In this document: piece after piece, positions 1 to 64,000 of the stretch
Layout of the letters: the number at the start of each line of letters is the position of its first letter
How positions within the stretch are numbered: position 1 is the first letter of the stretch
IMG/VR virus record: IMGVR_UViG_3300036939_000059
Coordinates: 2,802-66,801 of that record
Source: a virus
Strand: one strand, 5' to 3'
DNA: 64,000 nt
The notes under the pieces: model-generated
The model's input: only the letters and a program-made list of their open reading frames with translations
Told to the model about the DNA's origin: nothing
Databases searched by the model: none
Translations under genes and position numbers: made by a program

Positions 1-2
1 TA

Positions 3-320
3 GCTATTTCGTTAATTGCTGGTACAGCTTTGGCTTTAGGGGTTAGTTGGGTGTTGAACCACTCCTCTCAATTTGGACTAAGCATTCCTCCCACCCAAAA
101 ATTAATTCTCAGCGCCTTCCCAGTAGTATTAGCAACAGCTAAATGGAGTGCGGGACAAGTTGCCTTACTTCGGCAAAAGGTAGAAGCAAACTCGTTGCAA
201 CTAACCGAACAAGAAAAAATAAAAGAAACCCTTGCCCGACTAGATAGAGAAGTGCTTTGGAGTAAGATTCAGATAGAGAATCTATACTCTAGACTTGAAG
301 AATTAGAAGATAAGGATTGA
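3..320 (+). CDS. Membrane protein with coiled-coil tail, holin/spanin-like (probably 5'-truncated by the window edge)
   Basis: Frame is open from position 3 (AISLIAGTALALGVSW); two hydrophobic segments then a charged coiled coil; stop overlaps the endolysin start. Confidence 0.4.
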   Translation, partial: AISLIAGTALALGVSWVLNHSSQFGLSIPPTQKLILSAFPVVLATAKWSAGQVALLRQKVEANSLQLTEQEKIKETLARLDREVLWSKIQIENLYSRLEELEDKD

Positions 321-1630
321 TGCCAGATTTTCTTACTATTGCCAGTTTATTAATTAAAGGCTTTGAAAGCTGTGAGCTAGAAGCCTACCCTGACCCAGGA
401 ACAAAGAGAGAGCCAATTACAATTGGCTGGGGTTGCACTCAAAAGTTAGACGGTAGCCCTTGGCATTTAGGTGATCACATTACCCAGGAGGAGGCTGACG
501 CGCTCTTTGACTATCAGTTAAAACAAGTTTATCTCCCAGCTCTGGAACAAATACCAAACTGGAGTAAACTCACCAACAATCAGAAAGCGGCTTTGTTATC
601 TTTTGCCTGGAATAATGGTCCATATTTTTACAATACGGAAGGGTTTGCTACTATTACCAAGCTGCTGAATCAACAACAGTTTGACCCTAGCTATGTCGAT
701 TATACTTTTACGCTGTATCGTAATCCTGGTACAGACATGGAAGACGGGCTTAGGGATAGAAGGATTATTGAAGCACAGCTCTTTTGCAAGCCTGACAACG
801 ACAGCAAGAAAACAACTGCATCATCAAATATGCCTGCTATTTTTAGAACTATCCACCAGACTTTTTTAAAAACAGAACCTCATAGCGCGTCTCTACTTCC
901 TCCCGAAAAGAAAGTGGAGTTACCAGAAAACGTATATTTTAAAGCAACAGATTTCCAGCCTGCCGGGAAACATTACAAACTAGTTTTAGAAGCTCAAACT
1001 ATTGCGTGGGAACGCAACAAGTTAATCAAAAGCGTGTCCCTTCCTGCGGGAGAATGGTATGCATATGGAAGCCCACAGGCGGCAGACCCGCACGTCGAGG
1101 TTTACCTTCCACCTAGCTTGCAGGTTGCCGCGCCTCCCCTCTCTCCTACGGCAATACCAACACCCTTGGCAACATTTAAAATGCGCCTCCCTGCTCATTC
1201 GGATGATGCACTAATTACGGGAACCTTTGACCTCGTGGGCACAAAGAAGCCGCGCCAGTTTACTTGCACCTCCGGGGCACGAGGTTATCAATACAGGGGA
1301 AGTACCCACATCAAGGGCAAAGCCCCTTTACCAAGCTGCCAAGAGTTGGGAATTGAGAATTATTGGATACTCACCGAACAGTTAGAGCGTTTTCAAACCA
1401 AAGGAATTGAGGGATACGCTTTTTGGATACAGCCTGACCCAGTTGAAATTCGGGGAGTGATGAGGGGCGAATTCATGGTTCATAACGACACCAATCGCTC
1501 GATCGCTCCTGGCAGTAGTGGTTGCATCGTTTTCCTGTTCGATAATGGTTGGAATATCTGGCGCGACTGCATGGCAGAATTTAGAGCAGCAGGGATTGCT
1601 AAAATCCCTTTAAAAGTCATCTATAGCTAA
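317..1630 (+). CDS. Modular endolysin: N-terminal GH24 phage lysozyme plus C-terminal Tlde1/DUF2778-like (L,D-transpeptidase-fold) domain
   Basis: GH24 signature IKGFESCELEAYPDPG..ITIGWG and GLRDRRIIEAQLF; C-terminal HNDTNRSIAPGSSGCI (H...S.GC) motif. Confidence 0.8.
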   Translation: MMPDFLTIASLLIKGFESCELEAYPDPGTKREPITIGWGCTQKLDGSPWHLGDHITQEEADALFDYQLKQVYLPALEQIPNWSKLTNNQKAALLSFAWNNGPYFYNTEGFATITKLLNQQQFDPSYVDYTFTLYRNPGTDMEDGLRDRRIIEAQLFCKPDNDSKKTTASSNMPAIFRTIHQTFLKTEPHSASLLPPEKKVELPENVYFKATDFQPAGKHYKLVLEAQTIAWERNKLIKSVSLPAGEWYAYGSPQAADPHVEVYLPPSLQVAAPPLSPTAIPTPLATFKMRLPAHSDDALITGTFDLVGTKKPRQFTCTSGARGYQYRGSTHIKGKAPLPSCQELGIENYWILTEQLERFQTKGIEGYAFWIQPDPVEIRGVMRGEFMVHNDTNRSIAPGSSGCIVFLFDNGWNIWRDCMAEFRAAGIAKIPLKVIYS

Positions 1631-2073
1631 GGCTCATCGTCGAAAGCTGCATCCCAATAGCGCACACTTCTAGGACTTATACTCTCAGTGGGATACTCTA
1701 TTGAGTGCGCAGGACGTGGCAGCGGGGAAGGCGGGGCTGAGTTCGGATTGTACTTGTAAAAGTCAGCCTGGTCTTGAATATTAGCTTGCTCTTCTAAGTC
1801 GGTGGTTGTGGGATGTAGGGTAGCTGGCTTGTTGGTAAAGACAGACTTTATTCCAAGTGCGATCGCACCTACCCCACCCAAGACGCTACTTGCTGCCGTA
1901 AGGGGAATCTTATCTATTCCCATAACCTTATCTCCTGGTACAGAAGCCAAGACGGAAGCCAGCGTACTAGCAAGCCCAAGGCACACTGCCGCCGTCACCC
2001 CTGTCCAGGTTGTTATCTTATCAATGTCGTGGGCATTATATTCAGGCATAAATCTCTCGCTCTGCTGTACCAA
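1627..2073 (-). CDS. Hypothetical membrane protein (two hydrophobic helices)
   Basis: 148-aa ORF, convergent with the endolysin, two TM-like stretches. Confidence 0.5.
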   Translation of the reverse strand: MVQQSERFMPEYNAHDIDKITTWTGVTAAVCLGLASTLASVLASVPGDKVMGIDKIPLTAASSVLGGVGAIALGIKSVFTNKPATLHPTTTDLEEQANIQDQADFYKYNPNSAPPSPLPRPAHSIEYPTESISPRSVRYWDAAFDDEP

Positions 2074-2086
2074 GCTTCCTATAAAA

Positions 2087-2120
2087 TAACCCAGACCTAC
2101 TCAACAATTAAGGTCTGGGT
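2087..2120. terminator. Hairpin, probable intrinsic terminator
   Basis: AACCCAGACCT...AGGTCTGGGTT inverted repeat just 3' of the Rad52-like gene. Confidence 0.55.
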
Positions 2121-2162
2121 TAAAGCCCGAAATTCTTAACAGCTCAATCGCCGAACTTATTC

Positions 2163-3056
2163 CTACACTGGCGCTGCCATCACCGATTCAATCCAAGCGA
2201 TCGCCGCATCTCCAACGCTTACCCCACTAGCCCTTAGGACCTGCACTTTCCCTTGGTAGCTGGCGCGGGCGTTCTCTTCGGTTGGGAAATGGGATTTAGC
2301 CCAGCCAACCGCTAAGTTTTCCACCAACCGAACAAATAGATCTGGCGGCAAGTCAGACGGCGCTTCACACTCATAATGCTTGCACCAATCAGCGATCGCT
2401 TTTGGGTTGTGCCCCGTTTTCTCCCGAATTTTCTTGATAGCCGCATTTTGTTGGGGGTAAAGAGAAGGGTGCGAGACTGGGGCTACAACCTTAAGTTGAG
2501 GCGAACCACCGCTCAGGGCTTCCAACAAGTCACCGTTCTCGCTCTTTGGTCTGGGTCGAGCTTTTTTAGCTGGCTCACCCTTTTCATCCTGCACCCAGCC
2601 ATTGTTGTAAGCCGCTTGGTAAGCTCGCCCATCGCCCTTCCCCCGCATATACTTGACAAAGCTGTCGCGGCTCTTTTTCTGGTCATCTAGATACGCCCCA
2701 ATCCCAAACTGTTCAGCCGCATCCCGGAAGGCATGACGCGCCGCATTGACGACGGGAGAGCCAATAATCTTCTCCTTGCCGTCGTCATTCAATTCTGGGA
2801 AAACTTTGCTGTCAGCAATCCCTTCTCTCGTCACTCCACAAATCGTCAAGCGGCAAATCATTACCGTTTCATTGCCACTCAAAAACGGTCCCTTCAGTTC
2901 GTCACTCCAATCGCTAGGACAAATTTCATTAAGGCGATCACGGATAGCTTGATGGGGCAAATAGAACCATTTACTTCCACCGGGAAGCTTGCGTTCTTTG
3001 TGAGCTTCAGGGGGGAACCAAGCGGCAAGTTGACGCAGGATGTCGTCTAAATTCAT
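2163..3056 (-). CDS. Rad52/Rad22-family single-strand annealing protein (Sak-like)
   Basis: FYLPHQAIRDRLNEICPSDWS, CRLTICGVTREG, AFRDAAEQFGIGAYL match the Rad52_Rad22 pattern. Confidence 0.85.
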   Translation of the reverse strand: MNLDDILRQLAAWFPPEAHKERKLPGGSKWFYLPHQAIRDRLNEICPSDWSDELKGPFLSGNETVMICRLTICGVTREGIADSKVFPELNDDGKEKIIGSPVVNAARHAFRDAAEQFGIGAYLDDQKKSRDSFVKYMRGKGDGRAYQAAYNNGWVQDEKGEPAKKARPRPKSENGDLLEALSGGSPQLKVVAPVSHPSLYPQQNAAIKKIREKTGHNPKAIADWCKHYECEAPSDLPPDLFVRLVENLAVGWAKSHFPTEENARASYQGKVQVLRASGVSVGDAAIAWIESVMAAPV

Positions 3057-3247
3057 TGTTCGTTTTCTCCTTAAAAGTTAAGACAGGCACTTTACGCCTG
3101 CCGGATTGATTGACCTTAGTTAATTAATTGAATTGTCAATATTTTAAGGCCTTATTGATTGCGCCATAACCGCGATACGTCGCGGTTATCTATCACATGA
3201 ATTGGCAAGATTAGTAATAGTATGAACGTGTAGATAAACACCCTGAC

Positions 3248-3284
3248 AAAAGGTTCAGCAATAGAGAGTAGCTGAACCTTTTTT
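3248..3284. terminator. Bidirectional intrinsic terminator
   Basis: AAAAGGTTCAGC-N11-GCTGAACCTTTT with A/T tails. Confidence 0.7.
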
Positions 3285-3289
3285 ATTAC

Positions 3290-3424
3290 CTATTTGTCTT
3301 TTTCAGTTTCTAATTCCGCTTGAGCGTCAGCAATATTGTCAGCCAGCTCAATTGCTCCTTCAAAATCACCATTCTCAATCGCTTCAATTACGATTTCCTT
3401 GAGTTCTTCGATGTCAATAGTCAT
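3290..3424 (-). CDS. Small acidic protein, 44 aa (not in ORF track)
   Basis: Hand-translated MTIDIEELKEIVIEAIENGDFEGAIELADNIADAQAELETEKDK*; GGAG upstream, terminator downstream. Confidence 0.55.
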   Translation of the reverse strand: MTIDIEELKEIVIEAIENGDFEGAIELADNIADAQAELETEKDK

Positions 3425-3537
3425 GATAGGAATGCTCCATGTAGTTGTGGGGTGAGAGCGATCGCTTGTTTCTTGGTGGGAGGAGCGATCGCTTTGCGCT
3501 ACCCGTTGGGGTAATCGCTTAATAATGTCGCTGTGGT

Positions 3538-4194
3538 CTAGTGCAAGAGGCTTGAGCGAATCTCTTTAGCATTCTGGTAACACTGCCGAATCGCTAAGAT
3601 TTCGCGAGTATCAGCATTAACCACCAAGAACTTATCTAGCCCCAAAGGCACGTAATCGCAGTGGTTAAGGTTCCAGATTTGGATGCTGGTCGTTTCGTAG
3701 TAGACCTTCTTAGGCTGAACGTCTGGCGCTTTTAGGCTTTGCACCTCTGGTTCAGGTAAGTCAATCGTTGCGGCAATCACAGCCTGTTGAGCCGGATTAG
3801 GTGAACAATGCCACGATTTTGCTCCGTCGATGGGGCGTGCTAGCCAACCCGCTGAGGTTCGGTGCATGGTTCCCAGCAGGGCTGAACCAGACCAAATCCG
3901 GTACGAGTCGAACTTGATGGAATCGATTTCAATTCCAAGCGGGGTAGCGGCGACAACCTGGGAGAACTGCTCTTGCTCAGTGGCGCGGGAATCAGCCTTT
4001 TCAAGTCCCGCTTCAATCTGCATCACGTAGTCGGCATCAGCGGTATCTGCTTGAGCTAAGGCGCTCTCGCAATCGGTTGTTGTTTCCCAGTGACCGCGTA
4101 CCACTTGGCTGTGCTGGTTGTGTTCGGCGGAGCAGACGTAGCGATCGCCGTCTAGATGGCGGGCGAAAGGGCAGGTAGCGCAGGTTTGTGTCAT
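3538..4194 (-). CDS. Hypothetical protein with N-terminal Cys/His motif
   Basis: MTQTCATCPF..RYVC..H..C; start moved to the internal ATG. Confidence 0.6.
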   Translation of the reverse strand: MTQTCATCPFARHLDGDRYVCSAEHNQHSQVVRGHWETTTDCESALAQADTADADYVMQIEAGLEKADSRATEQEQFSQVVAATPLGIEIDSIKFDSYRIWSGSALLGTMHRTSAGWLARPIDGAKSWHCSPNPAQQAVIAATIDLPEPEVQSLKAPDVQPKKVYYETTSIQIWNLNHCDYVPLGLDKFLVVNADTREILAIRQCYQNAKEIRSSLLH

Positions 4195-4371
4195 GATCGG
4201 AGTTCTACTCAGTTGTTTTTTCTGGGTTCCCCGTTCTCTGTCGCAGTGCATTCGGTCAGAGGGCGGGTTTTTGTTTTGGGCAAGACAGTTGCTTCCCTAT
4301 AGTTATATTGAAAATCAATTTGCTTTAATTGTCAATTGATTTTTAAAAAATGATTTGCTATTGTTGGGGCA

Positions 4372-4647
4372 TTGAGTTCAATGACAGACATGGAAGGATT
4401 GCTGGCTCAGGCTGGCGTAACGAGAGAAGACTTAGCTTTGCAACTGGACGTTAGTGGCACAACGATAAGAAATTGGATTGGGGGAAGAACCGCCCCCACG
4501 CTGAACCCAGAGCAATACGAAACACTGCTAAAACTGTTAGGAGCAACACCAGCAGAATTAACAGCCGCATGGAAAGAATCAACGGCAAATAGAGTCAAAC
4601 GCAAGCCGGGGAGGAAAAAGCGTAATGACAAAAAATCAAAGGAGTAA
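4372..4647 (+). CDS. XRE-family HTH regulator (Cro-like)
   Basis: TREDLALQLDVSGTTIRNWIGGRTAP; divergent promoter region has the inverted repeat AAAATCAATT-N13-AATTGATTTT (4311-4343). Confidence 0.85.
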   Translation: MSSMTDMEGLLAQAGVTREDLALQLDVSGTTIRNWIGGRTAPTLNPEQYETLLKLLGATPAELTAAWKESTANRVKRKPGRKKRNDKKSKE

Positions 4648-4650
4648 CAG

Positions 4651-5487
4651 TTGATGAACGACATCACTCGTCCTGCGTTGCGGTATCCTGGCGGCAAATT
4701 CCGCGATGGTTACTGGATTATCAGCAACTTCCCTCGGCACCTAACCTACTGCGAACCCTTTGGAGGGGGCGGCTCAGTGCTACTACTCAAACAACCCTCG
4801 ACCTACGAGTTCTACAACGACCTCGACGGGGAAGTGGTGAATTTCTTCAAGATGCTGCGCGACAAGGGCAGCGAACTAATTGAGAAAATTCAGCTCACGC
4901 CATACAGCCGGGTGGAGCAAGAATTAGCTCGTTTCCCTGATGGAGACGAACTAGAGCGTGCTAGAAGGTTTTACACGCGCAGTTGGCAAACTATGAACGG
5001 TGCTGAGCATCGTTACGATTCTGGCTGGCGCAATCTCTACAGACGTAGTCGCGGCTCTAACGTAGTTCGCGAATGGAACAACGTCGAACACTTACACGCG
5101 ATCGCATGGCGATTGAAGCAGGTTCAGATCGAAAACCGTCCAGCGTTGGATTTGGTTAAGCGCATTGATACAGAGGAGACGCTGTTTTACTTCGATCCGC
5201 CCTATGTAAAAAGTACAAGGGCAAAAAATCATCGGGATATGTACAAGTTTGAATTAAACGATGCTGACCATCGGCAAATAGCAGAGGTGGTTCACTCACT
5301 ATCTGGGATGAGCATTATTTCTGGATATGACTGCGAACTGTATCAAGAACTCTACAAGGACTTCTATCTGGTAAAAAAGAAGACCACTAAAAACCACGGT
5401 AAGACTGCTGTGGAATGCCTTTGGCTTTCTCCAAATGTTGCAGCAAGGCAGCAGCAGTTAAGTCTGTTTGAGGTGCAATATGGTTAG
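4651..5487 (+). CDS. dam: DNA adenine methyltransferase, Dam/D12 class
   Basis: LRYPGGK, YCEPFGGGGSV, YNDLDGEVVNFF and catalytic FDPPY motifs. Confidence 0.92.
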   Translation: MMNDITRPALRYPGGKFRDGYWIISNFPRHLTYCEPFGGGGSVLLLKQPSTYEFYNDLDGEVVNFFKMLRDKGSELIEKIQLTPYSRVEQELARFPDGDELERARRFYTRSWQTMNGAEHRYDSGWRNLYRRSRGSNVVREWNNVEHLHAIAWRLKQVQIENRPALDLVKRIDTEETLFYFDPPYVKSTRAKNHRDMYKFELNDADHRQIAEVVHSLSGMSIISGYDCELYQELYKDFYLVKKKTTKNHGKTAVECLWLSPNVAARQQQLSLFEVQYG

Positions 5488-5884
5488 CAGTTTTCTTGGA
5501 AGCCAATGCAGACGACAAGGAGAGCGATCGCACATGACTGAAGTTGATTCAGCGGAAATTGACGAAAGGGAATGGCTTCAAGCCGCCGCAAACAACCCAG
5601 TTTTTGAATTTCTCAACAACGCCGAGGAAGACATTTATACATTAGAGAACGGCAAACTTATGAACCAAGAGCCAATACCCACACAGCCAACGACCGAAGA
5701 GCTAAACCAAGCTACTGACCATATCTACCGATGGCTGCAAGATGAAACAGATTATTCAGGGCAAATACTATTTGACTTGCCAAGTTCGGTATACGCCATG
5801 TTGCTGGATTTGACACCAGAAGAAATATTGGCAGCTTTTCGGAATCTGGCAGGTATGAAGCAAGAGGAGAGAGATCGCACATGA
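5468..5884 (+). CDS. Hypothetical protein (start may be 5534)
   Basis: Acidic ORF coupled to neighbours by overlapping stop/start codons. Confidence 0.5.
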   Translation: MRCNMVSSFLGSQCRRQGERSHMTEVDSAEIDEREWLQAAANNPVFEFLNNAEEDIYTLENGKLMNQEPIPTQPTTEELNQATDHIYRWLQDETDYSGQILFDLPSSVYAMLLDLTPEEILAAFRNLAGMKQEERDRT

Positions 5885-6498
5885 TCCAACAACTAGAGCT
5901 ATTCCCCCAATCTCAACCCGCAGAACCTCCAGTTAAGTACTATCCCGACTTTCTGTCTAAGTCATCCGCCGACCTGCTACTTGACCATTGCAAAAGCCTA
6001 AACTGGCAGCACAACAAAATCAGGATGCTCGGCAAATGGATCGATCTCCCTCGGCTAGAGGTAATGCACGGCGACTCCGACGACTATCGCTACCTCTACT
6101 CCGGCTCAGTGGAGCTAAAAGCCAACCCTTGGACTCCCTTGCTTCACTTCACTCGCCACCGAGTAGAGCAAGTCACAAACTTCCGCTACCAACTCGTCAT
6201 CGGCAACTACTACCGCTCTGGCTCAGACCACATCGGCTGGCATTCTGACAGTGAGCCAAGCATGGGGAAGCTCCCCGCAATCGCGTCCATCTCCCTTGGC
6301 GAGACGCGGCGGTTTCAACTCAAGCCAAAGAAGGTGGATCTTGACCCCGTAACCTACGAGCTGGTCCACGGGAGCCTGATTTTGATGCTGCCAGGGTGCC
6401 AGGAAAACTGGGTGCATCGGCTGTGCAAAACAGCCAAACCCGTTGGAGAAAGGATTAATCTAACGTTTCGCCCTTATGTGGAGTCAACGCACCAATGA
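5881..6498 (+). CDS. alkB: AlkB-family 2OG-Fe(II) dioxygenase (ALKBH2/3-like)
   Basis: NYYRSGSDHIGWHSD (HxD), IASISLG, WVHRL, RINLTFR. Confidence 0.92.
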   Translation: MIQQLELFPQSQPAEPPVKYYPDFLSKSSADLLLDHCKSLNWQHNKIRMLGKWIDLPRLEVMHGDSDDYRYLYSGSVELKANPWTPLLHFTRHRVEQVTNFRYQLVIGNYYRSGSDHIGWHSDSEPSMGKLPAIASISLGETRRFQLKPKKVDLDPVTYELVHGSLILMLPGCQENWVHRLCKTAKPVGERINLTFRPYVESTHQ

Positions 6499-6917
6499 TT
6501 GAACTAAACCTTACTACCAAAGAAGCTATCAGGGTTGAGAACGAACTTGACTTGTTATCAACCCTTCTCAATCCCAAAACTTCCAGCGAAACGAAGTTGA
6601 AACTTTTGGATAGAGAACTATCGCCAGAGGTAAAAAACGTTCACGAAAAACTCAAGGCGGAACTTGACAATTTAGCTCAGGCACAACGGATGCTGTTGCA
6701 GCAACCTGAACCACGCACCGATTTAACTTCAGGCGAATTAATCGCATTGACTCGCCAACAAAATGTGACTACGACTGAGTTTCTCGGAGTGCCTAAACTG
6801 CCACGAGAAGAAGCGATCACTGCCTACAAAGCGGGTGAAATTACGGAAGGGCGACTCATGGAGTGCTTGGGCGTAGACCGACTGGAAGCAAGGCGAATTG
6901 TGCAGGAGGAAACGTGA
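6495..6917 (+). CDS. Hypothetical protein, C-terminal UPF0175-like HTH
   Basis: EAITAYKAGEITEGRLMECLGVDRLEA. Confidence 0.5.
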   Translation: MIELNLTTKEAIRVENELDLLSTLLNPKTSSETKLKLLDRELSPEVKNVHEKLKAELDNLAQAQRMLLQQPEPRTDLTSGELIALTRQQNVTTTEFLGVPKLPREEAITAYKAGEITEGRLMECLGVDRLEARRIVQEET

Positions 6918-7018
6918 CTCCACTTTAAGCCCACCACATAACCATACGAAAAGAGATCGCACTTTCTGGCAGGCGATCGCTTTTCCATTTAGATAACCGC
7001 GACGCATCGCGGTTATCT

Positions 7019-7321
7019 TCACTCGCCTCCCAACCGTTTCCAATCCTCCAGCGTCAGCCCACCTTGATCCAACAAAGTTTTTAATTGAGCTAGCGTAAGC
7101 TTCACATTGCAACTGCCAAACGCCTCAACTAGCTCGGTAAAGCTGCACTCATAGCCGCGCATCATCGCTTCAACTTCCTCTGCTGAATCGAAACGAGGAA
7201 GCTTAAAACCGCGCTCCCAACTGGAAATCGTCGTAACCGTTCGATTTAAGTCGTCAGCGAGTTTCTTTTGAGTTTTACCGACTCTCTCTCTTAGGGACAC
7301 AACAGTCACTGCGTCTAGCAT
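7019..7321 (-). CDS. XRE-family HTH regulator, paralog 1
   Basis: LRERVGKTQKKLADDLNRTVTTISSWERG. Confidence 0.85.
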   Translation of the reverse strand: MLDAVTVVSLRERVGKTQKKLADDLNRTVTTISSWERGFKLPRFDSAEEVEAMMRGYECSFTELVEAFGSCNVKLTLAQLKTLLDQGGLTLEDWKRLGGE

Positions 7322-7330
7322 ATCTCTCCC

Positions 7331-7648
7331 TTATTCGCCGCTCAACCGCTTCAAGTCTTCCAGCGTCAGCCCAGTTCGATCCAATAATCTTCCTACTTCC
7401 GGAATGGAAAGCTTGAGATGCGCGTGTGAGAAAGCTTCTAAAAATTCCGGGAAAGTGCATTCGTAGGCTCTCAGCACGTCTTCGATTTCAGTAGCCGACG
7501 TGAACACAGGAGACTTCTCCTTTGCGTCCCAGCTATATATTGTCCTCATTGCTTTTTTTAGTTCAATAGCTATCTGCTGCTGGGTCTTTCCGGCGCGTTC
7601 TCTTAAATACACGATGGTTATTGGGTTGTTTTTTTCTCCAGATCTCAT
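7331..7648 (-). CDS. XRE-family HTH regulator, paralog 2
   Basis: LRERAGKTQQQIAIELKKAMRTIYSWD; C-terminus GLTLEDLKRLSGE nearly identical to paralog 1. Confidence 0.85.
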   Translation of the reverse strand: MRSGEKNNPITIVYLRERAGKTQQQIAIELKKAMRTIYSWDAKEKSPVFTSATEIEDVLRAYECTFPEFLEAFSHAHLKLSIPEVGRLLDRTGLTLEDLKRLSGE

Positions 7649-7663
7649 AGAATATTAACAGGT

Positions 7664-7695
7664 TTTGCACTTAGGTGCGAGTACCTAAGTGCAAA
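7664..7695. promoter_or_regulatory. Palindromic operator candidate in the divergent switch region
   Basis: TTTGCACTTAGGT-GCGAGT-ACCTAAGTGCAAA, perfect 13-bp arms just upstream of the repressor pair. Confidence 0.6.
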
Positions 7696-8068
7696 GTGAC
7701 TGGGTAAAGGACATCAGGGCAGGCTTATGGATTTGGCGTCTCTAGGCTTGCCCACCCTCCAATATTCCAGATCGAGGTAGCACCTCCGGTAGGGGTGTAA
7801 TACACCTCAACAAATCAGGAAATCTTGACTTACGTAATTCCTTAGTGTTTTCTCAGTGTTTTCTCGGATGAACTCAGGAAAGAATTATGCGAAAAACAAC
7901 AGATAGCGCCATAAGTTACACCAGCAACACAAGCAGGCTATCCCCTTGGGAGTCCGTAGTTAAGAGTCGTGGGAGTTAGTTGTTAGTTGAAAGACTGCTA
8001 GCTCAAAAAAAAGCGATCGCAGTTGAGTTCTTTCCTAGAGAACAGCGATCGCATTACCAAAAAAAAGT

Positions 8069-8398
8069 ATGACTCCATTAAACCACGCGAACTCTTCCGA
8101 GGGGATTTCTGCTGACATCCCCGCAGCCTTACAGGAATATCAGCTTCAGCTCAAGGAGAAGGACCAGATCATTGGTCAACTCCAACTCGAAAATCTTGCT
8201 CTCAAAGGCTCCTTAAGGGAAGGTTGCCAACTACTACAGTCGCTCGTTCACCTTTTACAGCTTGCCCGCATATCGGTTCCCCAATCCGTAGCGCTGTATT
8301 TAGGGCATCCCATCTCCCGACCCCCAATGCGGGTTTCAGCTTCCCTTCCCGTCAGTCAGATGGAAGCGGCTTACCAAGGGCAAGGGAGGCGCGAATAG
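8069..8398 (+). CDS. Hypothetical coiled-coil protein, first gene of the rightward early operon
   Basis: 109-aa ORF with heptad pattern. Confidence 0.5.
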   Translation: MTPLNHANSSEGISADIPAALQEYQLQLKEKDQIIGQLQLENLALKGSLREGCQLLQSLVHLLQLARISVPQSVALYLGHPISRPPMRVSASLPVSQMEAAYQGQGRRE

Positions 8399-8634
8399 TG
8401 TTTTACAGCAATCCACGACCACGACTCACGACCGACGATCTTCTTCGCAAAGAAAGAGCTGTTTCTACCCTGCTTCGGGATGGCGTCGCACTGACCACCG
8501 AAGAATTAATGGGCGAACTCAATCTATCCAAGCCTGATTTGCTCGGAGTCTTAACCCGACTAGAAATCAAAGGAACTGTTCAAAGAACCTGTCGCCGCTG
8601 GCACCGTACCGACGGGAGGAGGGGAGCGTCATGA
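8398..8634 (+). CDS. Small winged-HTH protein
   Basis: GTG start overlaps the previous stop; LTTEELMGELNLSKPDLLGVLTRLEIKGTV. Confidence 0.65.
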   Translation: MFYSNPRPRLTTDDLLRKERAVSTLLRDGVALTTEELMGELNLSKPDLLGVLTRLEIKGTVQRTCRRWHRTDGRRGAS

Positions 8635-8879
8635 CCCAGCCCCTCACTCAACCCTCTGCCTTTGACCTAACCACCGAAATGGCAGGGAAGCATTACTTTT
8701 GCGATTTGTTCACAAAAGTCGGAACCGTCCGCTTTGTCCGCGTTCAAGCCTACCCTCCGCATTACACCCCTCGTGCCTTTGCCAACGTCGTTTGGTGGTG
8801 GGGCGACCAAGTGGGCGTGAATATCCCGGTAGAAGAACTAGAAGAAATAGAAACCTTTAGCTGCGTTATCAACAAATGA
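8631..8879 (+). CDS. Hypothetical protein
   Basis: ATGA-coupled in the operon. Confidence 0.55.
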   Translation: MTQPLTQPSAFDLTTEMAGKHYFCDLFTKVGTVRFVRVQAYPPHYTPRAFANVVWWWGDQVGVNIPVEELEEIETFSCVINK

Positions 8880-9937
8880 CTCTTACCATTGCTCGCGTTG
8901 CCGACTTGCAAATAGAAGGCGACTGGGACGAAGCTGCCATTCTTGAGGCGGAATCAGTCTTAAAAAATGAAGAGGGGATACTACCCCCCATTGTCCTCGA
9001 CCCTAAAAATCGCATTATCCAAGGAGCAACTACTGTCCTGGCTGCCCGTCGGCTTGGAATCAGTATGCTTGCTGCCACTATTGTAAGCGATTCGCCCAAG
9101 GCTCCGAGCGCTCTCCTTGAACTCCCCGAAGAGACAAACAGAACGGATGTCCCCACGGCAACCTTACTGGATGCCGACGGGCAAAAGCGAACGTTCCACA
9201 TTGAGGGTATCCAAGGTTCATCCGTTGTCATCGGCGGCAAGCTTTATCCGTTGATCGATGTCGAACTTAATGAAATTGCGATCGCTCTCCTTGATGACAC
9301 TCAGTTGGATTACGCGCTCAACAGTGAAGCGAGTCTAGCCTTCAGTGCAGCAGACGCCGCAGTATCAGCCGCAGCTTCAGCCTTATTAAGAGCACGTAAA
9401 TCAGGCCTTTACCTGCTTGAGAAAAGAAGCCGAACGAAAAAAGGCGGTTGGCTCCCGTGGTTGAAAGCCAAGTGTCCAGAGATAAGTGAGCGCCGTGCTC
9501 AAGACTGGATGCAAATCGCTAAACATTGGGACGAGATTGAGAAAAACGCGACGCATCGCGGATTGGAATTGAGCAGCTTGTCTATGGGGGGAGCGTTGAA
9601 ACTCCTAAGAAGCAAAGACGGTGACGAAGGCAAAGGAGATAAGGGAGCAAGTGTTGCCCCAAACCAACTAAAGCTAGCCCTTGATGACAATACTCCCACC
9701 CCAGTAACCGCACGCCTTCCAACCTTGGATGAGATTTGCGAAGCTTACAGCTTTAACCTCCCCACCATGCCAGCGGGTCGAGTCCATTGGGCAGCAAGGA
9801 CAACACTCCAAGCTTTAGCCCCAAAAGCTACCGAGCTATCCGACGGTGAATTACTTGAACTAAACAAAGATGCGATCGCTTTAGCTCAGATCGCTGAACA
9901 ACTACTTGAGGAGCGGAACAATGTCCAAGCATCCTAG
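8876..9937 (+). CDS. ParB-like N-terminus plus DUF3102-like domain
   Basis: LPPIVLDPKNRIIQGATTVLAARRLG; GLYLLEKRSRTKKGGWLPWLKAKCPEISERRAQDWMQIA. Confidence 0.65.
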   Translation: MTLTIARVADLQIEGDWDEAAILEAESVLKNEEGILPPIVLDPKNRIIQGATTVLAARRLGISMLAATIVSDSPKAPSALLELPEETNRTDVPTATLLDADGQKRTFHIEGIQGSSVVIGGKLYPLIDVELNEIAIALLDDTQLDYALNSEASLAFSAADAAVSAAASALLRARKSGLYLLEKRSRTKKGGWLPWLKAKCPEISERRAQDWMQIAKHWDEIEKNATHRGLELSSLSMGGALKLLRSKDGDEGKGDKGASVAPNQLKLALDDNTPTPVTARLPTLDEICEAYSFNLPTMPAGRVHWAARTTLQALAPKATELSDGELLELNKDAIALAQIAEQLLEERNNVQAS

Positions 9938-10235
9938 CTCCAACCGTTTCGCCTACATCGAACCCTCTACAGTTCTCTTCTTAGAAAATATCGGCTTCTA
10001 CTACGACGGCTGTGAGCCAGCACCCCTAGAAGAGGGCAAAGTTTACCAGCTTGAAATTTACCGAGACTGGCAAATCCAGGTTGAACCTTACTTCGTCATC
10101 ACCCACACCCCAACAGGACACTGCTGGATGCCGTGGAATGATGCCCCTGAAGACGCGGACTTCATCAAAAAAGTCATCCGCGCTGGAACACAAGTACAAC
10201 TGGCTAAATTCTGGGAGGAGTCATGCAGACCATAA
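9906..10235 (+). CDS. Hypothetical protein (start may be 9921)
   Basis: In operon, overlapping neighbours. Confidence 0.55.
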   Translation: MRSGTMSKHPSSNRFAYIEPSTVLFLENIGFYYDGCEPAPLEEGKVYQLEIYRDWQIQVEPYFVITHTPTGHCWMPWNDAPEDADFIKKVIRAGTQVQLAKFWEESCRP

Positions 10236-10798
10236 TCCCAACTACCACAACCATCAGCCAACTGATCAGGGAGATCCAAAGCTTAATTGAACTCCAGAAA
10301 AACCTAGAGGGACAGCGGAAAAATATCCACGCCGACGAAATAGCCCTGCTTTTCTCGACCGGAGCCAAGATTGAACAGCTCAAAAAGGCTTGTACCAAGC
10401 ACGGGGACTACAAACCATTGCTTATGGCTGCCGGACTGAACTGGACCACAGCAGACCGCCAGCACAAAACATTCCTGCTGTTTGGAGAGTATCGCAACAC
10501 CCCCTGGATCTTGAACTTTGGCAAATCCGCACTGATGGAACTGAGTTATCACAACTTCAAAAAAGACAACAACCGCGCCATTGGACTCGTTGCCGAAGCG
10601 ATAGAGCTTGCCAAGTCTGGCACAGAAATCGGCGTCGCTTGGGTCAACGCTCGGATTGAAGGGCGACGGGCAGCAGCGGGAATCAGGCGAACTCGAATGA
10701 GCGCTCGTGTTCGCAAGGCGATCCACGCAGCAATTGACCAGCACGGGGAAGAGAAGGTGTTGGAGGCGATCAGTGCTCTAGGGGGGGTGGAGTCGTGA
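10223..10798 (+). CDS. DUF3102-like protein
   Basis: GAKIEQLKKACTKHGDYKPLL..LNWTTADR pattern. Confidence 0.5.
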   Translation: MQTIIPTTTTISQLIREIQSLIELQKNLEGQRKNIHADEIALLFSTGAKIEQLKKACTKHGDYKPLLMAAGLNWTTADRQHKTFLLFGEYRNTPWILNFGKSALMELSYHNFKKDNNRAIGLVAEAIELAKSGTEIGVAWVNARIEGRRAAAGIRRTRMSARVRKAIHAAIDQHGEEKVLEAISALGGVES

Positions 10799-11889
10799 GC
10801 AATACGGCTACTGCTCTCTACAAAGCGCTCCACAAAAAACGCGCTTACACCAAGCTTTACTGGGACATCGCCAACGTCATCGGCATCAATGAAGCTCTGC
10901 TAATCGAAGTTGTCGAAAGATGGTGCCAAATCAATGAGGAGAAAGGACAAGCCTATTACTTTCACGAAGGGGAGTGGTGGACATCTGCCAGCTACAAACA
11001 ATGGGAGGAGATGTATCCAGCCCTCGGAAGTGATCGAAAAATCCAGAGAGCCTTCTTGAAACTGACGGAGGAGAATTACATCCTCTCTTGTCAGCCAAAC
11101 CGAAAGCAAGGTAATCCGACCAAGTACTACAGAGTAAATGCTGAAGCTATTGGCGAACTACTGCTAAACGGAAAATCTCAGGGGGGGTTAGTGCCAAATC
11201 TGGATGAAGGGTTAGTGCCAAATCTGGATGAAGTTAACGACAATTTGGCACTAACCTTAGTGCCAAATCTGGATGAACAATATATAGAAGATCAGATCAA
11301 TAGATCAGATCAATTAATCAGATCAGTAATCCCCCCTACCCCCCACAGGGGAAACGAGAGCGAACCAACTTCCACGGTTGAGATTGTCGAGGAAGAGGTA
11401 AGCCCACCTCCCTTGCAAGAAGAAATCAGCCAATTAATTCTTTTCACTGGCAATACAGATTCTGGTTTAGATCGTTCTTCCGGGCACGTTGCAACAAAGC
11501 AAAAGCAGCAAGTTGACTATCAGCCTCTTATTGACTTGTACAACGAATACAAGCCAGCTTTGTGGCGCAAATCGTCGCTGACACCGGATAGGGAGCGATC
11601 GCTTAAACAGCTTTTCAACCTGCACAAAGAGGCATTAGCTGAAAAGATGATCGACGCCCTCAAGTGGGCAGAGTCTGATGAGTTTTGGTCAGGACGCAAG
11701 AACGTCAAATCAGGCTCAAAGAAAAAATTTGACATCGATACGTTAACCAGGGACGGCAGGGTTCAGAAGTGGGCAGAGTATCTAGCCGATGATGGGCAGT
11801 CTTTATCCCCGGAAAACCAAAAACTAGCCGAAGCTTACGCACACGTTTCAAATGCCTTGAATAGCACAGGAGGATTTTTCGATGATTAG
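10795..11889 (+). CDS. Phage replication initiator (lambda O-like organisation, internal iterons)
   Basis: N-terminal wHTH-like region (SDRKIQRAFLKLTEENYILS..NPTKYYRVN); internal LVPNLDE x3 encoded by DNA iterons; followed by a loader-like gene. Confidence 0.75.
   Translation: MSNTATALYKALHKKRAYTKLYWDIANVIGINEALLIEVVERWCQINEEKGQAYYFHEGEWWTSASYKQWEEMYPALGSDRKIQRAFLKLTEENYILSCQPNRKQGNPTKYYRVNAEAIGELLLNGKSQGGLVPNLDEGLVPNLDEVNDNLALTLVPNLDEQYIEDQINRSDQLIRSVIPPTPHRGNESEPTSTVEIVEEEVSPPPLQEEISQLILFTGNTDSGLDRSSGHVATKQKQQVDYQPLIDLYNEYKPALWRKSSLTPDRERSLKQLFNLHKEALAEKMIDALKWAESDEFWSGRKNVKSGSKKKFDIDTLTRDGRVQKWAEYLADDGQSLSPENQKLAEAYAHVSNALNSTGGFFDD
11188..11325. repeat. Putative replication origin: iterons plus GATC cluster
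   Basis: TTAGTGCCAAATCTGGATGAA at 11188, 11212 and 11257; inverted partial copy 11243-11256; five GATC in an AT-rich tract 11290-11325. Confidence 0.75.
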
Positions 11890-12586
11890 TGAAACCGCGC
11901 TAACACAAGGAATCACGCTGCTTTCTGCTCACTACGAGCGCAAGCTGCTAGACGACGTGGTGAAAATTTGGAAGGAGTACTTGTCTGAGCATCTTGACGA
12001 GACTGAGTTCAAGGAAGCTGTTAGATACTCTATCTTGCACGAGCGCTTCATGCCCACCGCTGGCGATTTGGTCAACTACGTCCACGGCAACAAAGAAGCG
12101 AAAGCTATCCAGGAATGGCGTTTAGTCCTAGAAGCGGCTAAAAATTGCAACGACTTGTCTCAACTGGCATACCTTGACGTTCGCGCTCAAGTGGCGCTAC
12201 AAGCCGTAGGTGGGCTGCAAGCTGTAGGGCTAGCCGATAGCTACGAACGGCAGAGGCTAGAAAAAAGCTTTATCACCGTCTACTGCCAGTCTGGAACCAA
12301 GGATAGCAAGTCACTTCCCCAATCCTCACCTGTGTCCACTCAGGAAGCCGACAAAGCTCCTCCAGAGCCATCGCCTATGCCAGAACACATTAAGCAAAAA
12401 ATAGAGGCTCTGAAGTCTAATTTTGGAGGGATTAAGAAAAAGACTGACGAACCTTCCCATCAAGAAGAGGTGGCATCGTCAAGAGAGCTACCAGAAAGCC
12501 TCAGAAAAGAGGTGGAAGAGACGATGGCACGGGCGCAGAATCGGCACGCAGTGCAAGAAGTTTTGACACAAGATCTGGAGTTTTAA
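11882..12586 (+). CDS. Helicase loader/inhibitor-like protein (G39P/DUF6475-like)
   Basis: VVKIWKEYLSEHLDETEFKEAV..RFMPTAGDL..AIQEWRLVLEA; position right after the initiator. Confidence 0.55.
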   Translation: MISETALTQGITLLSAHYERKLLDDVVKIWKEYLSEHLDETEFKEAVRYSILHERFMPTAGDLVNYVHGNKEAKAIQEWRLVLEAAKNCNDLSQLAYLDVRAQVALQAVGGLQAVGLADSYERQRLEKSFITVYCQSGTKDSKSLPQSSPVSTQEADKAPPEPSPMPEHIKQKIEALKSNFGGIKKKTDEPSHQEEVASSRELPESLRKEVEETMARAQNRHAVQEVLTQDLEF

Positions 12587-12588
12587 CG

Positions 12589-12789
12589 ATGCAGGACTAC
12601 TCCGACTTAATCCATTCTTGCCGCCAAGAGCTTCACCGCGTCGGACTGAATTGGAGGTCACCCCGCGTCTTGGATTTTTGCGATCGCGCCACAGGTCACC
12701 GAGACGCCCATTACCTAGAGCCAGTACATCTCCAGATGCTACTGACCAAACTGCAATCCGAACCTACGCCACAAAAGGAAGCCGCATGA
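12589..12789 (+). CDS. Hypothetical protein
   Basis: 66-aa ORF coupled to both neighbours. Confidence 0.55.
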   Translation: MQDYSDLIHSCRQELHRVGLNWRSPRVLDFCDRATGHRDAHYLEPVHLQMLLTKLQSEPTPQKEAA

Positions 12790-13235
12790 TGAACAGCAAA
12801 CAACTAGAGCTACTTCAATCGCCCCCACCTCCCGCTATTAAAGCCCTCAGCTTGAAACAGCCCTACGCCTGGGCATTGTTCAACGGCAAAGACATTGAAA
12901 ACCGCACGTGGCGAACCAATCACCGAGGCTTACTGCTAATCCACGCCTCTGTATCTAAGTCACACCGTTACTGGAATGAAGCTTGTGAGGTCTGCCGCAA
13001 CCAAGGATTAATTATTCCTGGTAAGGCATCCCTCACCTACGGCGCAATCATCGGAGCCGTTGACGTAGCCGACTGTCGCTGGGGAGAAGAAGCCAACGGC
13101 TGGGGCTTTGCCCAACATTGGCACTGGAAGATCGAGAACCCCAGATTATTCAAAGAGCCAATTCCGATGAAGGGTGGGCTGAGCTTTATGAAAACTGACT
13201 TGACCCTACAGGAGGTCAGCGCCTTATGTCAGTAA
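12786..13235 (+). CDS. ASCH domain protein
   Basis: ALSLKQPYAWALFNGKDIENRTWRTNHRGLLLIHAS; start moved to ATG 12786. Confidence 0.9.
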   Translation: MMNSKQLELLQSPPPPAIKALSLKQPYAWALFNGKDIENRTWRTNHRGLLLIHASVSKSHRYWNEACEVCRNQGLIIPGKASLTYGAIIGAVDVADCRWGEEANGWGFAQHWHWKIENPRLFKEPIPMKGGLSFMKTDLTLQEVSALCQ

Positions 13236-15610
13236 AGCGCGATGCGTCGCGGTTATCTCAACAACCGATTGAGGAAATGAACGGTTTTAAGATAGGCGAT
13301 CGCGTCATTGAAGACAGCAACAATCCAGATTGGGGCGTGAAAATCGATTCTTTGATTAAGCACGCAGAGATTTTAGGTTTTCGCCCTAGCTATTTTGGCA
13401 GCGACACAATTTTCCCTTGGGTTCGTGACAGTAATGGGGCTGAAAGTTTTGCCCTTTGGGAGTGCTTGTCTCATGACGCAGGCTACCAGTCCTCAGCTAC
13501 CCCGTGCGTGGGAGACGCTCGAAGGGAAAGCGAAGAAGCTTTTAAGGAAGTCGTCGAAGCTTTGTCTAATCCCGCTCCGACAACCAAAGAAAAACAATGC
13601 TCGCAATGCTCGACAAATTTGCAGGAATCGGAGGAGCCACTATCGCCGGCGACTGGCTTGGAATCAAAACCACTCAGTTTGTTGAAATCGACCCCGACGC
13701 TCAAGCCGTCCTCCGACACTACTACCCCAGCATCCCAATCCACCCTGACATCAGAACCTATCATCCCAAACCCAGAGAACACGACATCCATTGGAATTCA
13801 TTCCCCTGTACAGGTACATCCAGTGCTGGAACTCGCGCAGGACTTAATCACGTTGAATCCCGTCTTTGGTTTGAGGCCTTGCGATGCGTCGTCGAGGGGC
13901 ATCCAAAATTCGTGGTTATTGAAAATCCTGAGGGACTCATCCACCGAGGTCTTCGAGCAGTCCTTGGCGGACTCCGAATGGCAGGCTATGCGTGGGACGA
14001 TCCGCAGCTCATATCGGCGTCTTGGCTTGGCGCTGTGCACCGCAGAAACCGACTCTTCATTGTTGCCTACCCCAACGAGTTACTCAGAAGGTTCCGACAC
14101 CCACCGACCCGCTGGGACGAACAAATTAGAGCGAACGTTGAAGCTTCTTCCCACTCCAGTGGCACGGGACGGGAAGGGTCGAACGGGCACACCCAACGAG
14201 TCATTGACCGAACCGATTCAGGAATACTTAACGGGAACGGACAAAATGCACCCAGCAGTTCCGGGTTGGATGATGGGGTTCCCGCCTGGTTATGCGGAAA
14301 AGATTTCAATGGCTGGTGGCGCGACAATCCAGCCCCACGATACCCAGGCGTTGCGGCCAGAACCCCAGGACGCCGAGCCTGTATCAAGCTCTACGGCAGA
14401 GCTGTCATGCCCCAACAAGCCGCGATCGCACTCCGTCGAGTCCTTTACCTCAATTCCCTCCTTACCTAAAATGCTTTGCACTATCAAACAGCCCGGTCAA
14501 CCTGAATTGATCGGAACAATCGCCCAGGACTTAGGCAGTGAGTTCTCGATTCGTATTGAAGGGTCAGAACAGCCCGTCACCGTTCCCAAGCTCTACGTAT
14601 TTCCTGGCTCCCAAAAACCTCAATCACCTGAGCCTACTTGGAAAGAGGGCGATCGCGCCTACTACCAGAATCAGCCTTGTACCATTCTTGTCCCAGTGGG
14701 CAGGGGTAAGTGCGTCAATAAGACCAAAATTGCCACAGCAGAAGACTTTGAGGGTTTCTGGGTTCCTACAACCGACTTGGCAGCGGCGAGTGACAACCCC
14801 AACCCAAAACCGCGATGCGCCGCGCCTATCGCTCAGGCGAACGACCTTTTAATACTTGATGCCGCCCAGTCTCAGTTGAAAGAACAGATCGCCAAATTCA
14901 AAGGCGATCGCAAAAAAAACAAAGCTCTAAAGAATTGTGAAGCTCACCTCGAAAACATTCAGGAGCTACGCGCTGTTGTCGAACAGGGTCAGCCCCTGGT
15001 TGGGATGTGGGTCACCAAACAAATTCCCGATTTTAATTGCGTCGGGCAAATCATTGAGGCGAATTCGGGTGAGCAATCGACGTGGGTGCAATGGTGGGGG
15101 AATCCCACGCCCTATCCAGAACAACTAGGCATCCTAACTTGGGACGAATTCGCCCAGACCACAACGCTTGAACCTAACAGCAAGATTCGTATTATTCCGG
15201 GGCACAAGACTTTGAAGCCCGGAACCCTATTCCAAGTTCAGGATCTGCACGCCAATGGCTGGGTCTTGACCACTGACGACCAGTTAATTTCTAGTAAGTA
15301 TTGGGAGGTAGCTGATGACGAATCCCAACCCCAACCGACCGACACAAGTAGTTTTGAGATTCCTGAACCAGCCGAAGACATTCCAGCAACTGAAGCAGGA
15401 AGTCCCGCTCAAGACTTGTTCCTTGAAGGCCTCCCTAGGGATTCTGATTTCCCAAGGGAGGGTCAGGTACAGCTACAAGATGAGACTGTACAGGCGGACT
15501 TGAAAGACGCGGGGACAGAGGAGGAAAACGATTTGGTCTATCGTCAGCTCCTACAAATGGGCATCCCCCCAGCCCAGGCTCGGTACTTAGCTAGCCAAGG
15601 AGTACGGTAA
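13226..15610 (+). CDS. 794-aa protein carrying the putative C5-MTase beta segment (TRD plus motif IX) with long extensions
   Basis: GGAGG RBS; LLPTP..LLPTPVARDGKG..MHPAVPGWMMGFPPGY at 14060-14293; short SH3/KOW-like segments (FKIGDRV, WKEGDRAYY). Confidence 0.75.
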   Translation: MSVKRDASRLSQQPIEEMNGFKIGDRVIEDSNNPDWGVKIDSLIKHAEILGFRPSYFGSDTIFPWVRDSNGAESFALWECLSHDAGYQSSATPCVGDARRESEEAFKEVVEALSNPAPTTKEKQCSQCSTNLQESEEPLSPATGLESKPLSLLKSTPTLKPSSDTTTPASQSTLTSEPIIPNPENTTSIGIHSPVQVHPVLELAQDLITLNPVFGLRPCDASSRGIQNSWLLKILRDSSTEVFEQSLADSEWQAMRGTIRSSYRRLGLALCTAETDSSLLPTPTSYSEGSDTHRPAGTNKLERTLKLLPTPVARDGKGRTGTPNESLTEPIQEYLTGTDKMHPAVPGWMMGFPPGYAEKISMAGGATIQPHDTQALRPEPQDAEPVSSSTAELSCPNKPRSHSVESFTSIPSLPKMLCTIKQPGQPELIGTIAQDLGSEFSIRIEGSEQPVTVPKLYVFPGSQKPQSPEPTWKEGDRAYYQNQPCTILVPVGRGKCVNKTKIATAEDFEGFWVPTTDLAAASDNPNPKPRCAAPIAQANDLLILDAAQSQLKEQIAKFKGDRKKNKALKNCEAHLENIQELRAVVEQGQPLVGMWVTKQIPDFNCVGQIIEANSGEQSTWVQWWGNPTPYPEQLGILTWDEFAQTTTLEPNSKIRIIPGHKTLKPGTLFQVQDLHANGWVLTTDDQLISSKYWEVADDESQPQPTDTSSFEIPEPAEDIPATEAGSPAQDLFLEGLPRDSDFPREGQVQLQDETVQADLKDAGTEEENDLVYRQLLQMGIPPAQARYLASQGVR
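13597..14469 (+). CDS. dcm: C5 DNA cytosine methyltransferase (alpha subunit) nested in another frame of 13226-15610
   Basis: Motif I FAGIGG, IV SFPC, VI IENPEG, VIII HRRNRLFIVA, X LYGRAVMPQQA; no motif IX in this frame. Confidence 0.92.
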   Translation: MLAMLDKFAGIGGATIAGDWLGIKTTQFVEIDPDAQAVLRHYYPSIPIHPDIRTYHPKPREHDIHWNSFPCTGTSSAGTRAGLNHVESRLWFEALRCVVEGHPKFVVIENPEGLIHRGLRAVLGGLRMAGYAWDDPQLISASWLGAVHRRNRLFIVAYPNELLRRFRHPPTRWDEQIRANVEASSHSSGTGREGSNGHTQRVIDRTDSGILNGNGQNAPSSSGLDDGVPAWLCGKDFNGWWRDNPAPRYPGVAARTPGRRACIKLYGRAVMPQQAAIALRRVLYLNSLLT

Positions 15611-15930
15611 TGCAGGATTCAGAATTGACTAAAGCCGCGATCGCTCTTGCCAATGCCACTGTTACCCTGACAGAGGCGATCGCGACAGTAAAAGAACTCC
15701 TCCAAAATCAAGTGAGCGATTCAGTGTGGCTCTCGCCTAAGCAAGCCGCAGCTCGACTGGGAGTAAAACCTATCTCGATTCTTTCCCGTATCCGAGATGG
15801 GCGCTACAAGCTAGGTGTCCACTATGTGAATACCTCAGACGGCGATCGCCCTACTTATCTCGTATCCCTAGGGGCTATTCAGAAGGAGATGACTAAGCCT
15901 CCTGAGAAGCGGAAGCCTGCCAAGAGATAA
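15610..15930 (+). CDS. Excisionase-like HTH protein
   Basis: WLSPKQAAARLGVKPISILSRIRDG..GVHY. Confidence 0.65.
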   Translation: MQDSELTKAAIALANATVTLTEAIATVKELLQNQVSDSVWLSPKQAAARLGVKPISILSRIRDGRYKLGVHYVNTSDGDRPTYLVSLGAIQKEMTKPPEKRKPAKR

Positions 15931-16020
15931 CCGCGATGCGTCGCGGGTTTGAGAGCGTGAAAAATTGACAAAATGTGATTCGCGCTCTTTTGTAACTTTT
16001 TTACACAACGAGGTTTTTGT

Positions 16021-16953
16021 ATGAAATATGCTTCGTCTATTCGATATGGCGGTGAGCTAATTGAGGCTAAGGATTGTGACTATGAAAGTTATAAACACCT
16101 TGGGTTGCTTTGTCCGGAGTGCAAAGACCCCGTGTTTTTAAAAGCTGAAGGGTTGCGAAGTTTAAAGGATAAAGATGTTAGGGTTGGGGCGCATTTCTCA
16201 CACTTCCCTGGCAAAGACCCTGCTATTGTCTTGGCTTGTGAGAATCGAATTAAGACTTACAGTAAAGAGGATTTGGAGCGCAGGGCTAATCAATCTCGTG
16301 GGCAGCGATTGAAGATGATTCAACGTTGGCTCTATGGAATAATTAAACACAGTCCGCTTTTTAAAGAAGGACAACAAAAGGCTGAGCAACTTGATTTTTT
16401 CTCTAGTGAGGGCGAGGATGACACCGATGAGTTTAGTAAGGCTGCAAAAAAACTTTTTGAGGAACGAGTCTTGAGCCTTTGTGAACATATTAAACAGGGG
16501 AAGCTGAAAGAAGCTGTAAGTAAAGAGTTTGACAAAGAAATAAATTTCGTTAGCTATTTAAAGGATTTAACTCAAAAAGTTTTTGGAGGAACTATTGACA
16601 AGGTAGAATTGCATTATTTGACGATTGAGCTAGGAGCCATATCACAAGAGAAGATGTCAGTCTTGCTTGGATTGACCAAGATAGATCGCCAGATGCAAAA
16701 GATGATTTGTTGCGAGGTCTTGGATTTCCTGTCAACTCCAAGAGCAAGACCGATATTGACTGAAATTTTTCTGGTTGCGTCGGCTTTAAATGAATTCGCT
16801 TATGCTGGTGAAATACCAGAAGATATCTACCGTTTATATGAATGGTCAAAAGACAAAGGTACTACTTCGTGTGTTTGTCAAATAATTGTTCGAGTATCAT
16901 GGCAATCTGAATTTGAAAGAATGAACCAGAATTCGTTATCTTTGTCGTATTAG
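16021..16953 (+). CDS. Hypothetical protein with CoiA-like N-terminal Zn motif
   Basis: LLCPECKDPVFLK..AHFSHF..C; AT-richer than neighbours. Confidence 0.55.
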   Translation: MKYASSIRYGGELIEAKDCDYESYKHLGLLCPECKDPVFLKAEGLRSLKDKDVRVGAHFSHFPGKDPAIVLACENRIKTYSKEDLERRANQSRGQRLKMIQRWLYGIIKHSPLFKEGQQKAEQLDFFSSEGEDDTDEFSKAAKKLFEERVLSLCEHIKQGKLKEAVSKEFDKEINFVSYLKDLTQKVFGGTIDKVELHYLTIELGAISQEKMSVLLGLTKIDRQMQKMICCEVLDFLSTPRARPILTEIFLVASALNEFAYAGEIPEDIYRLYEWSKDKGTTSCVCQIIVRVSWQSEFERMNQNSLSLSY

Positions 16954-16970
16954 AAGGGCAACGGCGGTAT

Positions 16971-17177
16971 TTAATTTGAGCCTGATCGCTTTTTAAATAC
17001 CGCGATCGCTTCTTCCCAGGATGTCGTTCCAATATTGCAAGTGAAGCAAAAAGCCATCCTTTTGATGGGGCTAAACACCAAGTCTTGGGTGTCGCAGATA
17101 GGGCAGGTACAGGACAAATCTTCGCCTTCTTCCTGTAAGTCAGGGAAGTGCTTTTTTAATGTTTCTTCGTTCAGCAT
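16971..17177 (-). CDS. Small Zn-ribbon protein
   Basis: CTCPIC..AFCFTC. Confidence 0.5.
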   Translation of the reverse strand: MLNEETLKKHFPDLQEEGEDLSCTCPICDTQDLVFSPIKRMAFCFTCNIGTTSWEEAIAVFKKRSGSN

Positions 17178-17471
17178 ATGCCCTCTACTATGATCTCTGC
17201 AACGTGTCGCATATTTCCCTCAATCGTAAATCCCACAAAAATGAACGATTTCTCTATCTCAAAAACACTTCCAGTTCGCCCTCGGCTGCCTGAGCTTCCC
17301 GTTGCCATAACGGAAGAATCGCACTATCAATGGTGTCGTGAGATGGGCGAATACATTGCAAAAGCTGGATACAATCAAGATTCGCTAAAGCAGTTGGGGC
17401 GAGGGTTGACAACTTATTCTAGACAAGCTTTACGGGAGGGGTACAAGAAGGCGATAGCGAAGCCGGATTAA
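17178..17471 (+). CDS. Hypothetical protein
   Basis: 97-aa ORF; true start probably an internal ATG. Confidence 0.4.
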   Translation: MPSTMISATCRIFPSIVNPTKMNDFSISKTLPVRPRLPELPVAITEESHYQWCREMGEYIAKAGYNQDSLKQLGRGLTTYSRQALREGYKKAIAKPD

Positions 17472-17510
17472 CGAGATAACCGCGACGTGTCGCGTATTTC
17501 TATTCTTCAC

Positions 17511-17555
17511 TTGACAGGTGTCTACACCCTGAGTAGGATGAAAGGTGTAGACACC
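17511..17555 (+). promoter_or_regulatory. Sigma70-type promoter with inverted operator pair
   Basis: TTGACA-17 nt-TAGGAT; GGTGTCTACACC in the spacer and its reverse complement GGTGTAGACACC at 17544-17555. Confidence 0.75.
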
Positions 17556-17566
17556 CAGCTAGTAGT

Positions 17567-17851
17567 ATGAAAACTTTAATTGATTACTTGACCGGAGATT
17601 TGAGCTATGACAGCTCGTGGGGAATATACGCTGAAAAAATTGACGGCGCATTTAAACCTGAATCTCCCGCTCGTTTTGGTCAACGCATTTTTGACAATGG
17701 TGGGCTGCTTGATGATTGCGAGTTTTTTACCAGCAACGAATCGATTTGCGATGCTCGCGCTAACTATTGCGGACAAGATGACGACGCAGAAGAGTTTTAT
17801 GAGGAGTGGGCAGAGCAGTATATAGAGGAGATGAACTCTGTCTATGCCTAG
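17567..17851 (+). CDS. Hypothetical acidic protein
   Basis: Directly downstream of the promoter. Confidence 0.6.
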   Translation: MKTLIDYLTGDLSYDSSWGIYAEKIDGAFKPESPARFGQRIFDNGGLLDDCEFFTSNESICDARANYCGQDDDAEEFYEEWAEQYIEEMNSVYA

Positions 17852-18035
17852 TAACCCTGATAGTCGAATTGAATTTAGGGATATCGAGGCTAAAGCAAAA
17901 ATTCGCTCTCTCAGTCTAAGCCCAAATCAGTTCGCCAAGCTAGCTGTAAATAGAGTCCTTGAATCAGGAAAATGCCCCGTTTGCTTAAAGCCTTTTAATG
18001 AGTGCGAGTATTTCCAGCGAATAGAAAACGAGTAA
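17844..18035 (+). CDS. Small RHH/Arc-like protein with Zn motif
   Basis: SRIEFRDIEAKAKIRSLSLSPNQFAKLAVNRVL..CPVC; candidate autoregulator of the promoter. Confidence 0.45.
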   Translation: MPSNPDSRIEFRDIEAKAKIRSLSLSPNQFAKLAVNRVLESGKCPVCLKPFNECEYFQRIENE

Positions 18036-18067
18036 CGCGAAAACTCTATTCAACTAGCCATTTTTGC

Positions 18068-18096
18068 TAACTTCCCGTAGTCACTGCGGGAAGTTA
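18068..18096. terminator. Bidirectional terminator
   Basis: TAACTTCCCGTAG-TCA-CTGCGGGAAGTTA between convergent genes. Confidence 0.7.
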
Positions 18097-18102
18097 TTTC
18101 TT

Positions 18103-19164
18103 TTAAAGCCTACTCAACTTCTCAAACGCCTCTTGATGCGTTTTCTCACTAATCCATCGGTGGTAAGTATCGCTGTGAATTGCCACCGAGTGCCCCATCT
18201 GCTGCGACGCCAGTGTTACATCCAACCCGACCCTTAAAGTTCTGACCGCCCAAGCATGGCGCAAGTCATAAGCGTGAAAGGGCACGTTCCGTTTGAAGAA
18301 CTGCTGCACCCGATACCCATACTCCGAATTGCTCTCGGCAACCACCGAGGGCATTTTTGTATCCCACAACTCCCATTCCTCCCACCACGAGAGCGGGAAG
18401 GGCCACACGCGCCGCGCCCCAGTTTTCCCGTCCAAGACACTCAATACTTTGTCCTTAGCTGCCAACCGCTTCAAGTCCAAATTAAACGCCTCGTGCGGTC
18501 GTAGTCCGTAAACCGCTAGTACCCCATACACCCATTGCCACGCTGGATTAGTAATCCCGTTCCTTACCTCAACAATTAATTCATCCTCTGGTAATTCCCG
18601 CGTGTTAGTCGTCCGGCTGCCAGAATATGACCCAGATAATCGACCTACGTCTAATTCAATTCCAGCAAACTTTGCCAACTGTCCCAACGCCATGCAGAAA
18701 CGCTTACGAGTGCGGGTGTCGGGCTTGGTGGACGTAATGACTTTGAGTATCAATTCCCCACTCAATGCCTCCTCCGGGTCAAGTCGTGCAAAGGTCAACC
18801 GATACTCCTTATCCCAAGTCACAGCCTTGCGATCGCCCCTAGCCCAATAATCTTCCTCAAACTCCCGCACCCAATCCCGTACTAATTTAGGTGCTGTTTC
18901 CTCCGGGGCTAGGTAAGGTTCCCAACTAAACTGCCCTAAAGCAAGTAAACCACCCACGGTTAACGCCTCAGCCCTTGCCCGCTTCAACCCTGAAGCATTG
19001 GCATATATCCCCAGCGCTATCCCTTGCTGATAAGGCTTCACTTTCCCACTCCCTGGCTTAGGTGGCAATGTTGCCCGGAGCCACAAGCGATCGCCCCTCT
19101 GCCACACCTGTACCCCAATCTTCAACGCCTTGAGCTGAGCGTTAATGCTTTCAACTGATTCCAC
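18103..19164 (-). CDS. int: Tyrosine integrase (cyanobacterial phage type)
   Basis: YGLRPHE (R), HAYDLRH (HxxR), MGHS..HSDTY (H, Y); N-terminal arm-binding region. Confidence 0.95.
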   Translation of the reverse strand: MESVESINAQLKALKIGVQVWQRGDRLWLRATLPPKPGSGKVKPYQQGIALGIYANASGLKRARAEALTVGGLLALGQFSWEPYLAPEETAPKLVRDWVREFEEDYWARGDRKAVTWDKEYRLTFARLDPEEALSGELILKVITSTKPDTRTRKRFCMALGQLAKFAGIELDVGRLSGSYSGSRTTNTRELPEDELIVEVRNGITNPAWQWVYGVLAVYGLRPHEAFNLDLKRLAAKDKVLSVLDGKTGARRVWPFPLSWWEEWELWDTKMPSVVAESNSEYGYRVQQFFKRNVPFHAYDLRHAWAVRTLRVGLDVTLASQQMGHSVAIHSDTYHRWISEKTHQEAFEKLSRL

Positions 19165-19386
19165 TGTACTAAATTTGGATTACCAATAACACTGACGTTA
19201 ACTTACAATAATTTTTGGTTACTGCCCCAATAACCGCGAGGAACCATCAGTTTCTCAATACCTCTTCTTCCAGCCCAAACCCCGTAAAGAATAGGAATCG
19301 GTTTGTGGTACCACCATTCGTGGGTTCAAGTCCCATCGTTCGCCCTTATTTCAGGATTTTCAAAAAGGTGCTGTACTAAATTTGGA
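19164..19386. repeat. Direct repeat CTGTACTAAATTTGGA flanking the att core (arm-type site candidates)
   Basis: Exact 16-bp copies at 19164-19179 and 19371-19386. Confidence 0.65.
19300..19345 (+). mobile_element. attP-like core = 3' half of tRNA-His(GTG), not a complete tRNA
   Basis: GGT-TTGTGGT-ACCAC anticodon loop, then T-arm GTGGGTTCAAGTCCCAT and acceptor strand CGTTCGCCC; no 5' half. Confidence 0.85.
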
Positions 19387-19397
19387 CTAAGAATAGC

Positions 19398-19427
19398 AAA
19401 AAACCGCTCTTCAATTGAAAGCGGTTT
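19398..19427 (-). terminator. Intrinsic terminator of the PAPS-reductase-family gene
   Basis: AAACCGCT...AGCGGTTT hairpin with an A6 tract (U-tail on the minus strand). Confidence 0.6.
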
Positions 19428-19458
19428 AAGGTCGGGTTGTGTTGGTGACTAGCGATTG

Positions 19459-20328
19459 CTACTTGCCGCAAATCAATCCGCAAGATGTTCGCGAGATTTC
19501 GGAATCGAGCGAAGCTTTCCCTTTGCCTAGTAGGACATTGCAGATTTTAGTGACGTGTTTTTCAAACACTCGCTCCCTAAAGCCTAAGTCGTCATAGTCG
19601 CTAAGGGGATGATCTTTTATCCAAGTGAAATCCGATTTCTCGAACGACTTAGCTTTTTCAAAGTATGGTGGGTGAATTTCGTAAAGCCACAAAAACTCAG
19701 CTAAGCGTTGGTAGAAACAGAAGTAACAGTTCCCTCGACTTCTACCAGCAAACAATCTGCTGAACTGCCACTTTTCAAGTTGATGTATCCACTTGTCAGG
19801 TGAGACGCGATCGCATACAGCGTCGTGCGCTCGTTGCCAAAAGAAATCAGGTGGTGTCAACCCTTGGGCTTCTAAGATTGCGTAAACGTGTTGAATTCCT
19901 AGCTTCTTGTCCCGCAGTGGGTAGATAGGTTGAATATTAGATCGTCTAGTCGGGATGTAACCTACCCTTCCCTCGTCTGCCCTTAGCCCGTAGTAAACAA
20001 ATGCTGGGTCATTTCCTAGGTAGGTGTCCGTGGGTTCTATTTTTCCTGTCTTCGTACACCATCGAGCTTGAGCAGAAGGCAAAAATCCATTATAAAAATG
20101 GATTTTTGCCTCTAAGTTTGCGCCGATTTTTTTAATCAACCAGCCTGTTTTTTGCTGCACCAACTCAAGCCACTGGTAGACTTCGGGCAACTCTGCCCCA
20201 GTGTCATTGAAGATGAACTCGTAAGGAAGCGATGGTTCCTCCGCTGACTGGATTAATGCTGTCGCTAGACTGTCTTTGCCAGAGATCGGGATGATGTGAC
20301 GTGGTTTCGTCAAAAGAGATAATTGCAT
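19459..20328 (-). CDS. PAPS-reductase-family (PP-loop) protein
   Basis: ISGKDS, FNDTGAELPEVY, RWCT..KIEP, GLRADE, YPL, RGNCYFCFYQ. Confidence 0.85.
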   Translation of the reverse strand: MQLSLLTKPRHIIPISGKDSLATALIQSAEEPSLPYEFIFNDTGAELPEVYQWLELVQQKTGWLIKKIGANLEAKIHFYNGFLPSAQARWCTKTGKIEPTDTYLGNDPAFVYYGLRADEGRVGYIPTRRSNIQPIYPLRDKKLGIQHVYAILEAQGLTPPDFFWQRAHDAVCDRVSPDKWIHQLEKWQFSRLFAGRSRGNCYFCFYQRLAEFLWLYEIHPPYFEKAKSFEKSDFTWIKDHPLSDYDDLGFRERVFEKHVTKICNVLLGKGKASLDSEISRTSCGLICGK

Positions 20329-20357
20329 TGTGGTAGAAATACTTATGTTTAGTTGAT

Positions 20358-21161
20358 TTAAACTTTCAACAATTCAAACGCCACGGCGTACAGCTCTTCA
20401 ATCTTGCCAAGTTGCTCACAGACATCCAGTGCGCCAAACTTAGCGGGGAGGTTCTTTGCCCTTGCCTTCAAGTCCACATGGTATCTGTCGCGGAACTCCC
20501 GATAAATTCGACGCCACACTTCTGGAAACTGGATAGCATTTGCCGTGCTATAGTCCCGCACCAGTCGGTTGAGTTTGGCACGGGTGGTCAAGCCCTCTGC
20601 CTCGATTTCGGGTTCAGGTATTTCGTCAAGAGAGGCGATCGCTTCCTGTTGGGTGACTTCGATTTGATTAAGCCGAGAGTCAACGGAAGCGACCTGAGAA
20701 ACAAGTGACTGCATCTGAATACCTTGTTGCTGGCACATCATTGCGATCGCCATCATCATTTGCTGATTCTGCTGCATTAGCCCCTGCATTTGGGACTGAA
20801 CCTCAAGTAGTTTATCAACCACGGTAGGGCTGTCAGTTGATAGCTGCATCTCGCCATTGAGTTTTGCTGTTACTAGCTTGGCGGCGTCTTCACGATAGCT
20901 TCGCCCAACGGCACCAGGTAGCAGCCCAATGATATAAAGTATGTCTTCTTTGTAAGCGACTGGGGTTAGCCGCTGCCCTTGTCCTTCAAACTGGAAGTTG
21001 TCACTTTTGGTTACAACTTCTGGATACTGTTTACAGATGTCACTCCATGTCTTGCGAGGATTGGATTTGCCTCCAATTACTACGATCGTGTCAAAAACAC
21101 TGTACCGATCATCTTCTGTCTGACGTATCTCGCCGTAACCTAAAACTGATAAATTGGACAT
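20358..21161 (-). CDS. Antirepressor-like protein (Bro-N/KilA-like N-terminus, coiled coil, ORF6C-like C-terminus)
   Basis: IRQTEDDRYSVFDTI..NPRKTW; LNRLVRDY..VWRRIYREFRDRYHVDLKARA. Confidence 0.65.
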   Translation of the reverse strand: MSNLSVLGYGEIRQTEDDRYSVFDTIVVIGGKSNPRKTWSDICKQYPEVVTKSDNFQFEGQGQRLTPVAYKEDILYIIGLLPGAVGRSYREDAAKLVTAKLNGEMQLSTDSPTVVDKLLEVQSQMQGLMQQNQQMMMAIAMMCQQQGIQMQSLVSQVASVDSRLNQIEVTQQEAIASLDEIPEPEIEAEGLTTRAKLNRLVRDYSTANAIQFPEVWRRIYREFRDRYHVDLKARAKNLPAKFGALDVCEQLGKIEELYAVAFELLKV

Positions 21162-21247
21162 TGCTCATTCTCCTTATGTAGGTTGGTGAGTGGTGTCGCC
21201 TGCCTACTTTACACGGGACAGCAGGCGATCGCTTTTGGGTTTGCTAG

Positions 21248-21538
21248 TCAAGAATAGAGATACTCGCTCAATAATGACTCAGCTTCCTCAGTCTTGCCCT
21301 CAGCAAGATTTTTCAATACATCTCTCATCAACTCAATACTCGATTGATGCCGACGTTCCCAATCTTTTACCTCTTGCTCAAGCTTTGTAATGCGGTTTTC
21401 TGGCTTATTCTCCTCGACCGCCTCTAGGATGCAATCCACAATGCTCTCTATCTCTGATCGGCAATCAGAGTCGAATGACTTCCCACTGGATACCTGAAAA
21501 TAATGAATCAGTAATCTTTTTGCTGTATCTGCGCTCAT
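21248..21538 (-). CDS. Hypothetical protein
   Basis: Preceded by TTGACT-17-TATAGT on the minus strand (21571-21599). Confidence 0.6.
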   Translation of the reverse strand: MSADTAKRLLIHYFQVSSGKSFDSDCRSEIESIVDCILEAVEENKPENRITKLEQEVKDWERRHQSSIELMRDVLKNLAEGKTEEAESLLSEYLYS

Positions 21539-21598
21539 TTGACGAATGCCTTTTAATTCAGTACCCTTTAACTATACACACTGTAAGAGAAGCAGTCA

Positions 21599-21796
21599 AT
21601 GGGGACACAGAATGTCAAAGGTAAGGCAAAAAAAGGTGAGGCGAGAACCGATTACGAAGAAGTGAAAATTAGGGTGAATATGACGCTTACTCAAACAGCG
21701 ATCGCATCCCTCGACGCCAAAGCCCAAGAAGAGGGCATCAGTCGATCAGAGCTAATTGAGCGCTATGCACGGAGTTTGGTAGAAGGTAGGGGGTAG
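21599..21796 (+). CDS. CopG/RHH regulator, paralog A
   Basis: RVNMTLTQTAIASLDAKAQEEGISRSELIERYAR. Confidence 0.85.
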   Translation: MGTQNVKGKAKKGEARTDYEEVKIRVNMTLTQTAIASLDAKAQEEGISRSELIERYARSLVEGRG

Positions 21797-21934
21797 GCCG
21801 ATGTCAGAGGATTCTAGACTCTGACTGATAATGGTATTAGTCAGGTCTAAACAAGAGATAGCCGCGACGCAGACGCTCGATGACTCGCTAACGCTACGCT
21901 ATCGCGGTTATAGTGGGGAGCTTTAAGCAAACCG

Positions 21935-22498
21935 ATGAAGGAGTACAGTTGGTGGGGCTTTGGTGAAAACGAACCACCAGAGCACCTCAAAACCAAAAAG
22001 CAACTCTCTGGGTTAGGGAAGAAACCGGGAGAACCTGTGGGAGTGATCCGGACGCCGGACTATGACTGCTACCTGTACGACCCCGAAACTTGTCCAGATA
22101 AGCGACCATTGACCGAGAAACAGAAAGCTTATTTGGAGCGTCAGCGTCAGGAGAAAGAGCGTGCAGAACTGGAGAGGAAAAAGCGCATTGCCGAACGGGA
22201 TTTACGGAATTACTTAAGACATATAGTTTGGGATATAGAAGAGACTTGCGAAGCGTTTGAACCAGGTACAGTTGCAGCGGCTTCAGCTATCCGCCTTGGT
22301 CGGGAGCGTTATGTCAAGCTGCGCTGCGAGATGATCACAAGATATTGCAAATGTGCCAAAGAAGAGCTTCGGTTCTTGTATCCAGCGCCTCAACCAGAGC
22401 CAGGTAGTGCTGTATTAGGCGGAAAGTCTGCCGCAGGTGTTCCACTAGACCCAGATGGACAGTGTCGAACTGCAGTGTTAGGCGGATGCAAGGCTTAG
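21935..22498 (+). CDS. Hypothetical protein
   Basis: 187 aa; PPEHLKTKKQLSGLG N-terminus. Confidence 0.6.
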   Translation: MKEYSWWGFGENEPPEHLKTKKQLSGLGKKPGEPVGVIRTPDYDCYLYDPETCPDKRPLTEKQKAYLERQRQEKERAELERKKRIAERDLRNYLRHIVWDIEETCEAFEPGTVAAASAIRLGRERYVKLRCEMITRYCKCAKEELRFLYPAPQPEPGSAVLGGKSAAGVPLDPDGQCRTAVLGGCKA

Positions 22499-22563
22499 GC
22501 GCGACGCATCGCGGTTATCTTCTGCTTGTGGAGTGGGTGCGATCGCTCTTTAGTCTCTAAGAT

Positions 22564-22824
22564 ATGAAATTAGCCGAGCTAGAACGCATAGTACTTAAAC
22601 TTTCCAACCAGTGCCACGTTCGCTACTGGAAGCACTGGAATTATCCCCAGAAAACTCCTTGGTTGATGGCGTTACACTTCATGCATTACAACGAAGAGTT
22701 CCATAGTGAAAATTTAAAGCGTGAACTGACAGGGCTGGGATTTGTTCGACAGCACACTGATCGTGGAATCTATTGGGTAATTGAACGGGATGAAACGGAG
22801 ATTAAAGATTTCACCTTGTACTGA
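22564..22824 (+). CDS. Hypothetical protein
   Basis: 86-aa ORF. Confidence 0.5.
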   Translation: MKLAELERIVLKLSNQCHVRYWKHWNYPQKTPWLMALHFMHYNEEFHSENLKRELTGLGFVRQHTDRGIYWVIERDETEIKDFTLY

Positions 22825-22852
22825 CCGATGTGCGATCACTCTTAGCTCCAAT

Positions 22853-22918
22853 AAACCTTTTTTTTGTCCTAGACACAAACCTACAGAAAAATTGGAGACT
22901 TCCCGCATTTTTCTGGCA
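22853..22918. repeat. About 66-bp dispersed repeat, copy 1 (copy 2 at 56331-56395)
   Basis: AAACC-T7/8-GTCCTAG.CA.AAACCTACAGAAAAATTGG..CATTTTTCTGGCA shared. Confidence 0.8.
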
Positions 22919-22936
22919 AGTTTTCCGAAATCAGTT

Positions 22937-23587
22937 CTAGTTTTCCTCCGCGCTCATCATTACCTCTTCTAAAACGCTAGGTGTATCTAGTTCAAGCCGT
23001 GACTTGGTTACTGCAAGCACACTTTCAAAGAGGGGCACTAATTCCGGGTTGTCATGCTCTAGTGTGCGTCGCCAATCTTCACCAAATTCAAAAAGGGTGC
23101 CGAGCGCCAACGCTTTCTCGTTCATCTCAGTTTTGAGCCGAGCCATCTCCAAGATTGACCCATTGGAAGCGCGGGAAAGTGAAGGTAGAGCAGCCAGGAT
23201 TTTGGTAGCGTCTCGGTTATTCAGCCGAGTTTCCTTCCCAGTAAACCACTGGTGGTCTTGAATTAAAGCCGTGAGATGGCTGCACAGTACACTCAATTCC
23301 TTACTCAAATTCATCGCCATTTCAATCGGGTCACTACCAGACGCGATCGCCTGCCGCTTGATCCGCATTTCTTGGGCTGCTGCCTGAATATTCTCAAGGC
23401 CTAGTTGAGCATCATGCGATCGCCAGTTCTTCACCGCGTCATAACTACCAGTGAAACGATAAACCTTTTTGAACTCCACATAAGCCGCCCGATGGGAATG
23501 GGCTGACTGAAGAAGCCTCGTTGCTTCGCTGCGGCGCTCTAAAGACATCCGGTTCAAAAAGTCCTGAACTGCGCTTCTACGGGACAT
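22937..23587 (-). CDS. Helical protein, possible small terminase (DUF3486/Mu gp27-like)
   Basis: MSRRSAVQDFL N-terminus, HTH-like region, all-helical C-terminus; weak resemblance only. Confidence 0.35.
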   Translation of the reverse strand: MSRRSAVQDFLNRMSLERRSEATRLLQSAHSHRAAYVEFKKVYRFTGSYDAVKNWRSHDAQLGLENIQAAAQEMRIKRQAIASGSDPIEMAMNLSKELSVLCSHLTALIQDHQWFTGKETRLNNRDATKILAALPSLSRASNGSILEMARLKTEMNEKALALGTLFEFGEDWRRTLEHDNPELVPLFESVLAVTKSRLELDTPSVLEEVMMSAEEN

Positions 23588-23709
23588 CCTAACCTCAAAG
23601 CCTTTAAATAATATGGCAAAGCCTTACAACGCTCATCTTATCCCGTCTTTTTCTTGTAAGGGAAGTCTTGGAAAAATATTAGATAACCGCGACACTATCG
23701 CGGTTATGG

Positions 23710-24462
23710 TTAACGCATCAGCAGGGAAAGAATCGTTGTTGCGGGCTTCTCGCTTGCTGTGCCACTGGATGCTGAACTGGGGAAAGCCGCCGTGCTTGCG
23801 TTATACCGAGCAACAGTTTTAGCAGTACCAGCTGAAGCGCTAGTAGCTGCGATCGCGCTAGCACTAAACCTACTGGCTTTTATTGTTCCATTTGAGCTGC
23901 TGAGACTGGAGGCTGTACTAGAGCTACTTGCTGCACTAACTTTCCCTTGAGCAATAGTATTACCTGTGCCACTTGCAGCTATGCCAAAACTAAGGGCGGC
24001 ATCAACAGTACTAATTGCGATTACCCTACTTGTTGCTGAGTCAGTGACACTAGGTGTGATCGCAGCAGCAACAGTTCTCGTGTCACCCACAAAGACAGAC
24101 TTTACAAGCACCGGAGCGATGGCTCTAGCAAATTGAATTTCCGCTTCAGAGTAAACGGCAAAGTTAAGTGGCTTCCCATTGATAGCATCCGCGATCGCGA
24201 GTCCATAGCGGTACTCAAAGTCTGAGTAAGTAGCCCCTAACCCTGTCGCCTTCCCACTCAACGCTTCAGCGATCGCCAGTGCCAATTGCCAGTGAGATGG
24301 AGTGTATAGTGCTAGGTTTTGTTGTTTGCCGTACAGAGCATCAGCGATCGCCAGCCCATAGCGGTACTCAAAATCTGAGTAATCGGTTCCCACTTTGGAG
24401 CTTGTCGTCAAGATATCACTTAAGGCTAAGGCAATTTGAGGGGAGTCAAGGTAGTTAGCCAA
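23710..24462 (-). CDS. Probable virion protein with internal repeat and Ser/Ala-rich tail
   Basis: YSDFEYRYGLAIADA occurs twice. Confidence 0.55.
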   Translation of the reverse strand: MANYLDSPQIALALSDILTTSSKVGTDYSDFEYRYGLAIADALYGKQQNLALYTPSHWQLALAIAEALSGKATGLGATYSDFEYRYGLAIADAINGKPLNFAVYSEAEIQFARAIAPVLVKSVFVGDTRTVAAAITPSVTDSATSRVIAISTVDAALSFGIAASGTGNTIAQGKVSAASSSSTASSLSSSNGTIKASRFSASAIAATSASAGTAKTVARYNASTAAFPSSASSGTASEKPATTILSLLMR

Positions 24463-25099
24463 ACTTCAGAATCCCTGTTGTTGGAATTTGGATAGTCAAG
24501 TCAGCCCCGTTAGGGTTGTAGTAATAGGGGACCGCTGGGTTGGAACTGTTAGGAGGAATAGCCCCACTCACCGCTGACACTGATAAACTGGTTGCTCCTA
24601 CCGTGGCGGGTGCTGTTGTTGTGACCGTGACTCCACCCAGTGTAAAGCTCGTACCTGATGGAATCGTTCCTGCCCCAGCTAATGCTTGAATAGGAATTGA
24701 CGTGGCTCCGGGGGATACCGCTGCGGTTGTGGTAACCGTTGTGGCTAGCTCGATATAACTAATAATCGGATCAGTCGCGGAGGGATTTGCCCCAGCTTGC
24801 CTTGCTGCTACCATCCCTTTAACCGTTAGAGCGTTGTTACTTGTTGTTAAACCTGCCCACGTTGGGTTGTCAAACGTTCGTCTTGCTCCAGCCCCATCGG
24901 CTGCGATCGCTGTCGTTGTGCTGTTAACCAAAGGTTGAGGAGCGTAAGTTCCTCCAGACACCAACCCAAGGTTGGCAACAGTCGTATTGCCTTGGGCTGG
25001 GACTTGGGCGACTAAGTGCCCGTAAAACGTTCCTGTGGTTAAGTCCAATGTCCGGTTAAGAACGTTCAGATTAGTTGAGTTAAAGACAAGAGAAGGCAT
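24455..25099 (-). CDS. Probable virion structural protein (Thr/Ala/Gly-rich)
   Basis: Beta-rich composition; shares a module with 48941-51703. Confidence 0.6.
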   Translation of the reverse strand: MPSLVFNSTNLNVLNRTLDLTTGTFYGHLVAQVPAQGNTTVANLGLVSGGTYAPQPLVNSTTTAIAADGAGARRTFDNPTWAGLTTSNNALTVKGMVAARQAGANPSATDPIISYIELATTVTTTAAVSPGATSIPIQALAGAGTIPSGTSFTLGGVTVTTTAPATVGATSLSVSAVSGAIPPNSSNPAVPYYYNPNGADLTIQIPTTGILKFG

Positions 25100-25407
25100 T
25101 AAGAGAAATCATCTCCATAGCGTGGGGATTTTTGCAGACGAGGGCGATCGCTTGGGGGCTGATAGCTTTGCAATCCTGGAGTGGGCAAGTCCCTTGGAAT
25201 ACCCAACTGGTCAATCAAATCCAGTTCAATTAATACGCGAAAAATATGCTTGCAGCGCCCCCCTTGGTTTGTCACTCCCCCAAAGCTTCCGTTGTTTGAC
25301 CAGTTCCGATCAATTTGCCGTGACACACTTGCACCCGCCACGTTTTTGGGTTGGCGATTGGTAAAGTCTGGACAAGTGCAAACAAACCGAGGAATAGCCA
25401 ATGTCAA
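25099..25407 (-). CDS. SWIM-type Zn-finger protein
   Basis: FVCTCPDF...CKHIFRV. Confidence 0.7.
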   Translation of the reverse strand: MTLAIPRFVCTCPDFTNRQPKNVAGASVSRQIDRNWSNNGSFGGVTNQGGRCKHIFRVLIELDLIDQLGIPRDLPTPGLQSYQPPSDRPRLQKSPRYGDDFS

Positions 25408-25442
25408 GAAGGGTAGAATTGTATCAATTCTATGCTATTACC

Positions 25443-25664
25443 ATGACTCAATCTTCGGATTTTCCCTATTGGGAGACGCCAGTTCAACAAGATAATAGTG
25501 AAATTGGGCGGCTTAATCAAATGCTCGCAACTCCCGCTCCCGTCCCCCAATTACCACCCGCTGCCAGTGCCCCAGGGCAAGCTCTTTCTCTTCCCGGAAA
25601 ATCTTTGACGTTGACGATTACTACCGAATCAGCACGCTTGGATATCACCTACACCCCGCTTTAA
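25443..25664 (+). CDS. Hypothetical protein
   Basis: Start moved to the internal ATG; Pro-rich linker. Confidence 0.5.
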   Translation: MTQSSDFPYWETPVQQDNSEIGRLNQMLATPAPVPQLPPAASAPGQALSLPGKSLTLTITTESARLDITYTPL

Positions 25665-25668
25665 AACT

Positions 25669-26463
25669 ATGACAACAAGTAGCAGTCCTAGTAGCAAAAG
25701 CGGTAGCACGAGCGGTAGTACAAGCAGTAGCTCTGGCAATAAAAGTCCCAGTAGTTCCGCCTCCATTGACCCTAACAAGTTGTTCACGGGAGGGACAACT
25801 GAGATTTTTAATTCATTTACTCCTAACAGCACGAGTAATTCCAGCTACTACAATCCCAATAACTCTGGGGCGACGCAATCCGCTACTGCCGACGCGAATA
25901 GTGCCGCCGCACTGTCAGGACAAGACTCACTGGCTTTAGCCAAAGATGCGGCGAGCTACATGACCTCTTTGGGTCAGCAGCAGCAGCAAGCGAAATCCGC
26001 TGCTGAGCAGCAGCTTCAGTCGAGTCAGCAAGCCCTCCAGCAGTCCGCCGCCGCCTCAAGCCAGCAACAACAAGCCTTAAGTGTTGGGTCAAATAAGGGG
26101 TACACCCAATCTCAGGTGTTTGGTCCAACCCCAGCGCCCGCGCCCGCTCCTCCTAATCAGCTCCTTCTAAATAACCAAGCTCAACAAAAAGCTGGGTATG
26201 AGCAAGCGATGCTTGAGCGAAATGCCAATATCGCCATGCAAAACACTGTTCAGCAGAAAGCTCAGGAAGCGGCATTGCAACAATCACTTGCTGCTCAACA
26301 GGGTGCTCAAGCCAAGGAGTTGGCTCAATTGCAAGCTCAATCTGCCGAAGATATTGCGAAAACCAACGCAGCGGCGCAAGTGCAAAGCTCACTGTTTAGC
26401 TCCCTAGGCGGAATGTTTTCAAATATGGGCGGCGGCGGTGCTGGTCGTCATTCTTATTGGTAA
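25669..26463 (+). CDS. Ser/Gln/Ala-rich protein, ejection/DNA-pilot-like
   Basis: Low-complexity coiled coil with Gly-rich C-terminus. Confidence 0.5.
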   Translation: MTTSSSPSSKSGSTSGSTSSSSGNKSPSSSASIDPNKLFTGGTTEIFNSFTPNSTSNSSYYNPNNSGATQSATADANSAAALSGQDSLALAKDAASYMTSLGQQQQQAKSAAEQQLQSSQQALQQSAAASSQQQQALSVGSNKGYTQSQVFGPTPAPAPAPPNQLLLNNQAQQKAGYEQAMLERNANIAMQNTVQQKAQEAALQQSLAAQQGAQAKELAQLQAQSAEDIAKTNAAAQVQSSLFSSLGGMFSNMGGGGAGRHSYW

Positions 26464-26475
26464 GGAAATTAAGTA

Positions 26476-27114
26476 ATGGCTTCATCATCAGGCTACGGGG
26501 TAGCCCCTCAAACCGACGCTCAATTCCAAAAAAACTTAGAAAATGCTGCCAAGACAGGCGATCGCGTAAAAGCGGCTCAAGCCCAAGCGGATAAATCAGG
26601 GATACCGATTTCCTACACCGGTCCTGATGGCAGTTCCGGTATTGTGTACCCATCGGGCTACTTTGGCACCAGCAAGGCGTCTAGTGATGCGTCTGTCGCC
26701 AAGGATTCGAGCGCTAGTAAAACCGATACAGGTACTGGCTCTGCTTTTGGGGTTAACGACTACCTGACGATGGCGGGAGGTGCCCAGGATTTAGCCAAAG
26801 ATATGGCTGAGTTTCAGTTAGGCATCAACGAGAAGCAAAGCGCTCAGGACTACTACTTCCGAGAGAAGGAAGACGTTCGAGAGTTTGGACAGGCGAAGGA
26901 GTTCAAGGGCATTGATTTTACCAATACCCAAGCGCTGCAAGGGCAGCAAATTGCGGGTCAGCAAACGCTCACGGAGACCCAGCAAGCGGCAGAAACTGGG
27001 CGATTGCAAGCTCAACTTAGCAACCAAAAGGAGATGCAGCAAGCAGATTTTACCAACCAAACTCAGCAGCGTGCCCAGTCTGCTGCCTTGGCTCAATTAG
27101 GGTTTAGGCGATAG
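26476..27114 (+). CDS. Gln/Ala-rich protein, ejection/DNA-pilot-like
   Basis: AAGGA RBS; Gln-rich helical C-terminal half. Confidence 0.5.
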   Translation: MASSSGYGVAPQTDAQFQKNLENAAKTGDRVKAAQAQADKSGIPISYTGPDGSSGIVYPSGYFGTSKASSDASVAKDSSASKTDTGTGSAFGVNDYLTMAGGAQDLAKDMAEFQLGINEKQSAQDYYFREKEDVREFGQAKEFKGIDFTNTQALQGQQIAGQQTLTETQQAAETGRLQAQLSNQKEMQQADFTNQTQQRAQSAALAQLGFRR

Positions 27115-27143
27115 GGAAGCTGTCAGCGTTCAGCTATTAGCTA

Positions 27144-27647
27144 TTGGTCAAGAAATTAACCACTAATAAAATAACTATGAATTTTAAAGGATTCGGTAGT
27201 AACGCTAATTTCCCCATCGCCAAAAGCTTCAAAACACTAGCTGGGGAAGAATTGTTCCGACTAGACAATCTTGACAAAGAAGCTGAATTGGAGCGGGAAG
27301 CTAAACGATTATTTAAGATTACTGAAGACCTCCGCGCTGCATTTGACCAAGCTTGTACCTGTTTACAAGCGGCTTTTGTGGACAAGTTTGGTGCGGGTCA
27401 GTTGGCAATGATTAATGATGACTTGCTCCGTCAGCGGAAAGCGTGGATTATTCCAATTGAGGATACTGAGGAGAATATACGCAGGGTCGAAGCCCTCAAA
27501 GAGGAAAGCCAGTTTAAAGCTTACGTTGACTACTATCACCGTGCCTGCCCCTTGTCCCCACATCAAGCGATGGTTGTGCAGTATTTAGAAGATGAGGAAT
27601 TCAAGACCGTGTACCGATTGAGAGAAGACATTCAGCGAGGTCTATGA
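27144..27647 (+). CDS. Hypothetical protein (start may be 27177)
   Basis: 167-aa ORF upstream of the RAMP-like gene. Confidence 0.6.
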   Translation: MVKKLTTNKITMNFKGFGSNANFPIAKSFKTLAGEELFRLDNLDKEAELEREAKRLFKITEDLRAAFDQACTCLQAAFVDKFGAGQLAMINDDLLRQRKAWIIPIEDTEENIRRVEALKEESQFKAYVDYYHRACPLSPHQAMVVQYLEDEEFKTVYRLREDIQRGL

Positions 27648-27697
27648 TCTTTGTATCATTAATGGTGTAGATACTAGCTCGTCAAAAAAAAAACTAA

Positions 27698-28288
27698 ATG
27701 AGCAAAAAAGCGATCGCACACCTAGCCAGCATTTCGCCCTACTCTCAATCCAAGTTTCACAACACGCCCAAACTTCCAAAAGAATTGCCCGACGACTACG
27801 AAGCTAGAACCTGGGCAGAGCGCATTCATGTTGATTCAGAAGGGCGAACTTATGTCCCGCCGATGGCATTTAAAAACTGCATAGCCGAGATAGCAAAGTT
27901 TTTAGGGGAGCAGGTTCCCGGTCGAGGTAAAGCAACCTGGACAAAACATTTTGAAGCGGGAATTCTGTGTGTCACTCCTGTCTTGCTTCAGTCACCAACA
28001 ACCGGGAACTTTGTTCTTAAAAGTGACTGGGAGGGAGATTGGGGATTTTACCCAGCCGATGGGGTAAGAGGCAGTGGTAAAAGAGTTATGAAATGCTATC
28101 CCGTCATTCCAGCCTGGATAGGAACTTGCGAATTCCTAATCTACGATGACACCATTACCGAATCTGTATTTGCTAAACACTTAGAGCAAGCAGGGCGATT
28201 AATTGGTGTTGGGCGATTCCGTCCCCGTAACAATGGTTATTTTGGTCGATTCAAAGTAGAAGAACTGAGGTGGGAAGATGACATCTAA
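27698..28288 (+). CDS. Stand-alone Cas7/RAMP-like protein (candidate guide-RNA-binding effector)
   Basis: HLASISPY first strand, YVPPMAFKNCI helix, RV..YPVIPAW..EF, and G-rich loop AGRLIGVGRFRPRNNGYFGRFKV. Confidence 0.8.
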   Translation: MSKKAIAHLASISPYSQSKFHNTPKLPKELPDDYEARTWAERIHVDSEGRTYVPPMAFKNCIAEIAKFLGEQVPGRGKATWTKHFEAGILCVTPVLLQSPTTGNFVLKSDWEGDWGFYPADGVRGSGKRVMKCYPVIPAWIGTCEFLIYDDTITESVFAKHLEQAGRLIGVGRFRPRNNGYFGRFKVEELRWEDDI

Positions 28289-28799
28289 TACTCAAGTTTC
28301 AACCGAGCAAGTAGGCAAAAGAAGCCCTGTTACTCAGCAGCTAATCCAGCGGTTGCGAGATTTGTGCGTGGGTGAGTTTATTTCCTATGGGGAGTTGAGT
28401 GCGATCGCTAACTGTGACGTCACGGGTAAGTATCGCCACTACCTCTCAACTGCCGTTAATGCTGTGGAATCAGAATACTCAGTTGTAGTGGTTTGCAAAC
28501 CCAAGGAGGGGTTTGTCAGGCTCAAAAACGAAGAGATTGCCAAACACGCCAACACCCTGCACAGGAAGCGGCTAGCTTCTGATACTCAGCGGTATCGTTC
28601 CAAGGTCGAGTGCATAGACTCCAGTCGTCTGACCCTGACCCAGCGAATTGAGCATGGGTTAGCCTTGGCTCAAATTGGACTGAGGGAGATGGCAACGGAT
28701 AAACCTTTTGAGCAGGAAACCCGCAAGCGCCTTGCTCAGTCTCCTGAAAATCGCTTGAATCTTGATGCTTTGCTGAGTGATATGCGATCGTTCCGGTAG
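28278..28799 (+). CDS. Partner protein of the RAMP-like gene (winged-HTH-like N-terminus)
   Basis: Overlaps the RAMP stop; GEFISYGELSAIANCDV..YLSTAVNAV..VVVCKPKEGFVRL; ends 6 nt before the array. Confidence 0.6.
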   Translation: MTSNTQVSTEQVGKRSPVTQQLIQRLRDLCVGEFISYGELSAIANCDVTGKYRHYLSTAVNAVESEYSVVVVCKPKEGFVRLKNEEIAKHANTLHRKRLASDTQRYRSKVECIDSSRLTLTQRIEHGLALAQIGLREMATDKPFEQETRKRLAQSPENRLNLDALLSDMRSFR

Positions 28800-28805
28800 A
28801 ATGGG

Positions 28806-29241
28806 GTTGCAACACACCACTCCTCACCTCAGCTCGGCTCCTCGCATCACGACACATCTCTCTACAACACAACTCGACTAGCGATCGCTCTTACTTCGGT
28901 AGGGGCGATTTGCTTTAGGATGAAGAGGCGTCGCCTCTTGACTCATTTCTACTCCGCTCGTCTCGACTTGCCGCGACTCTTCGCAACACAACTCATCACA
29001 ACTAGCGATCGCCCTTGCTTCGGTGAGGGCGATTTGCTTTAGGATGGAGAAACACCGCACCTCAACTCGGCTCTATTCAACTCGACTCAGCACGCCACTT
29101 CTCAACACAACGCAACAAGCGGCACAAGGATTAAACCCCCTGCGCCGCCCTTGTATTATGGAGAAGCATCTCAACTCTTTACATCACGTCGCTACCCATC
29201 TCCTCTCAACGCAGCGCATAGCCCCTAGGTACTCTAGGGGC
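28806..29241 (+). ncRNA. Four-unit array of 5-nt-periodic tracts (NN + CDC), each closed by a hairpin; candidate guide RNAs
   Basis: Pentamer tracts 28806-28880, 28930-29004, 29054-29118, 29168-29217; hairpins 28884-28909 and 29008-29033 (cUUCGg loops), about 29119-29148, and 29221-29241. Confidence 0.8.
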
Positions 29242-29271
29242 AAACCTTAGCTCTTAACTATCAAGTTAATT

Positions 29272-29676
29272 ATGTTCAGCGATTCAGTAGAAATCAGTAG
29301 CTTTGACCCAGATGTGAACGAAGGACTGGACTTGGAAAGCAACCCCAATCCCCTGCCTCGTGATGCGATCGCACGTATTCAGCCCGGATGGAATGTGCTA
29401 GTGCGGCAGGGTAGTAATGACTTCTGGGTGAAGGTGCTAACGAAGGAATCTCAAGGCTGTGTTTGTGAGATTATCCAGCAGCCTGGATTTAACCCTAATA
29501 GTCAAAAGCTATTTGTTCGCTTCGAGGATATCTACGCAGCGGCGCAAGGGAGCGATAGTTTCACTGTAGACGGACGGGGTATGAGCGCGACTCGGAGCGT
29601 AATTCACGGTTTGCCGGGAGGTGGGTTCGAGTCATCTCAGTTTTATTCGGTGTATTCGGATGGTGATGAGTATTGA
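29272..29676 (+). CDS. Hypothetical protein
   Basis: 134 aa; IQPGWNVLV..FWVKV SH3-like core. Confidence 0.55.
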   Translation: MFSDSVEISSFDPDVNEGLDLESNPNPLPRDAIARIQPGWNVLVRQGSNDFWVKVLTKESQGCVCEIIQQPGFNPNSQKLFVRFEDIYAAAQGSDSFTVDGRGMSATRSVIHGLPGGGFESSQFYSVYSDGDEY

Positions 29677-29724
29677 TCTGCTCAAGCGAAGATAACCGCG
29701 ATACGTCGCGGTTATGATTTGTGC

Positions 29725-30039
29725 TTAACCCTCCGTCGCCAGTTGCTTGAAGTAGTCCAGTCCGCAGTAGGCTAGCTGCCCACCTAGTTGGACGTGAACT
29801 TGGTTGTTGAACACCTCAATCTTTTGTACTTCGCTTGGCAACACCTTGCGTCCCTCGATTACCGTGAAGACTTTGGCAACCAGTACCTTGATGCTGGTGA
29901 TTGTCTTCGAGACAAACCGCGCTCCAACCCTTGCGATTACCACCAGCCAGCAGCTTGCCCATTCTTCAGTCCGCTTGATTTGGCTAGCAGCTACTTTCAG
30001 GTGTTTGGCGAGTTGTTGGACTTTGGTGGAGTGGCTCAT
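29725..30039 (-). CDS. Hypothetical protein; N-terminal domain shared with 31359-31841
   Basis: LAKHLKV..IKRTEEWA..RFVSK. Confidence 0.65.
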   Translation of the reverse strand: MSHSTKVQQLAKHLKVAASQIKRTEEWASCWLVVIARVGARFVSKTITSIKVLVAKVFTVIEGRKVLPSEVQKIEVFNNQVHVQLGGQLAYCGLDYFKQLATEG

Positions 30040-30094
30040 GGTGTTTGTTTTTTTTGCTTCACTTCATTTAGTATCTCTCTTAATAAGAGATACG

Positions 30095-30343
30095 TCAAGG
30101 GGTCTTAGAAGTTTTTTCTACAAAATCACTCAGCAGTTCCTTGATAAGCTGGGACTTACTCATTCCTGCTGGCATAAGGCTTTTAACGCGATTAGATAAT
30201 TCTTCTGGGATGAACGATTGCCACGACTCCGTAGCCTCTAGATAACGCTGCTGGGCTTCTGCCTGCTTCTGCTTGCCCTTCTCTGATTCCTTGTATTTGG
30301 CTTGTCTAGTTTTCATGTGTATCTCTACAGAAAGATACGGCAA
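30095..30343 (-). CDS. Small protein with RHH-like C-terminus (start may be 30316)
   Basis: QSFIPEELSNRVKSL..SKSQLIKELLSDF. Confidence 0.55.
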   Translation of the reverse strand: MPYLSVEIHMKTRQAKYKESEKGKQKQAEAQQRYLEATESWQSFIPEELSNRVKSLMPAGMSKSQLIKELLSDFVEKTSKTP

Positions 30344-30439
30344 GCATAGCAGGTAAACTGGGTTTGTAGAACGATTGGGGATAAGCGCGATGCGTCGCGG
30401 TTATCTATTGAGTGCGATCGCTCTACGGATTAAAGCAAG

Positions 30440-30467
30440 AAAAACCCTCCGGTTTTTGGAGGGTTTT
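30440..30467. terminator. Intrinsic terminator
   Basis: AAAAACCCTCC-GGTTTTT-GGAGGGTTTT. Confidence 0.7.
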
Positions 30468-30490
30468 AGCTGGCGTGATTAAACTTGGAA

Positions 30491-31258
30491 CTACTCTAGA
30501 GCCTTTTTAACTTTCTCGCCTGATTCGGTGCAGACATCGCGACACTCCTTAAACCCATGCAGATCGTCAGCCCTCATTTTCTTTCGTGCTAACGTCTCAG
30601 CTAAAGTGATCGCCGCGTTTTCCACGTCGTCCAAAGAATCTCGCAGATTACCCTTAGCTGGAACCTTGCGTTCTAACTTAACTTCCTTCGCCTCGCCACC
30701 TAAAACAGGCTTATAAATCTCATTGGTGCAGACGCCATACTGCCAAGGGTGATGCACTCCTCTGTCTTTTAGTTCATCAGTTAGATAGTTACGCCCCTCG
30801 ATTTCTTTCAAGCGAGTCCCGATCCATTCGTCCGATCTCCCGTCTCTCTTCCATTTAGCAACTGCCCGTCCACGAGAGCGAGTTATCCCCAGCTCTGGAT
30901 CGGCATCTTCTTCGATGCGTTCAACTAATGCCCCCAATGCCCAAGAGTGGAATTCAGGGCTGAGATATTCCGCGTAGGCAAGAGCTAGCTTGGGGATGTC
31001 AAACGTTCTGCCGCCTTTACCCTTACGGGTTTCGTAAATACAACCGGGGCTTGTATTAAGCTCTGTAGCTAAAACCCTTAGCAATGGCTGAACGTTGTCA
31101 TTATTCAACCAGTCATTTACCCGCTTAGTGGAAGGGCTACCTTGCGCCTTCCACATATCAGTAAGGCTAATCCACTTATCGGTCAATCGAATATTGATCG
31201 GACATTCGTTGTATTCCACTTTGCAAAATTTACTTGAAGTCGGTTCTGATTGTGACAT
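30491..31258 (-). CDS. KilA-N domain protein
   Basis: YNECPINIR..WISLTDMWKA..RVNDWL..PKLALAYAEYLSPEFHSW. Confidence 0.85.
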   Translation of the reverse strand: MSQSEPTSSKFCKVEYNECPINIRLTDKWISLTDMWKAQGSPSTKRVNDWLNNDNVQPLLRVLATELNTSPGCIYETRKGKGGRTFDIPKLALAYAEYLSPEFHSWALGALVERIEEDADPELGITRSRGRAVAKWKRDGRSDEWIGTRLKEIEGRNYLTDELKDRGVHHPWQYGVCTNEIYKPVLGGEAKEVKLERKVPAKGNLRDSLDDVENAAITLAETLARKKMRADDLHGFKECRDVCTESGEKVKKALE

Positions 31259-31358
31259 AATCTTGATTGCCTTTATATGGTTCGTTCTGTGTGAAGGTGC
31301 GATCGCTTCCGTGCCGTCGAAAGTTTGGAAGCGATTCGCTTTTGAGGTGCAGATGATG

Positions 31359-31841
31359 CTACTGGAAATCTTCTTCTGGTGTTGTCAATATCCCAATAAT
31401 GGCTTGCTTTTCGTTTGGCTTGATAACGGGAACCGCGTTCACGACAGCTTCGTATGCTTCGCCTGGACTATCGACAAAACACTTGGAAACAGTTTCTTTT
31501 TTGAGTGAACCAAGACGATTTCTGTTTACTGACTGGTGATGCACTTGAATTTTATTGTTCGCCCATTCCGATACATGAAACACCTGCTTGTCTTTGCTGG
31601 CTGAAATTGACTGCTCTCCACCCATCCCTGATGTTTTCCATGCAATTTTGTAACCTTGGCTCTCCAGTGCTTTGACCATTTCGACGAAACTGATTGTCAT
31701 CTTTTTTACTACCTTTTTGCTTACGAATCTCGAACCCAAGCCTTTGACTACAACAAACATCACCTTTGCCCATTCTTCAACCTTGGTTATTGCCCAATGG
31801 CTTACGTTTAAGTGTTTGGCGATTTGGATTGTTGTGCTCAT
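31359..31841 (-). CDS. Hypothetical protein
   Basis: IAKHLNV..ITKVEEWA..RFVSKK; minus-strand promoter TTGACA-17-TACTAT at 31872-31900. Confidence 0.65.
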   Translation of the reverse strand: MSTTIQIAKHLNVSHWAITKVEEWAKVMFVVVKGLGSRFVSKKVVKKMTISFVEMVKALESQGYKIAWKTSGMGGEQSISASKDKQVFHVSEWANNKIQVHHQSVNRNRLGSLKKETVSKCFVDSPGEAYEAVVNAVPVIKPNEKQAIIGILTTPEEDFQ

Positions 31842-31904
31842 CGTTCGGGTTCCTTTGCTTGCTCTATATCAATAGTACGCATCATTGATTAAGCTGTCAA
31901 TAGT

Positions 31905-32144
31905 GTGTACGATGGATTTATCGAGTCGAGAAAAGCAATGAAGAGAGAGATGCACCCCAACAGCTTAAAAGCTTTAGCAGAAGCGCAGCAGGCACGAAAG
32001 AAAGGAGCTAGGCGAGTGAACATGACACTCACCCCAGAAGCGATCGCATCCCTCGACCGCATTGCCACGTTGCGGGGATTCAGTCGTTCAGAGCTAATAG
32101 AGCGTATTGCAAGGGATGAAGAAATTTTGATGCGGGTGCAGTAG
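31905..32144 (+). CDS. CopG/RHH regulator, paralog B
   Basis: RVNMTLTPEAIASLDRIATLRGFSRSELIERIAR. Confidence 0.85.
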   Translation: MYDGFIESRKAMKREMHPNSLKALAEAQQARKKGARRVNMTLTPEAIASLDRIATLRGFSRSELIERIARDEEILMRVQ

Positions 32145-32166
32145 TTAATTAATTGTTCAGGTCTTT

Positions 32167-32190
32167 ATAACCGCGATGCGTCGCGGTTAT
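32167..32190. repeat. 24-bp palindrome ATAACCGCGA-N4-TCGCGGTTAT (representative copy of about 17)
   Basis: Perfect arms at 3166, 6993, 29692, 32167, 51704, 56925; imperfect at 9543, 13233, 15927, 17476, 21858, 22496, 23683, 30381, 35889, 42021, 55925, 63434. Confidence 0.95.
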
Positions 32191-32249
32191 CTCGTTCAAG
32201 GCGATCTGCCTTTGGCGGCAGCGCTTCGCTATCGCACTTAGCATTCAAC

Positions 32250-32334
32250 CTGAATTCAACACTAATTCCGTAGAACGCAGACTGAATTCAATCGGGATGG
32301 ATTTGAACGACAACGGGACGGAAATTGAATTCAG
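32250..32334. repeat. YTGAATTCAR motif cluster upstream of the terminase gene
   Basis: Copies at 32250, 32282 and 32325; the same 32-bp-spaced pair recurs at 57782/57814 and 58331/58363. Confidence 0.75.
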
Positions 32335-32358
32335 CCCTCGCATCGCCTAGAATCAGGT

Positions 32359-34995
32359 ATGCGATCGCCCCGTCTCCACCTCGCTCACCGCCACACTGCT
32401 AGAAGTCAAGCCCGTTCCCTGTACGCGCTCTCTCCCACCGAGCAAATCCTTCTTGCTCGAAAAGACTTCAACGCTTTTCGCTGGTATGTCAAAAACCACA
32501 AATCTTACACGCACCACCAAGAGTGGTCGAGGTATCTCAACACCGACCTAAACAGCAGGTGCTTAAACGGTATTGCGGGCGATGACCTACTTATCCTTGC
32601 TCCGCGTGGTTCGTCAAAATCGACATTCTTAATTGAGTGGGTTGCCTACCAAATCGGGCGACACGCTGCGCCAGAGATTCGCCAAGCCCTCAAGGTGCTG
32701 TATGTGAGTTATGAATTGAAGACAGCGCGTCAGAAGTCTCAACAAATTAAGCGCCTGCTAACCTTGCCAGAGTATCGGCGTGTATTCCCGTGGATTCGAC
32801 CGGGAGAAAACTGGGCGAATGAGTTGTGGGAGATTGACTTTGCTCACGCTGGTTTGCCAGGGGCTGATGAACCCTACACTGTGGCAGCGGCGGGATTGAT
32901 TGGGAACGTCACAGGTAAAAGGTGCTTTGTTGGTGATACATTAATAGAGACCGAGATAGGCGCAGTACCCATCTCGGAAATTCAAAAATATATCACTCTC
33001 AGGATTTTAACTTTCAATGAATCAACCCACACCCTCGAATGGGGACGCATCAAGAACGTTGCGTCAAGACCCTCGAATGAACTTGTTGAAATTAGAACAA
33101 GTGGAGGGCGTAGAGTGCGCTGCACTGCCGACCACCCTATCTATACACTGGAACGAGGATACTCAGAGGCCCAGTATTTACTGGCAGGGGATACCCTTGT
33201 CGTCACTACCCAAGGAAAAGAAGAAATACAGAAGCTGCCTTGGATGCAGCAAGGAAATGACCAACACTTCGGCGCATATTTGCCAAGACTGCTATCAGGC
33301 TTCCAGGCAGGTGCGTTTCAGGATTCGCTGCAAGGGCTGTTCGTCGATCTTCCTTCTCAGTCCAAGCGAACTTCAAAAGAAGGTGAGAAGAGGGGGCTTC
33401 GAGTTCTTTTGCAGTCACAAGTGTCATGGAGACACCCGCAAGAAGCCAAAGGATTGCGAGAGCTGTGGAATGAGGCTTTGCTCTACATCCAGGGGAAAAA
33501 GAGGGAGGTTTTGCCCGGACTGCCTACAAAAAGCACGGACAGTGCGCACACTACAACCAGCCAAGTGCTTGAACTGCGATCGCTTGTTTGCCCCGCGAAC
33601 CAGCAAGACTCAGCATTGTTCTCAGGCTTGCGCCAATGCGACGCACTCAAGAAAGATGTCTGGGGAAGGCAACAGCCACTACAAAGATGGACAGAGTTAC
33701 GGCAAGGATTTTCTCGACTTGAGAGCGGCTGCCTTGAGTCGGGATGGCTACCGTTGCACTGCTTGCGGGATTACGGAAATAATCGAACCCAAGGGCAGGT
33801 GGGGCAGGCTATCGAACCTAGTAGTCCATCACTTAAACCACGACCATTGCGACAATCGCCTTCAGAATTTGGCGACTATGTGTCGAGCGTGCCACGTCAT
33901 TCATCACAAAACGAAAAAGACTGGGGATTAGACAGGGTTGTCTCAGTTGTTAAACTTCCTGCCGTGACACAGGAAGTTTACGACATTGAGGTAGAAGGAA
34001 ACCACAACTTTTTCGCCAATCAAATACTATCGCACAATTGCCACATTTCAGTGTATGATGACTTAATTAAATCCCCAGAAGCGATCGCGAACCCCGACAT
34101 CCGTGAGCAGATGGTTTCCAACTATCGCAACATCATCAAGCCGACTCGCTTTGATGGCGCTCGCTCAATCTGTTTGGGGACGAGGATGCGACCGGATGAC
34201 ATTTATTGCACCGAGTTCACGGCAGACAATGACTGGCAAGTTGTTGAGCAATCCGCAATCCTCGACCTTCCCGATGGTGGGGAGTGTAGTTACTGGGAAC
34301 CCGAAGACGATGAATCCCCTGGTCAAACCCTTGCGTTCCTGCAAAGTATTCGGGAAAAAGAACCCGAAACATTCAGCTACCAGTACCAGAACAAAGTTAT
34401 CCGGATTGCTACCCAAGCCATTACTCCTGAACTAATCACTAAAGGTATCATCCCCTCTCAAATGGATTACTTGGCTTTGGGCATAGACCTATCCGCAGGC
34501 GAACGCGAGGTCAACGACTACACCGCTTTTGTCCTAGGGGGTATGGCGCGGGACGAAAAGGGACGCAATCGCTATTTTATTATCGACTGCTGGGAAGATA
34601 GACTGATGGGCAACATGAAGAAGTTAGAGGCGATCGCTGTCCTCTACGACTGTTGGCGACACCTCTGTCCTTACCTTGAATTATTTGTGGAGTCCAACGG
34701 CTACCAGCTTAGTTTTGCGGGAGACTACCAGGACTTTGTTGCCGAGAAGGAATACTACGACTGGCAAGTCACAGCGGTTCACTCTGCCGAGAAAAAACTT
34801 GAGCGACTGCGGGGCGTCACTGGGTTACTGGAGAATAAACTGGTCACCTTTAATCAGTACGGGCGGCTGATGGGGAAACTTACCCTGCAACTGACCAACC
34901 ACGGAAGTACTAGCCATGATGACTTAGCCGACGCTTTTGAGAAATGTTTGAGAGGGTTGAGGGTGCGATCGCCTTTGACCGGGGCTAATTACTAA
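32359..34995 (+). CDS. terL: Terminase large subunit with intein
   Basis: Walker A LAPRGSSKST, Walker B ISVYDDLIK, RSICLGTR, nuclease LGIDLS..DYTA, VESNGYQ, HDDLADA. Confidence 0.93.
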   Translation: MRSPRLHLAHRHTARSQARSLYALSPTEQILLARKDFNAFRWYVKNHKSYTHHQEWSRYLNTDLNSRCLNGIAGDDLLILAPRGSSKSTFLIEWVAYQIGRHAAPEIRQALKVLYVSYELKTARQKSQQIKRLLTLPEYRRVFPWIRPGENWANELWEIDFAHAGLPGADEPYTVAAAGLIGNVTGKRCFVGDTLIETEIGAVPISEIQKYITLRILTFNESTHTLEWGRIKNVASRPSNELVEIRTSGGRRVRCTADHPIYTLERGYSEAQYLLAGDTLVVTTQGKEEIQKLPWMQQGNDQHFGAYLPRLLSGFQAGAFQDSLQGLFVDLPSQSKRTSKEGEKRGLRVLLQSQVSWRHPQEAKGLRELWNEALLYIQGKKREVLPGLPTKSTDSAHTTTSQVLELRSLVCPANQQDSALFSGLRQCDALKKDVWGRQQPLQRWTELRQGFSRLESGCLESGWLPLHCLRDYGNNRTQGQVGQAIEPSSPSLKPRPLRQSPSEFGDYVSSVPRHSSQNEKDWGLDRVVSVVKLPAVTQEVYDIEVEGNHNFFANQILSHNCHISVYDDLIKSPEAIANPDIREQMVSNYRNIIKPTRFDGARSICLGTRMRPDDIYCTEFTADNDWQVVEQSAILDLPDGGECSYWEPEDDESPGQTLAFLQSIREKEPETFSYQYQNKVIRIATQAITPELITKGIIPSQMDYLALGIDLSAGEREVNDYTAFVLGGMARDEKGRNRYFIIDCWEDRLMGNMKKLEAIAVLYDCWRHLCPYLELFVESNGYQLSFAGDYQDFVAEKEYYDWQVTAVHSAEKKLERLRGVTGLLENKLVTFNQYGRLMGKLTLQLTNHGSTSHDDLADAFEKCLRGLRVRSPLTGANY
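32923..34038 (+). mobile_element. Intein (372 aa) in terL just before Walker B
   Basis: Block A CFVGDTLIET, block B CTADHPIY, block F VYDIEVEGNHNFFAN, block G ILSHN/C. Confidence 0.95.
33017..33931 (+). CDS. HNH endonuclease with multiple Zn ribbons, in the +1 frame inside the intein
   Basis: RDGYRCTACG..VHHLNHDHCDNRLQNLATMCRACH; many CxxC pairs; true start uncertain. Confidence 0.85.
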   Translation: MNQPTPSNGDASRTLRQDPRMNLLKLEQVEGVECAALPTTLSIHWNEDTQRPSIYWQGIPLSSLPKEKKKYRSCLGCSKEMTNTSAHICQDCYQASRQVRFRIRCKGCSSIFLLSPSELQKKVRRGGFEFFCSHKCHGDTRKKPKDCESCGMRLCSTSRGKRGRFCPDCLQKARTVRTLQPAKCLNCDRLFAPRTSKTQHCSQACANATHSRKMSGEGNSHYKDGQSYGKDFLDLRAAALSRDGYRCTACGITEIIEPKGRWGRLSNLVVHHLNHDHCDNRLQNLATMCRACHVIHHKTKKTGD

Positions 34996-35037
34996 TTTCT
35001 TAGATATCATGCAAATATCAACCGTATCTGCACTTCA

Positions 35038-35418
35038 ATGACCATAACAGACGGTGCAACGAAACTGATTTCCTCTCAAATCGCGCTTGTGGTTCAACTG
35101 CAAGAACAAGCCAACGCCGCGATCGCACGCTCTGACTGGCAAAGTGTGGATCGAATCGTTAACACAATCAACACAGCTTTCACAACGTTTCTCCAAGGAA
35201 TTGACACAATGGCTATCGATGTATCTGCCCTGAAAACGGTTCTTTCTTCAAGTGGTTCCCCTGAGCAAGTCCAAGCTTTGCAAACGTCCATTGCAGAGTT
35301 AACGTCCCAACTAGAGCAGCAGCGCTCTCAGCTAGAGCAGCAGCAGCAAGACGTTACAGACCTCAAGAATGCGCTGACTGAACTGAATACAGCGGCGGCA
35401 GCTAAGGTTCCTGTCTAA
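35038..35418 (+). CDS. Coiled-coil hypothetical protein
   Basis: Heptad-rich C-terminal half. Confidence 0.55.
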   Translation: MTITDGATKLISSQIALVVQLQEQANAAIARSDWQSVDRIVNTINTAFTTFLQGIDTMAIDVSALKTVLSSSGSPEQVQALQTSIAELTSQLEQQRSQLEQQQQDVTDLKNALTELNTAAAAKVPV

Positions 35419-35636
35419 ACCGATAAGTGCCGAGGATTCGCTAACCTGTTGAGCGCTCGGCGTTGTGCGATTCCTGGGTCACGACTGAGCTTGCGCAATG
35501 ACTTACTAATACGACGGGCGGGGTCGCGGCTTAAACGGTGCGTCCCTTTATCTACTGCGCGGATAGGGTCACGGGGACGTAGTAGTTGGTAGGCGGCGGC
35601 GTGGAAGGCTTGTTGTTGGACGGGGGATAAATCCAT
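35415..35636 (-). CDS. Small basic hypothetical protein
   Basis: MDLSPVQQQ.. start at the internal ATG. Confidence 0.4.
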   Translation of the reverse strand: MDLSPVQQQAFHAAAYQLLRPRDPIRAVDKGTHRLSRDPARRISKSLRKLSRDPGIAQRRALNRLANPRHLSV

Positions 35637-35918
35637 GTTTAATTCTTTGGTAAACACATAACTTGAAAGCAGTTGGCAAACAAATCGAGAAGGGAGGCTG
35701 CATTGCGATCGCTCCTTCCATACAAGCACTGTAGCTCTAGCACGGCGTCTATGGACTTTCTCAATGACAGCTTTTTGATGTGGATATTATAAATGTCGTA
35801 GCCAGTTTCTCTTGGATGTCCTGCTAATACTGCTTCATCGCCACACGCTTCACGGGCGTTGTTCATGGCTCGTCCTTTTCTGGCTTTAGATAACCGCGAT
35901 GCGTCGCGCTTTTCTTTG

Positions 35919-36164
35919 TCAAACCTCAAAACTCCTAGCAGGTTGCCCCAACGCTTTAGCAATCCTATAAATCAACACACTGGTAGTGCCACTACCTAAC
36001 TCAATCTGACTAATCCGTTTTTGAGACAATCCCACCTTTTCCCCTAACTCTGCTTGGGTTAACCCCCTGTAATTCCTTGCGGCTCGAATTAATCTGCCCT
36101 GAGTTTTTTCAGGGTTTTGATTTCTGCAATCTTCTTCTAATGCTACTAGCGTTAATACTGACAT
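35919..36164 (-). CDS. XRE-family HTH regulator
   Basis: IRAARNYRGLTQAELGEKVGLSQKRISQIELG. Confidence 0.9.
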   Translation of the reverse strand: MSVLTLVALEEDCRNQNPEKTQGRLIRAARNYRGLTQAELGEKVGLSQKRISQIELGSGTTSVLIYRIAKALGQPARSFEV

Positions 36165-36244
36165 ACTCGTCTTACTTGTATTGATCTAGATTTTAAAGTT
36201 TTGCCCCTATAGCTTGGTGAAATGTAGAACTAGAACGAGTATTT

Positions 36245-38530
36245 GTGCCCCTAGAGTCGATGATTTTGCAGGTGCTAGAGCGCAATGGGAAGGAAGAAGC
36301 TTTCTCCACCATTGTGGCTTTGCATTGCCAACAAATGCGGGAGTGGGGGTGTCGGGGCGGGAACTTGGAGTTCCGACCGATTCAGGATGATGCCAAGAAC
36401 AACCGATTGAAGTTTTTGACTCGCCAGCACCAACGCAATCGCATGGCGTCCCGACTCAATTACGTCATGGATAGCTTCGTTTGTCGTGGGGAAATTTGCT
36501 GGTTTTTCCTGCCCGACCCTAGCAGCGAAGGGGACTACATCATTGATTTTTTCGTTGGGGGACTGAATCACCCTGACCCTGAGTTTAAGGTGTTCTACAA
36601 GCCAGGGGGGCGGGAAATTGAGAAGGTCATCATTATTTATAGTTATGACCAAAATACCCCGATCGCAGTTGGCTCCCAACGGCGTTGGGTGACGATTACC
36701 GTTACCCAAGATTGGATTGAGCAATTTGAGGGCAGCGCCAAATTAAGCTTTCGTCAGTTATCTGGGGGCAGTCAGTATCCGGGTCAGTATTCAACCTATG
36801 GGGCGTATGGTTCGAGTGGCGGCGTTCAGCGCTACGCCAACCCGTTCGCGCCACAGCTTCCGGTTCGGATTTCTCGGAACAACGCTCGGCGTTCGGGGCA
36901 ACAGGGTTCGGACGATTTCTATTGGGTACGGAGTCTTATTGAAGACCACGAGGAGCTAATCGAGAAAGCCCACCGTAATTTAAAGAAATTCAGCAACCCT
37001 TCACTAATCACAACCCGTTCAGCTCACGAAGTCCTTGAGTCGAACCGAGGCAATGTCCCCCAGACCTGGGCGAGTGCCAATCGCTATGTGGATAACTTGG
37101 GCGATATGTATTCGGGCAGCACCCATCCGAATGACTCTCCGGCTTGGGGTACGAGTCGAACTCCGGGCGGATTCCTTTCGGGTGGACCAACGAGTACGAA
37201 CCAAGGTGCGATCGCTGACATTATCGGTGGAGTGGGTGACGGAGAACGGTTCGGTTATATACAAGCTGATGCCGTCTCCGGTGACCAGAACCTCTGGATT
37301 AAACAAATCCGGGAAAGCATCCACTGGATACTCGGCGGCATTGACCCTCTAGGTATTTCCAGTTCCATCACTTTTGCTGAATCTAGAACCTTATTCGGTC
37401 GGATTGAAAATACAGCAGACTTGAAAGCCCAAGCGCTGTACGGTGAGGGCTTGTGCGAAGTGTACGAACAGTGCATGGGGCTAGAGGAGAGGCGCTTTAA
37501 GCGCTGGATGTTTGCCACACTCAAGTCCCAATTCCCAAATGACTTCGAGTCACTACAAGACCCGTCCCAGCTTACTGATGAGCAGTGCCAGCAGATTGCC
37601 GACCTAGCACGCCAAGGAACAATCAAGCTCCCACAGCCTCAGGGATTGCTACCCTTTGGCGATCGCACGGTGACGTGGCGCTTCACTCGTCAGGTGTTCC
37701 AGTTAACGACACGGGAAGAACTTGACCGAAGCATTGCCGCGCGAAACGAACGGGAAGACGGGTTGAGTCAAGAGTGGGTGCTACGCAAGCAATACCCCAG
37801 CATGACTGACCAAGAAATCCGTAATGCCATGAGCGGCTTCTCCCCCCGCACAGTTAGTTCTGCTAATGGAGCAATCCAAACCTTGATGCAGTTGTACCAG
37901 CAGTTTATGGGCTTGCCTGACCCCGATCCGGAAGTGCGATCGCGTCTTCCCAAAGGTGTCCAACCACCACCGTGGGGACTTCGCTTGGGGCTACCGGAAT
38001 TAGTAGAGCAAGCCATGCTGACTCTGCGAAAAGAAATCAGCTACGGGAGACCTGTTTATGAACCAGAGGATGACGAGTTACTTGACTTAGAAGCGATCGC
38101 CGCTGAACTTTCCCCTTATCTAGGTACTGAAAATGAATGGAGCAACAGCGCCCTACTATCCGCCCCAGCAGGGCAATCTAGCTTATCTACCTACGGGCTA
38201 CCCACAAGCGCCTTACCCCTACTTGCCGCAGCCGCAACAGCCGCAGCAAGACCCGATCGACCAAATCAGCAAAGTGGCGCGACTGCTGGATTACCTCAAG
38301 GGGGGCAACAAGGACTCTTCCCAAGTCCAGGGGCTACCATCGACCCAGCAGCAGGTGGGGCAATTTACCCCAACCGGGGTGGCGAATACGGCTCAATTCT
38401 TGCCCAGGAGCCAAGCGGATTTAGACCGCCAGTACCAGGAAATGGCATCGATCCAGTCCTCTGGAATCTCTACCTCCCCCAACTCGCAGCCTTGGCAGCA
38501 GGTTTGGGGTCAGCCGGGGGTAACCAATAA
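36245..38530 (+). CDS. Portal protein (probable)
   Basis: Size and position between terL and the capsid gene; helical core with low-complexity C-terminus. Confidence 0.7.
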   Translation: MPLESMILQVLERNGKEEAFSTIVALHCQQMREWGCRGGNLEFRPIQDDAKNNRLKFLTRQHQRNRMASRLNYVMDSFVCRGEICWFFLPDPSSEGDYIIDFFVGGLNHPDPEFKVFYKPGGREIEKVIIIYSYDQNTPIAVGSQRRWVTITVTQDWIEQFEGSAKLSFRQLSGGSQYPGQYSTYGAYGSSGGVQRYANPFAPQLPVRISRNNARRSGQQGSDDFYWVRSLIEDHEELIEKAHRNLKKFSNPSLITTRSAHEVLESNRGNVPQTWASANRYVDNLGDMYSGSTHPNDSPAWGTSRTPGGFLSGGPTSTNQGAIADIIGGVGDGERFGYIQADAVSGDQNLWIKQIRESIHWILGGIDPLGISSSITFAESRTLFGRIENTADLKAQALYGEGLCEVYEQCMGLEERRFKRWMFATLKSQFPNDFESLQDPSQLTDEQCQQIADLARQGTIKLPQPQGLLPFGDRTVTWRFTRQVFQLTTREELDRSIAARNEREDGLSQEWVLRKQYPSMTDQEIRNAMSGFSPRTVSSANGAIQTLMQLYQQFMGLPDPDPEVRSRLPKGVQPPPWGLRLGLPELVEQAMLTLRKEISYGRPVYEPEDDELLDLEAIAAELSPYLGTENEWSNSALLSAPAGQSSLSTYGLPTSALPLLAAAATAAARPDRPNQQSGATAGLPQGGQQGLFPSPGATIDPAAGGAIYPNRGGEYGSILAQEPSGFRPPVPGNGIDPVLWNLYLPQLAALAAGLGSAGGNQ

Positions 38531-39164
38531 TCTTGAGCAGCGCCAAAGTGTTGCTATCAAGCAATTGGTTGGAGCGGTCAACGCCTTAGATGCAGAACTA
38601 AGCCAGACCTATAACTTGATTAGCGATCTGGTTCACATCCTTGAAACCAACTTGCTACTCAATCAAGAAATTGAGATGCAAGACCAATTAATTAATACGT
38701 TGCTGCCGTTTGTCCAAGTGGCTCAAATCTGGGCACAGGACGCCTTGATGCATGAGCAGGTACTGGAAAATGTTTGCGCCCTATTAACTAACCCAGGCTT
38801 TTTGGTCTACTGGGCGTTCAAGACTTGGAAGGAAACGAGCTTAACCGAGTTTGACCAAGACACGATAGCTGAACAGTACCTATCTTTACTGGCAGCTAAA
38901 GGAAAGTATCCCCCACCCAGTCCACAGTTTTCTGGAAACTTCGCGCCTAGCCCACAGTTCCCTGGAAACCTTATCCCCAACGGTGGGATGCAGTTTCCCC
39001 CACAAATGGGTACTCCCCAAATCCCTTTCCCCCCGGTTCCCAGTAATGGTATGGGGCAACAACCCAGCAACGGAGTTTACGCCATTATCAACGCCCTAAG
39101 AAATCCTCAGGGTTCTGATACAGCCAGATCACTTGTTCGTGCAAGAAACGCAGGAGTACTTTAA
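38133..39164 (+). CDS. Scaffold-like Pro/Gln-rich protein overlapping the portal 3' end
   Basis: P/Q/Y-rich termini with a central coiled coil; 398-nt overlap in the +1 frame. Confidence 0.55.
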   Translation: MNGATAPYYPPQQGNLAYLPTGYPQAPYPYLPQPQQPQQDPIDQISKVARLLDYLKGGNKDSSQVQGLPSTQQQVGQFTPTGVANTAQFLPRSQADLDRQYQEMASIQSSGISTSPNSQPWQQVWGQPGVTNNLEQRQSVAIKQLVGAVNALDAELSQTYNLISDLVHILETNLLLNQEIEMQDQLINTLLPFVQVAQIWAQDALMHEQVLENVCALLTNPGFLVYWAFKTWKETSLTEFDQDTIAEQYLSLLAAKGKYPPPSPQFSGNFAPSPQFPGNLIPNGGMQFPPQMGTPQIPFPPVPSNGMGQQPSNGVYAIINALRNPQGSDTARSLVRARNAGVL

Positions 39165-39607
39165 TGGTTGCCGCATTTGTACCAATGCTCACAGCCGCTG
39201 CCCCTGCCATCATTACCGCCTTCGGTACGGCAGGGGCTAAAGCTCTAGGAGATAGGGCTGGAAAAGAAGCGGGGAATGCGTTGTTTAATGCCAACGCTGG
39301 AAATGCTGCGGCTAATATGCCTCAAGTTCCAAGCAGCGTAAATCAGCAACGCATGATTGCGATGGCGAGCCAAAATCAACCCGCCCTCAGTAGCGATGAG
39401 CAGCGATCTCTAGCGGCGGTTACGGCGTTAGCTGCACAAAATCAACCCGCCGCTAACAACAATCGAACCTTGCTGGGAACCGTTGGCGATGTTGTTGAAA
39501 ACGCCATAACTACCCCTCCAAAACTAGCTCTAGGGCTAGTTGGCAACACTTTGTCAGGAGTTGGGGGGGTAGTCAGTGGGGTAGGCAACTTCTTGGCAGG
39601 GCGATAA
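39164..39607 (+). CDS. Ala/Gly-rich virion-associated protein
   Basis: In the head operon. Confidence 0.55.
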   Translation: MVAAFVPMLTAAAPAIITAFGTAGAKALGDRAGKEAGNALFNANAGNAAANMPQVPSSVNQQRMIAMASQNQPALSSDEQRSLAAVTALAAQNQPAANNNRTLLGTVGDVVENAITTPPKLALGLVGNTLSGVGGVVSGVGNFLAGR

Positions 39608-39650
39608 GTGTCGGTGTTCAAAATAGGTTCACATATTAACTAGGAGAAAA

Positions 39651-40001
39651 TTGATGGACGGAACAATCTTTGGATTAAATGCCGACGTTGTGACAAACAT
39701 GGCAGCGCAGAACGGGGGGCAAATTATGCAAGACCCTCGGCAGCAAATGGATTTACAGTATCAGCAAAAGCTTCGGGATGCTCAAGCGCAGCAGCGGCTG
39801 ATACAAGAAAACGCTATTTTTGCGGGTCAACAAAACAACCAAGGGGCTAACCTAAACACTCAGCGAGCAATGGCACTTAACGCTCAAGCTAATGCAGCTC
39901 AAAACGTAAGCAACCAATTAAACCAATTAGGACAAGCCAGGACCGCTAATACAAATGCCATTCTAGGCGCAATGCAAAGTGTCGGTGGATTGTACAAGTA
40001 A
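39651..40001 (+). CDS. Gln/Asn/Ala-rich virion-associated protein
   Basis: AGGAG RBS; in the head operon. Confidence 0.6.
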   Translation: MMDGTIFGLNADVVTNMAAQNGGQIMQDPRQQMDLQYQQKLRDAQAQQRLIQENAIFAGQQNNQGANLNTQRAMALNAQANAAQNVSNQLNQLGQARTANTNAILGAMQSVGGLYK

Positions 40002-40014
40002 CCCAACATTTAAA

Positions 40015-40047
40015 AACCCGAAGGCATTCCCTACACGCCTTCGGGTT
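40015..40047. terminator. Hairpin upstream of the capsid gene
   Basis: AACCCGAAGGC-N11-GCCTTCGGGTT. Confidence 0.55.
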
Positions 40048-40095
40048 AAGTTCAGTTATCTCCCTCGATTGTAGCAACAGACACCCTAGGGAGAC

Positions 40096-41316
40096 ATGAC
40101 AAACAGTATTTCGTTTGAAGACTATCCCGCGATTCTTAGCCAAGAGCTTTGGCGACCGCATCCCCTGTACATTGCAAGGTGGGTTACCCAGCCGCAGTTT
40201 CTGCACCGGACAGACTTGCAACCAGGACAAACCTTCCTTATGGATAGGTTTGGTTTCTGGGGCGACTCTGGAGATCTAACCGTTGATGCGCGATCGCGTC
40301 AGCCTGACCAAATCATTGGCACGGAAAACACGCGACAAATTCCCAAGTACAAAGTCCCCGTCACCATTCGGGAATTCACAGGACCCGGTGGTGGCGACCC
40401 CACCGACCCAACCCGACCCGGTAACCTCAAGCTCAGTTACCAAAGATTGCTATTTGCCCGCCGCAATATTTGGGACTTGACCCAAGCCGAGCCGTTGGTA
40501 CAGCCCACCTTCCACGAGTCGGTGGGAGCCATCACACTGATGGACGACTACCGCCGTACTACGGATCGGTTTTACCTAAACCTGCTTAACAGTTCAGGTA
40601 ACACCTACAACCCGCAAAACGTGGCAGACGGGGGAACCTACGACAATGGCCCACCCAAGTTTTCAGTCAGCGACTTGCAGCGAGTCTTCGAGCGCCTGCG
40701 TCGTGCCAAGGCTCCCACCTTCCCCGATGGGTATTACCACGGGCTGATTGATGACCGGATGTTGCTGCACTTGCAAGACGATCCGCGCTTTCAGCAGGTC
40801 GTGCAGAGCAGTGCCTATTACTCCATCCCGATGGTGATGGCATCCGACCCACGACTCTTTGGTCCCGGTCGGATGCCCCCCGCAATGGGCAGCATTAACT
40901 ACATGGCGCAGCCCAACCAAATCGCCTTCCAGGGGATGGGGCTAAATCAAATGATGCCGGGGCAAGATGAAGCCCAAATGCCTGCGGGCTTTATCTTTGC
41001 TGGATTCCGAATCTTTACCACCAACAACGCTTTCACGAGTAGGGTGCAATTGACCTACACCAACGTCCCCACTCAGCAGCAAGCCATGCACCCCACAGGG
41101 TCAGCACTGCGAACCGCTTACCTAGGTTTCTTCTTTGGCTCAAATGCGATCGGGGAAGTGTTTGGTGGAGCGCCAGAAGATGGCATCCCTGTTCGCGTCA
41201 AGCGCAACATGAACGACGATTACGGTCGTTTTCTCATCCTGATTTGGCAAGCCTTTTTTGGTCTTGCCCTGCTCAACCCCGACTTTTCTGTCACTGCTCG
41301 CACCTACGGAGACTAA
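40096..41316 (+). CDS. Major capsid protein (probable)
   Basis: 406 aa after portal/scaffold; ELWRPHP..QPGQT..DRF.FWG N-terminus and DDYGRF..IW C-terminus recall a cyanophage capsid family. Confidence 0.75.
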   Translation: MTNSISFEDYPAILSQELWRPHPLYIARWVTQPQFLHRTDLQPGQTFLMDRFGFWGDSGDLTVDARSRQPDQIIGTENTRQIPKYKVPVTIREFTGPGGGDPTDPTRPGNLKLSYQRLLFARRNIWDLTQAEPLVQPTFHESVGAITLMDDYRRTTDRFYLNLLNSSGNTYNPQNVADGGTYDNGPPKFSVSDLQRVFERLRRAKAPTFPDGYYHGLIDDRMLLHLQDDPRFQQVVQSSAYYSIPMVMASDPRLFGPGRMPPAMGSINYMAQPNQIAFQGMGLNQMMPGQDEAQMPAGFIFAGFRIFTTNNAFTSRVQLTYTNVPTQQQAMHPTGSALRTAYLGFFFGSNAIGEVFGGAPEDGIPVRVKRNMNDDYGRFLILIWQAFFGLALLNPDFSVTARTYGD

Positions 41317-41320
41317 ACTG

Positions 41321-42013
41321 ATGCCCTTTATTCAAGCAGGGGATGTTTTTAAGAAAAAGTCCCTAGGGAATGTAATCGGAATTTTGGATGCTTGGGTTGG
41401 CGACGGCATCGTTGACTTCGACGGATCTGAGCGCAAGTTAACCTATGGTCTAGCGAGGTTGACTGATACCCTGCAAACAGCCATCCCTTTGATAATCCCA
41501 AGTTGGAGAGGGAATCAAACGGTTTGGCCTGATCGCCCATTGGTTCTACCCGCTGGCGTAACCATTAATTATGTGGGCTTGCGCCTTCCGGAGTACGGCA
41601 ACCAATTTGAAGGAGCATCCCCTTGGGGCTTGCTGCCCAATAATTGTCAAATTGTTGGCACCACCGGGGAAAACCTCAAAGTCTCGCCAGCGACCGGGGC
41701 AACCACTCACACAACAACCAGCCCCAGCGTCGTTTGTGGACCTAACAACCAATACACCCCTGACGCTTTTTCCACGAGCTTCAGGACATCCGGTCAAGCC
41801 AACCAACCTGCACCGAGTTGGTTGACCACACTACCTGCTGCGACCACACCCCAAATCACAATTTCCAATGCCGCCAATACAGCCGCTGGGAACGGAGTTC
41901 GATTGTCCCAGACAGGTGCGATCGCTTTCATTATTGTGTGGTTCGCTTTGGAATTTGACCTTGCCCCACCGCGTATGCGGGAAGTTGAATTGCCTTTCAT
42001 GCCAATTGCTTAA
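41321..42013 (+). CDS. Minor capsid/decoration protein (probable)
   Basis: Directly after the capsid gene; beta-rich; start moved to ATG 41321. Confidence 0.55.
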   Translation: MPFIQAGDVFKKKSLGNVIGILDAWVGDGIVDFDGSERKLTYGLARLTDTLQTAIPLIIPSWRGNQTVWPDRPLVLPAGVTINYVGLRLPEYGNQFEGASPWGLLPNNCQIVGTTGENLKVSPATGATTHTTTSPSVVCGPNNQYTPDAFSTSFRTSGQANQPAPSWLTTLPAATTPQITISNAANTAAGNGVRLSQTGAIAFIIVWFALEFDLAPPRMREVELPFMPIA

Positions 42014-42079
42014 TAAGGAGAAAAGCGCGACACGTCGCGGTTATCTTTTCTTCAGTCCCCAACCAATGACTAACGACTA

Positions 42080-42670
42080 ATGGCGAACGATCAATTAGAT
42101 AAAACACTTGTCCGCCTTGGAGGGGAAAAGCTCTCCCTCCAAGAAGGCGTCTATACCAACCAAAGCTTCACTCCCTTAGAGGAACCCATCCCCCGCTGGC
42201 TCCCTGATTACCCTGAGCCGCTTTGGCATAGTGGACTAGGTCAAGAAGTGCGGATTGTAGGGATTAACGTTTCTGCCTCAGTGATTCAGTACCGAATCAG
42301 GATTTTAAACTCCTCCGATACCCAGGAACGTATTGCGCTTGAATTCCAACTCCAAGAACTCAGCGAAGCGGATCGAGTTGTCGAGGGCGAAGCGTTGCCT
42401 ATCAACAAAGCGCCGTGGGCACCACTTAAGGAGGCAATGCTGACTTTCTTGAGAAGCTATCCCGTTTCTGCTGAAGATCGGCAAAAGCTGGAAGTCCAAA
42501 TTAAGAGCAAAAACAAGGGACTAGCCACTGCCATCATTGACGAGCGCCAAGCTGAGCAAGGACCCTTTGCGGGAACCGCTAACTTTGTGGATCGGATGAA
42601 CCAGCGGAGTCCGGGGTTTCCGTGGGATGCGATCGCGCCAACGTTTGACTACACCCTTCCGAATCGATAG
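42080..42670 (+). CDS. Hypothetical protein with C-terminal helix-hairpin-helix-like motif
   Basis: GLATAIIDERQAEQGPF..FVDRM (ComEA-like). Confidence 0.55.
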   Translation: MANDQLDKTLVRLGGEKLSLQEGVYTNQSFTPLEEPIPRWLPDYPEPLWHSGLGQEVRIVGINVSASVIQYRIRILNSSDTQERIALEFQLQELSEADRVVEGEALPINKAPWAPLKEAMLTFLRSYPVSAEDRQKLEVQIKSKNKGLATAIIDERQAEQGPFAGTANFVDRMNQRSPGFPWDAIAPTFDYTLPNR

Positions 42671-42971
42671 CGCTTGCTTCTACGGTTAAGGTCAGCTCCA
42701 TGCTGAACCACCACCAGTCACATTCGTTGGGGCGGTGCTTTGGAGTTTGCACCATCACTAAGTAATAAGGTCTATCTGGTTTCTGTCCCAGCCAACGAAT
42801 ATCGTCGGGTTGAACTACATTATTCCAGATGATTTTAGAGCCAGGAAAGATAGGGATTGCCTGTATTCCGTTAGGGGTAGTCGCTTGGATTGATTCGTAA
42901 GTTGTACAAGCTCTCACCCTGTCCATGAAGGCTTGAGCGTCTGGAGGGATTGATTGAGTTAAGTTGCTCAT
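42579..42971 (-). CDS. Hypothetical protein
   Basis: Antisense insert in the structural operon. Confidence 0.45.
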   Translation of the reverse strand: MSNLTQSIPPDAQAFMDRVRACTTYESIQATTPNGIQAIPIFPGSKIIWNNVVQPDDIRWLGQKPDRPYYLVMVQTPKHRPNECDWWWFSMELTLTVEASAIDSEGCSQTLARSHPTETPDSAGSSDPQS

Positions 42972-42974
42972 TGT

Positions 42975-43160
42975 TTAAGTATCGTTATTGACTTTGCGCA
43001 ATGAACGCTCAGGTTTTAGCCTTGTTTTGAGAAGTTCAATTTCCTGTGGAGTCCACATCCTGCCGTAACAACTTTGACCTAATTCGATATCTCCCCTAAA
43101 CTCTTCCGGTCGCTTCTCAACTTCATTCATAAATGCTTTTCTAAGATCATCTTCGTTCAT
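42975..43160 (-). CDS. Hypothetical protein
   Basis: 61 aa, coupled to 42579-42971. Confidence 0.45.
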   Translation of the reverse strand: MNEDDLRKAFMNEVEKRPEEFRGDIELGQSCYGRMWTPQEIELLKTRLKPERSLRKVNNDT

Positions 43161-43635
43161 GGTTCAGCTCTCTCTATTAGATAAAGAACGGACTCGCGAA
43201 CACCTAGGGTACAACATCCCTAGAGGGGTTCCTGCTGGACTGGAGATGCGGATTAATGAGGCAATGGATAGCATCCGCTCAACCCATGCTTATTTTGGCA
43301 CGGGTGGGATTAGCTATTGGCTGACTCGCTGTGATGGCGCATTGATTGCCTCTGACCCCACTGATAGCCGCTGTTATACCCAACGCCAATTAATCCTAGG
43401 GGACGTGAACCGCTCGACCACCACGATTAGCAGTCGTGATATTGACTTCTGGTGGGAGCTGTACCTTAAGCAAACCGACCAGCTAGCCTTCAAGCTCAAC
43501 GTCCCCAACCTAAGGCGACCTGACCAGGCGGCATTTATTTGGGTCAAGTACGGCTCTGATTATGTGCAGGGTATTCCTGGACCACCTGACACCTGCGTTA
43601 GCGATCGCCTTTATCTCAGTGCAAACTATGCTTAA
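43159..43635 (+). CDS. Head-completion/adaptor-like protein
   Basis: DKERTREHLGY N-terminus and position after the capsid genes. Confidence 0.5.
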   Translation: MVQLSLLDKERTREHLGYNIPRGVPAGLEMRINEAMDSIRSTHAYFGTGGISYWLTRCDGALIASDPTDSRCYTQRQLILGDVNRSTTTISSRDIDFWWELYLKQTDQLAFKLNVPNLRRPDQAAFIWVKYGSDYVQGIPGPPDTCVSDRLYLSANYA

Positions 43636-43849
43636 TATCGAAATCGTTCTACTTAATTTAGAAAACCAAATCAATACCATTCAGTCGCAGCTCATGAATA
43701 GCAGCGACCCTAAAGCGTTGATGGAGTTATCGATTGCTTTGAATGCCCACGTTCAAAGCTGGGTGATTCTCAAGGATGCCCGCGATAAAGCAAACCCTTA
43801 TCTAGCTGGAACCATGCCCACTGTCATCCCTTACCAGACGGGAGCATAA
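43628..43849 (+). CDS. Hypothetical protein
   Basis: Start at the internal ATG, coupled to the previous gene. Confidence 0.5.
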   Translation: MLNIEIVLLNLENQINTIQSQLMNSSDPKALMELSIALNAHVQSWVILKDARDKANPYLAGTMPTVIPYQTGA

Positions 43850-43852
43850 TTT

Positions 43853-44365
43853 ATGGCTCCCACTTCTCCTCCTGTCGCCCCCAGTACTCAGCCCGCTTTT
43901 ATCAAGCGAGTAGGCATTATCAATAGCGTCCGTCTCACCAACCAAGTTGTGGCGCGTGATGGTACTGGCGGCGTACCTGTTGTAATTTACGATCCAACGA
44001 TTCACGGCGACGGCAATGGGGCGCTGGTTGAATCCATCCAAGTCATGCCCGTAGGAGTCAATGCCGCAAGCGTCTTGTTCCTGTTTTTCTCCCTTGCTAC
44101 CATCACCCCGGTTCGCTGGGACTTCTGGCAAGAATTAACCCTTCCGGCTGTAACTGCCGCCCCCGCTGCCGCTGCACTAACCAGCGGAGCCAGCCCGCCT
44201 TACCCTTTACTCGTACAACTCCCCCCATTGCTTTCCCCTGCTTCTCCCACAACCACCCCAAACAGAGGATTACGGTTGAACGGGTCAGGTGTCATTTGGG
44301 CAGTAGCTTTGGGCAGCGCTGTTGCGGCTGGAGTCAATGTCACTCTGTTTGGAGGGGAACACTAA
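43853..44365 (+). CDS. Probable virion structural protein
   Basis: Beta-rich, Pro/Ala/Thr composition. Confidence 0.55.
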   Translation: MAPTSPPVAPSTQPAFIKRVGIINSVRLTNQVVARDGTGGVPVVIYDPTIHGDGNGALVESIQVMPVGVNAASVLFLFFSLATITPVRWDFWQELTLPAVTAAPAAAALTSGASPPYPLLVQLPPLLSPASPTTTPNRGLRLNGSGVIWAVALGSAVAAGVNVTLFGGEH

Positions 44366-44367
44366 TT

Positions 44368-44450
44368 GTGCTGAGTAACCTTTTCCCCCAACTTAATAGC
44401 ACCCAGAAAAAAGTCCAAGCCAAGGTGGGGTGGAAAGGGTTGACAATATA
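44368..44450 (+). pseudogene. 5' fragment of a second PPase-like gene, cut off by the HNH insertion
   Basis: VLSNLFPQLNS-TQKKVQAKVGWKGLTI versus MLSALFPQLNTNTAKKVQAKLTWKGLTI at 45755. Confidence 0.75.
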
Positions 44451-44451
44451 C

Positions 44452-45135
44452 CTATCTTGCTTTCCCTCGACTGCTATGCCCATTTACATATTGTCTTGGT
44501 CTTCCATACTTATCAAATGCATCAATAATTGTTTCACACCCGCAAGCACATGGAACCCTTTTTTCTGAGACTGTTTTTCCATGTCTAGCCATGTGACACT
44601 TTCTACACAAAGTTATACCATTGCTTACTTCAAATCGAAGCTCCGGATATTTGCTGTAAGGTTTAATGTGATGTGCAGCCAAGCCTTTCTCTCTTTTGTT
44701 GCATTGCTTGCCGCAGTCTTGGCAAATATAATTGTCTCTAGTTAAAACTTCTGTTCTCCATTGAATATATTGTGGATCTTTAAATCTTTCCCAAGGTTTT
44801 CCGCCTTTCCAAAATGGATGCTTTTCGCCTTTTAAAATAGTTCCATTCTTATGCTTGGTTGCTATCGCTTTTCTCTTTGCCTCTTCACTCATCTTTCTTC
44901 CTTTTGCTTTGTCTCCAATCTTAGTTCTACTTTTATCACTCAGTACCCTAGCAGTAGCTTTTTGCCTTTGCTGTTCAGACATATGCTCTGCACTTTTAGT
45001 TAGCCCCTGCTGTGCTGCTATCCTTGCAATGGTTGGTACTGACACCTCGTACTTCTCTGCTAAAAGTTTATTGCTGCTATTAGGATATAGCTTACAGAAT
45101 TCATCAAGATTGCCACAAGAAAACTTTCTTACCAT
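44452..45135 (-). CDS. HNH homing endonuclease with NUMOD3-like region
   Basis: GRKMSEEAKRK, GEKHPFWKGG, RDNYICQDCG..AHHIKP..NGITLCRKCH; start moved to ATG 45135. Confidence 0.9.
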   Translation of the reverse strand: MVRKFSCGNLDEFCKLYPNSSNKLLAEKYEVSVPTIARIAAQQGLTKSAEHMSEQQRQKATARVLSDKSRTKIGDKAKGRKMSEEAKRKAIATKHKNGTILKGEKHPFWKGGKPWERFKDPQYIQWRTEVLTRDNYICQDCGKQCNKREKGLAAHHIKPYSKYPELRFEVSNGITLCRKCHMARHGKTVSEKRVPCACGCETIIDAFDKYGRPRQYVNGHSSRGKAR

Positions 45136-45526
45136 GCCAAACTCTAAAACAACTAGATTGCTTGAAAAATTCTCAGCGCATTTTAATAAAATAACAAGAA
45201 GGGCTACCAATTGGCTAGGCAGCCCATTTGCTTTAATCCTAGCTTTTGGTTCTATAATTGCTTGGATAATTTATGGCTGTATTGTTGGATTTACCAGTGA
45301 GGTACAGCTAGTAGCAAATACCGGAACAACTCTTATCACTTATGCGATGGTCTTTGTTGTTCAATCAAGCCAGAATAGTGACAGTCGCGCCATTCAGCTA
45401 AAGCTTAATGAACTAATTAGAACTCAGAAAGATGCTCGTAATGCTGTGATTGGATTAGAGGAAAGAGGTAATCAGGAAGCTGAAAAGTTACGGCAGGAAT
45501 TTAAAGGACTGAGCGATGATGGCTAG
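45134..45526 (+). CDS. Low-affinity iron permease (Fet4-like) family protein
   Basis: GSPFALILA..NTGTTLITYAMVFVVQSSQNSDSRAIQLKLNELIR. Confidence 0.88.
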   Translation: MPNSKTTRLLEKFSAHFNKITRRATNWLGSPFALILAFGSIIAWIIYGCIVGFTSEVQLVANTGTTLITYAMVFVVQSSQNSDSRAIQLKLNELIRTQKDARNAVIGLEERGNQEAEKLRQEFKGLSDDG

Positions 45527-45581
45527 CCGTGTCTTTTGTATCCTTCTCTCAACGCCAATGCGCTAAATCCTCTGGAAAAAA

Positions 45582-45752
45582 GTGTATTGTTGGGACAGTA
45601 AAGCAATTCACCTCAAGCTCAACGAAATTATCCTAGCGATTGAGTCAGTCCGCAACCAAGTCATCTCCTTAGAAGAAGAGGACGACAAACAAGCAGCCGA
45701 ACTACAAAAAGAGTTCGAGCAAATCAAAAAAGATGACCCATCCTATCCTTAA
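45582..45752 (+). pseudogene. 3' fragment of a second Fet4-like gene
   Basis: Hand-translated DSKAIHLKLNEIILAIESVRNQVISLEEEDD.. with an in-frame stop upstream. Confidence 0.7.
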
Positions 45753-45754
45753 CT

Positions 45755-46420
45755 ATGCTAAGCGCCCTCTTCCCTCAGCTCAATACCAATACCGCTAAAA
45801 AGGTTCAAGCCAAATTGACATGGAAAGGGCTAACAATTGCAATCGAATATCAGCCCGGAGATATTCGCTTTAACCGAGAAATGCAAGTCGCTTATGGGTA
45901 TATTGAAAACTTCATAGGAGCGGACAAAGAGGCGCTGGATGTCTATCTAGGAAACAAGATAGCGAGCGATCGCGTATTCCAAATTGACCAACTAAAGAGG
46001 GATGGCAGTTTTGATGAACACAAGTTTATGTTGTGGTTTAAAGATATTGAAGAAGCGAAGGCTGCATTTTTAAATCAAATGCCTGCCGAATTGTTTGGAG
46101 GTATAGTAGAGATTAAATTGGCACAGTTAGAAAAAATATCGAAAGTGAATAAAGTGATTTACCAGAGAAGATTAAATGCGTTATTTTCTAGACACCGACT
46201 TACTGATAGCGAGAAAGGATTTTTTTTGCCCATGCAACAAGGTCTTCCACTCTTTGCCCACTTGGTTGACTGTGCAACCACAGCTCAAGATTTTCTGGAG
46301 CATTGTTTATCCTATTACCATCTTTGTGATGTACTCTTTCGTCTGAATAAAGAGGACGACCAAGGACTTCTTCCATTACGTGCCTGTGTTCAAGAATCCA
46401 CTTGCCTTCGTTGTTTCTAA
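45755..46420 (+). CDS. Phage inorganic-pyrophosphatase-like domain protein
   Basis: YGYIENFIGADKEALDVYLG..VFQIDQ..GSFDEHKFML; C-terminal tail is antisense HNH sequence. Confidence 0.7.
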   Translation: MLSALFPQLNTNTAKKVQAKLTWKGLTIAIEYQPGDIRFNREMQVAYGYIENFIGADKEALDVYLGNKIASDRVFQIDQLKRDGSFDEHKFMLWFKDIEEAKAAFLNQMPAELFGGIVEIKLAQLEKISKVNKVIYQRRLNALFSRHRLTDSEKGFFLPMQQGLPLFAHLVDCATTAQDFLEHCLSYYHLCDVLFRLNKEDDQGLLPLRACVQESTCLRCF

Positions 46421-46700
46421 TTAGTTTGTATCCATGATTATTGATATATCCTTCAGTTGGCTTAATGGGACGTTTTACACCGGGTCTTCCTTTTCCCTCG
46501 CCCATCAATGGATTTCCATAACGCAGTAGCTTTTTGTAATGAGCGTTGCAATATCCTCTCGCCTGCACTGATTTAGGGCAGCCGTCAACGAGGCAGCTAG
46601 GACCTCTTTTTTCTGCGAATAGTTGACTTAGATGATGCTCTCTGCAAACATCCCTTCCACTACAAATAAAACGATTACAATCTAAAACAGAGCAAATCAT
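46200..46700 (-). CDS. HNH endonuclease (HNH_3 type)
   Basis: LEHRHVMEEVLGRPL..VHHKDGNRINNAPENLELW; N-terminal C..GC...G.C..HY motifs. Confidence 0.9.
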   Translation of the reverse strand: MICSVLDCNRFICSGRDVCREHHLSQLFAEKRGPSCLVDGCPKSVQARGYCNAHYKKLLRYGNPLMGEGKGRPGVKRPIKPTEGYINNHGYKLIRNNEGKWILEHRHVMEEVLGRPLYSDERVHHKDGNRINNAPENLELWLHSQPSGQRVEDLVAWAKKILSRYQ

Positions 46701-46740
46701 AGGTATATATTTTAAAGCATCCTTCAATCATTTTACCATC

Positions 46741-47346
46741 ATGAGATATTATATCGACACAGAATTTATTGAAGACGGTCGCACAATAGAGCTGATTAGC
46801 ATTGGCATTGTGTCCGAGGATGGGAGAGAGCATTATGCCATCAATTATGATTGTGATTTTGAAAAGGCAAGTAACTGGGTTAAAGAAAATGTCTTGAGTC
46901 AACTACCAGAAAAGCCATTGCCAGGATTCGATCCAGAGCCATTAAAACAGGGATGGAGGAACAAAGGAGCGATCGCACACGACGTTGCTGAGTTTTGCGG
47001 GTGTGAGATTTCTGAGAAAAAGTCCCCATCAAAAGAAGAAATTCTAAGAGGCAAGCTTTGGGACATACAACTAAGGAGTGATGCAAGTAAACCAGAGTTC
47101 TGGGGATATTACGCTGATTATGACTGGGTAGTATTTTGCCAGTTGTTTGGCACGATGATGGACTTACCTAAAGGGTTTCCAAGGTACTGCCGCGACATCA
47201 AACAACTGTGTGATGAAATAGGCAATCCTCAATTACCAGAACAAGGTAAAAGGGTACACAACGCCCTAGCTGATGCGCGATGGAATAAACAGGCGTGGGA
47301 GTTTCTGAGGAAGTTCAACGAAAATTTTAGTTTTGAGCGTATATAA
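46741..47346 (+). CDS. DEDDh 3'-5' exonuclease (Rv2179c-like)
   Basis: YYIDTEF..LISIGIV..YYADYDWV..HNALADARW. Confidence 0.88.
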   Translation: MRYYIDTEFIEDGRTIELISIGIVSEDGREHYAINYDCDFEKASNWVKENVLSQLPEKPLPGFDPEPLKQGWRNKGAIAHDVAEFCGCEISEKKSPSKEEILRGKLWDIQLRSDASKPEFWGYYADYDWVVFCQLFGTMMDLPKGFPRYCRDIKQLCDEIGNPQLPEQGKRVHNALADARWNKQAWEFLRKFNENFSFERI

Positions 47347-47359
47347 GGATTAAATTGTC

Positions 47360-47617
47360 ATGGTCTGGATACACTTAGAAAGCACTTCAATCAATTCAAT
47401 CGCGATCGCAACCATTGACTGGGGAACCGACGAAAAACCAGTCGAAGAAATGCCCTCTGGCACAACAGAAGTGGCTAACCCAAACGCCGGAGTTTCTTCT
47501 CCTCAAGTGGCAGTTGTGCGCCTATTAGTGCAGCTCAATGACACTCCTTTATCAATTGTCATTGACCGCAACTCAGAGGACTTCAAGAAGCTTAAAGCAG
47601 CACTAGGTAAGTCGTGA
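47360..47617 (+). CDS. Hypothetical protein
   Basis: 85-aa ORF. Confidence 0.5.
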   Translation: MVWIHLESTSINSIAIATIDWGTDEKPVEEMPSGTTEVANPNAGVSSPQVAVVRLLVQLNDTPLSIVIDRNSEDFKKLKAALGKS

Positions 47618-47618
47618 A

Positions 47619-48941
47619 ATGCCCCGCAAATCAGGGATTGGGAAACAACCAGGGGACGACTTTGGCAGGTCCAAGAAAATCCCCGAAGTGGACAGCTATC
47701 GCCAAAGCAATCGCTGGAGTTTCCGAGTCCCCAAAGACCCCAACGATTTAACTAATCTCAACGACGCTTGCGGCTTCAACGAAATCAATCCCGCCGACAA
47801 CCTCTTGGAAGCTCGTGGTCGGCAGATGGGGGAATCGGTCGAGTACGACCCCGTCCAGATTCAAAACTACCGATCGCAGTTTGCTCGGTACGAGAAGGCG
47901 ATCGGTCTCACGATTGACCGCATCTACCAGAACGCCAAAGGACGCACTGTCTACGCATTTTGCTCCAAAGATTCTCCCACGGGGTTCTGGGAAGTTACCC
48001 AGGCGGGAGGAACTTTCCTCAATATCCCCAAGCCCGTATTACTCGTAATTTGCCCACGCCCGTTCCAACTTCAGGACTTGACCGGGGTCATCACAACCGA
48101 TGGTGATACTTTCCGTTGGACGCAATTGCAGGGGCGAACAACTAGCATTTTTCCCAATACAGGGGGAGTAGAAGCCCTTAACCCCACTATCTTTACCTTT
48201 GGCGCACCAGGTGCCTACGACCCGCCCATTCAACTGCTCATTGAGTTAGAGGACAACCCTCAAGTTTTCCGCATCGTTCAGATTACAACAGTGCCAACAT
48301 CAGACCAATACGGCACGGGCTTTACCCCTTTAGGTAATGGCGTTGCCCCTTGCTACAAAGTCCGAACCATTACCCCCGCTCCTGCCCGCGCAGAAGGTGG
48401 GGCGTTGTATACCGGAGGCGCGATCGCCTTCACTTGGAACCTGCCCACCTGTGACACTAATTCGGTTTTACAAACTGTTTGGGAGAGCAACCTAACAGGA
48501 ACTTACCTCCCCGTTGCAGCTTACCCAGTCAGCGCCAATCGTTTATTCGTGGCGCAGCCTAACGTTAGATACAGTATTCGGTCTGATTTTGATACTGGGT
48601 TAAGGCAATATTCCACCACGAGCGATCGCTTTTTATGGTCTTATAGCCCTGGGGTACTGAACACAGACAAAGTGATACTTGCTGATACAACACAGCAAGG
48701 AATAAGTTTTGCTTCTACTAAGTCGCTAACCACTCAATATCAGTTGTCAGTAATCACCCAACAACCTACTGACACTTTTCCAAATGCTATTAGCTTCTCC
48801 AGAGGGAAGGCTAACTTTACTCAATACCCGTTGTCAGTCATCACCCAACAACCTACTGACACTTTTCCAAGTGCTGTTAGCTTCTCCAAGGGAAGGGCAA
48901 GCTTCATTAAATATCAATTGAGCGGAGTAATCATCGGTTAA
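47619..48941 (+). CDS. Probable tail/virion protein with Ig/PKD-like region and C-terminal 29-aa tandem repeat
   Basis: FRWTQLQG, beta-rich; QY.LSVITQQPTDTFP.A.SFS.G.A.F repeated. Confidence 0.55.
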   Translation: MPRKSGIGKQPGDDFGRSKKIPEVDSYRQSNRWSFRVPKDPNDLTNLNDACGFNEINPADNLLEARGRQMGESVEYDPVQIQNYRSQFARYEKAIGLTIDRIYQNAKGRTVYAFCSKDSPTGFWEVTQAGGTFLNIPKPVLLVICPRPFQLQDLTGVITTDGDTFRWTQLQGRTTSIFPNTGGVEALNPTIFTFGAPGAYDPPIQLLIELEDNPQVFRIVQITTVPTSDQYGTGFTPLGNGVAPCYKVRTITPAPARAEGGALYTGGAIAFTWNLPTCDTNSVLQTVWESNLTGTYLPVAAYPVSANRLFVAQPNVRYSIRSDFDTGLRQYSTTSDRFLWSYSPGVLNTDKVILADTTQQGISFASTKSLTTQYQLSVITQQPTDTFPNAISFSRGKANFTQYPLSVITQQPTDTFPSAVSFSKGRASFIKYQLSGVIIG

Positions 48942-51703
48942 TGCAATTAAAAGGCTCTATCGAAATCCATCGCATCGACAGTCGCACAGGTCAGTTACAA
49001 GAGGTAATCAAGCAGGATAATATTATTCCCCAAGCGACCTTAGTTAGCCTCTTAAACTGGAACTCTAACAACAATTTTTTTGGGTCTAAACTCATTAGTC
49101 TTAGTACCCAAAACACCGCCCCCGACGTAAACAATAATAGTTTAACGCAAATTATTGCTACGGGGTATGTTGCCGCTGGAACTATGTCCCCTGAATGGTA
49201 TGAAGGAGTAACACCTCCTTTTGGACAGGTAAGAAATCGATTTGACCCCCCACCGGGAGGGATTGCTAGAACTTTCAACACGGTAGCTCTAGCCAACCAA
49301 GGCTCAAATAATAATCAGAATAGTGTAACTGGGATTGCCTTTGCCTATGTAAGGTTAGACCTAAGCTGCACTCAAGGAAGTTTTGATACTTTAGACATTT
49401 ATTACAGAATTCAATTTCAAAATATTTCCAACAAAGGCTTTTTGGATAACGACAGTGTCACTAAAGACTTTGGACGATGCCTTTTTGGATCGTCACCGCT
49501 TCCCGCCCCTTTTCGGATAAGTTTTCTTTACGCTCATCCTAGTAACTTGACGGCAATGGGTTATAGAAATATTTACGCCTTAGCAGGTTCTTCCCTTGCG
49601 CTTGTTGTGGCTTCTGTTGTGAACTGGTTTAGCGGAATTGCTATTCCTAGTCATTTCAAATGGCAATACACTTATCAGCAAGCTAGATCTAGCACCGTAG
49701 GACTAGGAATTATCTTCAGTAATATGTTGCAAGGACAAGGAGAAACCTTGCCCGACTCTGCTTACAATATCTCTAAATTCAATTATCCTCAAGAGCCATT
49801 CCAGACGGGATTTTGGCATGGCTCTGCCAGTAACACCCCATTCTTTGACGCCAATAATTTTGGCAGTAGCAATGGCAGGGTCACTCTTTCCGGGACATGG
49901 GTAGGGGGTTGGCCTATGCTGTTCAGGATTAATGTCTTTGTCAATTTAACAGTCACAACAACAGCGGCAGCGGTAGCGGGGGCTACCTCTTTAACCGTCC
50001 AAACCCTGCAAAACGCGATCGCATCAGGCACTCAAATTTCTTTCCCTAATGGCGTAATTGCAACAACAACAGCAATCGCCGCCGCAGGGGGTACATCTAT
50101 TCCCGTTCAAGCTTTATCAGGCGCGGTCACGACCAACTCAATCGGGAGTTACGCCAGTAATAGTGGCAACGGGGGAGTAGGCACAGCAACCTACAACTGG
50201 TCGGTCAGGCGACATTTAGGATTTTCTGGCAGCAATTACACAGACTTAGTGCTGGCGGGGAATCCTTACCGCCATCCCCTCAACCAACCCGCTCCAGGCT
50301 TCCACGGCTGGAAGGATGAGAACAACGATTTACTTCGATTCAGTAATACCCAAGTCGTCCAATATGATCTGTCCGGTGTAACTCTTCTTGACTTAATGTC
50401 TGGAGCTTACACCAACTACGACAACACTACCATCCCTGCGATTGGGGCTGGAGCAAGCAGTGACATCCGGCAGTGTGCGACTGATGGTAGCCGAATCTAT
50501 GTGGCGTGCCGAAATACTGGGCTTTGGGTCATTGATGTCGCTGCCGCGACGGCAACCAACCCCGTCGCGACTCCTTGCTATGGCGTGGACATTGGTCGCC
50601 TTGGGGTGGCGTGGGCAATCTTTAACGGGAGTTTGCGAAACAGCACCAACTGGGCAGCGTCGGTTACTTTCACCTTCACCGGACTAACCGATAACAACTG
50701 GGCAAGGACTAGGTTCCTCAAAGCCGATCCAGGTCAAACCGATGACCAGCTTGCGATTGTTGCCGACAATGGTGCTGGTGTTAACCGCGTCATTTGGTAC
50801 AGATCCTCAACGGCGGCTTCTACCCTCGGCTATTCTGCCGCTACCTTAAAAAGCTGGCCTGCTAGTTTGGATTGTTCGGACACCGGAGGGTTCTGGGCAA
50901 TCCAGTCCCTAAGACTAACCTTTGCCGCTGCGACTACCAGTGCGATCGCATCCGTCCCCGCCCAATCTTTAATCAGCTCCATCTATGGGACTGATACGTT
51001 CTATAAAATCTCGTTTGTTGGCACTTCCTTAATTGCAGCTAGCACCTTGGTCAGTGCAGCCAATGCTGTCGTCAATAGCCATACCACCATCCCCGCTTCC
51101 CCCTATGTCTTGCACATGGTAGGCGGCATAATTATCGCCGCTCGGTATATGCGCCAACTGCACACAGACAATGTCTTCTGCTGGGAGAATTATGGCTGGG
51201 ATGGCTCTAGCTGGGTCTTGGGGCTAAGAACTGCACGCCCCACTCACACAGCCCCACAACCCCTACTTCATGGAATCAGTGTAGCGTTTGCTAATGGGGC
51301 TAACCCCCCTCACTTCACTGCGACGGACTACTTTACTCAAGGCATCTGCTACGGGCTTTGGAAGGACAACGCAACGGATATCTTCTATCAGTCCCAGTGG
51401 TATAGCAAACCCGTTGAATTTGATTTTCCTATCCCCGCAGGCGTCACAATTCCCCCAGCCGGACAAACTTACAAACTGACCGCAGCCAACGATGTCAACT
51501 ACCAGCGCATTGAGACTGACTCAATTGACGTACTCGCCAGGTTCTTAATTGCTGGTTCTCCCGTGGCGACTGTTTACGTGAACGGGGAAGCGCCTGGACC
51601 CAACGAGATTACAGTCAACGGGGTGACAGGGGTAGTCACGTTCAACTCAGTTGATGCGGGGAAGAGTTTTTCGGGAACTTATGCTTGGATACGCTTTGCT
51701 TAG
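48941..51703 (+). CDS. Large tail/receptor-binding protein (probable)
   Basis: 920 aa, T/A/G/N-rich beta structure; IYYRIQF N-terminal module. Confidence 0.6.
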   Translation: MQLKGSIEIHRIDSRTGQLQEVIKQDNIIPQATLVSLLNWNSNNNFFGSKLISLSTQNTAPDVNNNSLTQIIATGYVAAGTMSPEWYEGVTPPFGQVRNRFDPPPGGIARTFNTVALANQGSNNNQNSVTGIAFAYVRLDLSCTQGSFDTLDIYYRIQFQNISNKGFLDNDSVTKDFGRCLFGSSPLPAPFRISFLYAHPSNLTAMGYRNIYALAGSSLALVVASVVNWFSGIAIPSHFKWQYTYQQARSSTVGLGIIFSNMLQGQGETLPDSAYNISKFNYPQEPFQTGFWHGSASNTPFFDANNFGSSNGRVTLSGTWVGGWPMLFRINVFVNLTVTTTAAAVAGATSLTVQTLQNAIASGTQISFPNGVIATTTAIAAAGGTSIPVQALSGAVTTNSIGSYASNSGNGGVGTATYNWSVRRHLGFSGSNYTDLVLAGNPYRHPLNQPAPGFHGWKDENNDLLRFSNTQVVQYDLSGVTLLDLMSGAYTNYDNTTIPAIGAGASSDIRQCATDGSRIYVACRNTGLWVIDVAAATATNPVATPCYGVDIGRLGVAWAIFNGSLRNSTNWAASVTFTFTGLTDNNWARTRFLKADPGQTDDQLAIVADNGAGVNRVIWYRSSTAASTLGYSAATLKSWPASLDCSDTGGFWAIQSLRLTFAAATTSAIASVPAQSLISSIYGTDTFYKISFVGTSLIAASTLVSAANAVVNSHTTIPASPYVLHMVGGIIIAARYMRQLHTDNVFCWENYGWDGSSWVLGLRTARPTHTAPQPLLHGISVAFANGANPPHFTATDYFTQGICYGLWKDNATDIFYQSQWYSKPVEFDFPIPAGVTIPPAGQTYKLTAANDVNYQRIETDSIDVLARFLIAGSPVATVYVNGEAPGPNEITVNGVTGVVTFNSVDAGKSFSGTYAWIRFA

Positions 51704-51782
51704 ATAACCGCGACGCATCGCGGTTATCTAAAGTATTGATGTCGCAAGTAGAATAACTTTAGGTGTTAACAGTCATATCAAA

Positions 51783-52229
51783 ATGAATAACCGCAAGTTT
51801 AATTCGCTTCAATACGAGCAGCCTCTAGTAAAACAATTGCACACTATTGAGAGTTTAGCTAAAGCCGTAGGTTTAAAGGAACCTGGTTTATTTAAAGTCG
51901 AAAGTGAAGCTGATAACCCACGTCATCCAAGAAGTTCTGGTCGGACAACCCGAACTATTTTACTTGCTTGCGTAGCCAGTCAAAAAAACAGGGTGCTGAT
52001 ACTGGGACACAACTGGATTTACACTAAGCAGCTATTAGATCAGACGATCACTTATTGTAAACAGGGAGGGATTAATCCAAGCAATATTATGCGTTTTTAC
52101 ATCCCTGTTGGCACTTCTGTTGAATCAGCTCTTCGCGGAAGGGAAGACGTGATAATTCTTGAAGATCACTACAGAGATGAAATGGCTTGGGGACGCTTGC
52201 CAAGGCCCAAACTTGAACGGTTGAGCTAA
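51783..52229 (+). CDS. Hypothetical protein with P-loop-like SSGRTT
   Basis: RSSGRTTRTILLA..RVLIL..VIILEDH. Confidence 0.45.
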   Translation: MNNRKFNSLQYEQPLVKQLHTIESLAKAVGLKEPGLFKVESEADNPRHPRSSGRTTRTILLACVASQKNRVLILGHNWIYTKQLLDQTITYCKQGGINPSNIMRFYIPVGTSVESALRGREDVIILEDHYRDEMAWGRLPRPKLERLS

Positions 52230-52234
52230 CACTT

Positions 52235-52753
52235 ATGTCCAAAGGATTCTGGAAAAGACAGCAGGACAATGACGAGATATCTGTAGAATCAATGGTCAGA
52301 GTAAATGATCTCTCTCCTGCGGTTCTAATTAAGTGGGGAAAGAACAAAGGTACTCTCGATTTGGATGAAGCAACAGCCCACGCTACTGGAATCTTAAAAG
52401 CAGTATCTTGCGCTCGTAGTGATAGTGCTGTCGTCAAGCTCTTCTCCTCTCTTGAAGGATTAGATCTGCCCAAATCTGCCCTGTTCCGTCAAATGCTCAG
52501 AGACTTTAGAGAGAAAAATAAGGAGCAAGACTTGTCAGGAGTACGTGTGGTTCTTGACCCGGATGAAGAGCCAATGCCTACCTCTGAAGTCTTCTACCAT
52601 GCCCTTCACCTTCTAGAAGTAGCAGTGATGAGCGAGACAGAAGCTTTCCTAGTAGAGTTTCTGCGCCAAGAAATGAACATGGATGCAGATAGAATCAATG
52701 CCATTATCCATGGCCTAAGAAGTATTATGTACAAAACAGAGGAGACAGCATGA
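52235..52753 (+). CDS. Hypothetical protein
   Basis: In a coupled small-gene operon. Confidence 0.55.
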   Translation: MSKGFWKRQQDNDEISVESMVRVNDLSPAVLIKWGKNKGTLDLDEATAHATGILKAVSCARSDSAVVKLFSSLEGLDLPKSALFRQMLRDFREKNKEQDLSGVRVVLDPDEEPMPTSEVFYHALHLLEVAVMSETEAFLVEFLRQEMNMDADRINAIIHGLRSIMYKTEETA

Positions 52754-53085
52754 ATAACTCCGAGAAAAACAATCAATGGTCTTCGCACCACTGGGAGGCA
52801 GAAGGCAAGCCAGATGGAGGAGTGAGCTATGGAATAGGTTTTACAATTGCTTGGCAGCGTGGTTCATTGCTGGACAATGGTAGGAATGGCGCTTTCCTAA
52901 TTGAGGTATTAGAGGTTTGTCTAGACGAGCTAAAGCACAAACACAAACAGTTCCCCTGCAAGGAAAATCTTGATGCAATTGAATACCTTGAAAAATGTTT
53001 GCTATCACTAAATAGCCGATTAGAAAGAAGGAAGCAAGAGGGGACACTTTACGACCACAAAGAAAGCCCAATGTATCCAGATTGA
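52750..53085 (+). CDS. Hypothetical protein
   Basis: ATGA-coupled; FTIAWQRG..NGAFLIEVL..FPCKEN..A. Confidence 0.6.
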   Translation: MNNSEKNNQWSSHHWEAEGKPDGGVSYGIGFTIAWQRGSLLDNGRNGAFLIEVLEVCLDELKHKHKQFPCKENLDAIEYLEKCLLSLNSRLERRKQEGTLYDHKESPMYPD

Positions 53086-53092
53086 TCTAGCC

Positions 53093-53470
53093 ATGAACCA
53101 AAACTTTATGAGAAATGTAACTGAACTAAACCCACTAGAACTCAATGCTTTTATGACCGACCTACACGCCACTATCGTAAACTTAACTGAGCAGAAAAAT
53201 GCAGCCTATGCCGAGCGCAATAAGTGCATTGCTCTTGCTACTCGGATGGCTATAGCTTTTGGTTTAGAGGCTGGTCGTTGGTATCATGAGGGAGAAGAAG
53301 AGGGTTGGGGTTGGATTGTCTCTATCCATCTTCCAACTGGATGGGCTGACTGGCACATTGCAGATTTTGAAATCAACGAGTTTTCGGATTTGCCAATTAT
53401 TGAGAGGCAATGGGAAGAATACTCAACAGAAGAAAAATACCAACGAGTTTTGGAAGCAAGGTTCTGGTAA
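53093..53470 (+). CDS. Hypothetical protein
   Basis: AYAERN..W.IVSIHLPTG..WHI pattern. Confidence 0.6.
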   Translation: MNQNFMRNVTELNPLELNAFMTDLHATIVNLTEQKNAAYAERNKCIALATRMAIAFGLEAGRWYHEGEEEGWGWIVSIHLPTGWADWHIADFEINEFSDLPIIERQWEEYSTEEKYQRVLEARFW

Positions 53471-53476
53471 TACGAA

Positions 53477-53692
53477 ATGAATAAAGAGCCTCCCTTTCCT
53501 CATGTTCCTAGATGGCATGATTCTATCCCTCGCGAAGTACAAAAAGAGATAGGACAAGCAGTAGAATCTCAGATGAAAGAGCTACCTTTATATCTTCAGT
53601 TTGAGTGGTACAAGCCTTGCTACCTTGAGAGGAGCTTTTTCCTTAAAGCCTCAAAGTACATAAGAATTCCAGGTTCAGATTATTGGCAATAA
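53477..53692 (+). CDS. Hypothetical protein
   Basis: 71-aa ORF. Confidence 0.45.
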   Translation: MNKEPPFPHVPRWHDSIPREVQKEIGQAVESQMKELPLYLQFEWYKPCYLERSFFLKASKYIRIPGSDYWQ

Positions 53693-53940
53693 GAAAGCGC
53701 AAGCCCAACAAGAAGTCCTACAAACGTTTCCTTGTCTCTCCCTACTGGAAGGAGGTGAGGAGTAAAGTCATAACGCGCGATCGCTACAAGTGCAAAAGCT
53801 GCGGGGCAACCAAATACCTGCAAGTTCACCACAAGACTTATGCCCACCACAGACAAGAACACCTCTACCTCAAGGATTTAGAGACACTATGCAGGAGCTG
53901 TCACAGGAAGAAACACCGCCGCTCTCAAATGAAGAGCTAG
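53683..53940 (+). CDS. Small HNH endonuclease
   Basis: YWKEVR..RDRYKCKSCG..LQVHHKTY..LETLCRSCH. Confidence 0.88.
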   Translation: MAIRKRKPNKKSYKRFLVSPYWKEVRSKVITRDRYKCKSCGATKYLQVHHKTYAHHRQEHLYLKDLETLCRSCHRKKHRRSQMKS

Positions 53941-54116
53941 CTCAAACCCCTAATGCCAAAATTTGGGCAAGAGAGTTTATGAAAACCGTAGAAAATAAAG
54001 ATATTGAGATAGATGAAGACTTTATGGAAGGCTGGTTCGGGGCTGCAATTATGGCAGGCTGGGACGAACTTGAGCGGAGAGTTAAAGGAACAAAAACTAT
54101 TGATGCCAAACAATAA
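53889..54116 (+). CDS. Hypothetical protein
   Basis: IWAREFMK..FMEGWFGAAIMAGWD; start at the internal ATG. Confidence 0.5.
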   Translation: MQELSQEETPPLSNEELAQTPNAKIWAREFMKTVENKDIEIDEDFMEGWFGAAIMAGWDELERRVKGTKTIDAKQ

Positions 54117-54235
54117 AATTACATTTGAACGCTAATATTGAAAGAAGGGCAAAGACCGGATTCAGGGCTAAAGTCTCCTGCGTAGTAGCGGTGGCTCTTG
54201 GCGTCAGCGCCCTTTAATCTTTTAAGCTCCAAACG

Positions 54236-54269
54236 ACAAACCCCCTTGGACTCCTAAGGGGGTTTTGTT
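54236..54269. terminator. Bidirectional terminator
   Basis: AAACCCCCTTGG-ACTC-CTAAGGGGGTTTT. Confidence 0.65.
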
Positions 54270-54312
54270 AGTCCTAACGCGCTTCCATGCGACAGGAAGT
54301 GCAGAACGCAAG

Positions 54313-54708
54313 TTAGCAGCCCACTGCTTGACGCTGGCGACGTTCCTGAATCGCCAACTTCAGCGATCGCTCTGTCTCTAACTGTCGCACTGCCAACCGC
54401 GCTGCTTCCTTGGCATTCGCCTTATCCACAACTCTCGCGATCGCGCTCACTGCCTGAACCTGCTCACCATCCGACCAGAACGACCGACCTGAAAGGTGAA
54501 TTCGTCGCCCTGAGTTCAAGCAGACCAGTGCCGCTCCGCCCTTAAACGTTGTGGTAGCTGAGGCAATATCGCGCCACTCTACCGCCGTGGCTTGCAGCAT
54601 AGCTTGAGGGAGGTGGGACGCGATCGCTTTCTTGTCTGAATCGCTCAGGATTTCGTAGTCAGCAGCTGCAGTTTTGGTCGAGACGAGGCGGGAGATTAAA
54701 GCTAGCAT
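54313..54708 (-). CDS. Hypothetical protein
   Basis: 131-aa ORF. Confidence 0.55.
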   Translation of the reverse strand: MLALISRLVSTKTAAADYEILSDSDKKAIASHLPQAMLQATAVEWRDIASATTTFKGGAALVCLNSGRRIHLSGRSFWSDGEQVQAVSAIARVVDKANAKEAARLAVRQLETERSLKLAIQERRQRQAVGC

Positions 54709-54822
54709 GGTTGTAACCTTTTTCTTGAGGGTTAGAGGAAGCTGTTTCTTTTTCGGGGAGGCAGCTTTCTCTTTGGTTGATACTCTTATTATTGCATCGC
54801 CGTAAGTTCCGGTCTTCAGTAA

Positions 54823-55227
54823 TTATGCTGAAGTTTTGACTAGCTCACTCGTTTTACAGTCCAATGCCGCACACAACGCTACTACATGAGCTAAACCCTC
54901 CATCTCCTTCTCCCCGCGCTCCCAGGCACGAACAATGCGATCGCTCACTCCAAGCCTGACCGCAAGCTCAACTTGTGTTAACCCCGCCTGAACTCGCAAA
55001 GCTTTCAACCCCCGCGCTAGCAGTAGCCCCGCTTCACAGTCTAGAATCAGGCATAAGCGGACGGTGCGTTCAATGCGATCGCCCCTCGTGCCATTCTCCC
55101 AGCGCTGGACAACCTCAACGGATACGCCAACAGACTGAGCGAGTTCAGCTTGTGAGAGGTTTCTTGTGGTGCGGAGAAAGGCAATTTGCAGCATCCTTCT
55201 ATACTGCCATAAGTTCCGGCAGACCAA
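54823..55227 (-). CDS. Tandem two-domain XRE HTH regulator
   Basis: LSQAELAQSVGVSVEVVQRWENG and LTQVELAVRLGVSDRIVRAWERG. Confidence 0.88.
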   Translation of the reverse strand: MVCRNLWQYRRMLQIAFLRTTRNLSQAELAQSVGVSVEVVQRWENGTRGDRIERTVRLCLILDCEAGLLLARGLKALRVQAGLTQVELAVRLGVSDRIVRAWERGEKEMEGLAHVVALCAALDCKTSELVKTSA

Positions 55228-55236
55228 CCCTTCCCT

Positions 55237-55593
55237 ATGTTTGATTTCTCTCAGGTTAAAGCAGCTATTCCCTTACCACAACGCAAGTTCCCCGTTGCCG
55301 CAGCAGCTCGTCCCGATGTTTATGATTTACTCATAAATCTTAAGCAGTTTGAATTTAAGAATGCTCCACTCGGATTCCCTAGCAGTATCCCTATTTTTCC
55401 TGACCCCGCAGCCTCAAGCATTGCCCTTGCTCAGACAGAAGAATGTATGCTGTTCTACGACCAGAAGAGTCTATCGCTGTATTTGAATCGAGCTGAAGAC
55501 CCTATGGCTTGGATAAAATACTGCTGCGAGCTAGCAGGGATACCTTACCCAACAGAAGATGACCCAACAAAACAGTTTCCGCCCACCATGTGA
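55237..55593 (+). CDS. Hypothetical protein
   Basis: 118-aa ORF. Confidence 0.5.
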   Translation: MFDFSQVKAAIPLPQRKFPVAAAARPDVYDLLINLKQFEFKNAPLGFPSSIPIFPDPAASSIALAQTEECMLFYDQKSLSLYLNRAEDPMAWIKYCCELAGIPYPTEDDPTKQFPPTM

Positions 55594-55903
55594 CCTTGGC
55601 TATTACAAGCAGTTGCAACCTGATAGCTCAGTTAAAATCAAGAGATGCTCCCCTCACCAAGTCGTTCTGGTTCTCATCAACTCACGGTCTGAGTATGAAA
55701 GATTCCTGATTAAGCACAACCTTCCACGCGCTAACTACCGTTTCTTGCATGACCCAGTCCAACTGGTAGGTCGTGGATGGGACAATGCTTACCTTTTATG
55801 TGTTGGCGACTGGCATTTGTCACCGCTCCTTGCTCATGAAGATGGGCATCGAATACTGGATATTAGGTTCCCGTGGTGGCAAAAGAGAGCGATCACTAAT
55901 TAG
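55559..55903 (+). CDS. Hypothetical protein
   Basis: 114-aa ORF. Confidence 0.45.
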   Translation: MTQQNSFRPPCDLGYYKQLQPDSSVKIKRCSPHQVVLVLINSRSEYERFLIKHNLPRANYRFLHDPVQLVGRGWDNAYLLCVGDWHLSPLLAHEDGHRILDIRFPWWQKRAITN

Positions 55904-55950
55904 CTGAAACGACCTGAGCAGGAGATAAACGCGACGTATCGCGGTTTTGC

Positions 55951-56319
55951 TTGGAGGTAATTGCAATGAATGCCAATCAAATTAGACAAAAACTGTTTTT
56001 GACAAACCCTGAACCTGATTTGGTTGAGGCGTGCGATCGCGCATTAGCAACTGGGTGTATTTTAAAAACTGACGAGTGCCCCGTGTTAGACGCAAACGGC
56101 AATCCACTGGAAAAAGAAACAATTTACCGCTACCGAGACAAGCTCATTAAAGTTCGGAGTTGGGAGTTTGGCGCGGGGAATATGCTCGATAGGTATTACC
56201 GCATCTTTTATACCGATAACGACTTGAATGATACATTCTTGGTGGTCAATGCTAGATACCCGCTGGGAGTGTTCGCTGGCGCGGTCTATCCCTCAATCCT
56301 GGTGAGCGTGAAAGTATAG
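55951..56319 (+). CDS. Hypothetical protein
   Basis: GGAGG RBS before the internal ATG. Confidence 0.55.
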   Translation: MEVIAMNANQIRQKLFLTNPEPDLVEACDRALATGCILKTDECPVLDANGNPLEKETIYRYRDKLIKVRSWEFGAGNMLDRYYRIFYTDNDLNDTFLVVNARYPLGVFAGAVYPSILVSVKV

Positions 56320-56330
56320 CCCCTCTCTAG

Positions 56331-56395
56331 AAACCTTTTTTTGTCCTAGGCATAAACCTACAGAAAAATTGGAAGCCCCTCTCATTTTTCTGGCA
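56331..56395. repeat. About 66-bp dispersed repeat, copy 2
   Basis: Aligns with 22853-22918. Confidence 0.8.
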
Positions 56396-56444
56396 GGAAA
56401 TCCAGGATTAATTTTAGTTTTACGGGAACGAGTGTTCGCTTGTA

Positions 56445-56843
56445 ATGTATAGAGATGCCCTCTCTTCACTGACAAAAATGCCAAGAGACAACGAAGCAAT
56501 TATTAAATTACTGCACCAAACACAGACGACTGATCGAGAGTTGCTAAAGCGACTAATTGAAGCAGAAGCAAGTCATCAAACCTTAGGGATGGTGGTTGAG
56601 CGCCTAAGATTGTCAGAGGATGCTATCAACTGGATGGGAGAAGAACAGCGCGAGAGAACTCCGTTCCCTTCTGGGTTGATCGGTGGTGCTGTGGCTTGTA
56701 GACCTAGCTTGAGTAGCATTCCGGTTCCAGGGGAATATCGCTTCAGTGACGTGGAAGTAGAGGGAGCTAAGCGTTTGCTTGAAGAAATATCTTTAAAGCG
56801 CGAAACCCTGCAAGTGAATAACACTGAGCCTAGAGAAGATTAA
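56445..56843 (+). CDS. Hypothetical protein
   Basis: 132-aa ORF followed by a HIP1-based hairpin (56857-56903). Confidence 0.5.
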   Translation: MYRDALSSLTKMPRDNEAIIKLLHQTQTTDRELLKRLIEAEASHQTLGMVVERLRLSEDAINWMGEEQRERTPFPSGLIGGAVACRPSLSSIPVPGEYRFSDVEVEGAKRLLEEISLKRETLQVNNTEPRED

Positions 56844-56944
56844 CGTCTCTTTTGATAACAGTAGAGGCGATCGCCCCAATTAAGAGCGATCGCCTCTGTT
56901 GTTGATATACCAACTATGCTTGCCATAACCGCGACGCATCGCGG

Positions 56945-57361
56945 TTATCTCTTTCCCTTCTGTATAGCCCCCTTGACTACACGCTTCTCAATCACAACCT
57001 TCTCCGTCTCAATCTCAACGGAAAACATCCGTGATTCGTGGTGAAATATCCAAGCCCTGAAGTCTTGAAATAGCCACTCCTCCTCTGCGTTGAGCAAAGG
57101 TTTACCGTGTTTGCGGCTGTCGTAAACAACTTGACCGCTAGGATTGACGTACCAATAATCAATAAAATTTATCCCGCTTTCCAGTCGCCTTTGGTAGTTC
57201 AATATCCAAACTTTCCCAAGGTAGGTTCGGTGGGTGCAAGTATGTACCTCGGACTGGTAGACGGGATTTCCGCCTTCACTAACTGTTACTGTCATTATTT
57301 TTCCCCTGAATTGCCCGTCTAATAAAACCTCTCCAAGCAGGCTCTTTTTCTCCTCTAGCAT
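56945..57361 (-). CDS. Hypothetical protein
   Basis: 138-aa ORF. Confidence 0.5.
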   Translation of the reverse strand: MLEEKKSLLGEVLLDGQFRGKIMTVTVSEGGNPVYQSEVHTCTHRTYLGKVWILNYQRRLESGINFIDYWYVNPSGQVVYDSRKHGKPLLNAEEEWLFQDFRAWIFHHESRMFSVEIETEKVVIEKRVVKGAIQKGKR

Positions 57362-58697
57362 TCCGCTGTGTCAGATGAAGGTGTGCTCCTCCGTCTATTC
57401 CGGTGTTACCTGATCGCATTTCTTTGGTCTTCTCGTTGCAACTTGACAAGTGCAAATAGTCGAACGATTTTCCTAGTGAAGGAGCGTCAAAGCTAGCAAC
57501 ATTGCCCCCGCCATTCTTATCCCACCAGCATCGGAAGTTTTTAGCTTCTGCGATCGCATACACAGGAGTTCCTTCTGGTAATCCAACATCCGTCCCTCGG
57601 TGGTATGTGCTGGCTCCTGCTGGGAGGTTCGCCCCTTTACGATTCCCCCAAGGGGATGTCACCTCATACCCTGCAATCTTCTCCCCTTTGGCTGGCGTAG
57701 ATTTGTCTTCTGCTGTCCAATCGTTCAATTCCGACTCCTGCTCTTCAAATAGAACAGGATTACTGTTCAATACGCTTCCTGCTGAATTCAATTTCCGTTC
57801 TGTAGAATCAACGCTGAATTCAAGTGAGACGCTGTTGATACCCTTAATGTCGCCATTGAGAATCGCGATCGCTCTACTTCGATGTTCCCGATTCATTCTC
57901 TCGACCGCACTATCTAAAGTGTGATAGCCATCCGAGATACTTCCACGGGCGTAAGGATGTCCAGCAAAGACGGTGGAGTAAAGTTGCTTGAGAGTTCCAC
58001 CCTTGGGGAAGCCTCTCTTCACTAGATACTTTCCTACATAGTCGAGCTGCTCGGTTGCCGACATACGAGCCAGTTCCTTTACAGTGGCTCCCAACTCGGC
58101 TGCGGTTGCGGGCATAAATTGAATAAGTCCCACGGCTCTCCCCTGCCCCGGCACATATGGTCCACGTTGAGAAGGAGAAAGAGTTCCTGCTGACTCAAAG
58201 CTCATCAGAGTAAGCAGGTCTACTGGGTCAGCGCCAATGTTGGCAGCTACCTGTCTAACCTTGTCGGCAAAGTTTAGCTCTGAGCCTTGGCGTTCAAATA
58301 GAACGGGATTGCCGTTCAATACGCTATCCACTGAATTCAGTTTCCGTTCTGTGGAATCGATATTGAATTCAATAGCTACCCCCTTTGAACCTAGGTTGAA
58401 TGGCGTGGAATCGTTGTTGTACGACGTGGAACGGGAATTGAACGAGCCTGAATTCAACGAGAGTAATAGAGCAAGAGCGGCAGCTACACCTCCAGAAGCC
58501 AGTGTCGTAGCTAACTGCTGTTTCTGTTTGGGGGAGAGGAGGTGATTGTATTCCTTGAGAAGTTGGTAGTACTCCTGCTCTAATTCATGGGCTAAAGCCT
58601 GAAGCTGCTCGACCTCTTCAATGAGGCTTAGCTGGTTGAGTCGTTGCTTGACTGCTTTGCGGTTGACTAGAGTAGCTGTAAACATAAAGACCTCCAA
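57279..58697 (-). CDS. Membrane-anchored lytic transglycosylase plus M23 peptidase
   Basis: TM helix; LMSFES..AVGLIQFMPATA (SLT); HRGTDVG..YLHLS..GAHLH (M23 HxxxD, HxH). Confidence 0.85.
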   Translation of the reverse strand: MEVFMFTATLVNRKAVKQRLNQLSLIEEVEQLQALAHELEQEYYQLLKEYNHLLSPKQKQQLATTLASGGVAAALALLLSLNSGSFNSRSTSYNNDSTPFNLGSKGVAIEFNIDSTERKLNSVDSVLNGNPVLFERQGSELNFADKVRQVAANIGADPVDLLTLMSFESAGTLSPSQRGPYVPGQGRAVGLIQFMPATAAELGATVKELARMSATEQLDYVGKYLVKRGFPKGGTLKQLYSTVFAGHPYARGSISDGYHTLDSAVERMNREHRSRAIAILNGDIKGINSVSLEFSVDSTERKLNSAGSVLNSNPVLFEEQESELNDWTAEDKSTPAKGEKIAGYEVTSPWGNRKGANLPAGASTYHRGTDVGLPEGTPVYAIAEAKNFRCWWDKNGGGNVASFDAPSLGKSFDYLHLSSCNEKTKEMRSGNTGIDGGAHLHLTQRNARGEKEPAWRGFIRRAIQGKNNDSNS

Positions 58698-59040
58698 CTA
58701 GAAGTAGTGAAACTGAGGCGAAGTGAAGCCAGAACGTGCGGGAGCTGAGAATAACTTTCCATGCCGCAGCGGGTTTTGAGGTCTGGCTTTGAACCTTGGA
58801 GAGCTTCACCCTAGTGGCTTCAAGCAAGCGGCGGGTAAGCTCTAGCTCTGAGTAGCCTTGGTCTAGCAGTTGCTTAAAATCAGCGCTGGTTGAGCAATCG
58901 TATTCTTGGGAAAGCGCTTGGACGTTTTGATATTCCTCCCACTCCAGGTTGGATTGGGAATAAAGAATAGAGGGGTCTTGCATGGATTTTATTAATTGAC
59001 TCCATCCCCCCATCCCGTAAGGATGGGTAGGTGCAGGCAA
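58618..59040 (-). CDS. Hypothetical protein with C-terminal TM helix
   Basis: FWLHFASVSLLLVGGLYVYSY. Confidence 0.55.
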   Translation of the reverse strand: MPAPTHPYGMGGWSQLIKSMQDPSILYSQSNLEWEEYQNVQALSQEYDCSTSADFKQLLDQGYSELELTRRLLEATRVKLSKVQSQTSKPAAAWKVILSSRTFWLHFASVSLLLVGGLYVYSYSSQPQSSQATTQPAKPH

Positions 59041-60213
59041 TTAAATCAGGGACTTAGCTACCATCTGTTGGCAGAACAAATGCTGAGAAAGAGCTGAGGC
59101 AATCCGAGAGGGATGGATGAGGTTGGTTGAATACCCACCATCAGTAAAGAGCTTCTGTAACCCTTCTTTGAAAAAGTCGCACATCCCGCCGACAAGGTGA
59201 ACATCATCAATGTCTACGTCAGGGAACCAGTCGAGAATTTCATTTACGACCTGACCCAAAAACTTAGGCTTCAAGTCGGTAACGTACTTGGCAAGCGGAA
59301 CTTTACGCAGTCCAGTTGCTGTTTTGTACTGGAAGAATTCATCGCCGTTCGCGATCGCCTGAATCAGTCGCGGGGAATTTTTGCTAGGAATTTGCAGGTC
59401 TGGGTGATTGGCGACCATCTCGGCAAACTGGTACATTCCAGCGGGAAGAGAAACGGAGGCCGTGGGATTGAATTCGATACTATCTGAACGCTTGTTGTAT
59501 TCAAGTAACGTACAATCCAGCGTCCAGTGTCCACCATCCAATACAACGCCTTTACGACCAGAGAACTTGGCACCTTGGCGCTGTGCTAAGTACAAGGGAG
59601 CGGCTCCTTCAGGGAGGACGTAGACTTGCTCAGGGTAGATGAAGTAATCCTCACCAAAAGCGTGAATCTCTAACTTTTGCTCTTGGTAAGTGGAAACCAG
59701 TTTGTCACGCTCCTGCTTGAACTTCTTAGAGTAAGGAATGGAAAAACACGCCGCCACGCTTCCCCGAATGCCCAACATGATGCAAGCCGCAGCAAGCTTT
59801 ACTCCAGCGTAGTCAAGCTTGCTTAGTCCTGGGGTTAGCACAGCCCCTGCATCGATCGCCGCTTGTCCAACCAAGTACCCCTTACCCTGAAAGATAAATT
59901 TCAGGTTATTCTCTATTTCCAGCTTGCCGTTGCCCAAGTCACTCTCAAGCTCTATATCTCGGCATTCATCAGCCTCGACCTCTTTAACCGGAGAAGGTAG
60001 GCAAACCACTTGCTCACTATCCGAGAGGTCTTCACCTATTGCCCCACGAGTTCCAGTTGTGCCCATGTCCAAACCCAAGCAAGGGAATGGCAGTTCGACA
60101 ACACGGGTTAGCGCGGGCGGTCTTGAAGCCGTTTTTGCCTTCCCGTTTCCACTGCTCCGGGTAGCTAAAGCTTCAGCCGTGGGGGATTCCATCAACTCGT
60201 TCTCAAACTCAGT
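59041..60213 (-). CDS. ParM/StbA-like actin-family ATPase
   Basis: Phosphate-1 LGLDMGTT, connect-1 VLPEGAA, phosphate-2 VLDGGHWTLD, adenosine LVGG; start moved to ATG 60213. Confidence 0.88.
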   Translation of the reverse strand, partial: TEFENELMESPTAEALATRSSGNGKAKTASRPPALTRVVELPFPCLGLDMGTTGTRGAIGEDLSDSEQVVCLPSPVKEVEADECRDIELESDLGNGKLEIENNLKFIFQGKGYLVGQAAIDAGAVLTPGLSKLDYAGVKLAAACIMLGIRGSVAACFSIPYSKKFKQERDKLVSTYQEQKLEIHAFGEDYFIYPEQVYVLPEGAAPLYLAQRQGAKFSGRKGVVLDGGHWTLDCTLLEYNKRSDSIEFNPTASVSLPAGMYQFAEMVANHPDLQIPSKNSPRLIQAIANGDEFFQYKTATGLRKVPLAKYVTDLKPKFLGQVVNEILDWFPDVDIDDVHLVGGMCDFFKEGLQKLFTDGGYSTNLIHPSRIASALSQHLFCQQMVAKSLI

Positions 60214-60259
60214 CATATATTTCCCTATCTGTTTCAATGTTGGATGTGGTCTAGGCAGT

Positions 60260-61069
60260 CTAGTCTTCGATTTCCGGTGACTCTTCATCAAGAATCTCGT
60301 CCATCTGGTTAAAACCTTCCGCAAGAGATTCCTCACCTGCAAGGCGAAGTGTTTTCCCTCGCTCATACATCTGCTGTAGGTAGGCTTTCTCCCTCTTGGT
60401 CGCCTTTGTTTCAAAACGGCTCCTCCACCCCTGCACTTTGTTAATCCGCCCCACCTCGCTCCCTGACAAGTCCTGTACTTCCGGCACAGAAGTTGTCGGC
60501 TGCCTGAGTACTAAAGTGGATGTCTGCGAACTACTCCACTCGGTCACCCGCGTCTGCTGGACTATCTTCCACGCCGACCAGTCTCTAGGTTTTGATGGGT
60601 TAGGGGCGGACTGGCTGATAAAAACTCCCGCCTCTGAATCAAACTCGTTGATTATCCGAACCGCTGTTAATTCTCCTTGGAAGTGCGATCGCATCTCTTC
60701 TGGGACGGGACGCTGAGAACGAACTACCGTTTGCTCTTGGGTGAAGTCTTGAATTTTAATCAGCTCATAGAGGAGAGTAGGACGGAATAACCCGGTTTCT
60801 GGGTCTATCAAATACCAAGAAGCTATCTCCCCTAACTGCTCTCTAAGCTTGCCGTACCAGTTGCTGGCGTTCTTGTTGTGCTTTGCTCCTCCTAACCACC
60901 CAGACGCTATTTGTATCCATTTTTGGTAATAGCTAGGGTCATCAGGAATGTTGTACACCCACCTCTCCCGTGGCGATAGTTCAGGGTTGAAAGGTCTTAA
61001 TCTTTCGCTGCTCTGTACTACCTGAATAAGCTGGGGTTCAACATCAATTACATCTGTGTCTTGTTCCAT
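60260..61069 (-). CDS. Hypothetical protein upstream of the actin homolog
   Basis: 269-aa ORF, same strand, 46 nt from the actin start. Confidence 0.6.
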   Translation of the reverse strand: MEQDTDVIDVEPQLIQVVQSSERLRPFNPELSPRERWVYNIPDDPSYYQKWIQIASGWLGGAKHNKNASNWYGKLREQLGEIASWYLIDPETGLFRPTLLYELIKIQDFTQEQTVVRSQRPVPEEMRSHFQGELTAVRIINEFDSEAGVFISQSAPNPSKPRDWSAWKIVQQTRVTEWSSSQTSTLVLRQPTTSVPEVQDLSGSEVGRINKVQGWRSRFETKATKREKAYLQQMYERGKTLRLAGEESLAEGFNQMDEILDEESPEIED

Positions 61070-61120
61070 GTTTGATGATGCTTACTACTTGATTGACTCC
61101 TCGTTCACACTCCGCACTCA

Positions 61121-61339
61121 TCACTCACACTCTGCATCTATACACCCAGTACGGCTCTCAATCTCGGCTTCTATAAACCCCTTCGCCGCAGCGAGCGTTA
61201 CAAACACGGGGTTTGAATAGCGCTCTCGTTGGTCACCATCACGCCAAACTCGAAATCCGGCTTTTGGGTGACGCTCCATTGAGAATCCGTTGTCGTTCGC
61301 GAGTTTGCGAATCTGGGCAAACGTGTATCGCTGCGTCAT
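61121..61339 (-). CDS. Hypothetical protein
   Basis: AAGGAGG RBS. Confidence 0.6.
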   Translation of the reverse strand: MTQRYTFAQIRKLANDNGFSMERHPKAGFRVWRDGDQRERYSNPVFVTLAAAKGFIEAEIESRTGCIDAECE

Positions 61340-61515
61340 ACGCCTCCTTTATCAATCGCGGCTTCTAACTTTTCTAGTTGCACTTGATCGCTTAACCTTT
61401 GCACGCCGCGATACCAAATTCGATAGGCGATATTTACGATTTCGGAAGAGATTCCGAGTTCGATTAACTGCGATCGGTATGCTTGCAATTGGGCAATTCG
61501 TCCTGTGGTTTTCAT
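61336..61515 (-). CDS. Small hypothetical protein, 59 aa (not in ORF track)
   Basis: Hand-translated MKTTGRIAQLQAYRSQLIELGISSEIVNIAYRIW..GGV*; ATGA-coupled to 61121-61339. Confidence 0.5.
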   Translation of the reverse strand: MKTTGRIAQLQAYRSQLIELGISSEIVNIAYRIWYRGVQRLSDQVQLEKLEAAIDKGGV

Positions 61516-62027
61516 GAATCTTCCCTATCTAATCGGTCAAGTGCTTGCTGCGAAAGAAGCTCGGCCATCGCTTGATCGGCTAAATCCGCATAATTGTCGC
61601 GAAAATTAACCAAGGGTTGAATTGATGCAACTTGCTGACTATCCCCGCTAGCCTCGGCTTCCGCTAATAGTTCATCAACCTTTTCCGAAAACTCATCGAA
61701 AGGTGGTTTTTCATGTGACTTTTTTTGGGTAATGCGATCTGGAAGTAGCAGTTACCTGCCGCTTCCTCTGCTGTCTTCAGGATGCAAAAAGTTAACCTCC
61801 TTAAGTAAGGAAGTAATCACTTACTGCCTTGAACAAGTAAGTAATGCAGCGGCTAGCAAACACGGGCACTAGCCACTGCTTTTTATTCGTGATAGCTTTA
61901 ACTATATCGCACAGTACACACTGTGCGTCAATAACAAGCAATCAAATTAACTAGTGCATCACTTAAACCTTGATTACAGGGAGGTCGGAAGATTTGTACA
62001 AAAATAAGGCAATGGTGCTTAATCCAA

Positions 62028-62738
62028 ATGAGAAAATTAGCAGGCAACCTAGCTCAGGACTTGCTTATGAAAGAACAGCAGGTCGCTCTATTTGCCCACT
62101 TGCGATCACGCATTGAGTCGAAGAGCGATGAAGCTTTGACCAGTTATTTGAATTCAAGACTGCCCTCTGGCTCTAAATTTACCCGCGACTCTGTGCGTCG
62201 TTGGGCGAGTGGGTTGCAGGTCATCAGCAAGCCCAACCAAATTAAACTGGCTCAAGCGCTTTCATGCTCCCATGAAACTTTAAGCAGGTACTTTAAGCAG
62301 GAAACACCCCAAGAAGAGTTCTTCACTCTAATCGACACCTTGGAACCTGTCGCCCCAACTCAAACAGAGGCGGAGAGGTTCGACCAAGCCGTCACCTTAG
62401 TACAGGGGTTCTCCTTGCCTATGCTGGGGAGAATGTTTGCCGTGATTGGGGAGTTATTCGCTGAGCGCTGGAACGAGTTTGCCACAAGCCCTAGTTCACC
62501 CCCACCGCAGACTACATTCAGCTCAATGGTTCAAGACTGTCTAGATGAATGTATTGAGCAGCTAGAGGGGGGAATCACTGAAGCGAGGCTGCGTGCGATC
62601 GCCCTTGGAGAGAAGCCCACTGTACACGAGGTAGAACTGCTATCAACAGTTCTCCCAGCGACCCTAGAAGAATTAGAAGAGTTGTATCGCAAGGAGCATG
62701 AAAATGGACATCGTCATGGGTGTCAACACCCTAATTAG
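62028..62738 (+). CDS. HTH-containing regulator (repressor-like)
   Basis: FTRDSVRRWASG..IKLAQALSCSHETL; second HTH-like segment ITEARLRAIALGEKP. Confidence 0.6.
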   Translation: MRKLAGNLAQDLLMKEQQVALFAHLRSRIESKSDEALTSYLNSRLPSGSKFTRDSVRRWASGLQVISKPNQIKLAQALSCSHETLSRYFKQETPQEEFFTLIDTLEPVAPTQTEAERFDQAVTLVQGFSLPMLGRMFAVIGELFAERWNEFATSPSSPPPQTTFSSMVQDCLDECIEQLEGGITEARLRAIALGEKPTVHEVELLSTVLPATLEELEELYRKEHENGHRHGCQHPN

Positions 62739-63435
62739 CTGCCAGCGCTGGAGAGAGTTCGCCGAAGCGTGTGAGCTGGACTACCCCGGCAGCTTCTGGA
62801 AAGACTGCGCCCACATCTTTGCGCCAGATCGCAGGTCAGCCAATGTATTAGCGAGGAAAAAGGGGGATGAACTAGCAGTCGCCGCTTACAAATTTCGGCG
62901 TAAGCTAGTCCGTATCTTCTGGTCGATGTCGGAGGCTGATAGACCTATTCCGATTCGACCGAAAGCAAGCTCAAAAGTATGCCAAACAGGAGGCAATTTT
63001 AGCATGAACACCTCAACCGAACTGCAAATCCCGAACGGTATTTGGATGGGCGGAAGGATAGAACTAACCAAGCCCCTCTATAACGCCCTAGGCGAGATGA
63101 TCGACAGCGACAAACCTCAAGGTTTAGTCACAGCTAGCGACTCGATCCAGTTCTGGCTTAACCCTGCCGCTGTAGAGCTTTTTCAGCTCCCCTCCCTTGA
63201 AGCGGCAGTGCCCAGAGACACGACCCGCGACTGGCTCCCATCTGACTTGGAACGCAAACGCCAAATGATTCGCGACGCCGGGGAACGGGCTTTCGAGATT
63301 GAATACACCAGTCTCGTTGGTGATGGAACTTGGAAGCGGTTAGTAAACAGCTATCGGTTAATCGACAACCGTTACCTGATCGGCATGAACATTTCTTCTG
63401 AGTCCGTCCAAGCCCCAGCAGGTGTTGGAAACTAA
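62698..63435 (+). CDS. PAS-fold protein (core begins near MNTSTEL)
   Basis: GLVTASD..FWLNPAAVELF..EIEYTSLVGDGTWKRL..YRLI. Confidence 0.55.
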   Translation: MKMDIVMGVNTLISCQRWREFAEACELDYPGSFWKDCAHIFAPDRRSANVLARKKGDELAVAAYKFRRKLVRIFWSMSEADRPIPIRPKASSKVCQTGGNFSMNTSTELQIPNGIWMGGRIELTKPLYNALGEMIDSDKPQGLVTASDSIQFWLNPAAVELFQLPSLEAAVPRDTTRDWLPSDLERKRQMIRDAGERAFEIEYTSLVGDGTWKRLVNSYRLIDNRYLIGMNISSESVQAPAGVGN

Positions 63436-63537
63436 AACCGCGACGCATCGCGGTTATCTCAAAAAAAAGCGATCGCACCCATTAAAGTAGCGATCGCTTT
63501 TTGTTTTTCCGTACCTTAGGGCAATTTTTGTGTGTGG

Positions 63538-63747
63538 CTAGTTTTCCACTGCGTCTAAACTCATACCAATCCGCTTGTCGATGCAGCTTATCCAGTCATT
63601 CAACTCAGGATCAAATTGAGCAAGCTCTAAGATCGCGCTCATGCGTTCAGCATTTTCATCTGTCAACGTCTCAAGAGAAGCTAGCCTAGTGTATTCGTCA
63701 ACAAATTCTTGCAAAGCTGGATGCGCTTCTGGCGGTTTTGACTTCAT
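63538..63747 (-). CDS. Hypothetical protein
   Basis: 69-aa acidic ORF followed by a HIP1-based hairpin (about 63461-63505). Confidence 0.5.
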   Translation of the reverse strand: MKSKPPEAHPALQEFVDEYTRLASLETLTDENAERMSAILELAQFDPELNDWISCIDKRIGMSLDAVEN

Positions 63748-64000
63748 CTTTATTTATTGAACTCTTCACCAAGGAATGTTTTTGAGCGAGAAAACGTGAC
63801 TGAATTTCCGCGCTATTTTCTCATTGGTCTAGCTGTCGCTGGGTTTAAAATCCGCGAATTAGGTATTGGCTTGGGTATTGACCGAACCATCTTCATCCAC
63901 TCAGGGCGACCAAACACATAATGAGTGTTGTCGTTCCAGATAACCAGGTCGTTTTTCCCGTCAGAGCCTTGGTACAAATCATCCGATAACTCACCAGGAG

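Follow-up and report, generated by a model that had tools for sequence, protein, structure and literature searches.

A putative two-chain C5 DNA methyltransferase read from two overlapping frames, with the catalytic gene nested inside the gene of its partner, in an uncultured phage of cyanobacteria

In the present study, a 64,000-nt window of DNA from an uncultured phage of cyanobacteria was analyzed, and we propose that one locus in this window probably encodes a two-chain C5 DNA methyltransferase whose chains are read from overlapping frames, the two genes being nested the opposite way round from usual. The candidate catalytic chain, alpha, lies entirely inside a much longer ORF, herein termed beta-long, which carries the motif IX that alpha lacks and overshoots alpha by 371 nt upstream and 1141 nt downstream (Table 1). 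Both ORFs were present on the + strand as claimed in a first-pass annotation of this DNA, and the GGAGG site regarded there as the ribosome-binding site of the long ORF was also seen. No Shine-Dalgarno site was observed before the ATG of alpha in the sequence read, and an A-rich leader stands there instead. The TAA of alpha (14467-14469) is followed 1 nt later by an ATG in the long-ORF frame, and the ATG of the downstream gene has one base in common with the long-ORF stop codon. A search for sequencing runs containing the region found no RNA runs, the sole run with this DNA being the source biocrust metagenome.

Table 1. Features of the locus, in window coordinates
Feature	Position	Strand	Remarks
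Replication initiator gene	10795-11886		Same window
Upstream gene, phrog_3193 (function unknown)	12780-13235	+	E 6e-36; 3' end overlaps long-ORF start by 10 nt
GGAGG Shine-Dalgarno-like site	13211-13215	+	10 nt before ATG 13226 of long ORF; read from sequence
Long ORF (beta-long)	13226-15610	+	794 aa; alternative start ATG 13277 (M18)
N-terminal small beta-barrel, aa 18-100 of long ORF	13277-13525	+	ESM Atlas model, weak
Linker 1, aa 105-245 of long ORF, S/T/P/E/Q-rich	13538-13960	+	57% STPQEGN; same nucleotides as alpha motifs I-VIII
Alpha ORF	13597-14469	+	290 aa; ATG start; whole gene within long ORF, in the -1 frame relative to it
Beta core, aa 248-365 of long ORF	13967-14320	+	SEW..G segment, LLPTP repeats, motif IX
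First LLPTP repeat	14060-14074	+	Long-ORF frame
Second LLPTP repeat	14144-14158	+	Long-ORF frame
Alpha loop, residues 190-258	14164-14370	+	Low confidence; joins catalytic domain to motif X helix
Motif IX (GWMMGFPPGY)	14264-14293	+	Long-ORF frame
Alpha motif X helix (RRACIKLYGRAVMPQQAAIALRRV...)	14371-14466	+	pLDDT 93
C-terminal part, aa 416-794 of long ORF	14471-15607	+	Homologous to stand-alone P0012; first codon ATG 14471
Helical hairpin and two small Tudor/KOW/SH3-like barrels, aa 535-700	14828-15325	+	AlphaFold pLDDT 80-95
C-terminal helical hairpin (..YRQLLQMGIPPAQARYL..)	15518-15607	+	pLDDT about 80; follows acidic disordered stretch
Downstream gene, weak excisionase-like HTH	15610-15930	+	phrog_539 E 7.5e-4

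By homology, alpha is a member of the C5 DNA methyltransferase family and its putative catalytic chain. It matches phrog_363 from end to end (E 1e-56), Pfam PF00145 (DNA_methylase) over residues 4-178 only (E 1e-25), and M.HhaI residues 11-187 (E 5e-33). Motifs I (FAGIGG), IV (FPC), VI (ENP), VIII (RRNR), and X (YGRAVMP) are read directly from the protein, confirming the earlier assignment, and motif IX is missing, as neither an xPTP (LLPTP) repeat nor an MGFP-type motif IX occurs anywhere in the 290 aa. The catalytic residues C71, E109, R150, and R152 of motifs IV, VI, and VIII, together with G267 and P272 of the motif X helix, are invariant across 50 relatives. In this clade, motif IV is FPCT (not PCQ) and motif X is GR[AST]V (not GNxV), here GRAV; both are non-canonical, and the activity of alpha is therefore not assured. 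In an AlphaFold model of alpha alone, confidence was high at residues 1-188 and 259-289 but low (pLDDT 35-60) at residues 190-258, a loop that overlies the second LLPTP repeat and motif IX of beta. This loop contains no MGFP-type motif, and the first codon positions of alpha are free to vary within it. In other words, alpha is predicted to be disordered where beta is conserved.

Homology links the beta core in the long-ORF frame to the part of single-chain enzymes that lies, in frame, from motif VIII to motif X, and the motif IX of the core is homologous to theirs. For long-ORF residues 277-364, a match was obtained to positions 159-286 of 329 in phrog_1008 'DNA methyltransferase' (E 5e-8), and Mycobacterium phage Tweety gp72, a single-chain enzyme, aligned over its residues 239-335 (E 7e-7). 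The beta profile showed no significant match to PDB sequences, and no match to the 794-aa ORF was found by tblastn in 50,697 phage records. The first-pass annotation had placed the LLPTP and motif IX segment of the long frame (14060-14293) over the variable region of alpha; the segment is indeed in the long frame, but it does not lie wholly over the variable region, because the first LLPTP shares its nucleotides with alpha motif VIII (IVAYP). With the conserved LLPTP repeats in beta and the alpha variable region predicted to be disordered, the repeats may serve as the TRD.

Both frames are open across all 873 nt of alpha, as had been claimed, and this openness is far beyond chance by synonymous resampling. 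When the alpha protein was fixed and its synonymous codons were redrawn, the +1 frame averaged 11 stops and was open in 0 of 20,000 draws; in the reverse test, with the long-ORF protein fixed, 18 stops were expected, and again none of the 20,000 draws was open. No stop interrupts the 794 codons of the long ORF, compared with 31 and 41 stops in the other two frames over the same span. In three independent comparisons, changes fell on the third codon position of alpha in long-ORF aa 126-275 and 351-400 and on the third codon position of beta in aa 276-350. Judged from these alignments, the codon phase of substitution is switched at the beta core, with apparent signatures of selection in both frames. 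An 84-90-nt repeat insertion observed in two relatives (L004 and L087) also leaves both frames open.

The distribution of motifs over two frames, which had been likened to that of M.EcoHK31I, is conserved in distant relatives. Among 75 complete phage relatives, the two-frame layout was observed in 74; frame 0 carries motif X in 71 and an xPTP repeat in none, and the +1 frame carries xPTP repeats in 74, its median open length being 255 codons, compared with 24 codons in frame +2. In these relatives, the length of alpha correlates with that of the +1 open frame (r = 0.94). A narrow regular expression detected motif IX in 53 of the 75, which is an undercount that a wider expression improves. The usual form in this family is a beta of 170-500 codons nested inside alpha, and beta runs past alpha in one of the 75. 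The layout also extends to isolated phages (S-H1 and Nodularia phages), to a Cylindrospermum genome (sp. FACHB-282), the one locus found in a single-protein genome scan, and to dozens of independent contigs. A published description of the widespread nested layout or of the long form was not found in the literature searched, many subscription journals lying outside it.

According to PMC2836561, M.EcoHK31I (E. coli HK31, YGGCCR; Lee, Kam and Shaw 1995) is a C5 methyltransferase of two polypeptides, both of which are needed. Its alpha has motifs I-VIII and X, motif IX is in a beta read from the alpha gene in a different frame, and the TRD is stated there to reside in alpha. The reversed-nesting form is a variation of this alpha/beta design, the comparison being made with the published description. 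Here too, alpha is without motif IX, which is found in the other frame of the same DNA. However, the beta of M.EcoHK31I, as described in that source, has about 60 aa and lies wholly inside alpha, whereas the present beta of 794 aa encloses the alpha gene (13597-14469 within 13226-15610), also has TRD-like LLPTP repeats, and bears a fusion to unrelated domains on either side. The phrog_363-type phage methyltransferases of Synechococcus phage S-H1 (MK105819) and Nodularia phage vB_NpeS-2AV2 have a homologous alpha (33-37% identity), with the first LLPTP over motif VIII and MGFP over the DDG(V/L)P of alpha, as in the present locus, but their beta starts about 10-215 nt after the alpha start and stops 59-122 nt before the alpha stop. 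In Tweety gp72 and phrog_1008, the catalytic domain, LLPTP, MMG(W/F)P motif IX, and motif X follow in the same order, but a single frame encodes them all as one chain. M.AquI from the cyanobacterium Synechococcus sp. PCC 7002 is also a C5 methyltransferase of two polypeptides, split in the variable region; its subunits, however, come from consecutive genes, with motifs IX and X both in beta and without a long dual-coding stretch.

Modelling of the alpha-beta complex, a check suggested with the first-pass annotation, gave an ipSAE of 0.92, against 0.00 for the best control, a clear margin, and the beta core was the interface partner. Among solved complexes, 58 of 80 came up to this ipSAE; among mismatched pairs, 2 of 110 did so. 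These counts hold only roughly, because custom alignments were used for the complex model. It may also be that the score stems from single-chain methyltransferase folds memorised by the model.

The extensions on both sides of the core, in which SH3/KOW-like segments had been noted, were likewise modelled as small SH3/Tudor/KOW-like barrels, with weak fold evidence. The N-terminal region has 0 stops, compared with 6 and 11 in the other two frames, and by this count it clearly reads as coding. An ESM Atlas model of residues 17-91 weakly resembles CarD/TRCF-RID, PetP, and YodC-type small barrels (TM by row 0.6-0.66, targets of 66-82 aa); the ESM Atlas feature search gave no usable match. Substitutions in linker 1 hit the third codon position of alpha, which is the second of beta. 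At the other end, residues 3-51 of the C-terminal part match residues 3-50 of P0012 (55% identity), a stand-alone protein whose gene adjoins a DUF3987 primase/helicase-type gene, and an N-terminal module (ML.CTI.QPGQPE...) and a tail (YRQLL..G.PPAQARYL) are common to both. Compared with the 81% identical L092, the C-terminal part has 44/25/67 differences at codon positions 1/2/3 and indels of 3 and 24 nt, and on this pattern the C-terminal extension is evolving as coding sequence in the long-ORF frame. A Foldseek search of the PDB with aa 535-700 returned tandem Tudor/KOW/Agenet domains (E 2e-4 to 5e-2), and the hairpin and barrel module stands N-terminal in P0011, P0013, P0014, and other proteins. 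The terminal hairpin tail also ends P0012 and P0010. P0010 was considered as a stand-alone C-terminal gene and rejected; it is uninformative on fusion because its contig is truncated on the 5' side, with the frame open to the edge. The C-terminal model matched only uncharacterised proteins in BFVD by Foldseek, with low TM. Pfam returned nothing below E 0.01 for the long ORF or for the module homologues P0011-P0014, P0016, P0018-P0020, and P0022, and for P0017 a sub-threshold DUF6788 match only; the labels 'ParB-like' (L005, P0011) and 'ASCH-like' (phrog_3193), given by eye, are therefore unconfirmed. Because two relatives do without the extensions, namely L004 (alpha 70% identical by tblastn, beta of 347 aa) and Cylindrospermum (beta of 150 aa, alpha identity not measured), these are accessory.

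The embedding of a beta-like segment in a much larger protein is not confined to this phage, since about 18 metagenomic loci keep a long beta frame of 446-1105 codons, which encloses a full-length alpha-frame match read in the -1 frame and extends 280-1870 nt beyond the alpha stop. Among these are P0003-P0009 (654-1102 aa), each of which encloses a full-length alpha-frame match. The extra domains vary among the long forms and include a Dam methylase (P0003; PF02086, E 2e-28), a phrog_3193 domain fused to the C-terminus of beta-long (P0005 residues 735-914, E 2e-32), and Tudor/KOW-like barrels; a ParB-like region was noted in L005, judged by eye only. The alpha of L097 carries an in-frame stop and that of L103 is degenerate, and the beta frame is open in both. 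In the five long-form contigs for which gene calls were seen, the long ORF was called alone, and the methyltransferase is therefore unannotated in them.

Other explanations of the locus have to be weighed. The long frame might be a fusion with no function of its own, three former cistrons (for a small barrel protein, beta, and a P0012-like protein) having come into frame by chance. The real products would then be a short beta, initiated internally, and a distinct C-terminal protein, the latter made by re-initiation at ATG 14471 after the alpha stop. This ATG aligns with Met1 of P0012, which exists alone beside the DUF3987 gene, and for this reason the C-terminal part may also, or mainly, be made alone; moreover, the betas of L004 and Cylindrospermum are short, and a nested beta is the family norm. 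We nevertheless consider this explanation unlikely. There is no stop from 13226 to 15608, so that any ribosome starting upstream must make the fusion, and the N-terminal region reads as coding. The long fused frames are kept in about 18 loci, with the junction ATG in none of the others. Going upstream from the first LLPTP, the in-frame ATG that comes first is M255, and there is none at the usual beta start position.

In each of the 75 relatives, frame 0 runs through the entire beta core without a stop (up to about 350 codons), and frame +1 is already open some 150 codons before the first LLPTP. There would be no need for either if one polypeptide resembling Tweety gp72 were made through two programmed frameshifts, from the N-half of alpha by +1 to the beta core and by -1 to motif X, and this reading is thereby disfavoured. 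Its segment order (I-VIII, LLPTP, IX, X) would be that of the single-chain relatives, and the phase switch in substitutions would fit it equally well; however, the beta frame here is open for 794 codons, and M.EcoHK31I, according to the account in PMC2836561, functions as two polypeptides, and we regard frameshifting as very improbable. A decaying or chimeric locus, in which the overlap arose from frameshift mutations or assembly error and one frame or neither is functional, is hardly credible. Although the contig is a metagenome assembly and two relatives have a damaged alpha (L097 and L103), the same layout recurs in the isolated phages, the Cylindrospermum genome, and the independent contigs, indels keep both frames open, and signatures of selection appear in both.

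Under the two-chain methyltransferase with reversed nesting, initiation at ATG 13226 (or 13277) would yield an 87-kDa protein consisting, in order, of a small barrel, a low-complexity linker over the alpha catalytic motifs, the beta core, a linker over motif X, and a P0012-like tail, the tail comprising a helical hairpin, two Tudor/KOW-like barrels, an acidic stretch, and the terminal helical hairpin. Alpha would be initiated independently, at ATG 13597 in the -1 frame, as a 290-aa chain (about 32 kDa) in which a disordered loop joins the AdoMet-binding and catalytic domain to the motif X helix. The beta core would then dock on alpha and supply the small-domain/DNA-recognition part, which single-chain relatives encode in the same frame as the rest, and the holoenzyme would methylate cytosines in phage DNA, presumably to escape host restriction, with the extra domains perhaps anchoring or scaffolding the enzyme. 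The fusion probably originated when the beta stop codon was lost and translation read into the neighbouring genes.

The further proposal of the first-pass annotation was that the methyltransferase is tethered to additional functions, possibly at the replication fork. What speaks for the fork is only the gene neighbourhood, namely the replication initiator gene and the stand-alone P0012 beside a DUF3987 gene. It is possible, and we suggest it only tentatively, that beta-long acts as a docking hub, the core capturing alpha and swappable end domains coupling cytosine methylation to the DNA transactions of the replication module, with stop loss as a recurrent route to fusion. These end domains would be the Tudor/KOW-like barrels here, the Dam adenine methylase in P0003, phrog_3193 in P0005, and the ParB-like region (by eye) in L005. 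If this is true, a complete enzyme gene would be contained in that of its partner. The 873 nt read in two frames, both for proposed parts of one enzyme, are among the longest same-strand overlaps proposed for phage. Single-chain enzymes, nested betas, enclosing betas, and betas fused with Dam or other domains would form a series for the birth of overlapping genes, and the long forms would offer natural split-methyltransferase scaffolds, akin to those engineered from M.EcoHK31I (PMC2836561). The catalytic gene here is completely hidden within a long ORF. The methylation capacity of cyanophages and mobile elements is probably under-counted.

In the window, the nesting of a two-frame C5 DNA methyltransferase is reversed, and the catalytic chain (alpha) is enclosed by the beta frame, which overhangs it on both sides, by 371 nt at the upstream end and by 1141 nt at the downstream end. 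The window comes from a viral contig of 67 kb in IMG/VR, and a biocrust metagenome is the sole sequencing run containing its DNA.

Coordinates of the two overlapping frames and the upstream neighbour (window numbering)
Feature	Position	Strand	Remarks
Separate phrog_3193 gene	12780-13235		directly upstream of long ORF
Long ORF (beta-long)	13226-15610	+	794 aa
Alpha	13597-14469	+	290 aa; -1 frame relative to long ORF

When the alpha protein was held constant and synonymous codons were drawn from window codon usage, the long-ORF frame acquired 11 stops on average and stayed open in none of 20,000 draws; the reverse resampling, with the long-ORF protein held, gave 18 stops on average and likewise 0/20,000 open draws. 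The third frame contains 12 stops across the overlap. The alpha start has no Shine-Dalgarno site. A second nested pair of same-strand ORFs was observed elsewhere in the window, with 32359-34995 (878 aa) enclosing 33017-33931 (304 aa) in another frame.

The first-pass annotation had described a methyltransferase split between two frames, and this description was borne out by homology. Motifs I, IV, VI, VIII, and X are present in alpha (FPCT as motif IV and GRAV as motif X are the non-canonical forms of its clade), and no motif IX-like segment was found in its 290 residues. Pfam DNA_methylase covers alpha residues 4-178 only (E 1e-25) and M.HhaI is matched through its residues 11-187 (E 5e-33), while phrog_363 matches end to end (E 1e-56). 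The long ORF gave no match in a Pfam search; its residues 277-364, bearing motif IX, resemble positions 159-286 of phrog_1008 'DNA methyltransferase' (E 5e-8) and align with residues 239-335 of gp72 of Mycobacterium phage Tweety (E 7e-7), a single-chain protein in which this region lies between motifs VIII and X. The matches of the two ORFs thus cover different parts of the enzyme, indicating that these parts are split between the frames. At nucleotides 14060-14074, beta LLPTP overlies the codons of alpha motif VIII (IVAYP), and at 14270-14284 beta MMGFP overlies alpha DDGVP; the same pairing is seen in Synechococcus phage S-H1.

Structure modelling is consistent with this division. Alpha alone folds confidently at residues 1-188 and 259-289, and residues 190-258, which overlie the second beta LLPTP and motif IX, reach a pLDDT of only 35-60. 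Long-ORF residues 105-245 and 366-415 are low-complexity (57-58% STPQEGN) where alpha is structured. Complex modelling, as proposed in the first-pass annotation, was applied here to alpha with long-ORF residues 225-365; it yielded an ipSAE of 0.92 over three runs (best of three controls, 0.00), and placed the first beta LLPTP and the motif IX region against the motif VIII and X regions of alpha. This mark was attained by 58/80 solved complexes and 2/110 mismatched pairs, counts that are only approximate because our own alignments were used for the complex model, and the result may reflect memory of single-chain folds.

The two-frame layout is widespread in the family, although our literature search found it described only for M.EcoHK31I. 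In the S-H1 alpha (33% identical to that of the window) and its counterparts in Nodularia phages, frame +1 encodes a nested product of ~206-218 aa in which LLPTP and an MGFP-type motif occur, and the genome of Cylindrospermum sp. FACHB-282 has a nested beta of 150 aa. A search with an alpha alignment retrieved 80 IMG/VR loci, 75 with complete alpha ORFs. Motif X lies in frame 0 in 71/75 and the xPTP repeat in 0/75, while frame +1 carries xPTP repeats in 74/75. Frame +1 has a median open length of 255 codons (171-496), compared with 24 for frame +2, and this length follows that of alpha (r = 0.94). In typical relatives, beta starts ~10-215 nt past the alpha start and ends 59-122 nt before the alpha stop. 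At a single surveyed typical-family locus, L050 (IMGVR_UViG_3300044701_003465, ~3001-3889), motif X is in frame +1, which extends 238 nt beyond the frame-0 stop, and an MGFP-like motif is in frame +2; either a genuine frameshift or another arrangement may account for this.

The first-pass annotation had placed the beta-like segment inside a much larger protein, and this long form is not a one-off. A protein search identified relatives of 654-1102 aa (P0003-P0009). In each of their contigs and in 15 further metagenome loci, a long beta-frame ORF is accompanied in its -1 frame by an alpha-frame match of full length. The beta frame overruns the alpha stop by 280-1870 nt in ~18 distinct loci. Of the two overlapping ORFs, only the long one was called in the five long-form contigs whose gene calls were inspected, which leaves the catalytic gene without annotation in them. 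A Dam adenine methylase domain occurs in P0003 (PF02086, E 2e-28), and a phrog_3193 domain ends the beta-frame protein P0005 (residues 735-914; locus L089); the latter domain is fused in relatives and is an unfused neighbour in the window. Many long forms (L096, L098, L100, L101, L102, L108, P0003-P0006, and P0009) end in a conserved ~80-aa module (..KGCLYKY.ENKKLK.G.IASYPRV...HWRWG..EEK.DGEWK.RS..), and the C-termini of L097 and L103 are DUF6788-like repeats (DUF6788 being a weak Pfam match of P0017); the window ORF has neither. Downstream, window 15610-16953 is syntenic with L005 5848-7700, encoding a small excisionase-like HTH protein followed by one that weakly matches CoiA_N/DUF7830.

Comparison of the window with L004, L087, and L088 indicates selection in both frames. 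Long-ORF residues 126-275 and 351-400 overlie the alpha catalytic domain and motif X, and here substitutions sit at the alpha third codon position; across residues 276-350, from LLPTP to motif IX, they sit at that of beta, and the two closest comparisons show differences in just 4-16% of beta amino acids. An extra LLPTP repeat of 84-90 nt in L004 and L087 leaves both frames open. The C-terminal extension also evolves as coding sequence, with 44/25/67 differences at codon positions 1/2/3 and indels of 3 and 24 nt relative to an 81% identical relative.

Long-ORF residues 17-91 weakly resemble a small SH3/Tudor-type barrel in the Atlas model. The model of residues 416-794 is confident across a helical hairpin and a pair of small barrels (535-700; pLDDT 80-95); beyond these come an acidic, disordered segment and, at the C-terminus, another helical hairpin. 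Foldseek matched this model to tandem Tudor/KOW/Agenet domains (E 2e-4 to 5e-2), and a BFVD structure search yielded no informative match. In several other long proteins (P0011, P0013, P0014, and others), the hairpin-plus-barrel module occupies the N-terminus. Taken as a whole, the C-terminal part of the long ORF is similar to the stand-alone P0012 (264 aa), sharing its first module and last motif. Because the in-frame ATG at 14471, 1 nt past the alpha TAA (14467-14469), aligns with P0012 Met1, the C-terminal part may also be made alone by re-initiation once alpha terminates. Such re-initiation would yield a separate 379-aa product. No ATG was found at this junction in other long-form loci.

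These data bear on several explanations. A single chain produced through two frameshifts is very improbable, since both frames are open far past the switch points, and decay or an assembly artefact is less credible still, given that the layout recurs in isolates, one genome, and many contigs. Damage to alpha was nevertheless seen in two long-form relatives: at L097:4634-5470, an insertion after ..AQAVLR brings an in-frame stop into alpha while beta is open for 552 codons, and at L103:222-983, a degenerate alpha lacks motif I and has an altered end beside a beta frame open for 483 codons. A fusion without a function of its own, in which shorter products do the work, is unlikely but deserves more weight. 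The extensions are absent from the Cylindrospermum genome and from L004, whose alpha is 70% identical and whose 347-aa beta overhangs alpha by 56 nt at the start and 25 nt at the end.

Herein, we favor, as the probable explanation, two separately translated chains. Translation of alpha would begin at the ATG inside the long ORF, and that of beta-long at 13226 or 13277. Joined via the beta core, the two would form a cytosine methyltransferase acting on phage DNA; the end domains would serve as accessory anchors and would have been gained on loss of the beta stop codon. The interpretation in the first-pass annotation largely stands as to the split and the multi-domain beta; its proposed link to the replication fork is a matter of gene neighbourhood only (a replication initiator at 10795-11886, and the position of P0012 beside a DUF3987 gene in an element of cyanobacterial type). 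The window shares the alpha/beta design of M.EcoHK31I but differs in its reversed nesting and multi-domain beta, and thus appears to represent this design in a new form.

Follow-up and report, generated by a model that had tools for sequence, protein, structure and literature searches.

[quoted passage not shown] The closest known counterpart of the locus studied here is the type II VIPR system of Escherichia phage SUSP1, which consists of Vipr, vap1 and four vrRNAs (PMC13142463; 10.64898/2026.04.26.720927; PDB 36pp). Cryo-EM of SUSP1 Vipr showed one protomer per pentamer, with the constant triplet sequestered and the two variable bases (NN) presented; each triplet (G1, G2 and Y3) is flipped out by a pair of adjacent protomers, which present N4N5 (10.64898/2026.04.26.720927). 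The NN pairs read double-stranded DNA with one base skipped per pair, and transcription is silenced without cleavage (PMC13142463; 10.64898/2026.04.26.720927). The natural targets of SUSP1 are a satellite and rival prophages, and the output is silencing of rival mobile elements at the level of transcription, without a nuclease (PMC13142463). A preprint of 22 October 2026, based on the entropy periodicity of a genomic language model, reported 21 clusters that have non-GGY triplets beside Vipr-like folds, describing the non-canonical VIPR motifs as "e.g. GAC/NN or CAC/NN" (10.64898/2026.10.21.760802). In its accessible text, this preprint gives motifs only, without per-unit promoters, clade assignment or a correlation with protein residues.

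Vipr also resembles the Cas7 subunits of class 1 CRISPR effectors (Csm3, Cmr4 and type VII Cas7), with which it shares an RRM core, a G-rich loop, a thumb hairpin and polymerisation on a guide RNA at a fixed step per subunit. The two differ in that step, which is 5 nt with three bases flipped in VIPR and 6 nt with one base flipped in Cas7.

In this study, we analysed a 64,000-nucleotide stretch of a virus record (the window), in which a first-pass annotation had described a stand-alone Cas7/RAMP-like protein. We conclude that the locus is very probably a complete VIPR locus of a temperate-looking tailed cyanophage, working as an RNA-guided silencer. Like SUSP1, it encodes a RAMP of about 195 aa with a single RRM, a G-loop and a thumb, the C-terminal 135 residues of which can be aligned with SUSP1 Vipr (hhalign 97%). 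As in SUSP1, a small accessory gene follows vipr and is itself followed by vrRNA units on the same strand, the units contain 10-16 pentamers (constant triplet plus NN) and a structured 3' tail, and the system is phage-borne and without a nuclease. It differs from SUSP1 in its triplet, C-T/A/G-C in place of GGY, and in its predicted host, a biocrust cyanobacterium. The sections below show the fold of the protein, its homology to SUSP1 Vipr and the architecture of the locus; for the repeats they show strand and register, and conservation across related loci. Preprints already cover the VIPR system (April 2026), how it works and even non-GGY motifs, and the additions made here are modest: a clade-specific G-less triplet, a promoter-like box per guide and a cyanophage host.

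The vipr gene product and its phage

The vipr gene (27698..28288, + strand, ATG start) encodes a 196-aa minimal RAMP (Cas7-like) protein, identified from the ORF list, an AF2 model, Foldseek, a profile match to PDB 36pp and hhalign. The RAMP motifs quoted in the first-pass annotation were all present in the translation of this ORF: HLASISPY at residues 8-15, YVPPMAFKNCI at residues 52-62, RV..YPVIPAW at residues 129-140 and the G-rich C-terminal loop AGRLIGVGRFRPRNNGYFGRFKV at residues 165-187. The ATG matched the N-termini of homologs with 88% and 84% identity. A word-indexed search returned 2038 Vipr homologs, mostly of 185-200 aa and about 60% identity and none of them named, and an exhaustive profile search placed 2047 representative clusters in the family. 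Alignment of 32 members revealed 40 invariant columns, the G-rich C-terminal loop included. With more than 2000 homologs, and 40 invariant columns among the 32 aligned members, vipr is a real gene and not a chance ORF.

Searches of Pfam, NCBIfam and PADLOC gave no match for Vipr or for the Vap-like protein encoded next to it, and the sole PHROGs match of Vipr was phrog_4652, whose function is unknown. Among GenBank phages there was no close Vipr homolog, only distant matches to the SUSP1 group (E ~3e-3). The AF2 model of Vipr had a pLDDT of 92.3 and a pTM of 0.85, and its last helix and last strand flank the G-rich loop. When this model was compared with the PDB using Foldseek, the top matches were only CRISPR backbone RAMPs (type VII Cas7, Csm3, Cmr and Cas7-11), with a probability of 1.00, E ~1e-7 and TM 0.5-0.6 for type VII Cas7 and Csm3. 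The Cas7/RAMP fold proposed on the first pass was thus supported by structure prediction, the model having an RRM core with a G-loop.

At the level of sequence, the homology was to SUSP1. The Vipr family profile, searched against solved chains, matched PDB 36pp, "SUSP1 Vipr protein", with E 2.3e-8, and a single-sequence search with the window Vipr found the same entry with E 1e-4. The hhalign comparison of the family with SUSP1 Vipr gave a probability of 97.2% and E 3.8e-11 over residues 54-190. Judged by this homology, 27698-28288 encodes the Vipr of a VIPR system carried by a phage.

The window comes from a 67,357-bp virus record assembled from a biocrust metagenome, with a CheckV completeness of 51% and 89 HIP1 sites. 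The record encodes a large terminase, virion structural and major head proteins, a replication initiator and a partition protein; its ten largest ORFs either lack a match or are phage genes for packaging, the head, replication and partition. We read it as a putative tailed cyanophage, temperate-looking. Two of its ORFs stood out on inspection: the large terminase ORF (32359-34995) is unusually long at 878 aa, with PHROG matches split between its N- and C-terminal parts, and a 794-aa ORF (13226-15610) had only a weak match to a DNA methyltransferase.

Across the whole record, at its completeness of 51%, there was no match to Pfam Cas1, no match to the Pfam RAMP model and no array of CRISPR-like spaced repeats, and Rfam, including its CRISPR repeats, found no family in the window or the record. 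The cas-gene search covered the Pfam models of Cas1 and RAMP. Unlike in a class 1 CRISPR locus, no Cas5, Cas6, Cas8, Cas10 or Cas11 partner and no spacer-repeat array were seen here, and unlike Cas7, Vipr has no Pfam RAMP match at the sequence level. The earlier statement that cas1 and a CRISPR array are missing from the window therefore held for all 67,357 bp. The term "stand-alone Cas7" needs correction in two respects: the family has already been named and published as Vipr, and a conserved partner gene, predicted to encode a winged helix, adjoins it.

The best structural matches being Cas7 and Csm3 subunits, the gene might be what is left of a CRISPR-Cas effector (a type III, IV or VII Cas7), decayed or solo and with no function of its own. 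We regard this as extremely improbable. More than 2000 members, about 60% identical and with 40 invariant columns, make up the family, which is always paired with pentamer tracts; its sequence homology is to Vipr and not to any Cas7 family, and the record is without Cas1, a Pfam RAMP match or a CRISPR-like array.

Accessory gene and putative guide units downstream of vipr

The vap-like accessory gene (28278..28799, + strand) overlaps the vipr stop by 11 nt and encodes a 173-aa protein predicted to form a winged helix with C-terminal helices. Its AF2 model (pLDDT 88) had the element order H-b-H-H-b-b, followed by long helices. Foldseek returned only weak matches to wHTH regulators (E 0.02 or worse), and the protein profile weakly matched the HTH of O6-alkylguanine transferases. 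Comparison with SUSP1 vap1 by hhalign gave a probability of 17%, which is not significant homology, and the gene is for this reason named vap-like and not vap1; the lack of detectable homology between the two accessory proteins is a further difference from SUSP1. A survey of neighbouring genes showed that pentamer tracts flank vipr in 115 related loci and that homologs of the vap-like gene adjoin it in 25 of the 115, while the other neighbouring genes were not conserved.

In a periodicity scan of the whole window, runs of CNCNN were confined to the + strand at 28803-29224, and GGYNN, GNGNN and RCCNN gave no run anywhere. The downstream pentamer array on which the first-pass mechanism relied is real and consists of four CNCNN tracts within 28813-29219. 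Unit 1 (28797..28914, + strand) begins with TAGAAT at 28797-28802, followed by 13 CNC+NN pentamers (28813-28877) and a hairpin tail (28880-28914). Unit 2 (28916..29038, + strand) has TAGGAT at 28916-28921, about 12-14 pentamers (28932-29001) and a hairpin tail (29004-29038). Unit 3 (29040..29153, + strand) has TAGGAT at 29040-29045 and 12 pentamers (29056-29115), and its tail is also structured and of another sequence. Unit 4 (29154..29241, + strand) has TATTAT at 29154-29159, 10 pentamers (29170-29219) and a hairpin (29220-29241).

A structured 3' tail ends all four units, with z scores from -3.2 to -5.5, and the same was seen across the clade of related loci that carry CTC triplets. The unit 1 hairpin had a folding energy of -19.8 kcal/mol (z -5.5) on the + strand versus -9.7 on the - strand, and the unit 2 hairpin -22.2 kcal/mol (z -5.1) versus -15.0; G-U pairs together with a C(UUCG)G loop account for this gap between the strands. 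The unit 3 tail reached -14.1 kcal/mol (z -3.2) and the unit 4 hairpin -16.1 kcal/mol (z -3.9). Within the cyanobacterial clade, 3' flanks were more stable on the + strand (p 0.002); the family-wide test of + versus - folding of 3' flanks showed no difference, so that the asymmetry is seen in the cyanobacterial clade only. Three of the four units carry simple hairpin tails, unlike the pseudoknot of SUSP1. By eye, the unit 3 tail (29114-29153) is unlike the hairpins of the other three units and contains two interleaved complementary pairs, GCGGC/GCCGC and ACAAGG/CCTTGT, from which a pseudoknot of the kind described for SUSP1 tails might arise.

Of 24 units in six phage contigs from the CTC clade, including the window, 23 had a TANNAT box within 35 nt upstream. 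In 18 of the 24 the box preceded the first CNC unit by exactly 16 nt, compared with a background of 7.6%. This count covers the window record, with boxes at 28797, 28916, 29040 and 29154, and five further contigs (G404-G408, loci L119-L136). An own -10-like box per unit is a difference from SUSP1. The arrangement suggests that each guide may have a promoter of its own instead of being processed from a shared precursor, and we infer that the guides are expressed. A generic scan for sigma-70 promoters and terminators found nothing within the array.

The triplet orientation, the strand asymmetry of the hairpins and the TANNAT boxes are together evidence that the putative vrRNAs lie on the vipr (+) strand. 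We also considered a minus-strand RNA, in which the motif would read GWG/NN, and rejected it: the tails fold far worse on that strand, and both the -10-like boxes and the family's GGC orientation are on the vipr strand.

An alternative reading of the tracts is that they act as DNA, as iterated sites for the winged-helix protein or for Vipr in, for example, an origin, a partition site or a regulatory array. The predicted DNA-binding fold encoded by the neighbouring gene and the empty scan for consensus promoters and terminators would agree with such sites. The homologous SUSP1 tracts have been shown experimentally to be RNAs bound by Vipr (PMC13142463), and in the window the hairpin strand asymmetry and G-U pairs point to RNA, as does the constant spacing between each unit and the -10-like box in front of it. 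The letters at NN are hypervariable, differing from unit to unit and from locus to locus, as would suit guides rather than binding sites. We consider DNA sites very unlikely.

Triplet classes and candidate triplet-reading residues

Among the window pentamers, base 1 was C in 83-93% and base 3 was C in 85-100%, the middle base being T or A with some G; a conserved G was absent. The resulting C[T/A/G]C matches neither GGY nor the alternatives YNNGG, NNNGG, YNNNG and NNNNG listed in the discovery paper (PMC13142463), and being G-less it falls outside those motifs. One of the window's triplets, CAC/NN, is shared with the published non-canonical motifs (10.64898/2026.10.21.760802). CAC/NN has already been reported, so the G-less variant is not new in kind. 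C[T/A/G]C is a variant within the VIPR kind and gives no ground for exclusion.

We surveyed 115 related loci drawn from genomes and viral contigs. On the vipr strand, the pentamer tracts flanking vipr were of the classes GGC (127), CGC (50), GnC (29), GAC (28), CTC (20), CnC (17), GTT (8) and GTC (6), and the reverse-complement forms were nearly absent. As a positive control, the same script recovered the four verified SUSP1 vrRNAs as GGT/NN on the vipr strand, with one unit upstream and three downstream of vipr. In a maximum-likelihood tree of 73 classified Vipr proteins, all eight CTC-type loci formed one clade (support 99/90). Its members are the window, two Microcoleus/Allocoleopsis genomes and viral contigs, and its neighbours are CGC-type loci. 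In this protein tree, the G-less CTC/CAC triplet marks one cyanobacterial clade, and at least 20 triplet changes are needed overall.

To relate the triplets to the protein, SUSP1 residues were mapped onto the family from the hhalign alignment. The two residues that clamp the non-target strand in SUSP1, K82 and K88, correspond to K67, which is nearly invariant, and K83, which is invariant among the 32 aligned members. R179, which holds the pyrimidine Y3, corresponds to the invariant R175, and base 3 was C in nearly all triplet classes. The parts that hold the scaffold and clamp the DNA look conserved in the alignment. The three guanine-reading residues of SUSP1 were all replaced: D177 by R173, R138 by Y134 and W178 by F174. 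Because of these replacements, bases 1 and 2 must be read in another way than in SUSP1, and the readout of C-W-C is not transferable from the SUSP1 structure. Changing GGY abolishes SUSP1 function (supplement to the SUSP1 work), and each triplet would therefore need its own cognate protein.

Residues were then compared with triplets over the 115 loci (L001-L115). The results showed that position 118 was V in every class whose base 1 is G, and L, M, A or Y in those where it is C. Position 134 was F in all base-1-G classes and Y in 14 of 25 classified base-1-C sequences, including 7 of the 8 sequences of the CTC clade. Position 173 was R where base 2 is G, and often F, T, S or Q where base 2 is A or T. 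When this covariation was put to an independent-pairs test, well-supported branches supplied just 1 and 4 usable pairs, too few to reach significance. A tentative and rather doubtful reading of these patterns is that the triplet would be a lineage-specific address, co-evolving with positions 118 and 134 for base 1, with 173 for base 2 and with R175 for the base 3 pyrimidine. On this reading the address would have switched at least about 20 times, one cyanophage clade would have become fully G-less (C-T-C) with per-guide promoters, and VIPR systems would thereby be orthogonal to one another.

Candidate targets and proposed mechanism

For the targets, 25 guide-like tracts from six contigs, one of them not a real vrRNA, were searched against all six contigs, including the five related phage contigs. 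No guide of the window matched the genome of the window's phage above background. Unit 3 matched a related rival phage contig in 21 of 24 NN letters under the rule of skipping one nt (L121:1603-1638, corresponding to G404:41603-41638). The match covers the start region of a 157-aa ORF of unknown function that is absent from the window's phage, and its score in G404 was reached by 0 of 200 shuffles of that guide and by 0 of 40 family-wise shuffles. As one imperfect match in 375 kb of related phages, it is suggestive, though not decisive, of a candidate target in a rival phage; no credible target emerged for the other guides. Unit 2 had no match at up to 3 mismatches in the five related phage contigs, and exact NNx scans of viral contigs with units 1-3 found none.

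Two further sets of matches were judged most likely to be chance. Unit 4 had four exact matches, all in contigs of 33-38% GC and none with a HIP1 site; two of them share the site sequence and the other two are unrelated. The pattern of this unit is AT-rich, and the matches are in unrelated DNA. The sole metagenome match of unit 3, also exact and in unrelated DNA, lay in a tail-collar gene of 29% GC.

Unit 1 matched, with 2 and 3 mismatches, 2 of 401 cyanobacterial genomes (G065 and G219), and the reversed-pattern control matched none. The site is a MITE-like intergenic repeat located 3' of a nadC-like gene (L117:1420-1560 and L116), and we treat these matches as a weak lead. The MITE-like element contains nested inverted repeats, CAGGGGTTTAAACCCCTG and AGTCCTCTAAAAGAGGACT. 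A genuine VIPR system could accordingly have natural targets in host or own-regulatory sites, such as this repeat 3' of nadC or sites of lysogeny control. Consistent with this, the repeat is conserved and the control is empty, and published satellite vrRNAs point at host decoy sites (10.64898/2026.10.15.759431). The two matches are at one homologous locus and so represent a single event, and the unit 1 pattern is A-rich. No self-target was found, and published VIPR natural targets are mostly other mobile elements (PMC13142463). We rate host or own-regulatory targets as quite unlikely and favour silencing of rival phages or other mobile elements.

Under the favoured reading, a separate -10-like box on the vipr strand would probably drive transcription of each of the four units, giving a vrRNA of about 90-110 nt with 10-14 pentamers and a 3' hairpin. 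Vipr protomers would polymerise along this vrRNA, one per pentamer, sequestering the constant triplet (C-T/A/G-C in place of G-G-Y) and presenting the two variable bases. The concatenated NN dinucleotides would pair with double-stranded DNA, every third target base being skipped, and the filament, aided by the winged-helix Vap, would keep a rival phage or another mobile element from being transcribed, with no nuclease involved. For the window locus, RNA binding, filament formation, the NNx target rule and silencing are features that we infer by homology. The first-pass annotation had arrived at a mechanism with one protomer per pentamer, the triplet gripped, NN exposed and silencing without cleavage; this is the published VIPR mechanism, carried over to this locus by homology.

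The locus adds a biocrust cyanophage example to a months-old class of RNA-guided DNA binders. Within one Vipr subfamily of about 60% protein identity, the scaffold varies among GGC, CGC, GAC, CTC, GTT and GTC. If the address reading is true, triplet switching would yield orthogonal VIPR systems, and the solo guide RNAs of rivals would be unable to hijack them. If the correlated residues set triplet specificity, they would provide a handle for mutually orthogonal VIPR tools and would help to explain how phages escape guide hijacking.

Follow-up and report, generated by a model that had tools for sequence, protein, structure and literature searches.

VIPR systems, a new class of programmable DNA binder, consist of the RAMP protein Vipr, a vap gene and RNAs of ~100 nt termed vrRNAs (bioRxiv 10.64898/2026.04.26.720920). 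Each vrRNA contains 9-16 YNNGG repeats followed by a 3′ tail; its NN bases recognise double-stranded DNA with one target base skipped per unit, and the system silences competing mobile elements (bioRxiv 10.64898/2026.04.26.720920). The same work names NNNGG, YNNNG and NNNNG as alternative repeats, and type II is exemplified by Escherichia phage SUSP1 and a Pseudomonas fulva prophage (bioRxiv 10.64898/2026.04.26.720920, 10.64898/2026.04.26.720927). The rule that the constant triplet reads GGY comes so far from two closely studied systems; in SUSP1, its first two bases, G1 and G2, are held by residues D177, W178 and R138 of Vipr (bioRxiv 10.64898/2026.04.26.720927). Published work also shows that competitors and satellites can hijack Vipr with solo vrRNAs, and REP-directed solo vrRNAs have been documented for phage satellites of E. 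coli (bioRxiv 10.64898/2026.10.15.759431). A preprint of October 2026, based on a genomic language model survey, describes 21 clusters of VIPR-like arrays with other triplets, among which the part of its text considered here names GAC/NN, CAC/NN, WGT/NN and TGH/NN beside Vipr-like folds (bioRxiv 10.64898/2026.10.21.760802).

The window analysed here is a stretch of 64,000 nucleotides from IMG/VR virus record IMGVR_UViG_3300036939_000059, which belongs to a temperate cyanophage of ~67 kb from a biocrust (soil-crust) metagenome. Positions 27698-29250 of the window very probably form a complete VIPR locus, composed of vipr, a vap-like winged-helix gene and four vrRNA genes. A previous sequence-only reading of this DNA had described VIPR as a RAMP protein with NN-gapped guides, in agreement with the published description (bioRxiv 10.64898/2026.04.26.720920), and had proposed that the locus is a related system with a different constant triplet and four guides. 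That proposal is supported by the protein fold, a match to SUSP1 Vipr, a set of 122 compared loci and the contrast in conservation between NN and triplet positions. The features of the locus are as follows.

27698-28288, + strand: vipr, a 196-aa single-RRM RAMP protein (Cas7-like) with the G-rich loop GRFRPRNNGYFGRF
28278-28799, + strand: vap-like gene, 173 aa, predicted to have a winged-helix-like domain at the N terminus and helices in the C-terminal half; 11-nt overlap with vipr
28797-28918, + strand: putative vrRNA unit 1, with TAGAAT box (28797-28802), tract of 15 units (28806-28880), hairpin (28880-28914) with UUCG loop, and U-rich run
28916-29042, + strand: putative vrRNA unit 2, with TAGGAT box (28916-28921), tract of 15 units (28930-29004) and hairpin (29004-29038) with UUCG loop
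29040-29153, + strand: putative vrRNA unit 3, with TAGGAT box (29040-29045), tract of 13 units (29054-29118) and a different, imperfect hairpin (29119-29148)
29154-29250, + strand: putative vrRNA unit 4, with TATTAT box (29154-29159), tract of 10 units (29168-29217) and a third type of hairpin (29221-29241)

The overall architecture follows that of the SUSP1 and P. fulva VIPR loci. All are phage-borne minimal loci with a small RAMP gene, an accessory gene of DNA-binding type and, downstream, guide genes of ~100 nt in which 10-15 pentamers (a constant triplet plus NN) precede a structured 3′ end. As in those phages, the contig contains no self-target for its guides, the best score being 20/30 apart from the trivial self-match at a 3-nt skip. 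Differences concern the constant triplet, which is C-D-C with no conserved G instead of G-G-Y, the -10-like box that each window unit possesses and the 3′ tails: published VIPR arrays have one shared pseudoknotted tail, whereas the window array has three different hairpin tails.

The region 28806-29217 comprises 53 pentamers in strict register, divided into four tracts of 15, 15, 13 and 10 units; a recount of all units upholds both the positions and the exact 5-nt register reported for them earlier. Over all four tracts, position 1 of the triplet is a C in 48/53 pentamers, as is position 3 (48/53), and the middle base is distributed as T28/A14/G10/C1, so that C-D-C, previously written C[A/T/G]C, is an accurate label. 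Throughout the 67,357-bp contig, 50-nt windows with at least 8 of 10 NNCNC units are restricted to the array and to its + strand, the − strand having none, and 20 first-order Markov simulations of the contig reached a maximum of 5-6 of 10. Each tract closes with two to three units of the form AA-CAC AA-CNC that are conserved between units as well as between phages and probably form part of a constant 3′ handle. The claim that the NN strings vary does not apply to these terminal units. A coding interpretation of the tracts was considered and rejected, since codons cannot follow a 5-nt period and the open reading frames over the array are short and not conserved. Rfam, CRISPR direct repeats included, gave zero matches in the array region, which therefore has no hammerhead-interspersed units.

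Each unit looks like a mini-gene of its own, with the sequence layout of a TAnnAT box, a short purine leader, a tract and a hairpin. What had been described as an ‘ATG-G/A-rich leader’ corresponds more closely to a -10-like hexamer (TAGAAT, TAGGAT, TAGGAT and TATTAT in units 1 to 4) followed by a purine-rich stretch ending in C, and the TAGAAT box of unit 1 overlaps the vap stop codon. Among the loci of the CTC clade defined below, a TAnnAT box is found at most 24 nt upstream of 21/25 tracts. Since such a box precedes each unit, each may be a separate transcription unit; a scan of the array under strict rules for generic sigma-70 promoters with a required -35 element and for consensus terminators returned nothing. 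Unit 2 is a 124-nt direct repeat of unit 1 (72% identity).

Every tract is followed by a hairpin, as first noticed from the letters, and three tail types coexist within the one array. The hairpin of units 1 and 2 has 15 pairs (11 contiguous, a bulge and 4 more), a UUCG loop and a U-rich run. The 11-bp stems with G-U pairs and UUCG loops seen before are therefore present, with a bulge and four further pairs added. In the four homologous copies of this helix, from the window and its closest relative L036, 59/59 cells are paired (100%). Four of the pairs show one-sided changes accommodated by G-U wobble; two-sided changes are absent. For the tails of units 1 and 2, folding strongly favours the + over the − strand (−19.8 versus −9.7 and −22.2 versus −15.0 kcal/mol), which fixes the RNA strand as +. 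The tail of unit 3 forms an imperfect hairpin on the + strand and folds better on the − strand in the window, and the orthologous tail in L036 is a perfect hairpin. A scan of IMG/VR and the JGI metagenomes for further copies of the unit 1/2 tail found none.

On the basis of its predicted structure and of profile comparison, the 196-aa protein is a RAMP, as the sequence-only reading had held for the product of 27698-28288, and has a sequence link to Vipr. An AF2 model built on 29 homologues has a mean pLDDT of 91.8, and the best 50 Foldseek matches to it are all RAMPs of Cas7/Csm3 type, headed by backbone subunits from type III and type VII CRISPR complexes (best E value 1.3e-7, TM 0.5-0.58). 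A profile of 29 family members matches PDB entry 36pp_D, ‘SUSP1 Vipr protein’, with an E value of 3.8e-8. The alignment pairs profile positions 97-182 with chain residues 109-190; it is confined to the C-terminal half and includes the G-rich loop, GxGxxRPR..GRF. Because only 82 residues of SUSP1 Vipr align, the window locus probably represents a different VIPR type. The SUSP1 residues D177, W178 and R138 that contact G1 and G2 align with R173, F174 and Y134 of the window protein; as these residues are replaced and the triplet has no conserved G, the SUSP1 recognition chemistry would not be simply transferable. In PHROG, vipr matches phrog_4652 (E value 9e-13), a family with no assigned function; Pfam and PADLOC contain zero families matching vipr, the vap-like gene or their neighbours. 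The protein family is large and well conserved: a word-indexed search retrieved 2038 homologues, and 1052 cluster representatives were obtained at E values of 0.001 or below. In tblastn against GenBank phages, the only match was a weak one in Pseudomonas phage Medea1, and SUSP1 was not reached.

The RRM-thumb-G-loop fold is also that of the Cas7 backbone proteins (Csm3 and Cas7 of types III and VII; Foldseek E value 1e-7), with which Vipr presumably shares polymerization on RNA at a fixed nucleotide step. The step itself differs, Vipr covering 5 nt with three bases sequestered and Cas7 6 nt with one base flipped. Class 1 CRISPR-Cas systems differ from the window locus in two further respects. 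The scanned neighbourhood has no CRISPR array, cas1, cas2, Cas5, Cas6 or large subunit, and the window guides are encoded in the genome rather than acquired. The only repeats at the locus are the pentamer units. Taken with the Rfam result, the neighbourhood scan and the repeat search leave the locus without class 1 CRISPR-Cas hallmarks.

The vap-like gene belongs to a recurrent arrangement: vipr is followed by a gene of 162-173 aa in 12/13 CTC-clade loci examined and in the CGC-type locus L091. Its AF2 model (pLDDT 88.6) gives weak Foldseek matches only, all of them to winged-helix regulators with E values of 0.025 or worse, and the prediction is consistent with the DNA-binding vap genes known from several VIPR types. 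The reading frames of vipr and vap are intact and conserved. A neighbourhood-only scan of six neighbouring proteins assigned none of them to a Pfam, PADLOC or Cas family. Upstream of vipr, three genes (25669-27647; 264, 212 and 167 aa) have no family matches; they are syntenic in L036-L038, and because other genes take their place in L039 they are probably outside the VIPR module.

The C-D-C triplet of the window is neither GGY nor one of the NNNGG, YNNNG and NNNNG variants of the founding paper. A set of 122 loci was compared: the window itself, 35 drawn from species genomes, 80 taken from IMG/VR and a further 6 surrounding the closest homologues. The original proposal had been staked in advance on RAMP homologues having such tracts, and they do: pentamer tracts on the gene strand adjoin the vipr homologue in nearly all of the 122 loci. 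A dominant triplet could be called in 119/122 loci (GGC 57, CGC 21, CTC 16, GAC 14, GTT 5, GTC 3, CAC 2, AGT 1), and position 3 is a pyrimidine in all called loci. In a tree of 96 distinct Vipr proteins, the CTC loci, window included, form one clade (13 rows, SH-aLRT 89); its sister group is a CGC pair (97), and it lies within a larger group of GGC, GAC and CGC members. This nesting places the window in the canonical GGC protein family and makes the triplet evolutionarily labile. The tree requires ~21 triplet changes, 7 of them at position 1; sister proteins that are 70-74% identical use GGC versus CGC, or GAC versus CGC. The middle base is near-pure T in most loci of the CTC clade and a T/A/G mixture in the window, L036 and L039. 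Excluding the locus from VIPR on its triplet is weakened on three counts: proteins of the window's family at 50-60% identity use GGC, CAC/NN and GAC/NN arrays have been published beside Vipr-like folds, and position 3 is still a pyrimidine.

The placement of the triplet also bears on novelty. The reporting of non-GGY triplets, CAC/NN included, in October 2026 (bioRxiv 10.64898/2026.10.21.760802, in the part considered here) makes the claim of a new triplet less novel. Like the window array, the arrays presented in that part of the preprint combine an alternative fixed trinucleotide with a Vipr-like fold, CAC/NN being a C-x-C scaffold, and one degenerate position inside the triplet is described there. 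The part considered here names no CTC or C-D-C triplet and contains no phylogeny of triplet switches, unit anatomy or target for non-GGY arrays. The C-D-C locus is accordingly not a new kind of system; it is a well-documented variant with an informative phylogenetic setting.

Two minor observations concern array size and orientation among these relatives. In L052 (2262-2338) and L020 (2092-2215), both of the CTC clade, vipr has an additional tract on its upstream side; read along the gene strand it consists of GAG-NN, equivalent to CTC on the opposite strand, which suggests a divergently transcribed guide gene. Arrays are far larger in some GGC-type relatives than the four-unit array of the window: in L065:3568-4442 and L084:3094-4448, pentamers follow one another almost without a break over ~900 to 1,350 bp, and a single tract reaches up to 41 units.

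Conservation within the array was assessed against L036, which comes from another metagenome, has a Vipr 88% identical to that of the window and shows the same layout, with a TAGAAT box on the vap stop codon, four units and the same three tail types. Units 2 and 3 were aligned unit by unit. NN bases are identical at 22/56 positions, and at 12/44 (27%, the level of chance) when the three conserved 3′ units are removed. Triplet position 1 is identical in 25/28 units and position 3 in 26/28 (19/22 and 20/22, respectively, on removal of the 3′ units), that is, 86-91% identity at the outer triplet positions; tails are 84-92% identical. At third codon positions the identity is 68% for vipr and 75% for vap, so the hypervariable NN strings change faster than synonymous sites within a scaffold that is retained. 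The expectation that NN would be less conserved than the triplet is thereby confirmed. Guide lengths also differ between the two phages. In guide 4, the seven 3′ units are identical between window positions 29183-29217 and L036:7520-7554, and the 5′ units differ in sequence and number. Part of the same guide 4 string, AT-CAC TA-CCC AT-CTC, recurs inside an L039 guide (around 7270-7300). Related phages therefore have guide segments in common, other units differing.

Taking the published VIPR complexes as a guide, the locus would operate as follows. Each vrRNA gene would be transcribed from the + strand by its own -10-type promoter to yield an RNA of ~95-125 nt in which 10-15 pentamers are framed by a short purine leader and a terminal hairpin. 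Judging from the homologous SUSP1 complex, whose structure is solved, one Vipr protomer would sit on each pentamer of this RNA, holding the constant triplet (C, not-C, C, as compared with G-G-Y) and exposing the two variable bases. The NN string would then pair in a gapped manner with double-stranded DNA, most likely with one target base skipped per unit, and the bound Vipr-vrRNA complex would silence the target. Competing mobile elements or repeated host DNA are the probable targets.

Guide 1 was searched with one skipped base per unit and at most three mismatches against 401 genomes from across the cyanobacterial phylum and a further 81 genomes of the family of G066, a 7.1-Mb cyanobacterial genome. 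Its NN string matches one site in the 482 genomes, G066:C15:138820-138863, at 27/30 with a 1-nt skip; the 81 family genomes added no match, and the reversed-pattern control gave zero. A match of 27/30 is expected by chance with an estimated frequency of ~1e-3, or as much as ~1e-2 once A-rich runs are taken into account. Convergent nadC and peptidase genes flank the site, which is neither in a promoter nor in a mobile element and falls on a palindromic repeat that G066 carries at least 40 times; longer copies of this repeat score 24, 23 and 21 of 30 against guide 1. Comparison of the four guides at skips 0-2 with 724 kb of related loci showed only the guide 1 repeat exceeding unit-shuffled guides. 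As an observation on the genome itself, these short palindromic repeats of G066 are intergenic (L042:1380-1560, which corresponds to G066:C15, and L044-L050); they have the core AGTCCTCT-AAA-AGAGGACT and, in several copies, a longer form of ~45 nt, and are the best match family for guide 1.

These matches raise the possibility that guide 1, at least, aims at a dispersed palindromic repeat of a host chromosome and not at a competing phage, so that part of the array acts on, or is titrated by, host repeats. This would resemble the REP-directed vrRNAs documented for E. coli satellites (bioRxiv 10.64898/2026.10.15.759431), since here too the best natural match is a dispersed palindromic chromosomal repeat, which would be the first candidate target for a non-GGY guide. 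It would differ from them in that guide 1 belongs to the phage's own complete array and that the candidate match comes from one species. The reading has a real yet minority claim. The repeat match is limited to that single species and to two metagenome contigs, found in a scan with the guide 1 core, that both represent the same nadC/peptidase locus; G066 has neither a vipr gene nor DNA similarity to the phage and is at most a putative host; and the A-rich 3′ part of guide 1 raises the odds of a chance match.

The preferred account, in which NN bases read DNA with a 1-nt skip, draws suggestive support from this one guide 1 match. It is improbable that the locus is a working Vipr-RNA system following some other rule, be it another skip, use of the middle base or RNA targets. 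Such a departure could be imagined from the scaffold, which is changed at two of three positions and has a middle base free among T, A and G in the window's subclade, from the replacement of the residues that hold G1 and G2 in SUSP1, and from the absence of a 1-nt-skip target for three of the four guides in the searches made. Guide 2 (1-nt skip, at most three mismatches) gave nothing in 251 genomes of the order to which G066 belongs, guide 3 nothing in five cyanobacterial genomes, and guide 4 two 18/20 matches in G001, approximately the chance level for 20 positions; the exact core patterns of guides 1-4 gave nothing in IMG/VR. For comparison, a 17-unit guide from the related prophage locus L054 gave nothing in 52 genomes of its host's family. 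Against another rule, the sole significant match came with the 1-nt skip, skips 0 and 2 yielded only background for every guide in the contig and the 724 kb of related loci, and a by-hand reading of guide 1 middle bases against the skipped target bases found 4/14 in agreement, the level of chance. Canonical GGC is moreover found among close relatives from the same protein family, so that an altered geometry would not be expected.

It is highly improbable that the tracts give no functional RNA and instead serve at the DNA level, as protein-binding iterons or as signals for recombination or packaging, or represent a remnant in decay: both sequencing runs carrying the window sequence are DNA (biocrust and soil) and the unit 3 hairpin is degraded on the + strand, but against this the tracts accompany the RAMP gene at nearly all compared loci, triplets are maintained while NN outpaces synonymous sites, promoter-like boxes and strand-specific G-U hairpins are conserved, and both protein frames remain open.

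Comparison within the protein family offers a lead on how the triplet is read. The column of window residue Y118, just before the thumb, is V in 56/59 G-first systems and L, M, A, C, Y or T in most C-first systems, a shift that includes several separate sister pairs (CGC versus GGC or GAC, 70-74% identity). At the position of window H21, the aligned residue is H in 32/35 C-first systems and Y in 38/59 G-first systems. A test of residue against triplet by phylogenetically independent pairs contained too few supported pairs for significance. These alignments make Y118 a lead for the residue that may set triplet specificity, and H21/Y21 a weaker second candidate.

We tentatively advance, as a conjecture somewhat less probable than the aiming of guide 1 at a host repeat, that the triplet is a fast-switching ‘system identity’ code rather than a frozen scaffold, with specificity set by few residues. 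If so, switching of the triplet would blind a phage's Vipr to the guides of competitors and satellites, C-D-C with its relaxed middle base would be one outcome of this arms race, and orthogonal VIPR scaffolds could be designed. As judged from sequence comparison, the same Vipr family appears to work with pyrimidine-only scaffolds and to switch scaffold frequently between close relatives, which would supply naturally occurring pairs with which to map the reading of the repeat by Vipr and to construct guide-protein sets that are mutually orthogonal.

The phage context extends the range of VIPR to temperate phages of soil-crust cyanobacteria. Hallmark genes on the contig encode a large terminase, a portal-like protein, a major head protein, a replication initiator and a KilA-N-type regulator. 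The contig ends overlap by 137 bp (G000:C1:1-137 and 67221-67357), and the 67-kb genome was therefore assembled as a circle or with a terminal repeat. The large terminase reading frame (window positions 32359-34995) encodes 878 aa, and it matches PHROG terminases in two separate blocks, residues 32-188 and 567-871, a pattern consistent with an inserted element; in L039, an Intein_splicing domain is annotated within the 881-aa terminase.

Follow-up and report, generated by a model that had tools for sequence, protein, structure and literature searches.

The window analysed here is a stretch of 64,000 nucleotides of cyanophage DNA from a biocrust sample (IMG/VR record IMGVR_UViG_3300036939_000059, positions 2,802 to 66,801 of that record). 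It contains a gene for the large terminase subunit (terL) that is interrupted by an intein, and within the limits of this intein a second gene, which codes for an HNH protein, is read from the same strand in the +1 frame. The features of the locus, in positions of the window, are the following:

32359-34995, + strand: terL precursor open reading frame, 878 aa (ORF listing; PHROG terminase large subunit, 1.4e-50; Pfam Terminase_6C and Intein_splicing)
32359-32922, + strand: N-extein of terL
32923-34038, + strand: intein in terL, 372 aa, class 1
32923-33216, + strand: N-terminal splicing domain of the intein, aa 1-98, with Cys1 in block A (motifs; AF2 pLDDT 88-96; conserved in alignment A3)
33124-33135, + strand: intein block B, TADH (T68-A-D-H71)
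33187-33191, + strand: GGGGA, which resembles a Shine-Dalgarno motif and precedes TTG 33197 by 5 nt; the Gly-Asp codons of the intein GD motif make it up
33197-33931, + strand: HNH gene in the +1 frame, 244 aa plus TAG, with TTG 33197 as the proposed start
33217-33915, + strand: insert as read in the terL frame, intein aa 99-331, a spacer free of stops and predicted to be unfolded
33236-33631, + strand: four zinc-ribbon units of the HNH protein (Cys-pair positions, their invariance and weak Pfam zinc-ribbon matches)
33683-33928, + strand: HNH (beta-beta-alpha-metal) nuclease domain (VIA-align, PHROG and invariant columns)
33919-34038, + strand: C-terminal splicing domain of the intein, aa 333-372 (motifs; pLDDT 85-95; invariant columns in alignment A3)
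33929-33931, + strand: TAG stop of the HNH gene
33976-34038, + strand: intein blocks F/G, ending in SHN (His-Asn)
34039-34041, + strand: +1 Cys codon (TGC) after the intein
34039-34995, + strand: C-extein of terL

The limits of the intein (32923-34038) are exact, as given by Cys1 (in CFVGD), block B, blocks F/G and the +1 Cys codon, and the insertion point lies six residues before the Walker B Asp-Asp of the terminase. A Cys in block A, TxxH in block B, His-Asn in blocks F/G, a Cys at +1 and a match of terL to the Intein_splicing profile (PF14890; 67.9 bits, cut-off 35.8) make it a class 1 intein, and both Cys1 and the TxxH of block B are invariant across alignment A3. Since terL is one open reading frame of 878 aa, this is neither a split intein nor a fractured gene. 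In the AF2 model, residues 1-98 and 333-372 form a beta-rich domain (pLDDT 85-96), and the in-frame middle (residues 99-331, or 233 codons) has a pLDDT of about 30. This middle part is poorly conserved in alignment A3, and a Pfam search detected no domain in the in-frame insert, Intein_splicing being the only one in the intein. The essential role of terL and the intact intein blocks suggest that the protein is spliced.

At the insert, the +1 frame is free of stops over 33011-33931 and the third frame is open for just 32 codons. The +1-frame protein, a member of a conserved HNH family, matches the PHROG HNH families at 4e-8. Its Pfam scores stay below the gathering cut-offs (HNH_3, 18.3 for a cut-off of 24.8; HNH, 14.7 for 21.4), and the relatives in Clown, Tb and S-EIVl exceed them. 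The Cys pairs of the zinc ribbons are found at aa 14/17, 29/32, 45/48, 72/76, 87/90, 106/109, 124/127 and 141/145; 10 of these 16 residues are invariant and four more are present in at least 90% of the aligned sequences. The nuclease domain carries CTAC at 187, HH at 211-212, N220/N224, CRAC at 229, H233 and HH at 236-237, and C187/C190, H211-H212, N220/N224, C229/C232, H233 and H236-H237 all belong to the 34 invariant columns of the family alignment. When residues 163-244 of the model were compared by VIA-align, EcoKMcrA (Z 7.0), the GVE2 HNH protein (Z 6.8) and the ZRANB3 HNH domain (Z 6.1) were matched; eight of the ten top matches are HNH-domain nucleases (Z 5.0-7.0), and T4 endonuclease VII is a weak match (Z 4.8). 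Searching PDB sequences with the HNH profile returned no significant hit, and Foldseek, run on the whole model, gave only E > 0.02, because the model is multi-domain. A separate HNH gene, of 85 aa, is found elsewhere in the window (53683-53940).

That the two frames are both under selection is indicated by the substitution pattern and the codon usage. Substitutions peak at position 3 of the terL codons in the exteins and splicing domains, and at position 3 (wobble) of the HNH codons within the insert. The terL frame is stop-free across the insert because NNT codons of the HNH frame are wholly avoided before AA, AG or GA: in the window they occur in 0 of 74 such cases against 51 of 166 (p = 4e-10), and pooled over 15 loci in 0 of 974 against 537 of 3385. 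Synonymous shuffling of the HNH ORF introduces on average 13.2 stops into the terL frame, and none of 5000 shuffles was stop-free (p < 2e-4). A signature as simple and absolute as the pooled one could be used to detect further cases. Lying on the same strand, in another frame and between the splicing blocks of a continuous terL frame, the HNH gene is an overprinted intein endonuclease. An earlier, sequence-only reading of this DNA had proposed just that, a free-standing HNH gene overprinted within an intein with intact blocks A, B, F and G and no recognisable endonuclease in its in-frame middle, and the motifs, the Pfam results, the unfolded middle, the dual-frame selection and the conservation described below agree with it, as do the open frame, the PHROG match and the conserved family with its assignment of a zinc-ribbon HNH protein to the +1 frame. 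It was also right that the stretch is dual-coding, though the relevant length is 735 nt (33197-33931) and not about 900 nt.

The same layout, with the HNH family in the +1 frame of an intein-bearing terL, is present in all 15 loci examined in detail (GC 37-70%) and in 44 of 48 strong metagenome hits, about 59 loci altogether, so that the frame relation, whose conservation in related inteins the earlier reading had wished to see compared, is indeed kept. Among the members are the cultured Synechococcus phage S-EIVl, Gordonia phage Clown, Ralstonia phage RS-CA1 and the Brucella phages, of which 41 records carry the layout. An exhaustive search returned 140 clusters at E <= 1e-30 and a word-indexed protein search two relatives; a contig scan of genomes (genome_contigs) found none. 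Three candidates for in-frame relatives (P0116, P0111 and P0123), in which the N-extein and the N-terminal intein domain are fused to the HNH frame, were set aside as either pseudogenes or errors of assembly: frameshifts or decay are plain to see in P0111 and P0123, and the 2.7-kb contig of P0116 (L090) has a further frameshift in an upstream LAGLIDADG intein.

The family also shows the pattern of a homing endonuclease: it occurs sporadically, some alleles are empty, some copies have decayed, and the element is better conserved than the gene that hosts it. Intein-less terL relatives exist (L020-L022, the first of them 61% identical in the C-extein), and so do decayed copies (L015, L010, L052 and P0111). 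The host terL families share only about 20% identity, and free-standing homologues occur away from the terminase in HRTV-28 and Bacillus phage Sophrita. Identities are 35-89% for intein and HNH against 18-44% for the exteins (in L003 versus L009, 68% and 89% against 43-44%); splicing-domain identity is above extein identity in most of the listed pairs, and HNH-core identity is above it in all of these pairs but one. The higher conservation of intein and HNH could in part reflect constraint and not transfer.

Taken together, the data lead us to a reading that we regard as probable in its entirety: a terL precursor that is spliced, a spacer frame, a separate HNH gene that starts at TTG 33197, and homing. 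The terL gene would be translated as a single precursor of 878 aa, from which the class 1 intein would excise itself to leave a terminase of 506 aa. The HINT splicing domain is folded, in the predicted structure, from the first ~98 and the last ~40 residues of the intein alone, and the 233 codons between its halves would act as a spacer, on which the terL frame, in this model, would impose a single requirement, the absence of stops. The same DNA, read one base further, would constitute a gene of its own, for a protein of 244 aa that combines four zinc ribbons with an HNH domain; ribosomes would start on it within the terL mRNA, at TTG 33197, helped by the GGGGA that the Gly-Asp codons at the end of the N-terminal splicing domain provide, and would finish at TAG 33929-33931, where the C-terminal splicing domain starts. 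By analogy with other intein and intron endonucleases, the HNH protein may cut the intein-less terL of co-infecting phages near the site that codes for Walker B, and repair would then copy the intein and the HNH gene into the cut alleles. It is plausible, as the earlier reading had it, that the HNH gene separates nuclease dose from terminase splicing.

As to how the HNH protein is made, separate initiation at TTG 33197 is the most likely route judging from the sequence, and a start at ATG 33077 or a frameshift, the two options of the sequence-only reading, are less likely. From 33101 up to the first conserved CxxC (CLGC, at 33236), TTG 33197 is the sole canonical start, and the same TTG is found in L005, L007/L025, L030 and L040. 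In a scan of 38 distinct loci, whose counts are approximate since it is noisy and the GD motif was not always located, 31 have an ATG, GTG or TTG in the short stretch that leads up to the first zinc knuckle (21 of these with a Shine-Dalgarno-like motif), and four have the module GGGGAY-N4-TTG, to which L005 and L007 are added by eye. The seven loci with no canonical start near the junction, L008/L012 among them, may use another expression route. In Brucella phage Tb, a stop in the HNH frame is followed by AAGGAG-GTG, the annotated start. TTG is a weak start codon, and initiation in cyanobacteria depends little on Shine-Dalgarno motifs. A start at ATG 33257 was rejected: it would drop the conserved first Cys pair, which does lie upstream of it, as had been noticed. 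ATG 33017 and ATG 33077 are disfavoured, being devoid of a well-placed Shine-Dalgarno motif and adding 40-60 residues of out-of-frame splicing-domain sequence. No internal promoter scored above chance in a promoter scan, the junction has an unremarkable RNA fold (z = 0.35), and a run search (kind 'any') listed no RNA run that contains the DNA of the window.

Alternatively, a programmed +1 frameshift near the end of the N-terminal splicing domain would give a TerL(N)-intein(N)-HNH fusion, its rate setting the nuclease dose. The HNH frame is open back to 33011, the window and L007 would formally allow slips of the AAA-G/AAA-AGG kind, the seven start-less loci would be accounted for, and the junction GGGGA-N4-CTT-G resembles the +1 site of E. 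coli prfB, with which AGGGGATACCCTTGTC agrees at 12 of 16 positions. Yet this is not a prfB-like site: the slippery motif is not conserved across loci, the A-site codon is an ordinary GTC and no stop, and the spacing from the Shine-Dalgarno motif to CTT is 4 nt against 3 nt in prfB. In L007 the CTT is replaced by ATT, for which re-pairing on TTG is impossible; A-runs are absent from high-GC members, and the A-rich stretch on which the frameshift had been placed is not conserved in relatives; the RNA has no outstanding structure. In phage Tb, the HNH frame is closed by a TGA directly after the GD motif, ahead of the HNH start, so that a frameshift fusion would there be confined to the few codons that follow this stop, and an automated scan, with unreliable GD placement, flagged an HNH-frame stop in three loci. 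A frameshift as the main route is thus improbable in our judgement. That the junction serves for internal initiation and, at a low level, for +1 frameshifting as well, yielding free HNH protein plus a fusion whose HINT half would aid target recognition, is a conjecture to which we give very little weight; if true, it would couple nuclease dose to the ribosome traffic on terL.

The preferred reading, with its own HNH gene and homing, has also to be compared with three explanations of another kind. The HNH ORF might be an unexpressed relic in a vertically inherited mini-intein with a long linker, its decay slowed by selection on terL, and the decayed relatives L015, L010 and P0111 and the weak TTG fit this idea. 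We find it unlikely, because selection on terL clears stops from the terL frame only and would leave the +1 frame unprotected, the third frame is open for just 32 codons, and the ORF is intact, keeps all Cys, His and Asn residues that are invariant in the family and shows purifying selection, in the substitution pattern, on the HNH frame and not on the terL frame. It could also be thought that the HNH protein is an accessory nuclease of the terminase and not a homing enzyme, placed in terL for co-expression, given that HK97-like phages require such a nuclease to cut at cos (Kala et al., 2014, as cited in PMC4422536); the physical nesting would suit this role, and a functional link of the HNH to the terminase is raised in PMC4422536. 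But close terL relatives have neither intein nor HNH, and no HNH-like ORF is found among their listed ORFs (of at least 150 aa in L020 and at least 200 aa in L022); the free-standing homologues in HRTV-28 and Sophrita and the spread over terL families of about 20% identity fit a mobile element, and the window has its other, 85-aa HNH gene, so that we deem this role very unlikely. Finally, two compensating indel errors in the assembly might mask an ordinary in-frame HNH intein, a concern that the earlier reading had itself raised, the window being a metagenome contig with A-rich runs near both junctions. The frame relation is not an assembly error of this kind, which we consider to have next to no chance of being the explanation: a Logan contig of ~16x depth, probably from the same sample, has 0 differences and 0 gaps over 32800-34200; the relation recurs in the ~59 loci, from many studies and including repeatedly sequenced cultured phages; the stop-free terL frame is not expected by shuffling; and the 150 best representatives included no sound in-frame relative, the candidate L090 having its upstream frameshift.

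With an HNH gene of its own inside the terL intein as the preferred reading, the window presents an intein and a homing endonuclease as two genetic partners in one stretch of DNA, and supports the view that inteins gained their nucleases by capturing free-standing endonuclease genes. Standard annotation overlooks such nested genes (for S-EIVl, Clown and RS-CA1 terL only is listed), and inteins that contain them may be mistaken for decaying mini-inteins. The layout itself, whose novelty had been implied in the sequence-only reading, is already known from the Brucella phages, where it is annotated in phage Tb and the HNH gene was called 'out of frame' (Tevdoradze et al., 2015; PMC4422536), and from a preprint that defines the out-of-frame intein endonuclease as an architecture class (bioRxiv 10.1101/2025.01.02.630785, 2025). 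The window is a further example, and what is added here is confirmation, the detail of the start codon, a variant of the insertion site and the breadth of the family.

The terL intein of the Brucella phages (Perisivirus Tb/Pr, NC_019446 gp07/gp08) carries a homologous HNH gene (tblastn, 8e-10), likewise in the +1 frame, between the splicing blocks and just before Walker B. Its product is shorter (228 aa, with a GTG start after a stop in its own frame), the intein lies 4 residues before Asp-Asp and not 6, and the exteins are only ~23% identical to those of the window; the 2015 paper contains no mechanistic or family-wide analysis. The closest cultured HNH relative is that of the cyanophage S-EIVl (KJ410740; 35% identity over the full length, 3e-32), which shows the same +1 nesting, with a GTG start preceded by AGGAG, in what is annotated as a single 'putative terminase large subunit' CDS; its intein ends in Leu-Asn, 3 residues before Asp-Asp, whereas that of the window ends in His-Asn, 6 residues before. 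The class of the 2025 preprint likewise has its endonuclease ORF between the splicing blocks, out of frame but on the strand of the host gene, whose frame stays open, with many cases in terL, and its authors propose the same origin, the capture of a free-standing endonuclease gene. Their nucleases, however, are endonuclease VII-like and in 'frame 3', and that of the window is a zinc-ribbon HNH in frame +1; the phages named there are absent from the tblastn hits of the window HNH, and Clown, listed just as 'HNH', has its HNH gene in the +1 frame. In canonical in-frame HNH inteins, and in fractured genes with split inteins plus a free-standing endonuclease gene (Dassa et al., 2009; PMC2677866), an intein is combined with a non-LAGLIDADG endonuclease, as in the window; the fractured genes also share the separate translation of the endonuclease that is proposed here. 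Unlike in those systems, the host ORF of the window is unbroken and has no nuclease fused to it in frame, and one terL frame runs across the nuclease gene.

The viral contig that contains the window is 67 kb long (IMG/VR), and a public biocrust metagenome run contains this part of the contig. The relevant features of the terminase large subunit gene (terL) are the following:

32359-34995, + strand: terL, an 878-aa ORF (PHROG terminase large subunit, 1.4e-50)
32923-34038, + strand: intein within terL, with blocks A, B, F and G complete
5 nt upstream of TTG 33197, + strand: GGGGA motif, made by the Gly-Asp codons at the end of the N-terminal half of the splicing domain

The intein boundaries are set by the intein blocks and coincide exactly with those of the sequence-only reading: block A has Cys1, block B is T68-A-D-H71, and blocks F and G end in His-Asn, with the +1 Cys codon at 34039. 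In the terL frame, Pfam Intein_splicing scores 67.9 bits (cut-off 35.8) and the Pfam search gives no further domain in the intein; the AlphaFold model of the in-frame intein has a pLDDT of 85-96 at residues 1-98 and 333-372, and of approximately 30 at residues 99-331. Judging from this low value, the middle of the intein, read in the terL frame, is a spacer without a predicted fold, in agreement with the earlier claim that no in-frame endonuclease is recognizable. The intein of the window lies six residues before the Walker B Asp-Asp (C-extein start, 34039-34062); this distance is four residues in 36 of 42 distinct junctions and three residues in 3. Total extein spacing is constant in seven loci inspected by eye, and therefore the insertion points of related inteins differ by a few codons within a single motif.

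The +1 frame is open across 33011-33931, where the third frame is open for just 32 codons, and its product, recognized from the sequence as a Zn-ribbon-rich HNH nuclease, has an HNH domain preceded by four zinc-ribbon units. PHROG HNH families match the nested ORF at 4e-8; the Pfam HNH matches of the window copy fall under the cut-off, while those of its relatives pass. In a structure model built on ten family members (mean pLDDT 75), residues 163-244 resemble HNH nucleases, namely EcoKMcrA (Z 7.0), GVE2 HNH (6.8) and ZRANB3 HNH (6.1), followed by Cap5 and Cas-HNH. Across the family, 34 alignment columns are invariant, chiefly Cys, His and Asn. A separate stand-alone HNH gene of 85 aa (53683-53940, + strand) resembles the HNH core of the intein weakly (E 3.5e-6); its product may be a second homing endonuclease or an HNH of the packaging type.

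The possibility that the frame relationship is an assembly error had been raised, and the layout proves to be real. An independently assembled Logan contig, from the run that contains this DNA, has 0 differences and 0 gaps over 32800-34200 at a depth of ~16x; it probably derives from the same sample, and recurrence in relatives is the stronger argument against an artefact. Two protein homologues led to contigs with the layout of the window (L003 and L005), a viral-contig scan added eight loci with a nested HNH, and among cultured phages tblastn located family members within the terL genes of Synechococcus phage S-EIVl, Gordonia phage Clown, Ralstonia phage RS-CA1 and 41 Brucella phage records. 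Of 48 strong matches in a metagenome scan, 44 are inside an intein-bearing host ORF. Frame conservation, which the sequence-only reading had proposed to compare, is complete: every nested HNH is read in the +1 frame of its host ORF, at GC contents from 36% to 70%. A word-indexed search of 5.8 billion proteins returned only two relatives of the nested HNH, and an exhaustive profile search 140 clusters at E<=1e-30, rising to 3304 at E<=1e-10; databases of called genes either contain few nested ORFs or make them hard to reach. Two runs of another soil metagenome sample contain relatives ~86-92% identical to window 32800-33231 and 33794-33870, covering the N-extein end, the intein N-domain and the HNH end, with the first CxxC knuckle kept.

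A terL-frame stop can arise only at a T-ending HNH codon before a codon beginning AA, AG or GA. In the window, T-ending HNH codons number 0/74 in such contexts and 51/166 elsewhere (p=4e-10); the same tally summed across 15 loci gives 0/974 and 537/3385. Synonymous shuffles of the window HNH ORF create on average 13.2 terL-frame stops, and none of 5000 was stop-free. In the exteins and splicing domains, substitutions between relatives are most frequent at the third position of terL codons; inside the insert they are most frequent at terL position 1, the HNH wobble position. This pattern argues that the HNH protein is under purifying selection and that the sole constraint on the terL frame there is to lack stops.

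Because the first zinc knuckle (33236) is conserved, the HNH must start upstream of it, which rules out ATG 33257. The sole canonical start between 33101 and 33236 is TTG 33197, and the module GGGGAY-N4-TTG is also present in L005, L007/L025, L030 and L040. Within the corresponding short gap, S-EIVl has a GTG after AGGAG, L013 an ATG, and Brucella phage Tb a GTG after AAGGAG, which is its annotated start; a canonical start is present in the gap of approximately 31 of 38 distinct loci, approximately 21 of them with a Shine-Dalgarno-like motif. The notion that the HNH is made instead as a frameshift fusion draws on the junction, which agrees with the prfB +1 frameshift site in 12 of 16 positions; the likeness is imperfect, however, since the A-site stop and the 3-nt spacing are missing. 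The A-rich run formerly put forward as the frameshift site is missing in high-GC relatives, the loci compared share no slippery motif, and in Tb the HNH frame has a TGA between the splicing domain and the GTG, which leaves almost no space for such a fusion; a frameshift fusion is accordingly improbable. Taken together, the Tb stop, the absent slippery motif and the imperfect prfB likeness favor internal initiation as the probable route; seven loci have no nearby canonical start and may use another.

With regard to function, a mobile homing element would fit several observations better than a packaging factor, and the HNH would then act by cleavage and homing. Intein-less terL relatives exist, among them L020, which is 61% identical in the C-extein and matches the spliced terL junction of the window in length. 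Identities range over 26-68% in the splicing domains, 35-89% in the HNH core and 18-60% in the exteins, the first two being more alike than the exteins in most comparisons (68%, 89% and 43-44%, respectively, between L003 and L009). Decayed copies, free-standing homologues (one from a haloarchaeal virus, one from a Bacillus phage) and the second HNH gene of the window fit the same reading.

Several side loci depart from this layout. One homologue (L052:2288-3250), intact, 320 aa long and beginning with ATG, lies beside decayed intein C-terminus remnants, without terL and upstream of an ORF whose translation is transposase-like by eye; this endonuclease appears to have outlived its intein. A terL fragment (L090, a 2.7 kb contig of GCA_020049755.1) joins its N-extein and intein N-domain to the HNH in a single frame (P0116, 605 aa); its C-terminal part lies in the -1 frame, and an upstream LAGLIDADG intein of the contig has a second frameshift. 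A pseudogene or indel errors are the probable explanation, and the fragment could conceivably be a natural IntN-HNH fusion. Approximately 12 metagenome loci have an ORF for an N6_N4 DNA methyltransferase whose +1 frame contains a nested HTH+HNH ORF of 150-170 aa:

L081:2041-3318: host methyltransferase ORF
L081:2210-2704: nested HTH+HNH ORF
L073, L076, L078, L080 and L082-L088: further loci of this type

The methyltransferase frame is open throughout the insert, which directly precedes the DPPY motif, and no intein blocks were seen by eye in these loci. The inserts may be related to the 'insertion elements' described in an actinophage methylase family (PMC9957025).

The observation of an out-of-frame layout is confirmed, the architecture itself is already known, and the earlier interpretation is partly supported. 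The RefSeq record of Tb (NC_019446) marks terL as 'intein present' and places a CDS named 'putative HNH endonuclease' inside it, and Tevdoradze et al. (2015, PMC4422536) describe the Brucella phage HNH gene as 'out of frame'. Out-of-frame and antisense endonucleases of actinophage inteins have been defined as non-canonical architectures by Gosselin, Arsenault and Gogarten (bioRxiv 10.1101/2025.01.02.630785), who propose that they arose when free-standing endonuclease genes were captured. The out-of-frame case of these authors is endonuclease VII-like and in 'frame 3', whereas that of the window is a zinc-ribbon HNH in the +1 frame. Their supplementary table enters the Clown terL intein simply as 'HNH', a class treated as in-frame in their text; in Clown (L018, NC_055867, 2101-3255) the +1 frame clearly encodes the HNH, and translation in the terL frame yields the splicing domain only. 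To these descriptions the present analysis adds a likely HNH start codon embedded in the GD motif of the intein, an absolute codon-context rule, the breadth of the nested-HNH family, and an intein six, rather than the usual four, residues before the Walker B Asp-Asp.
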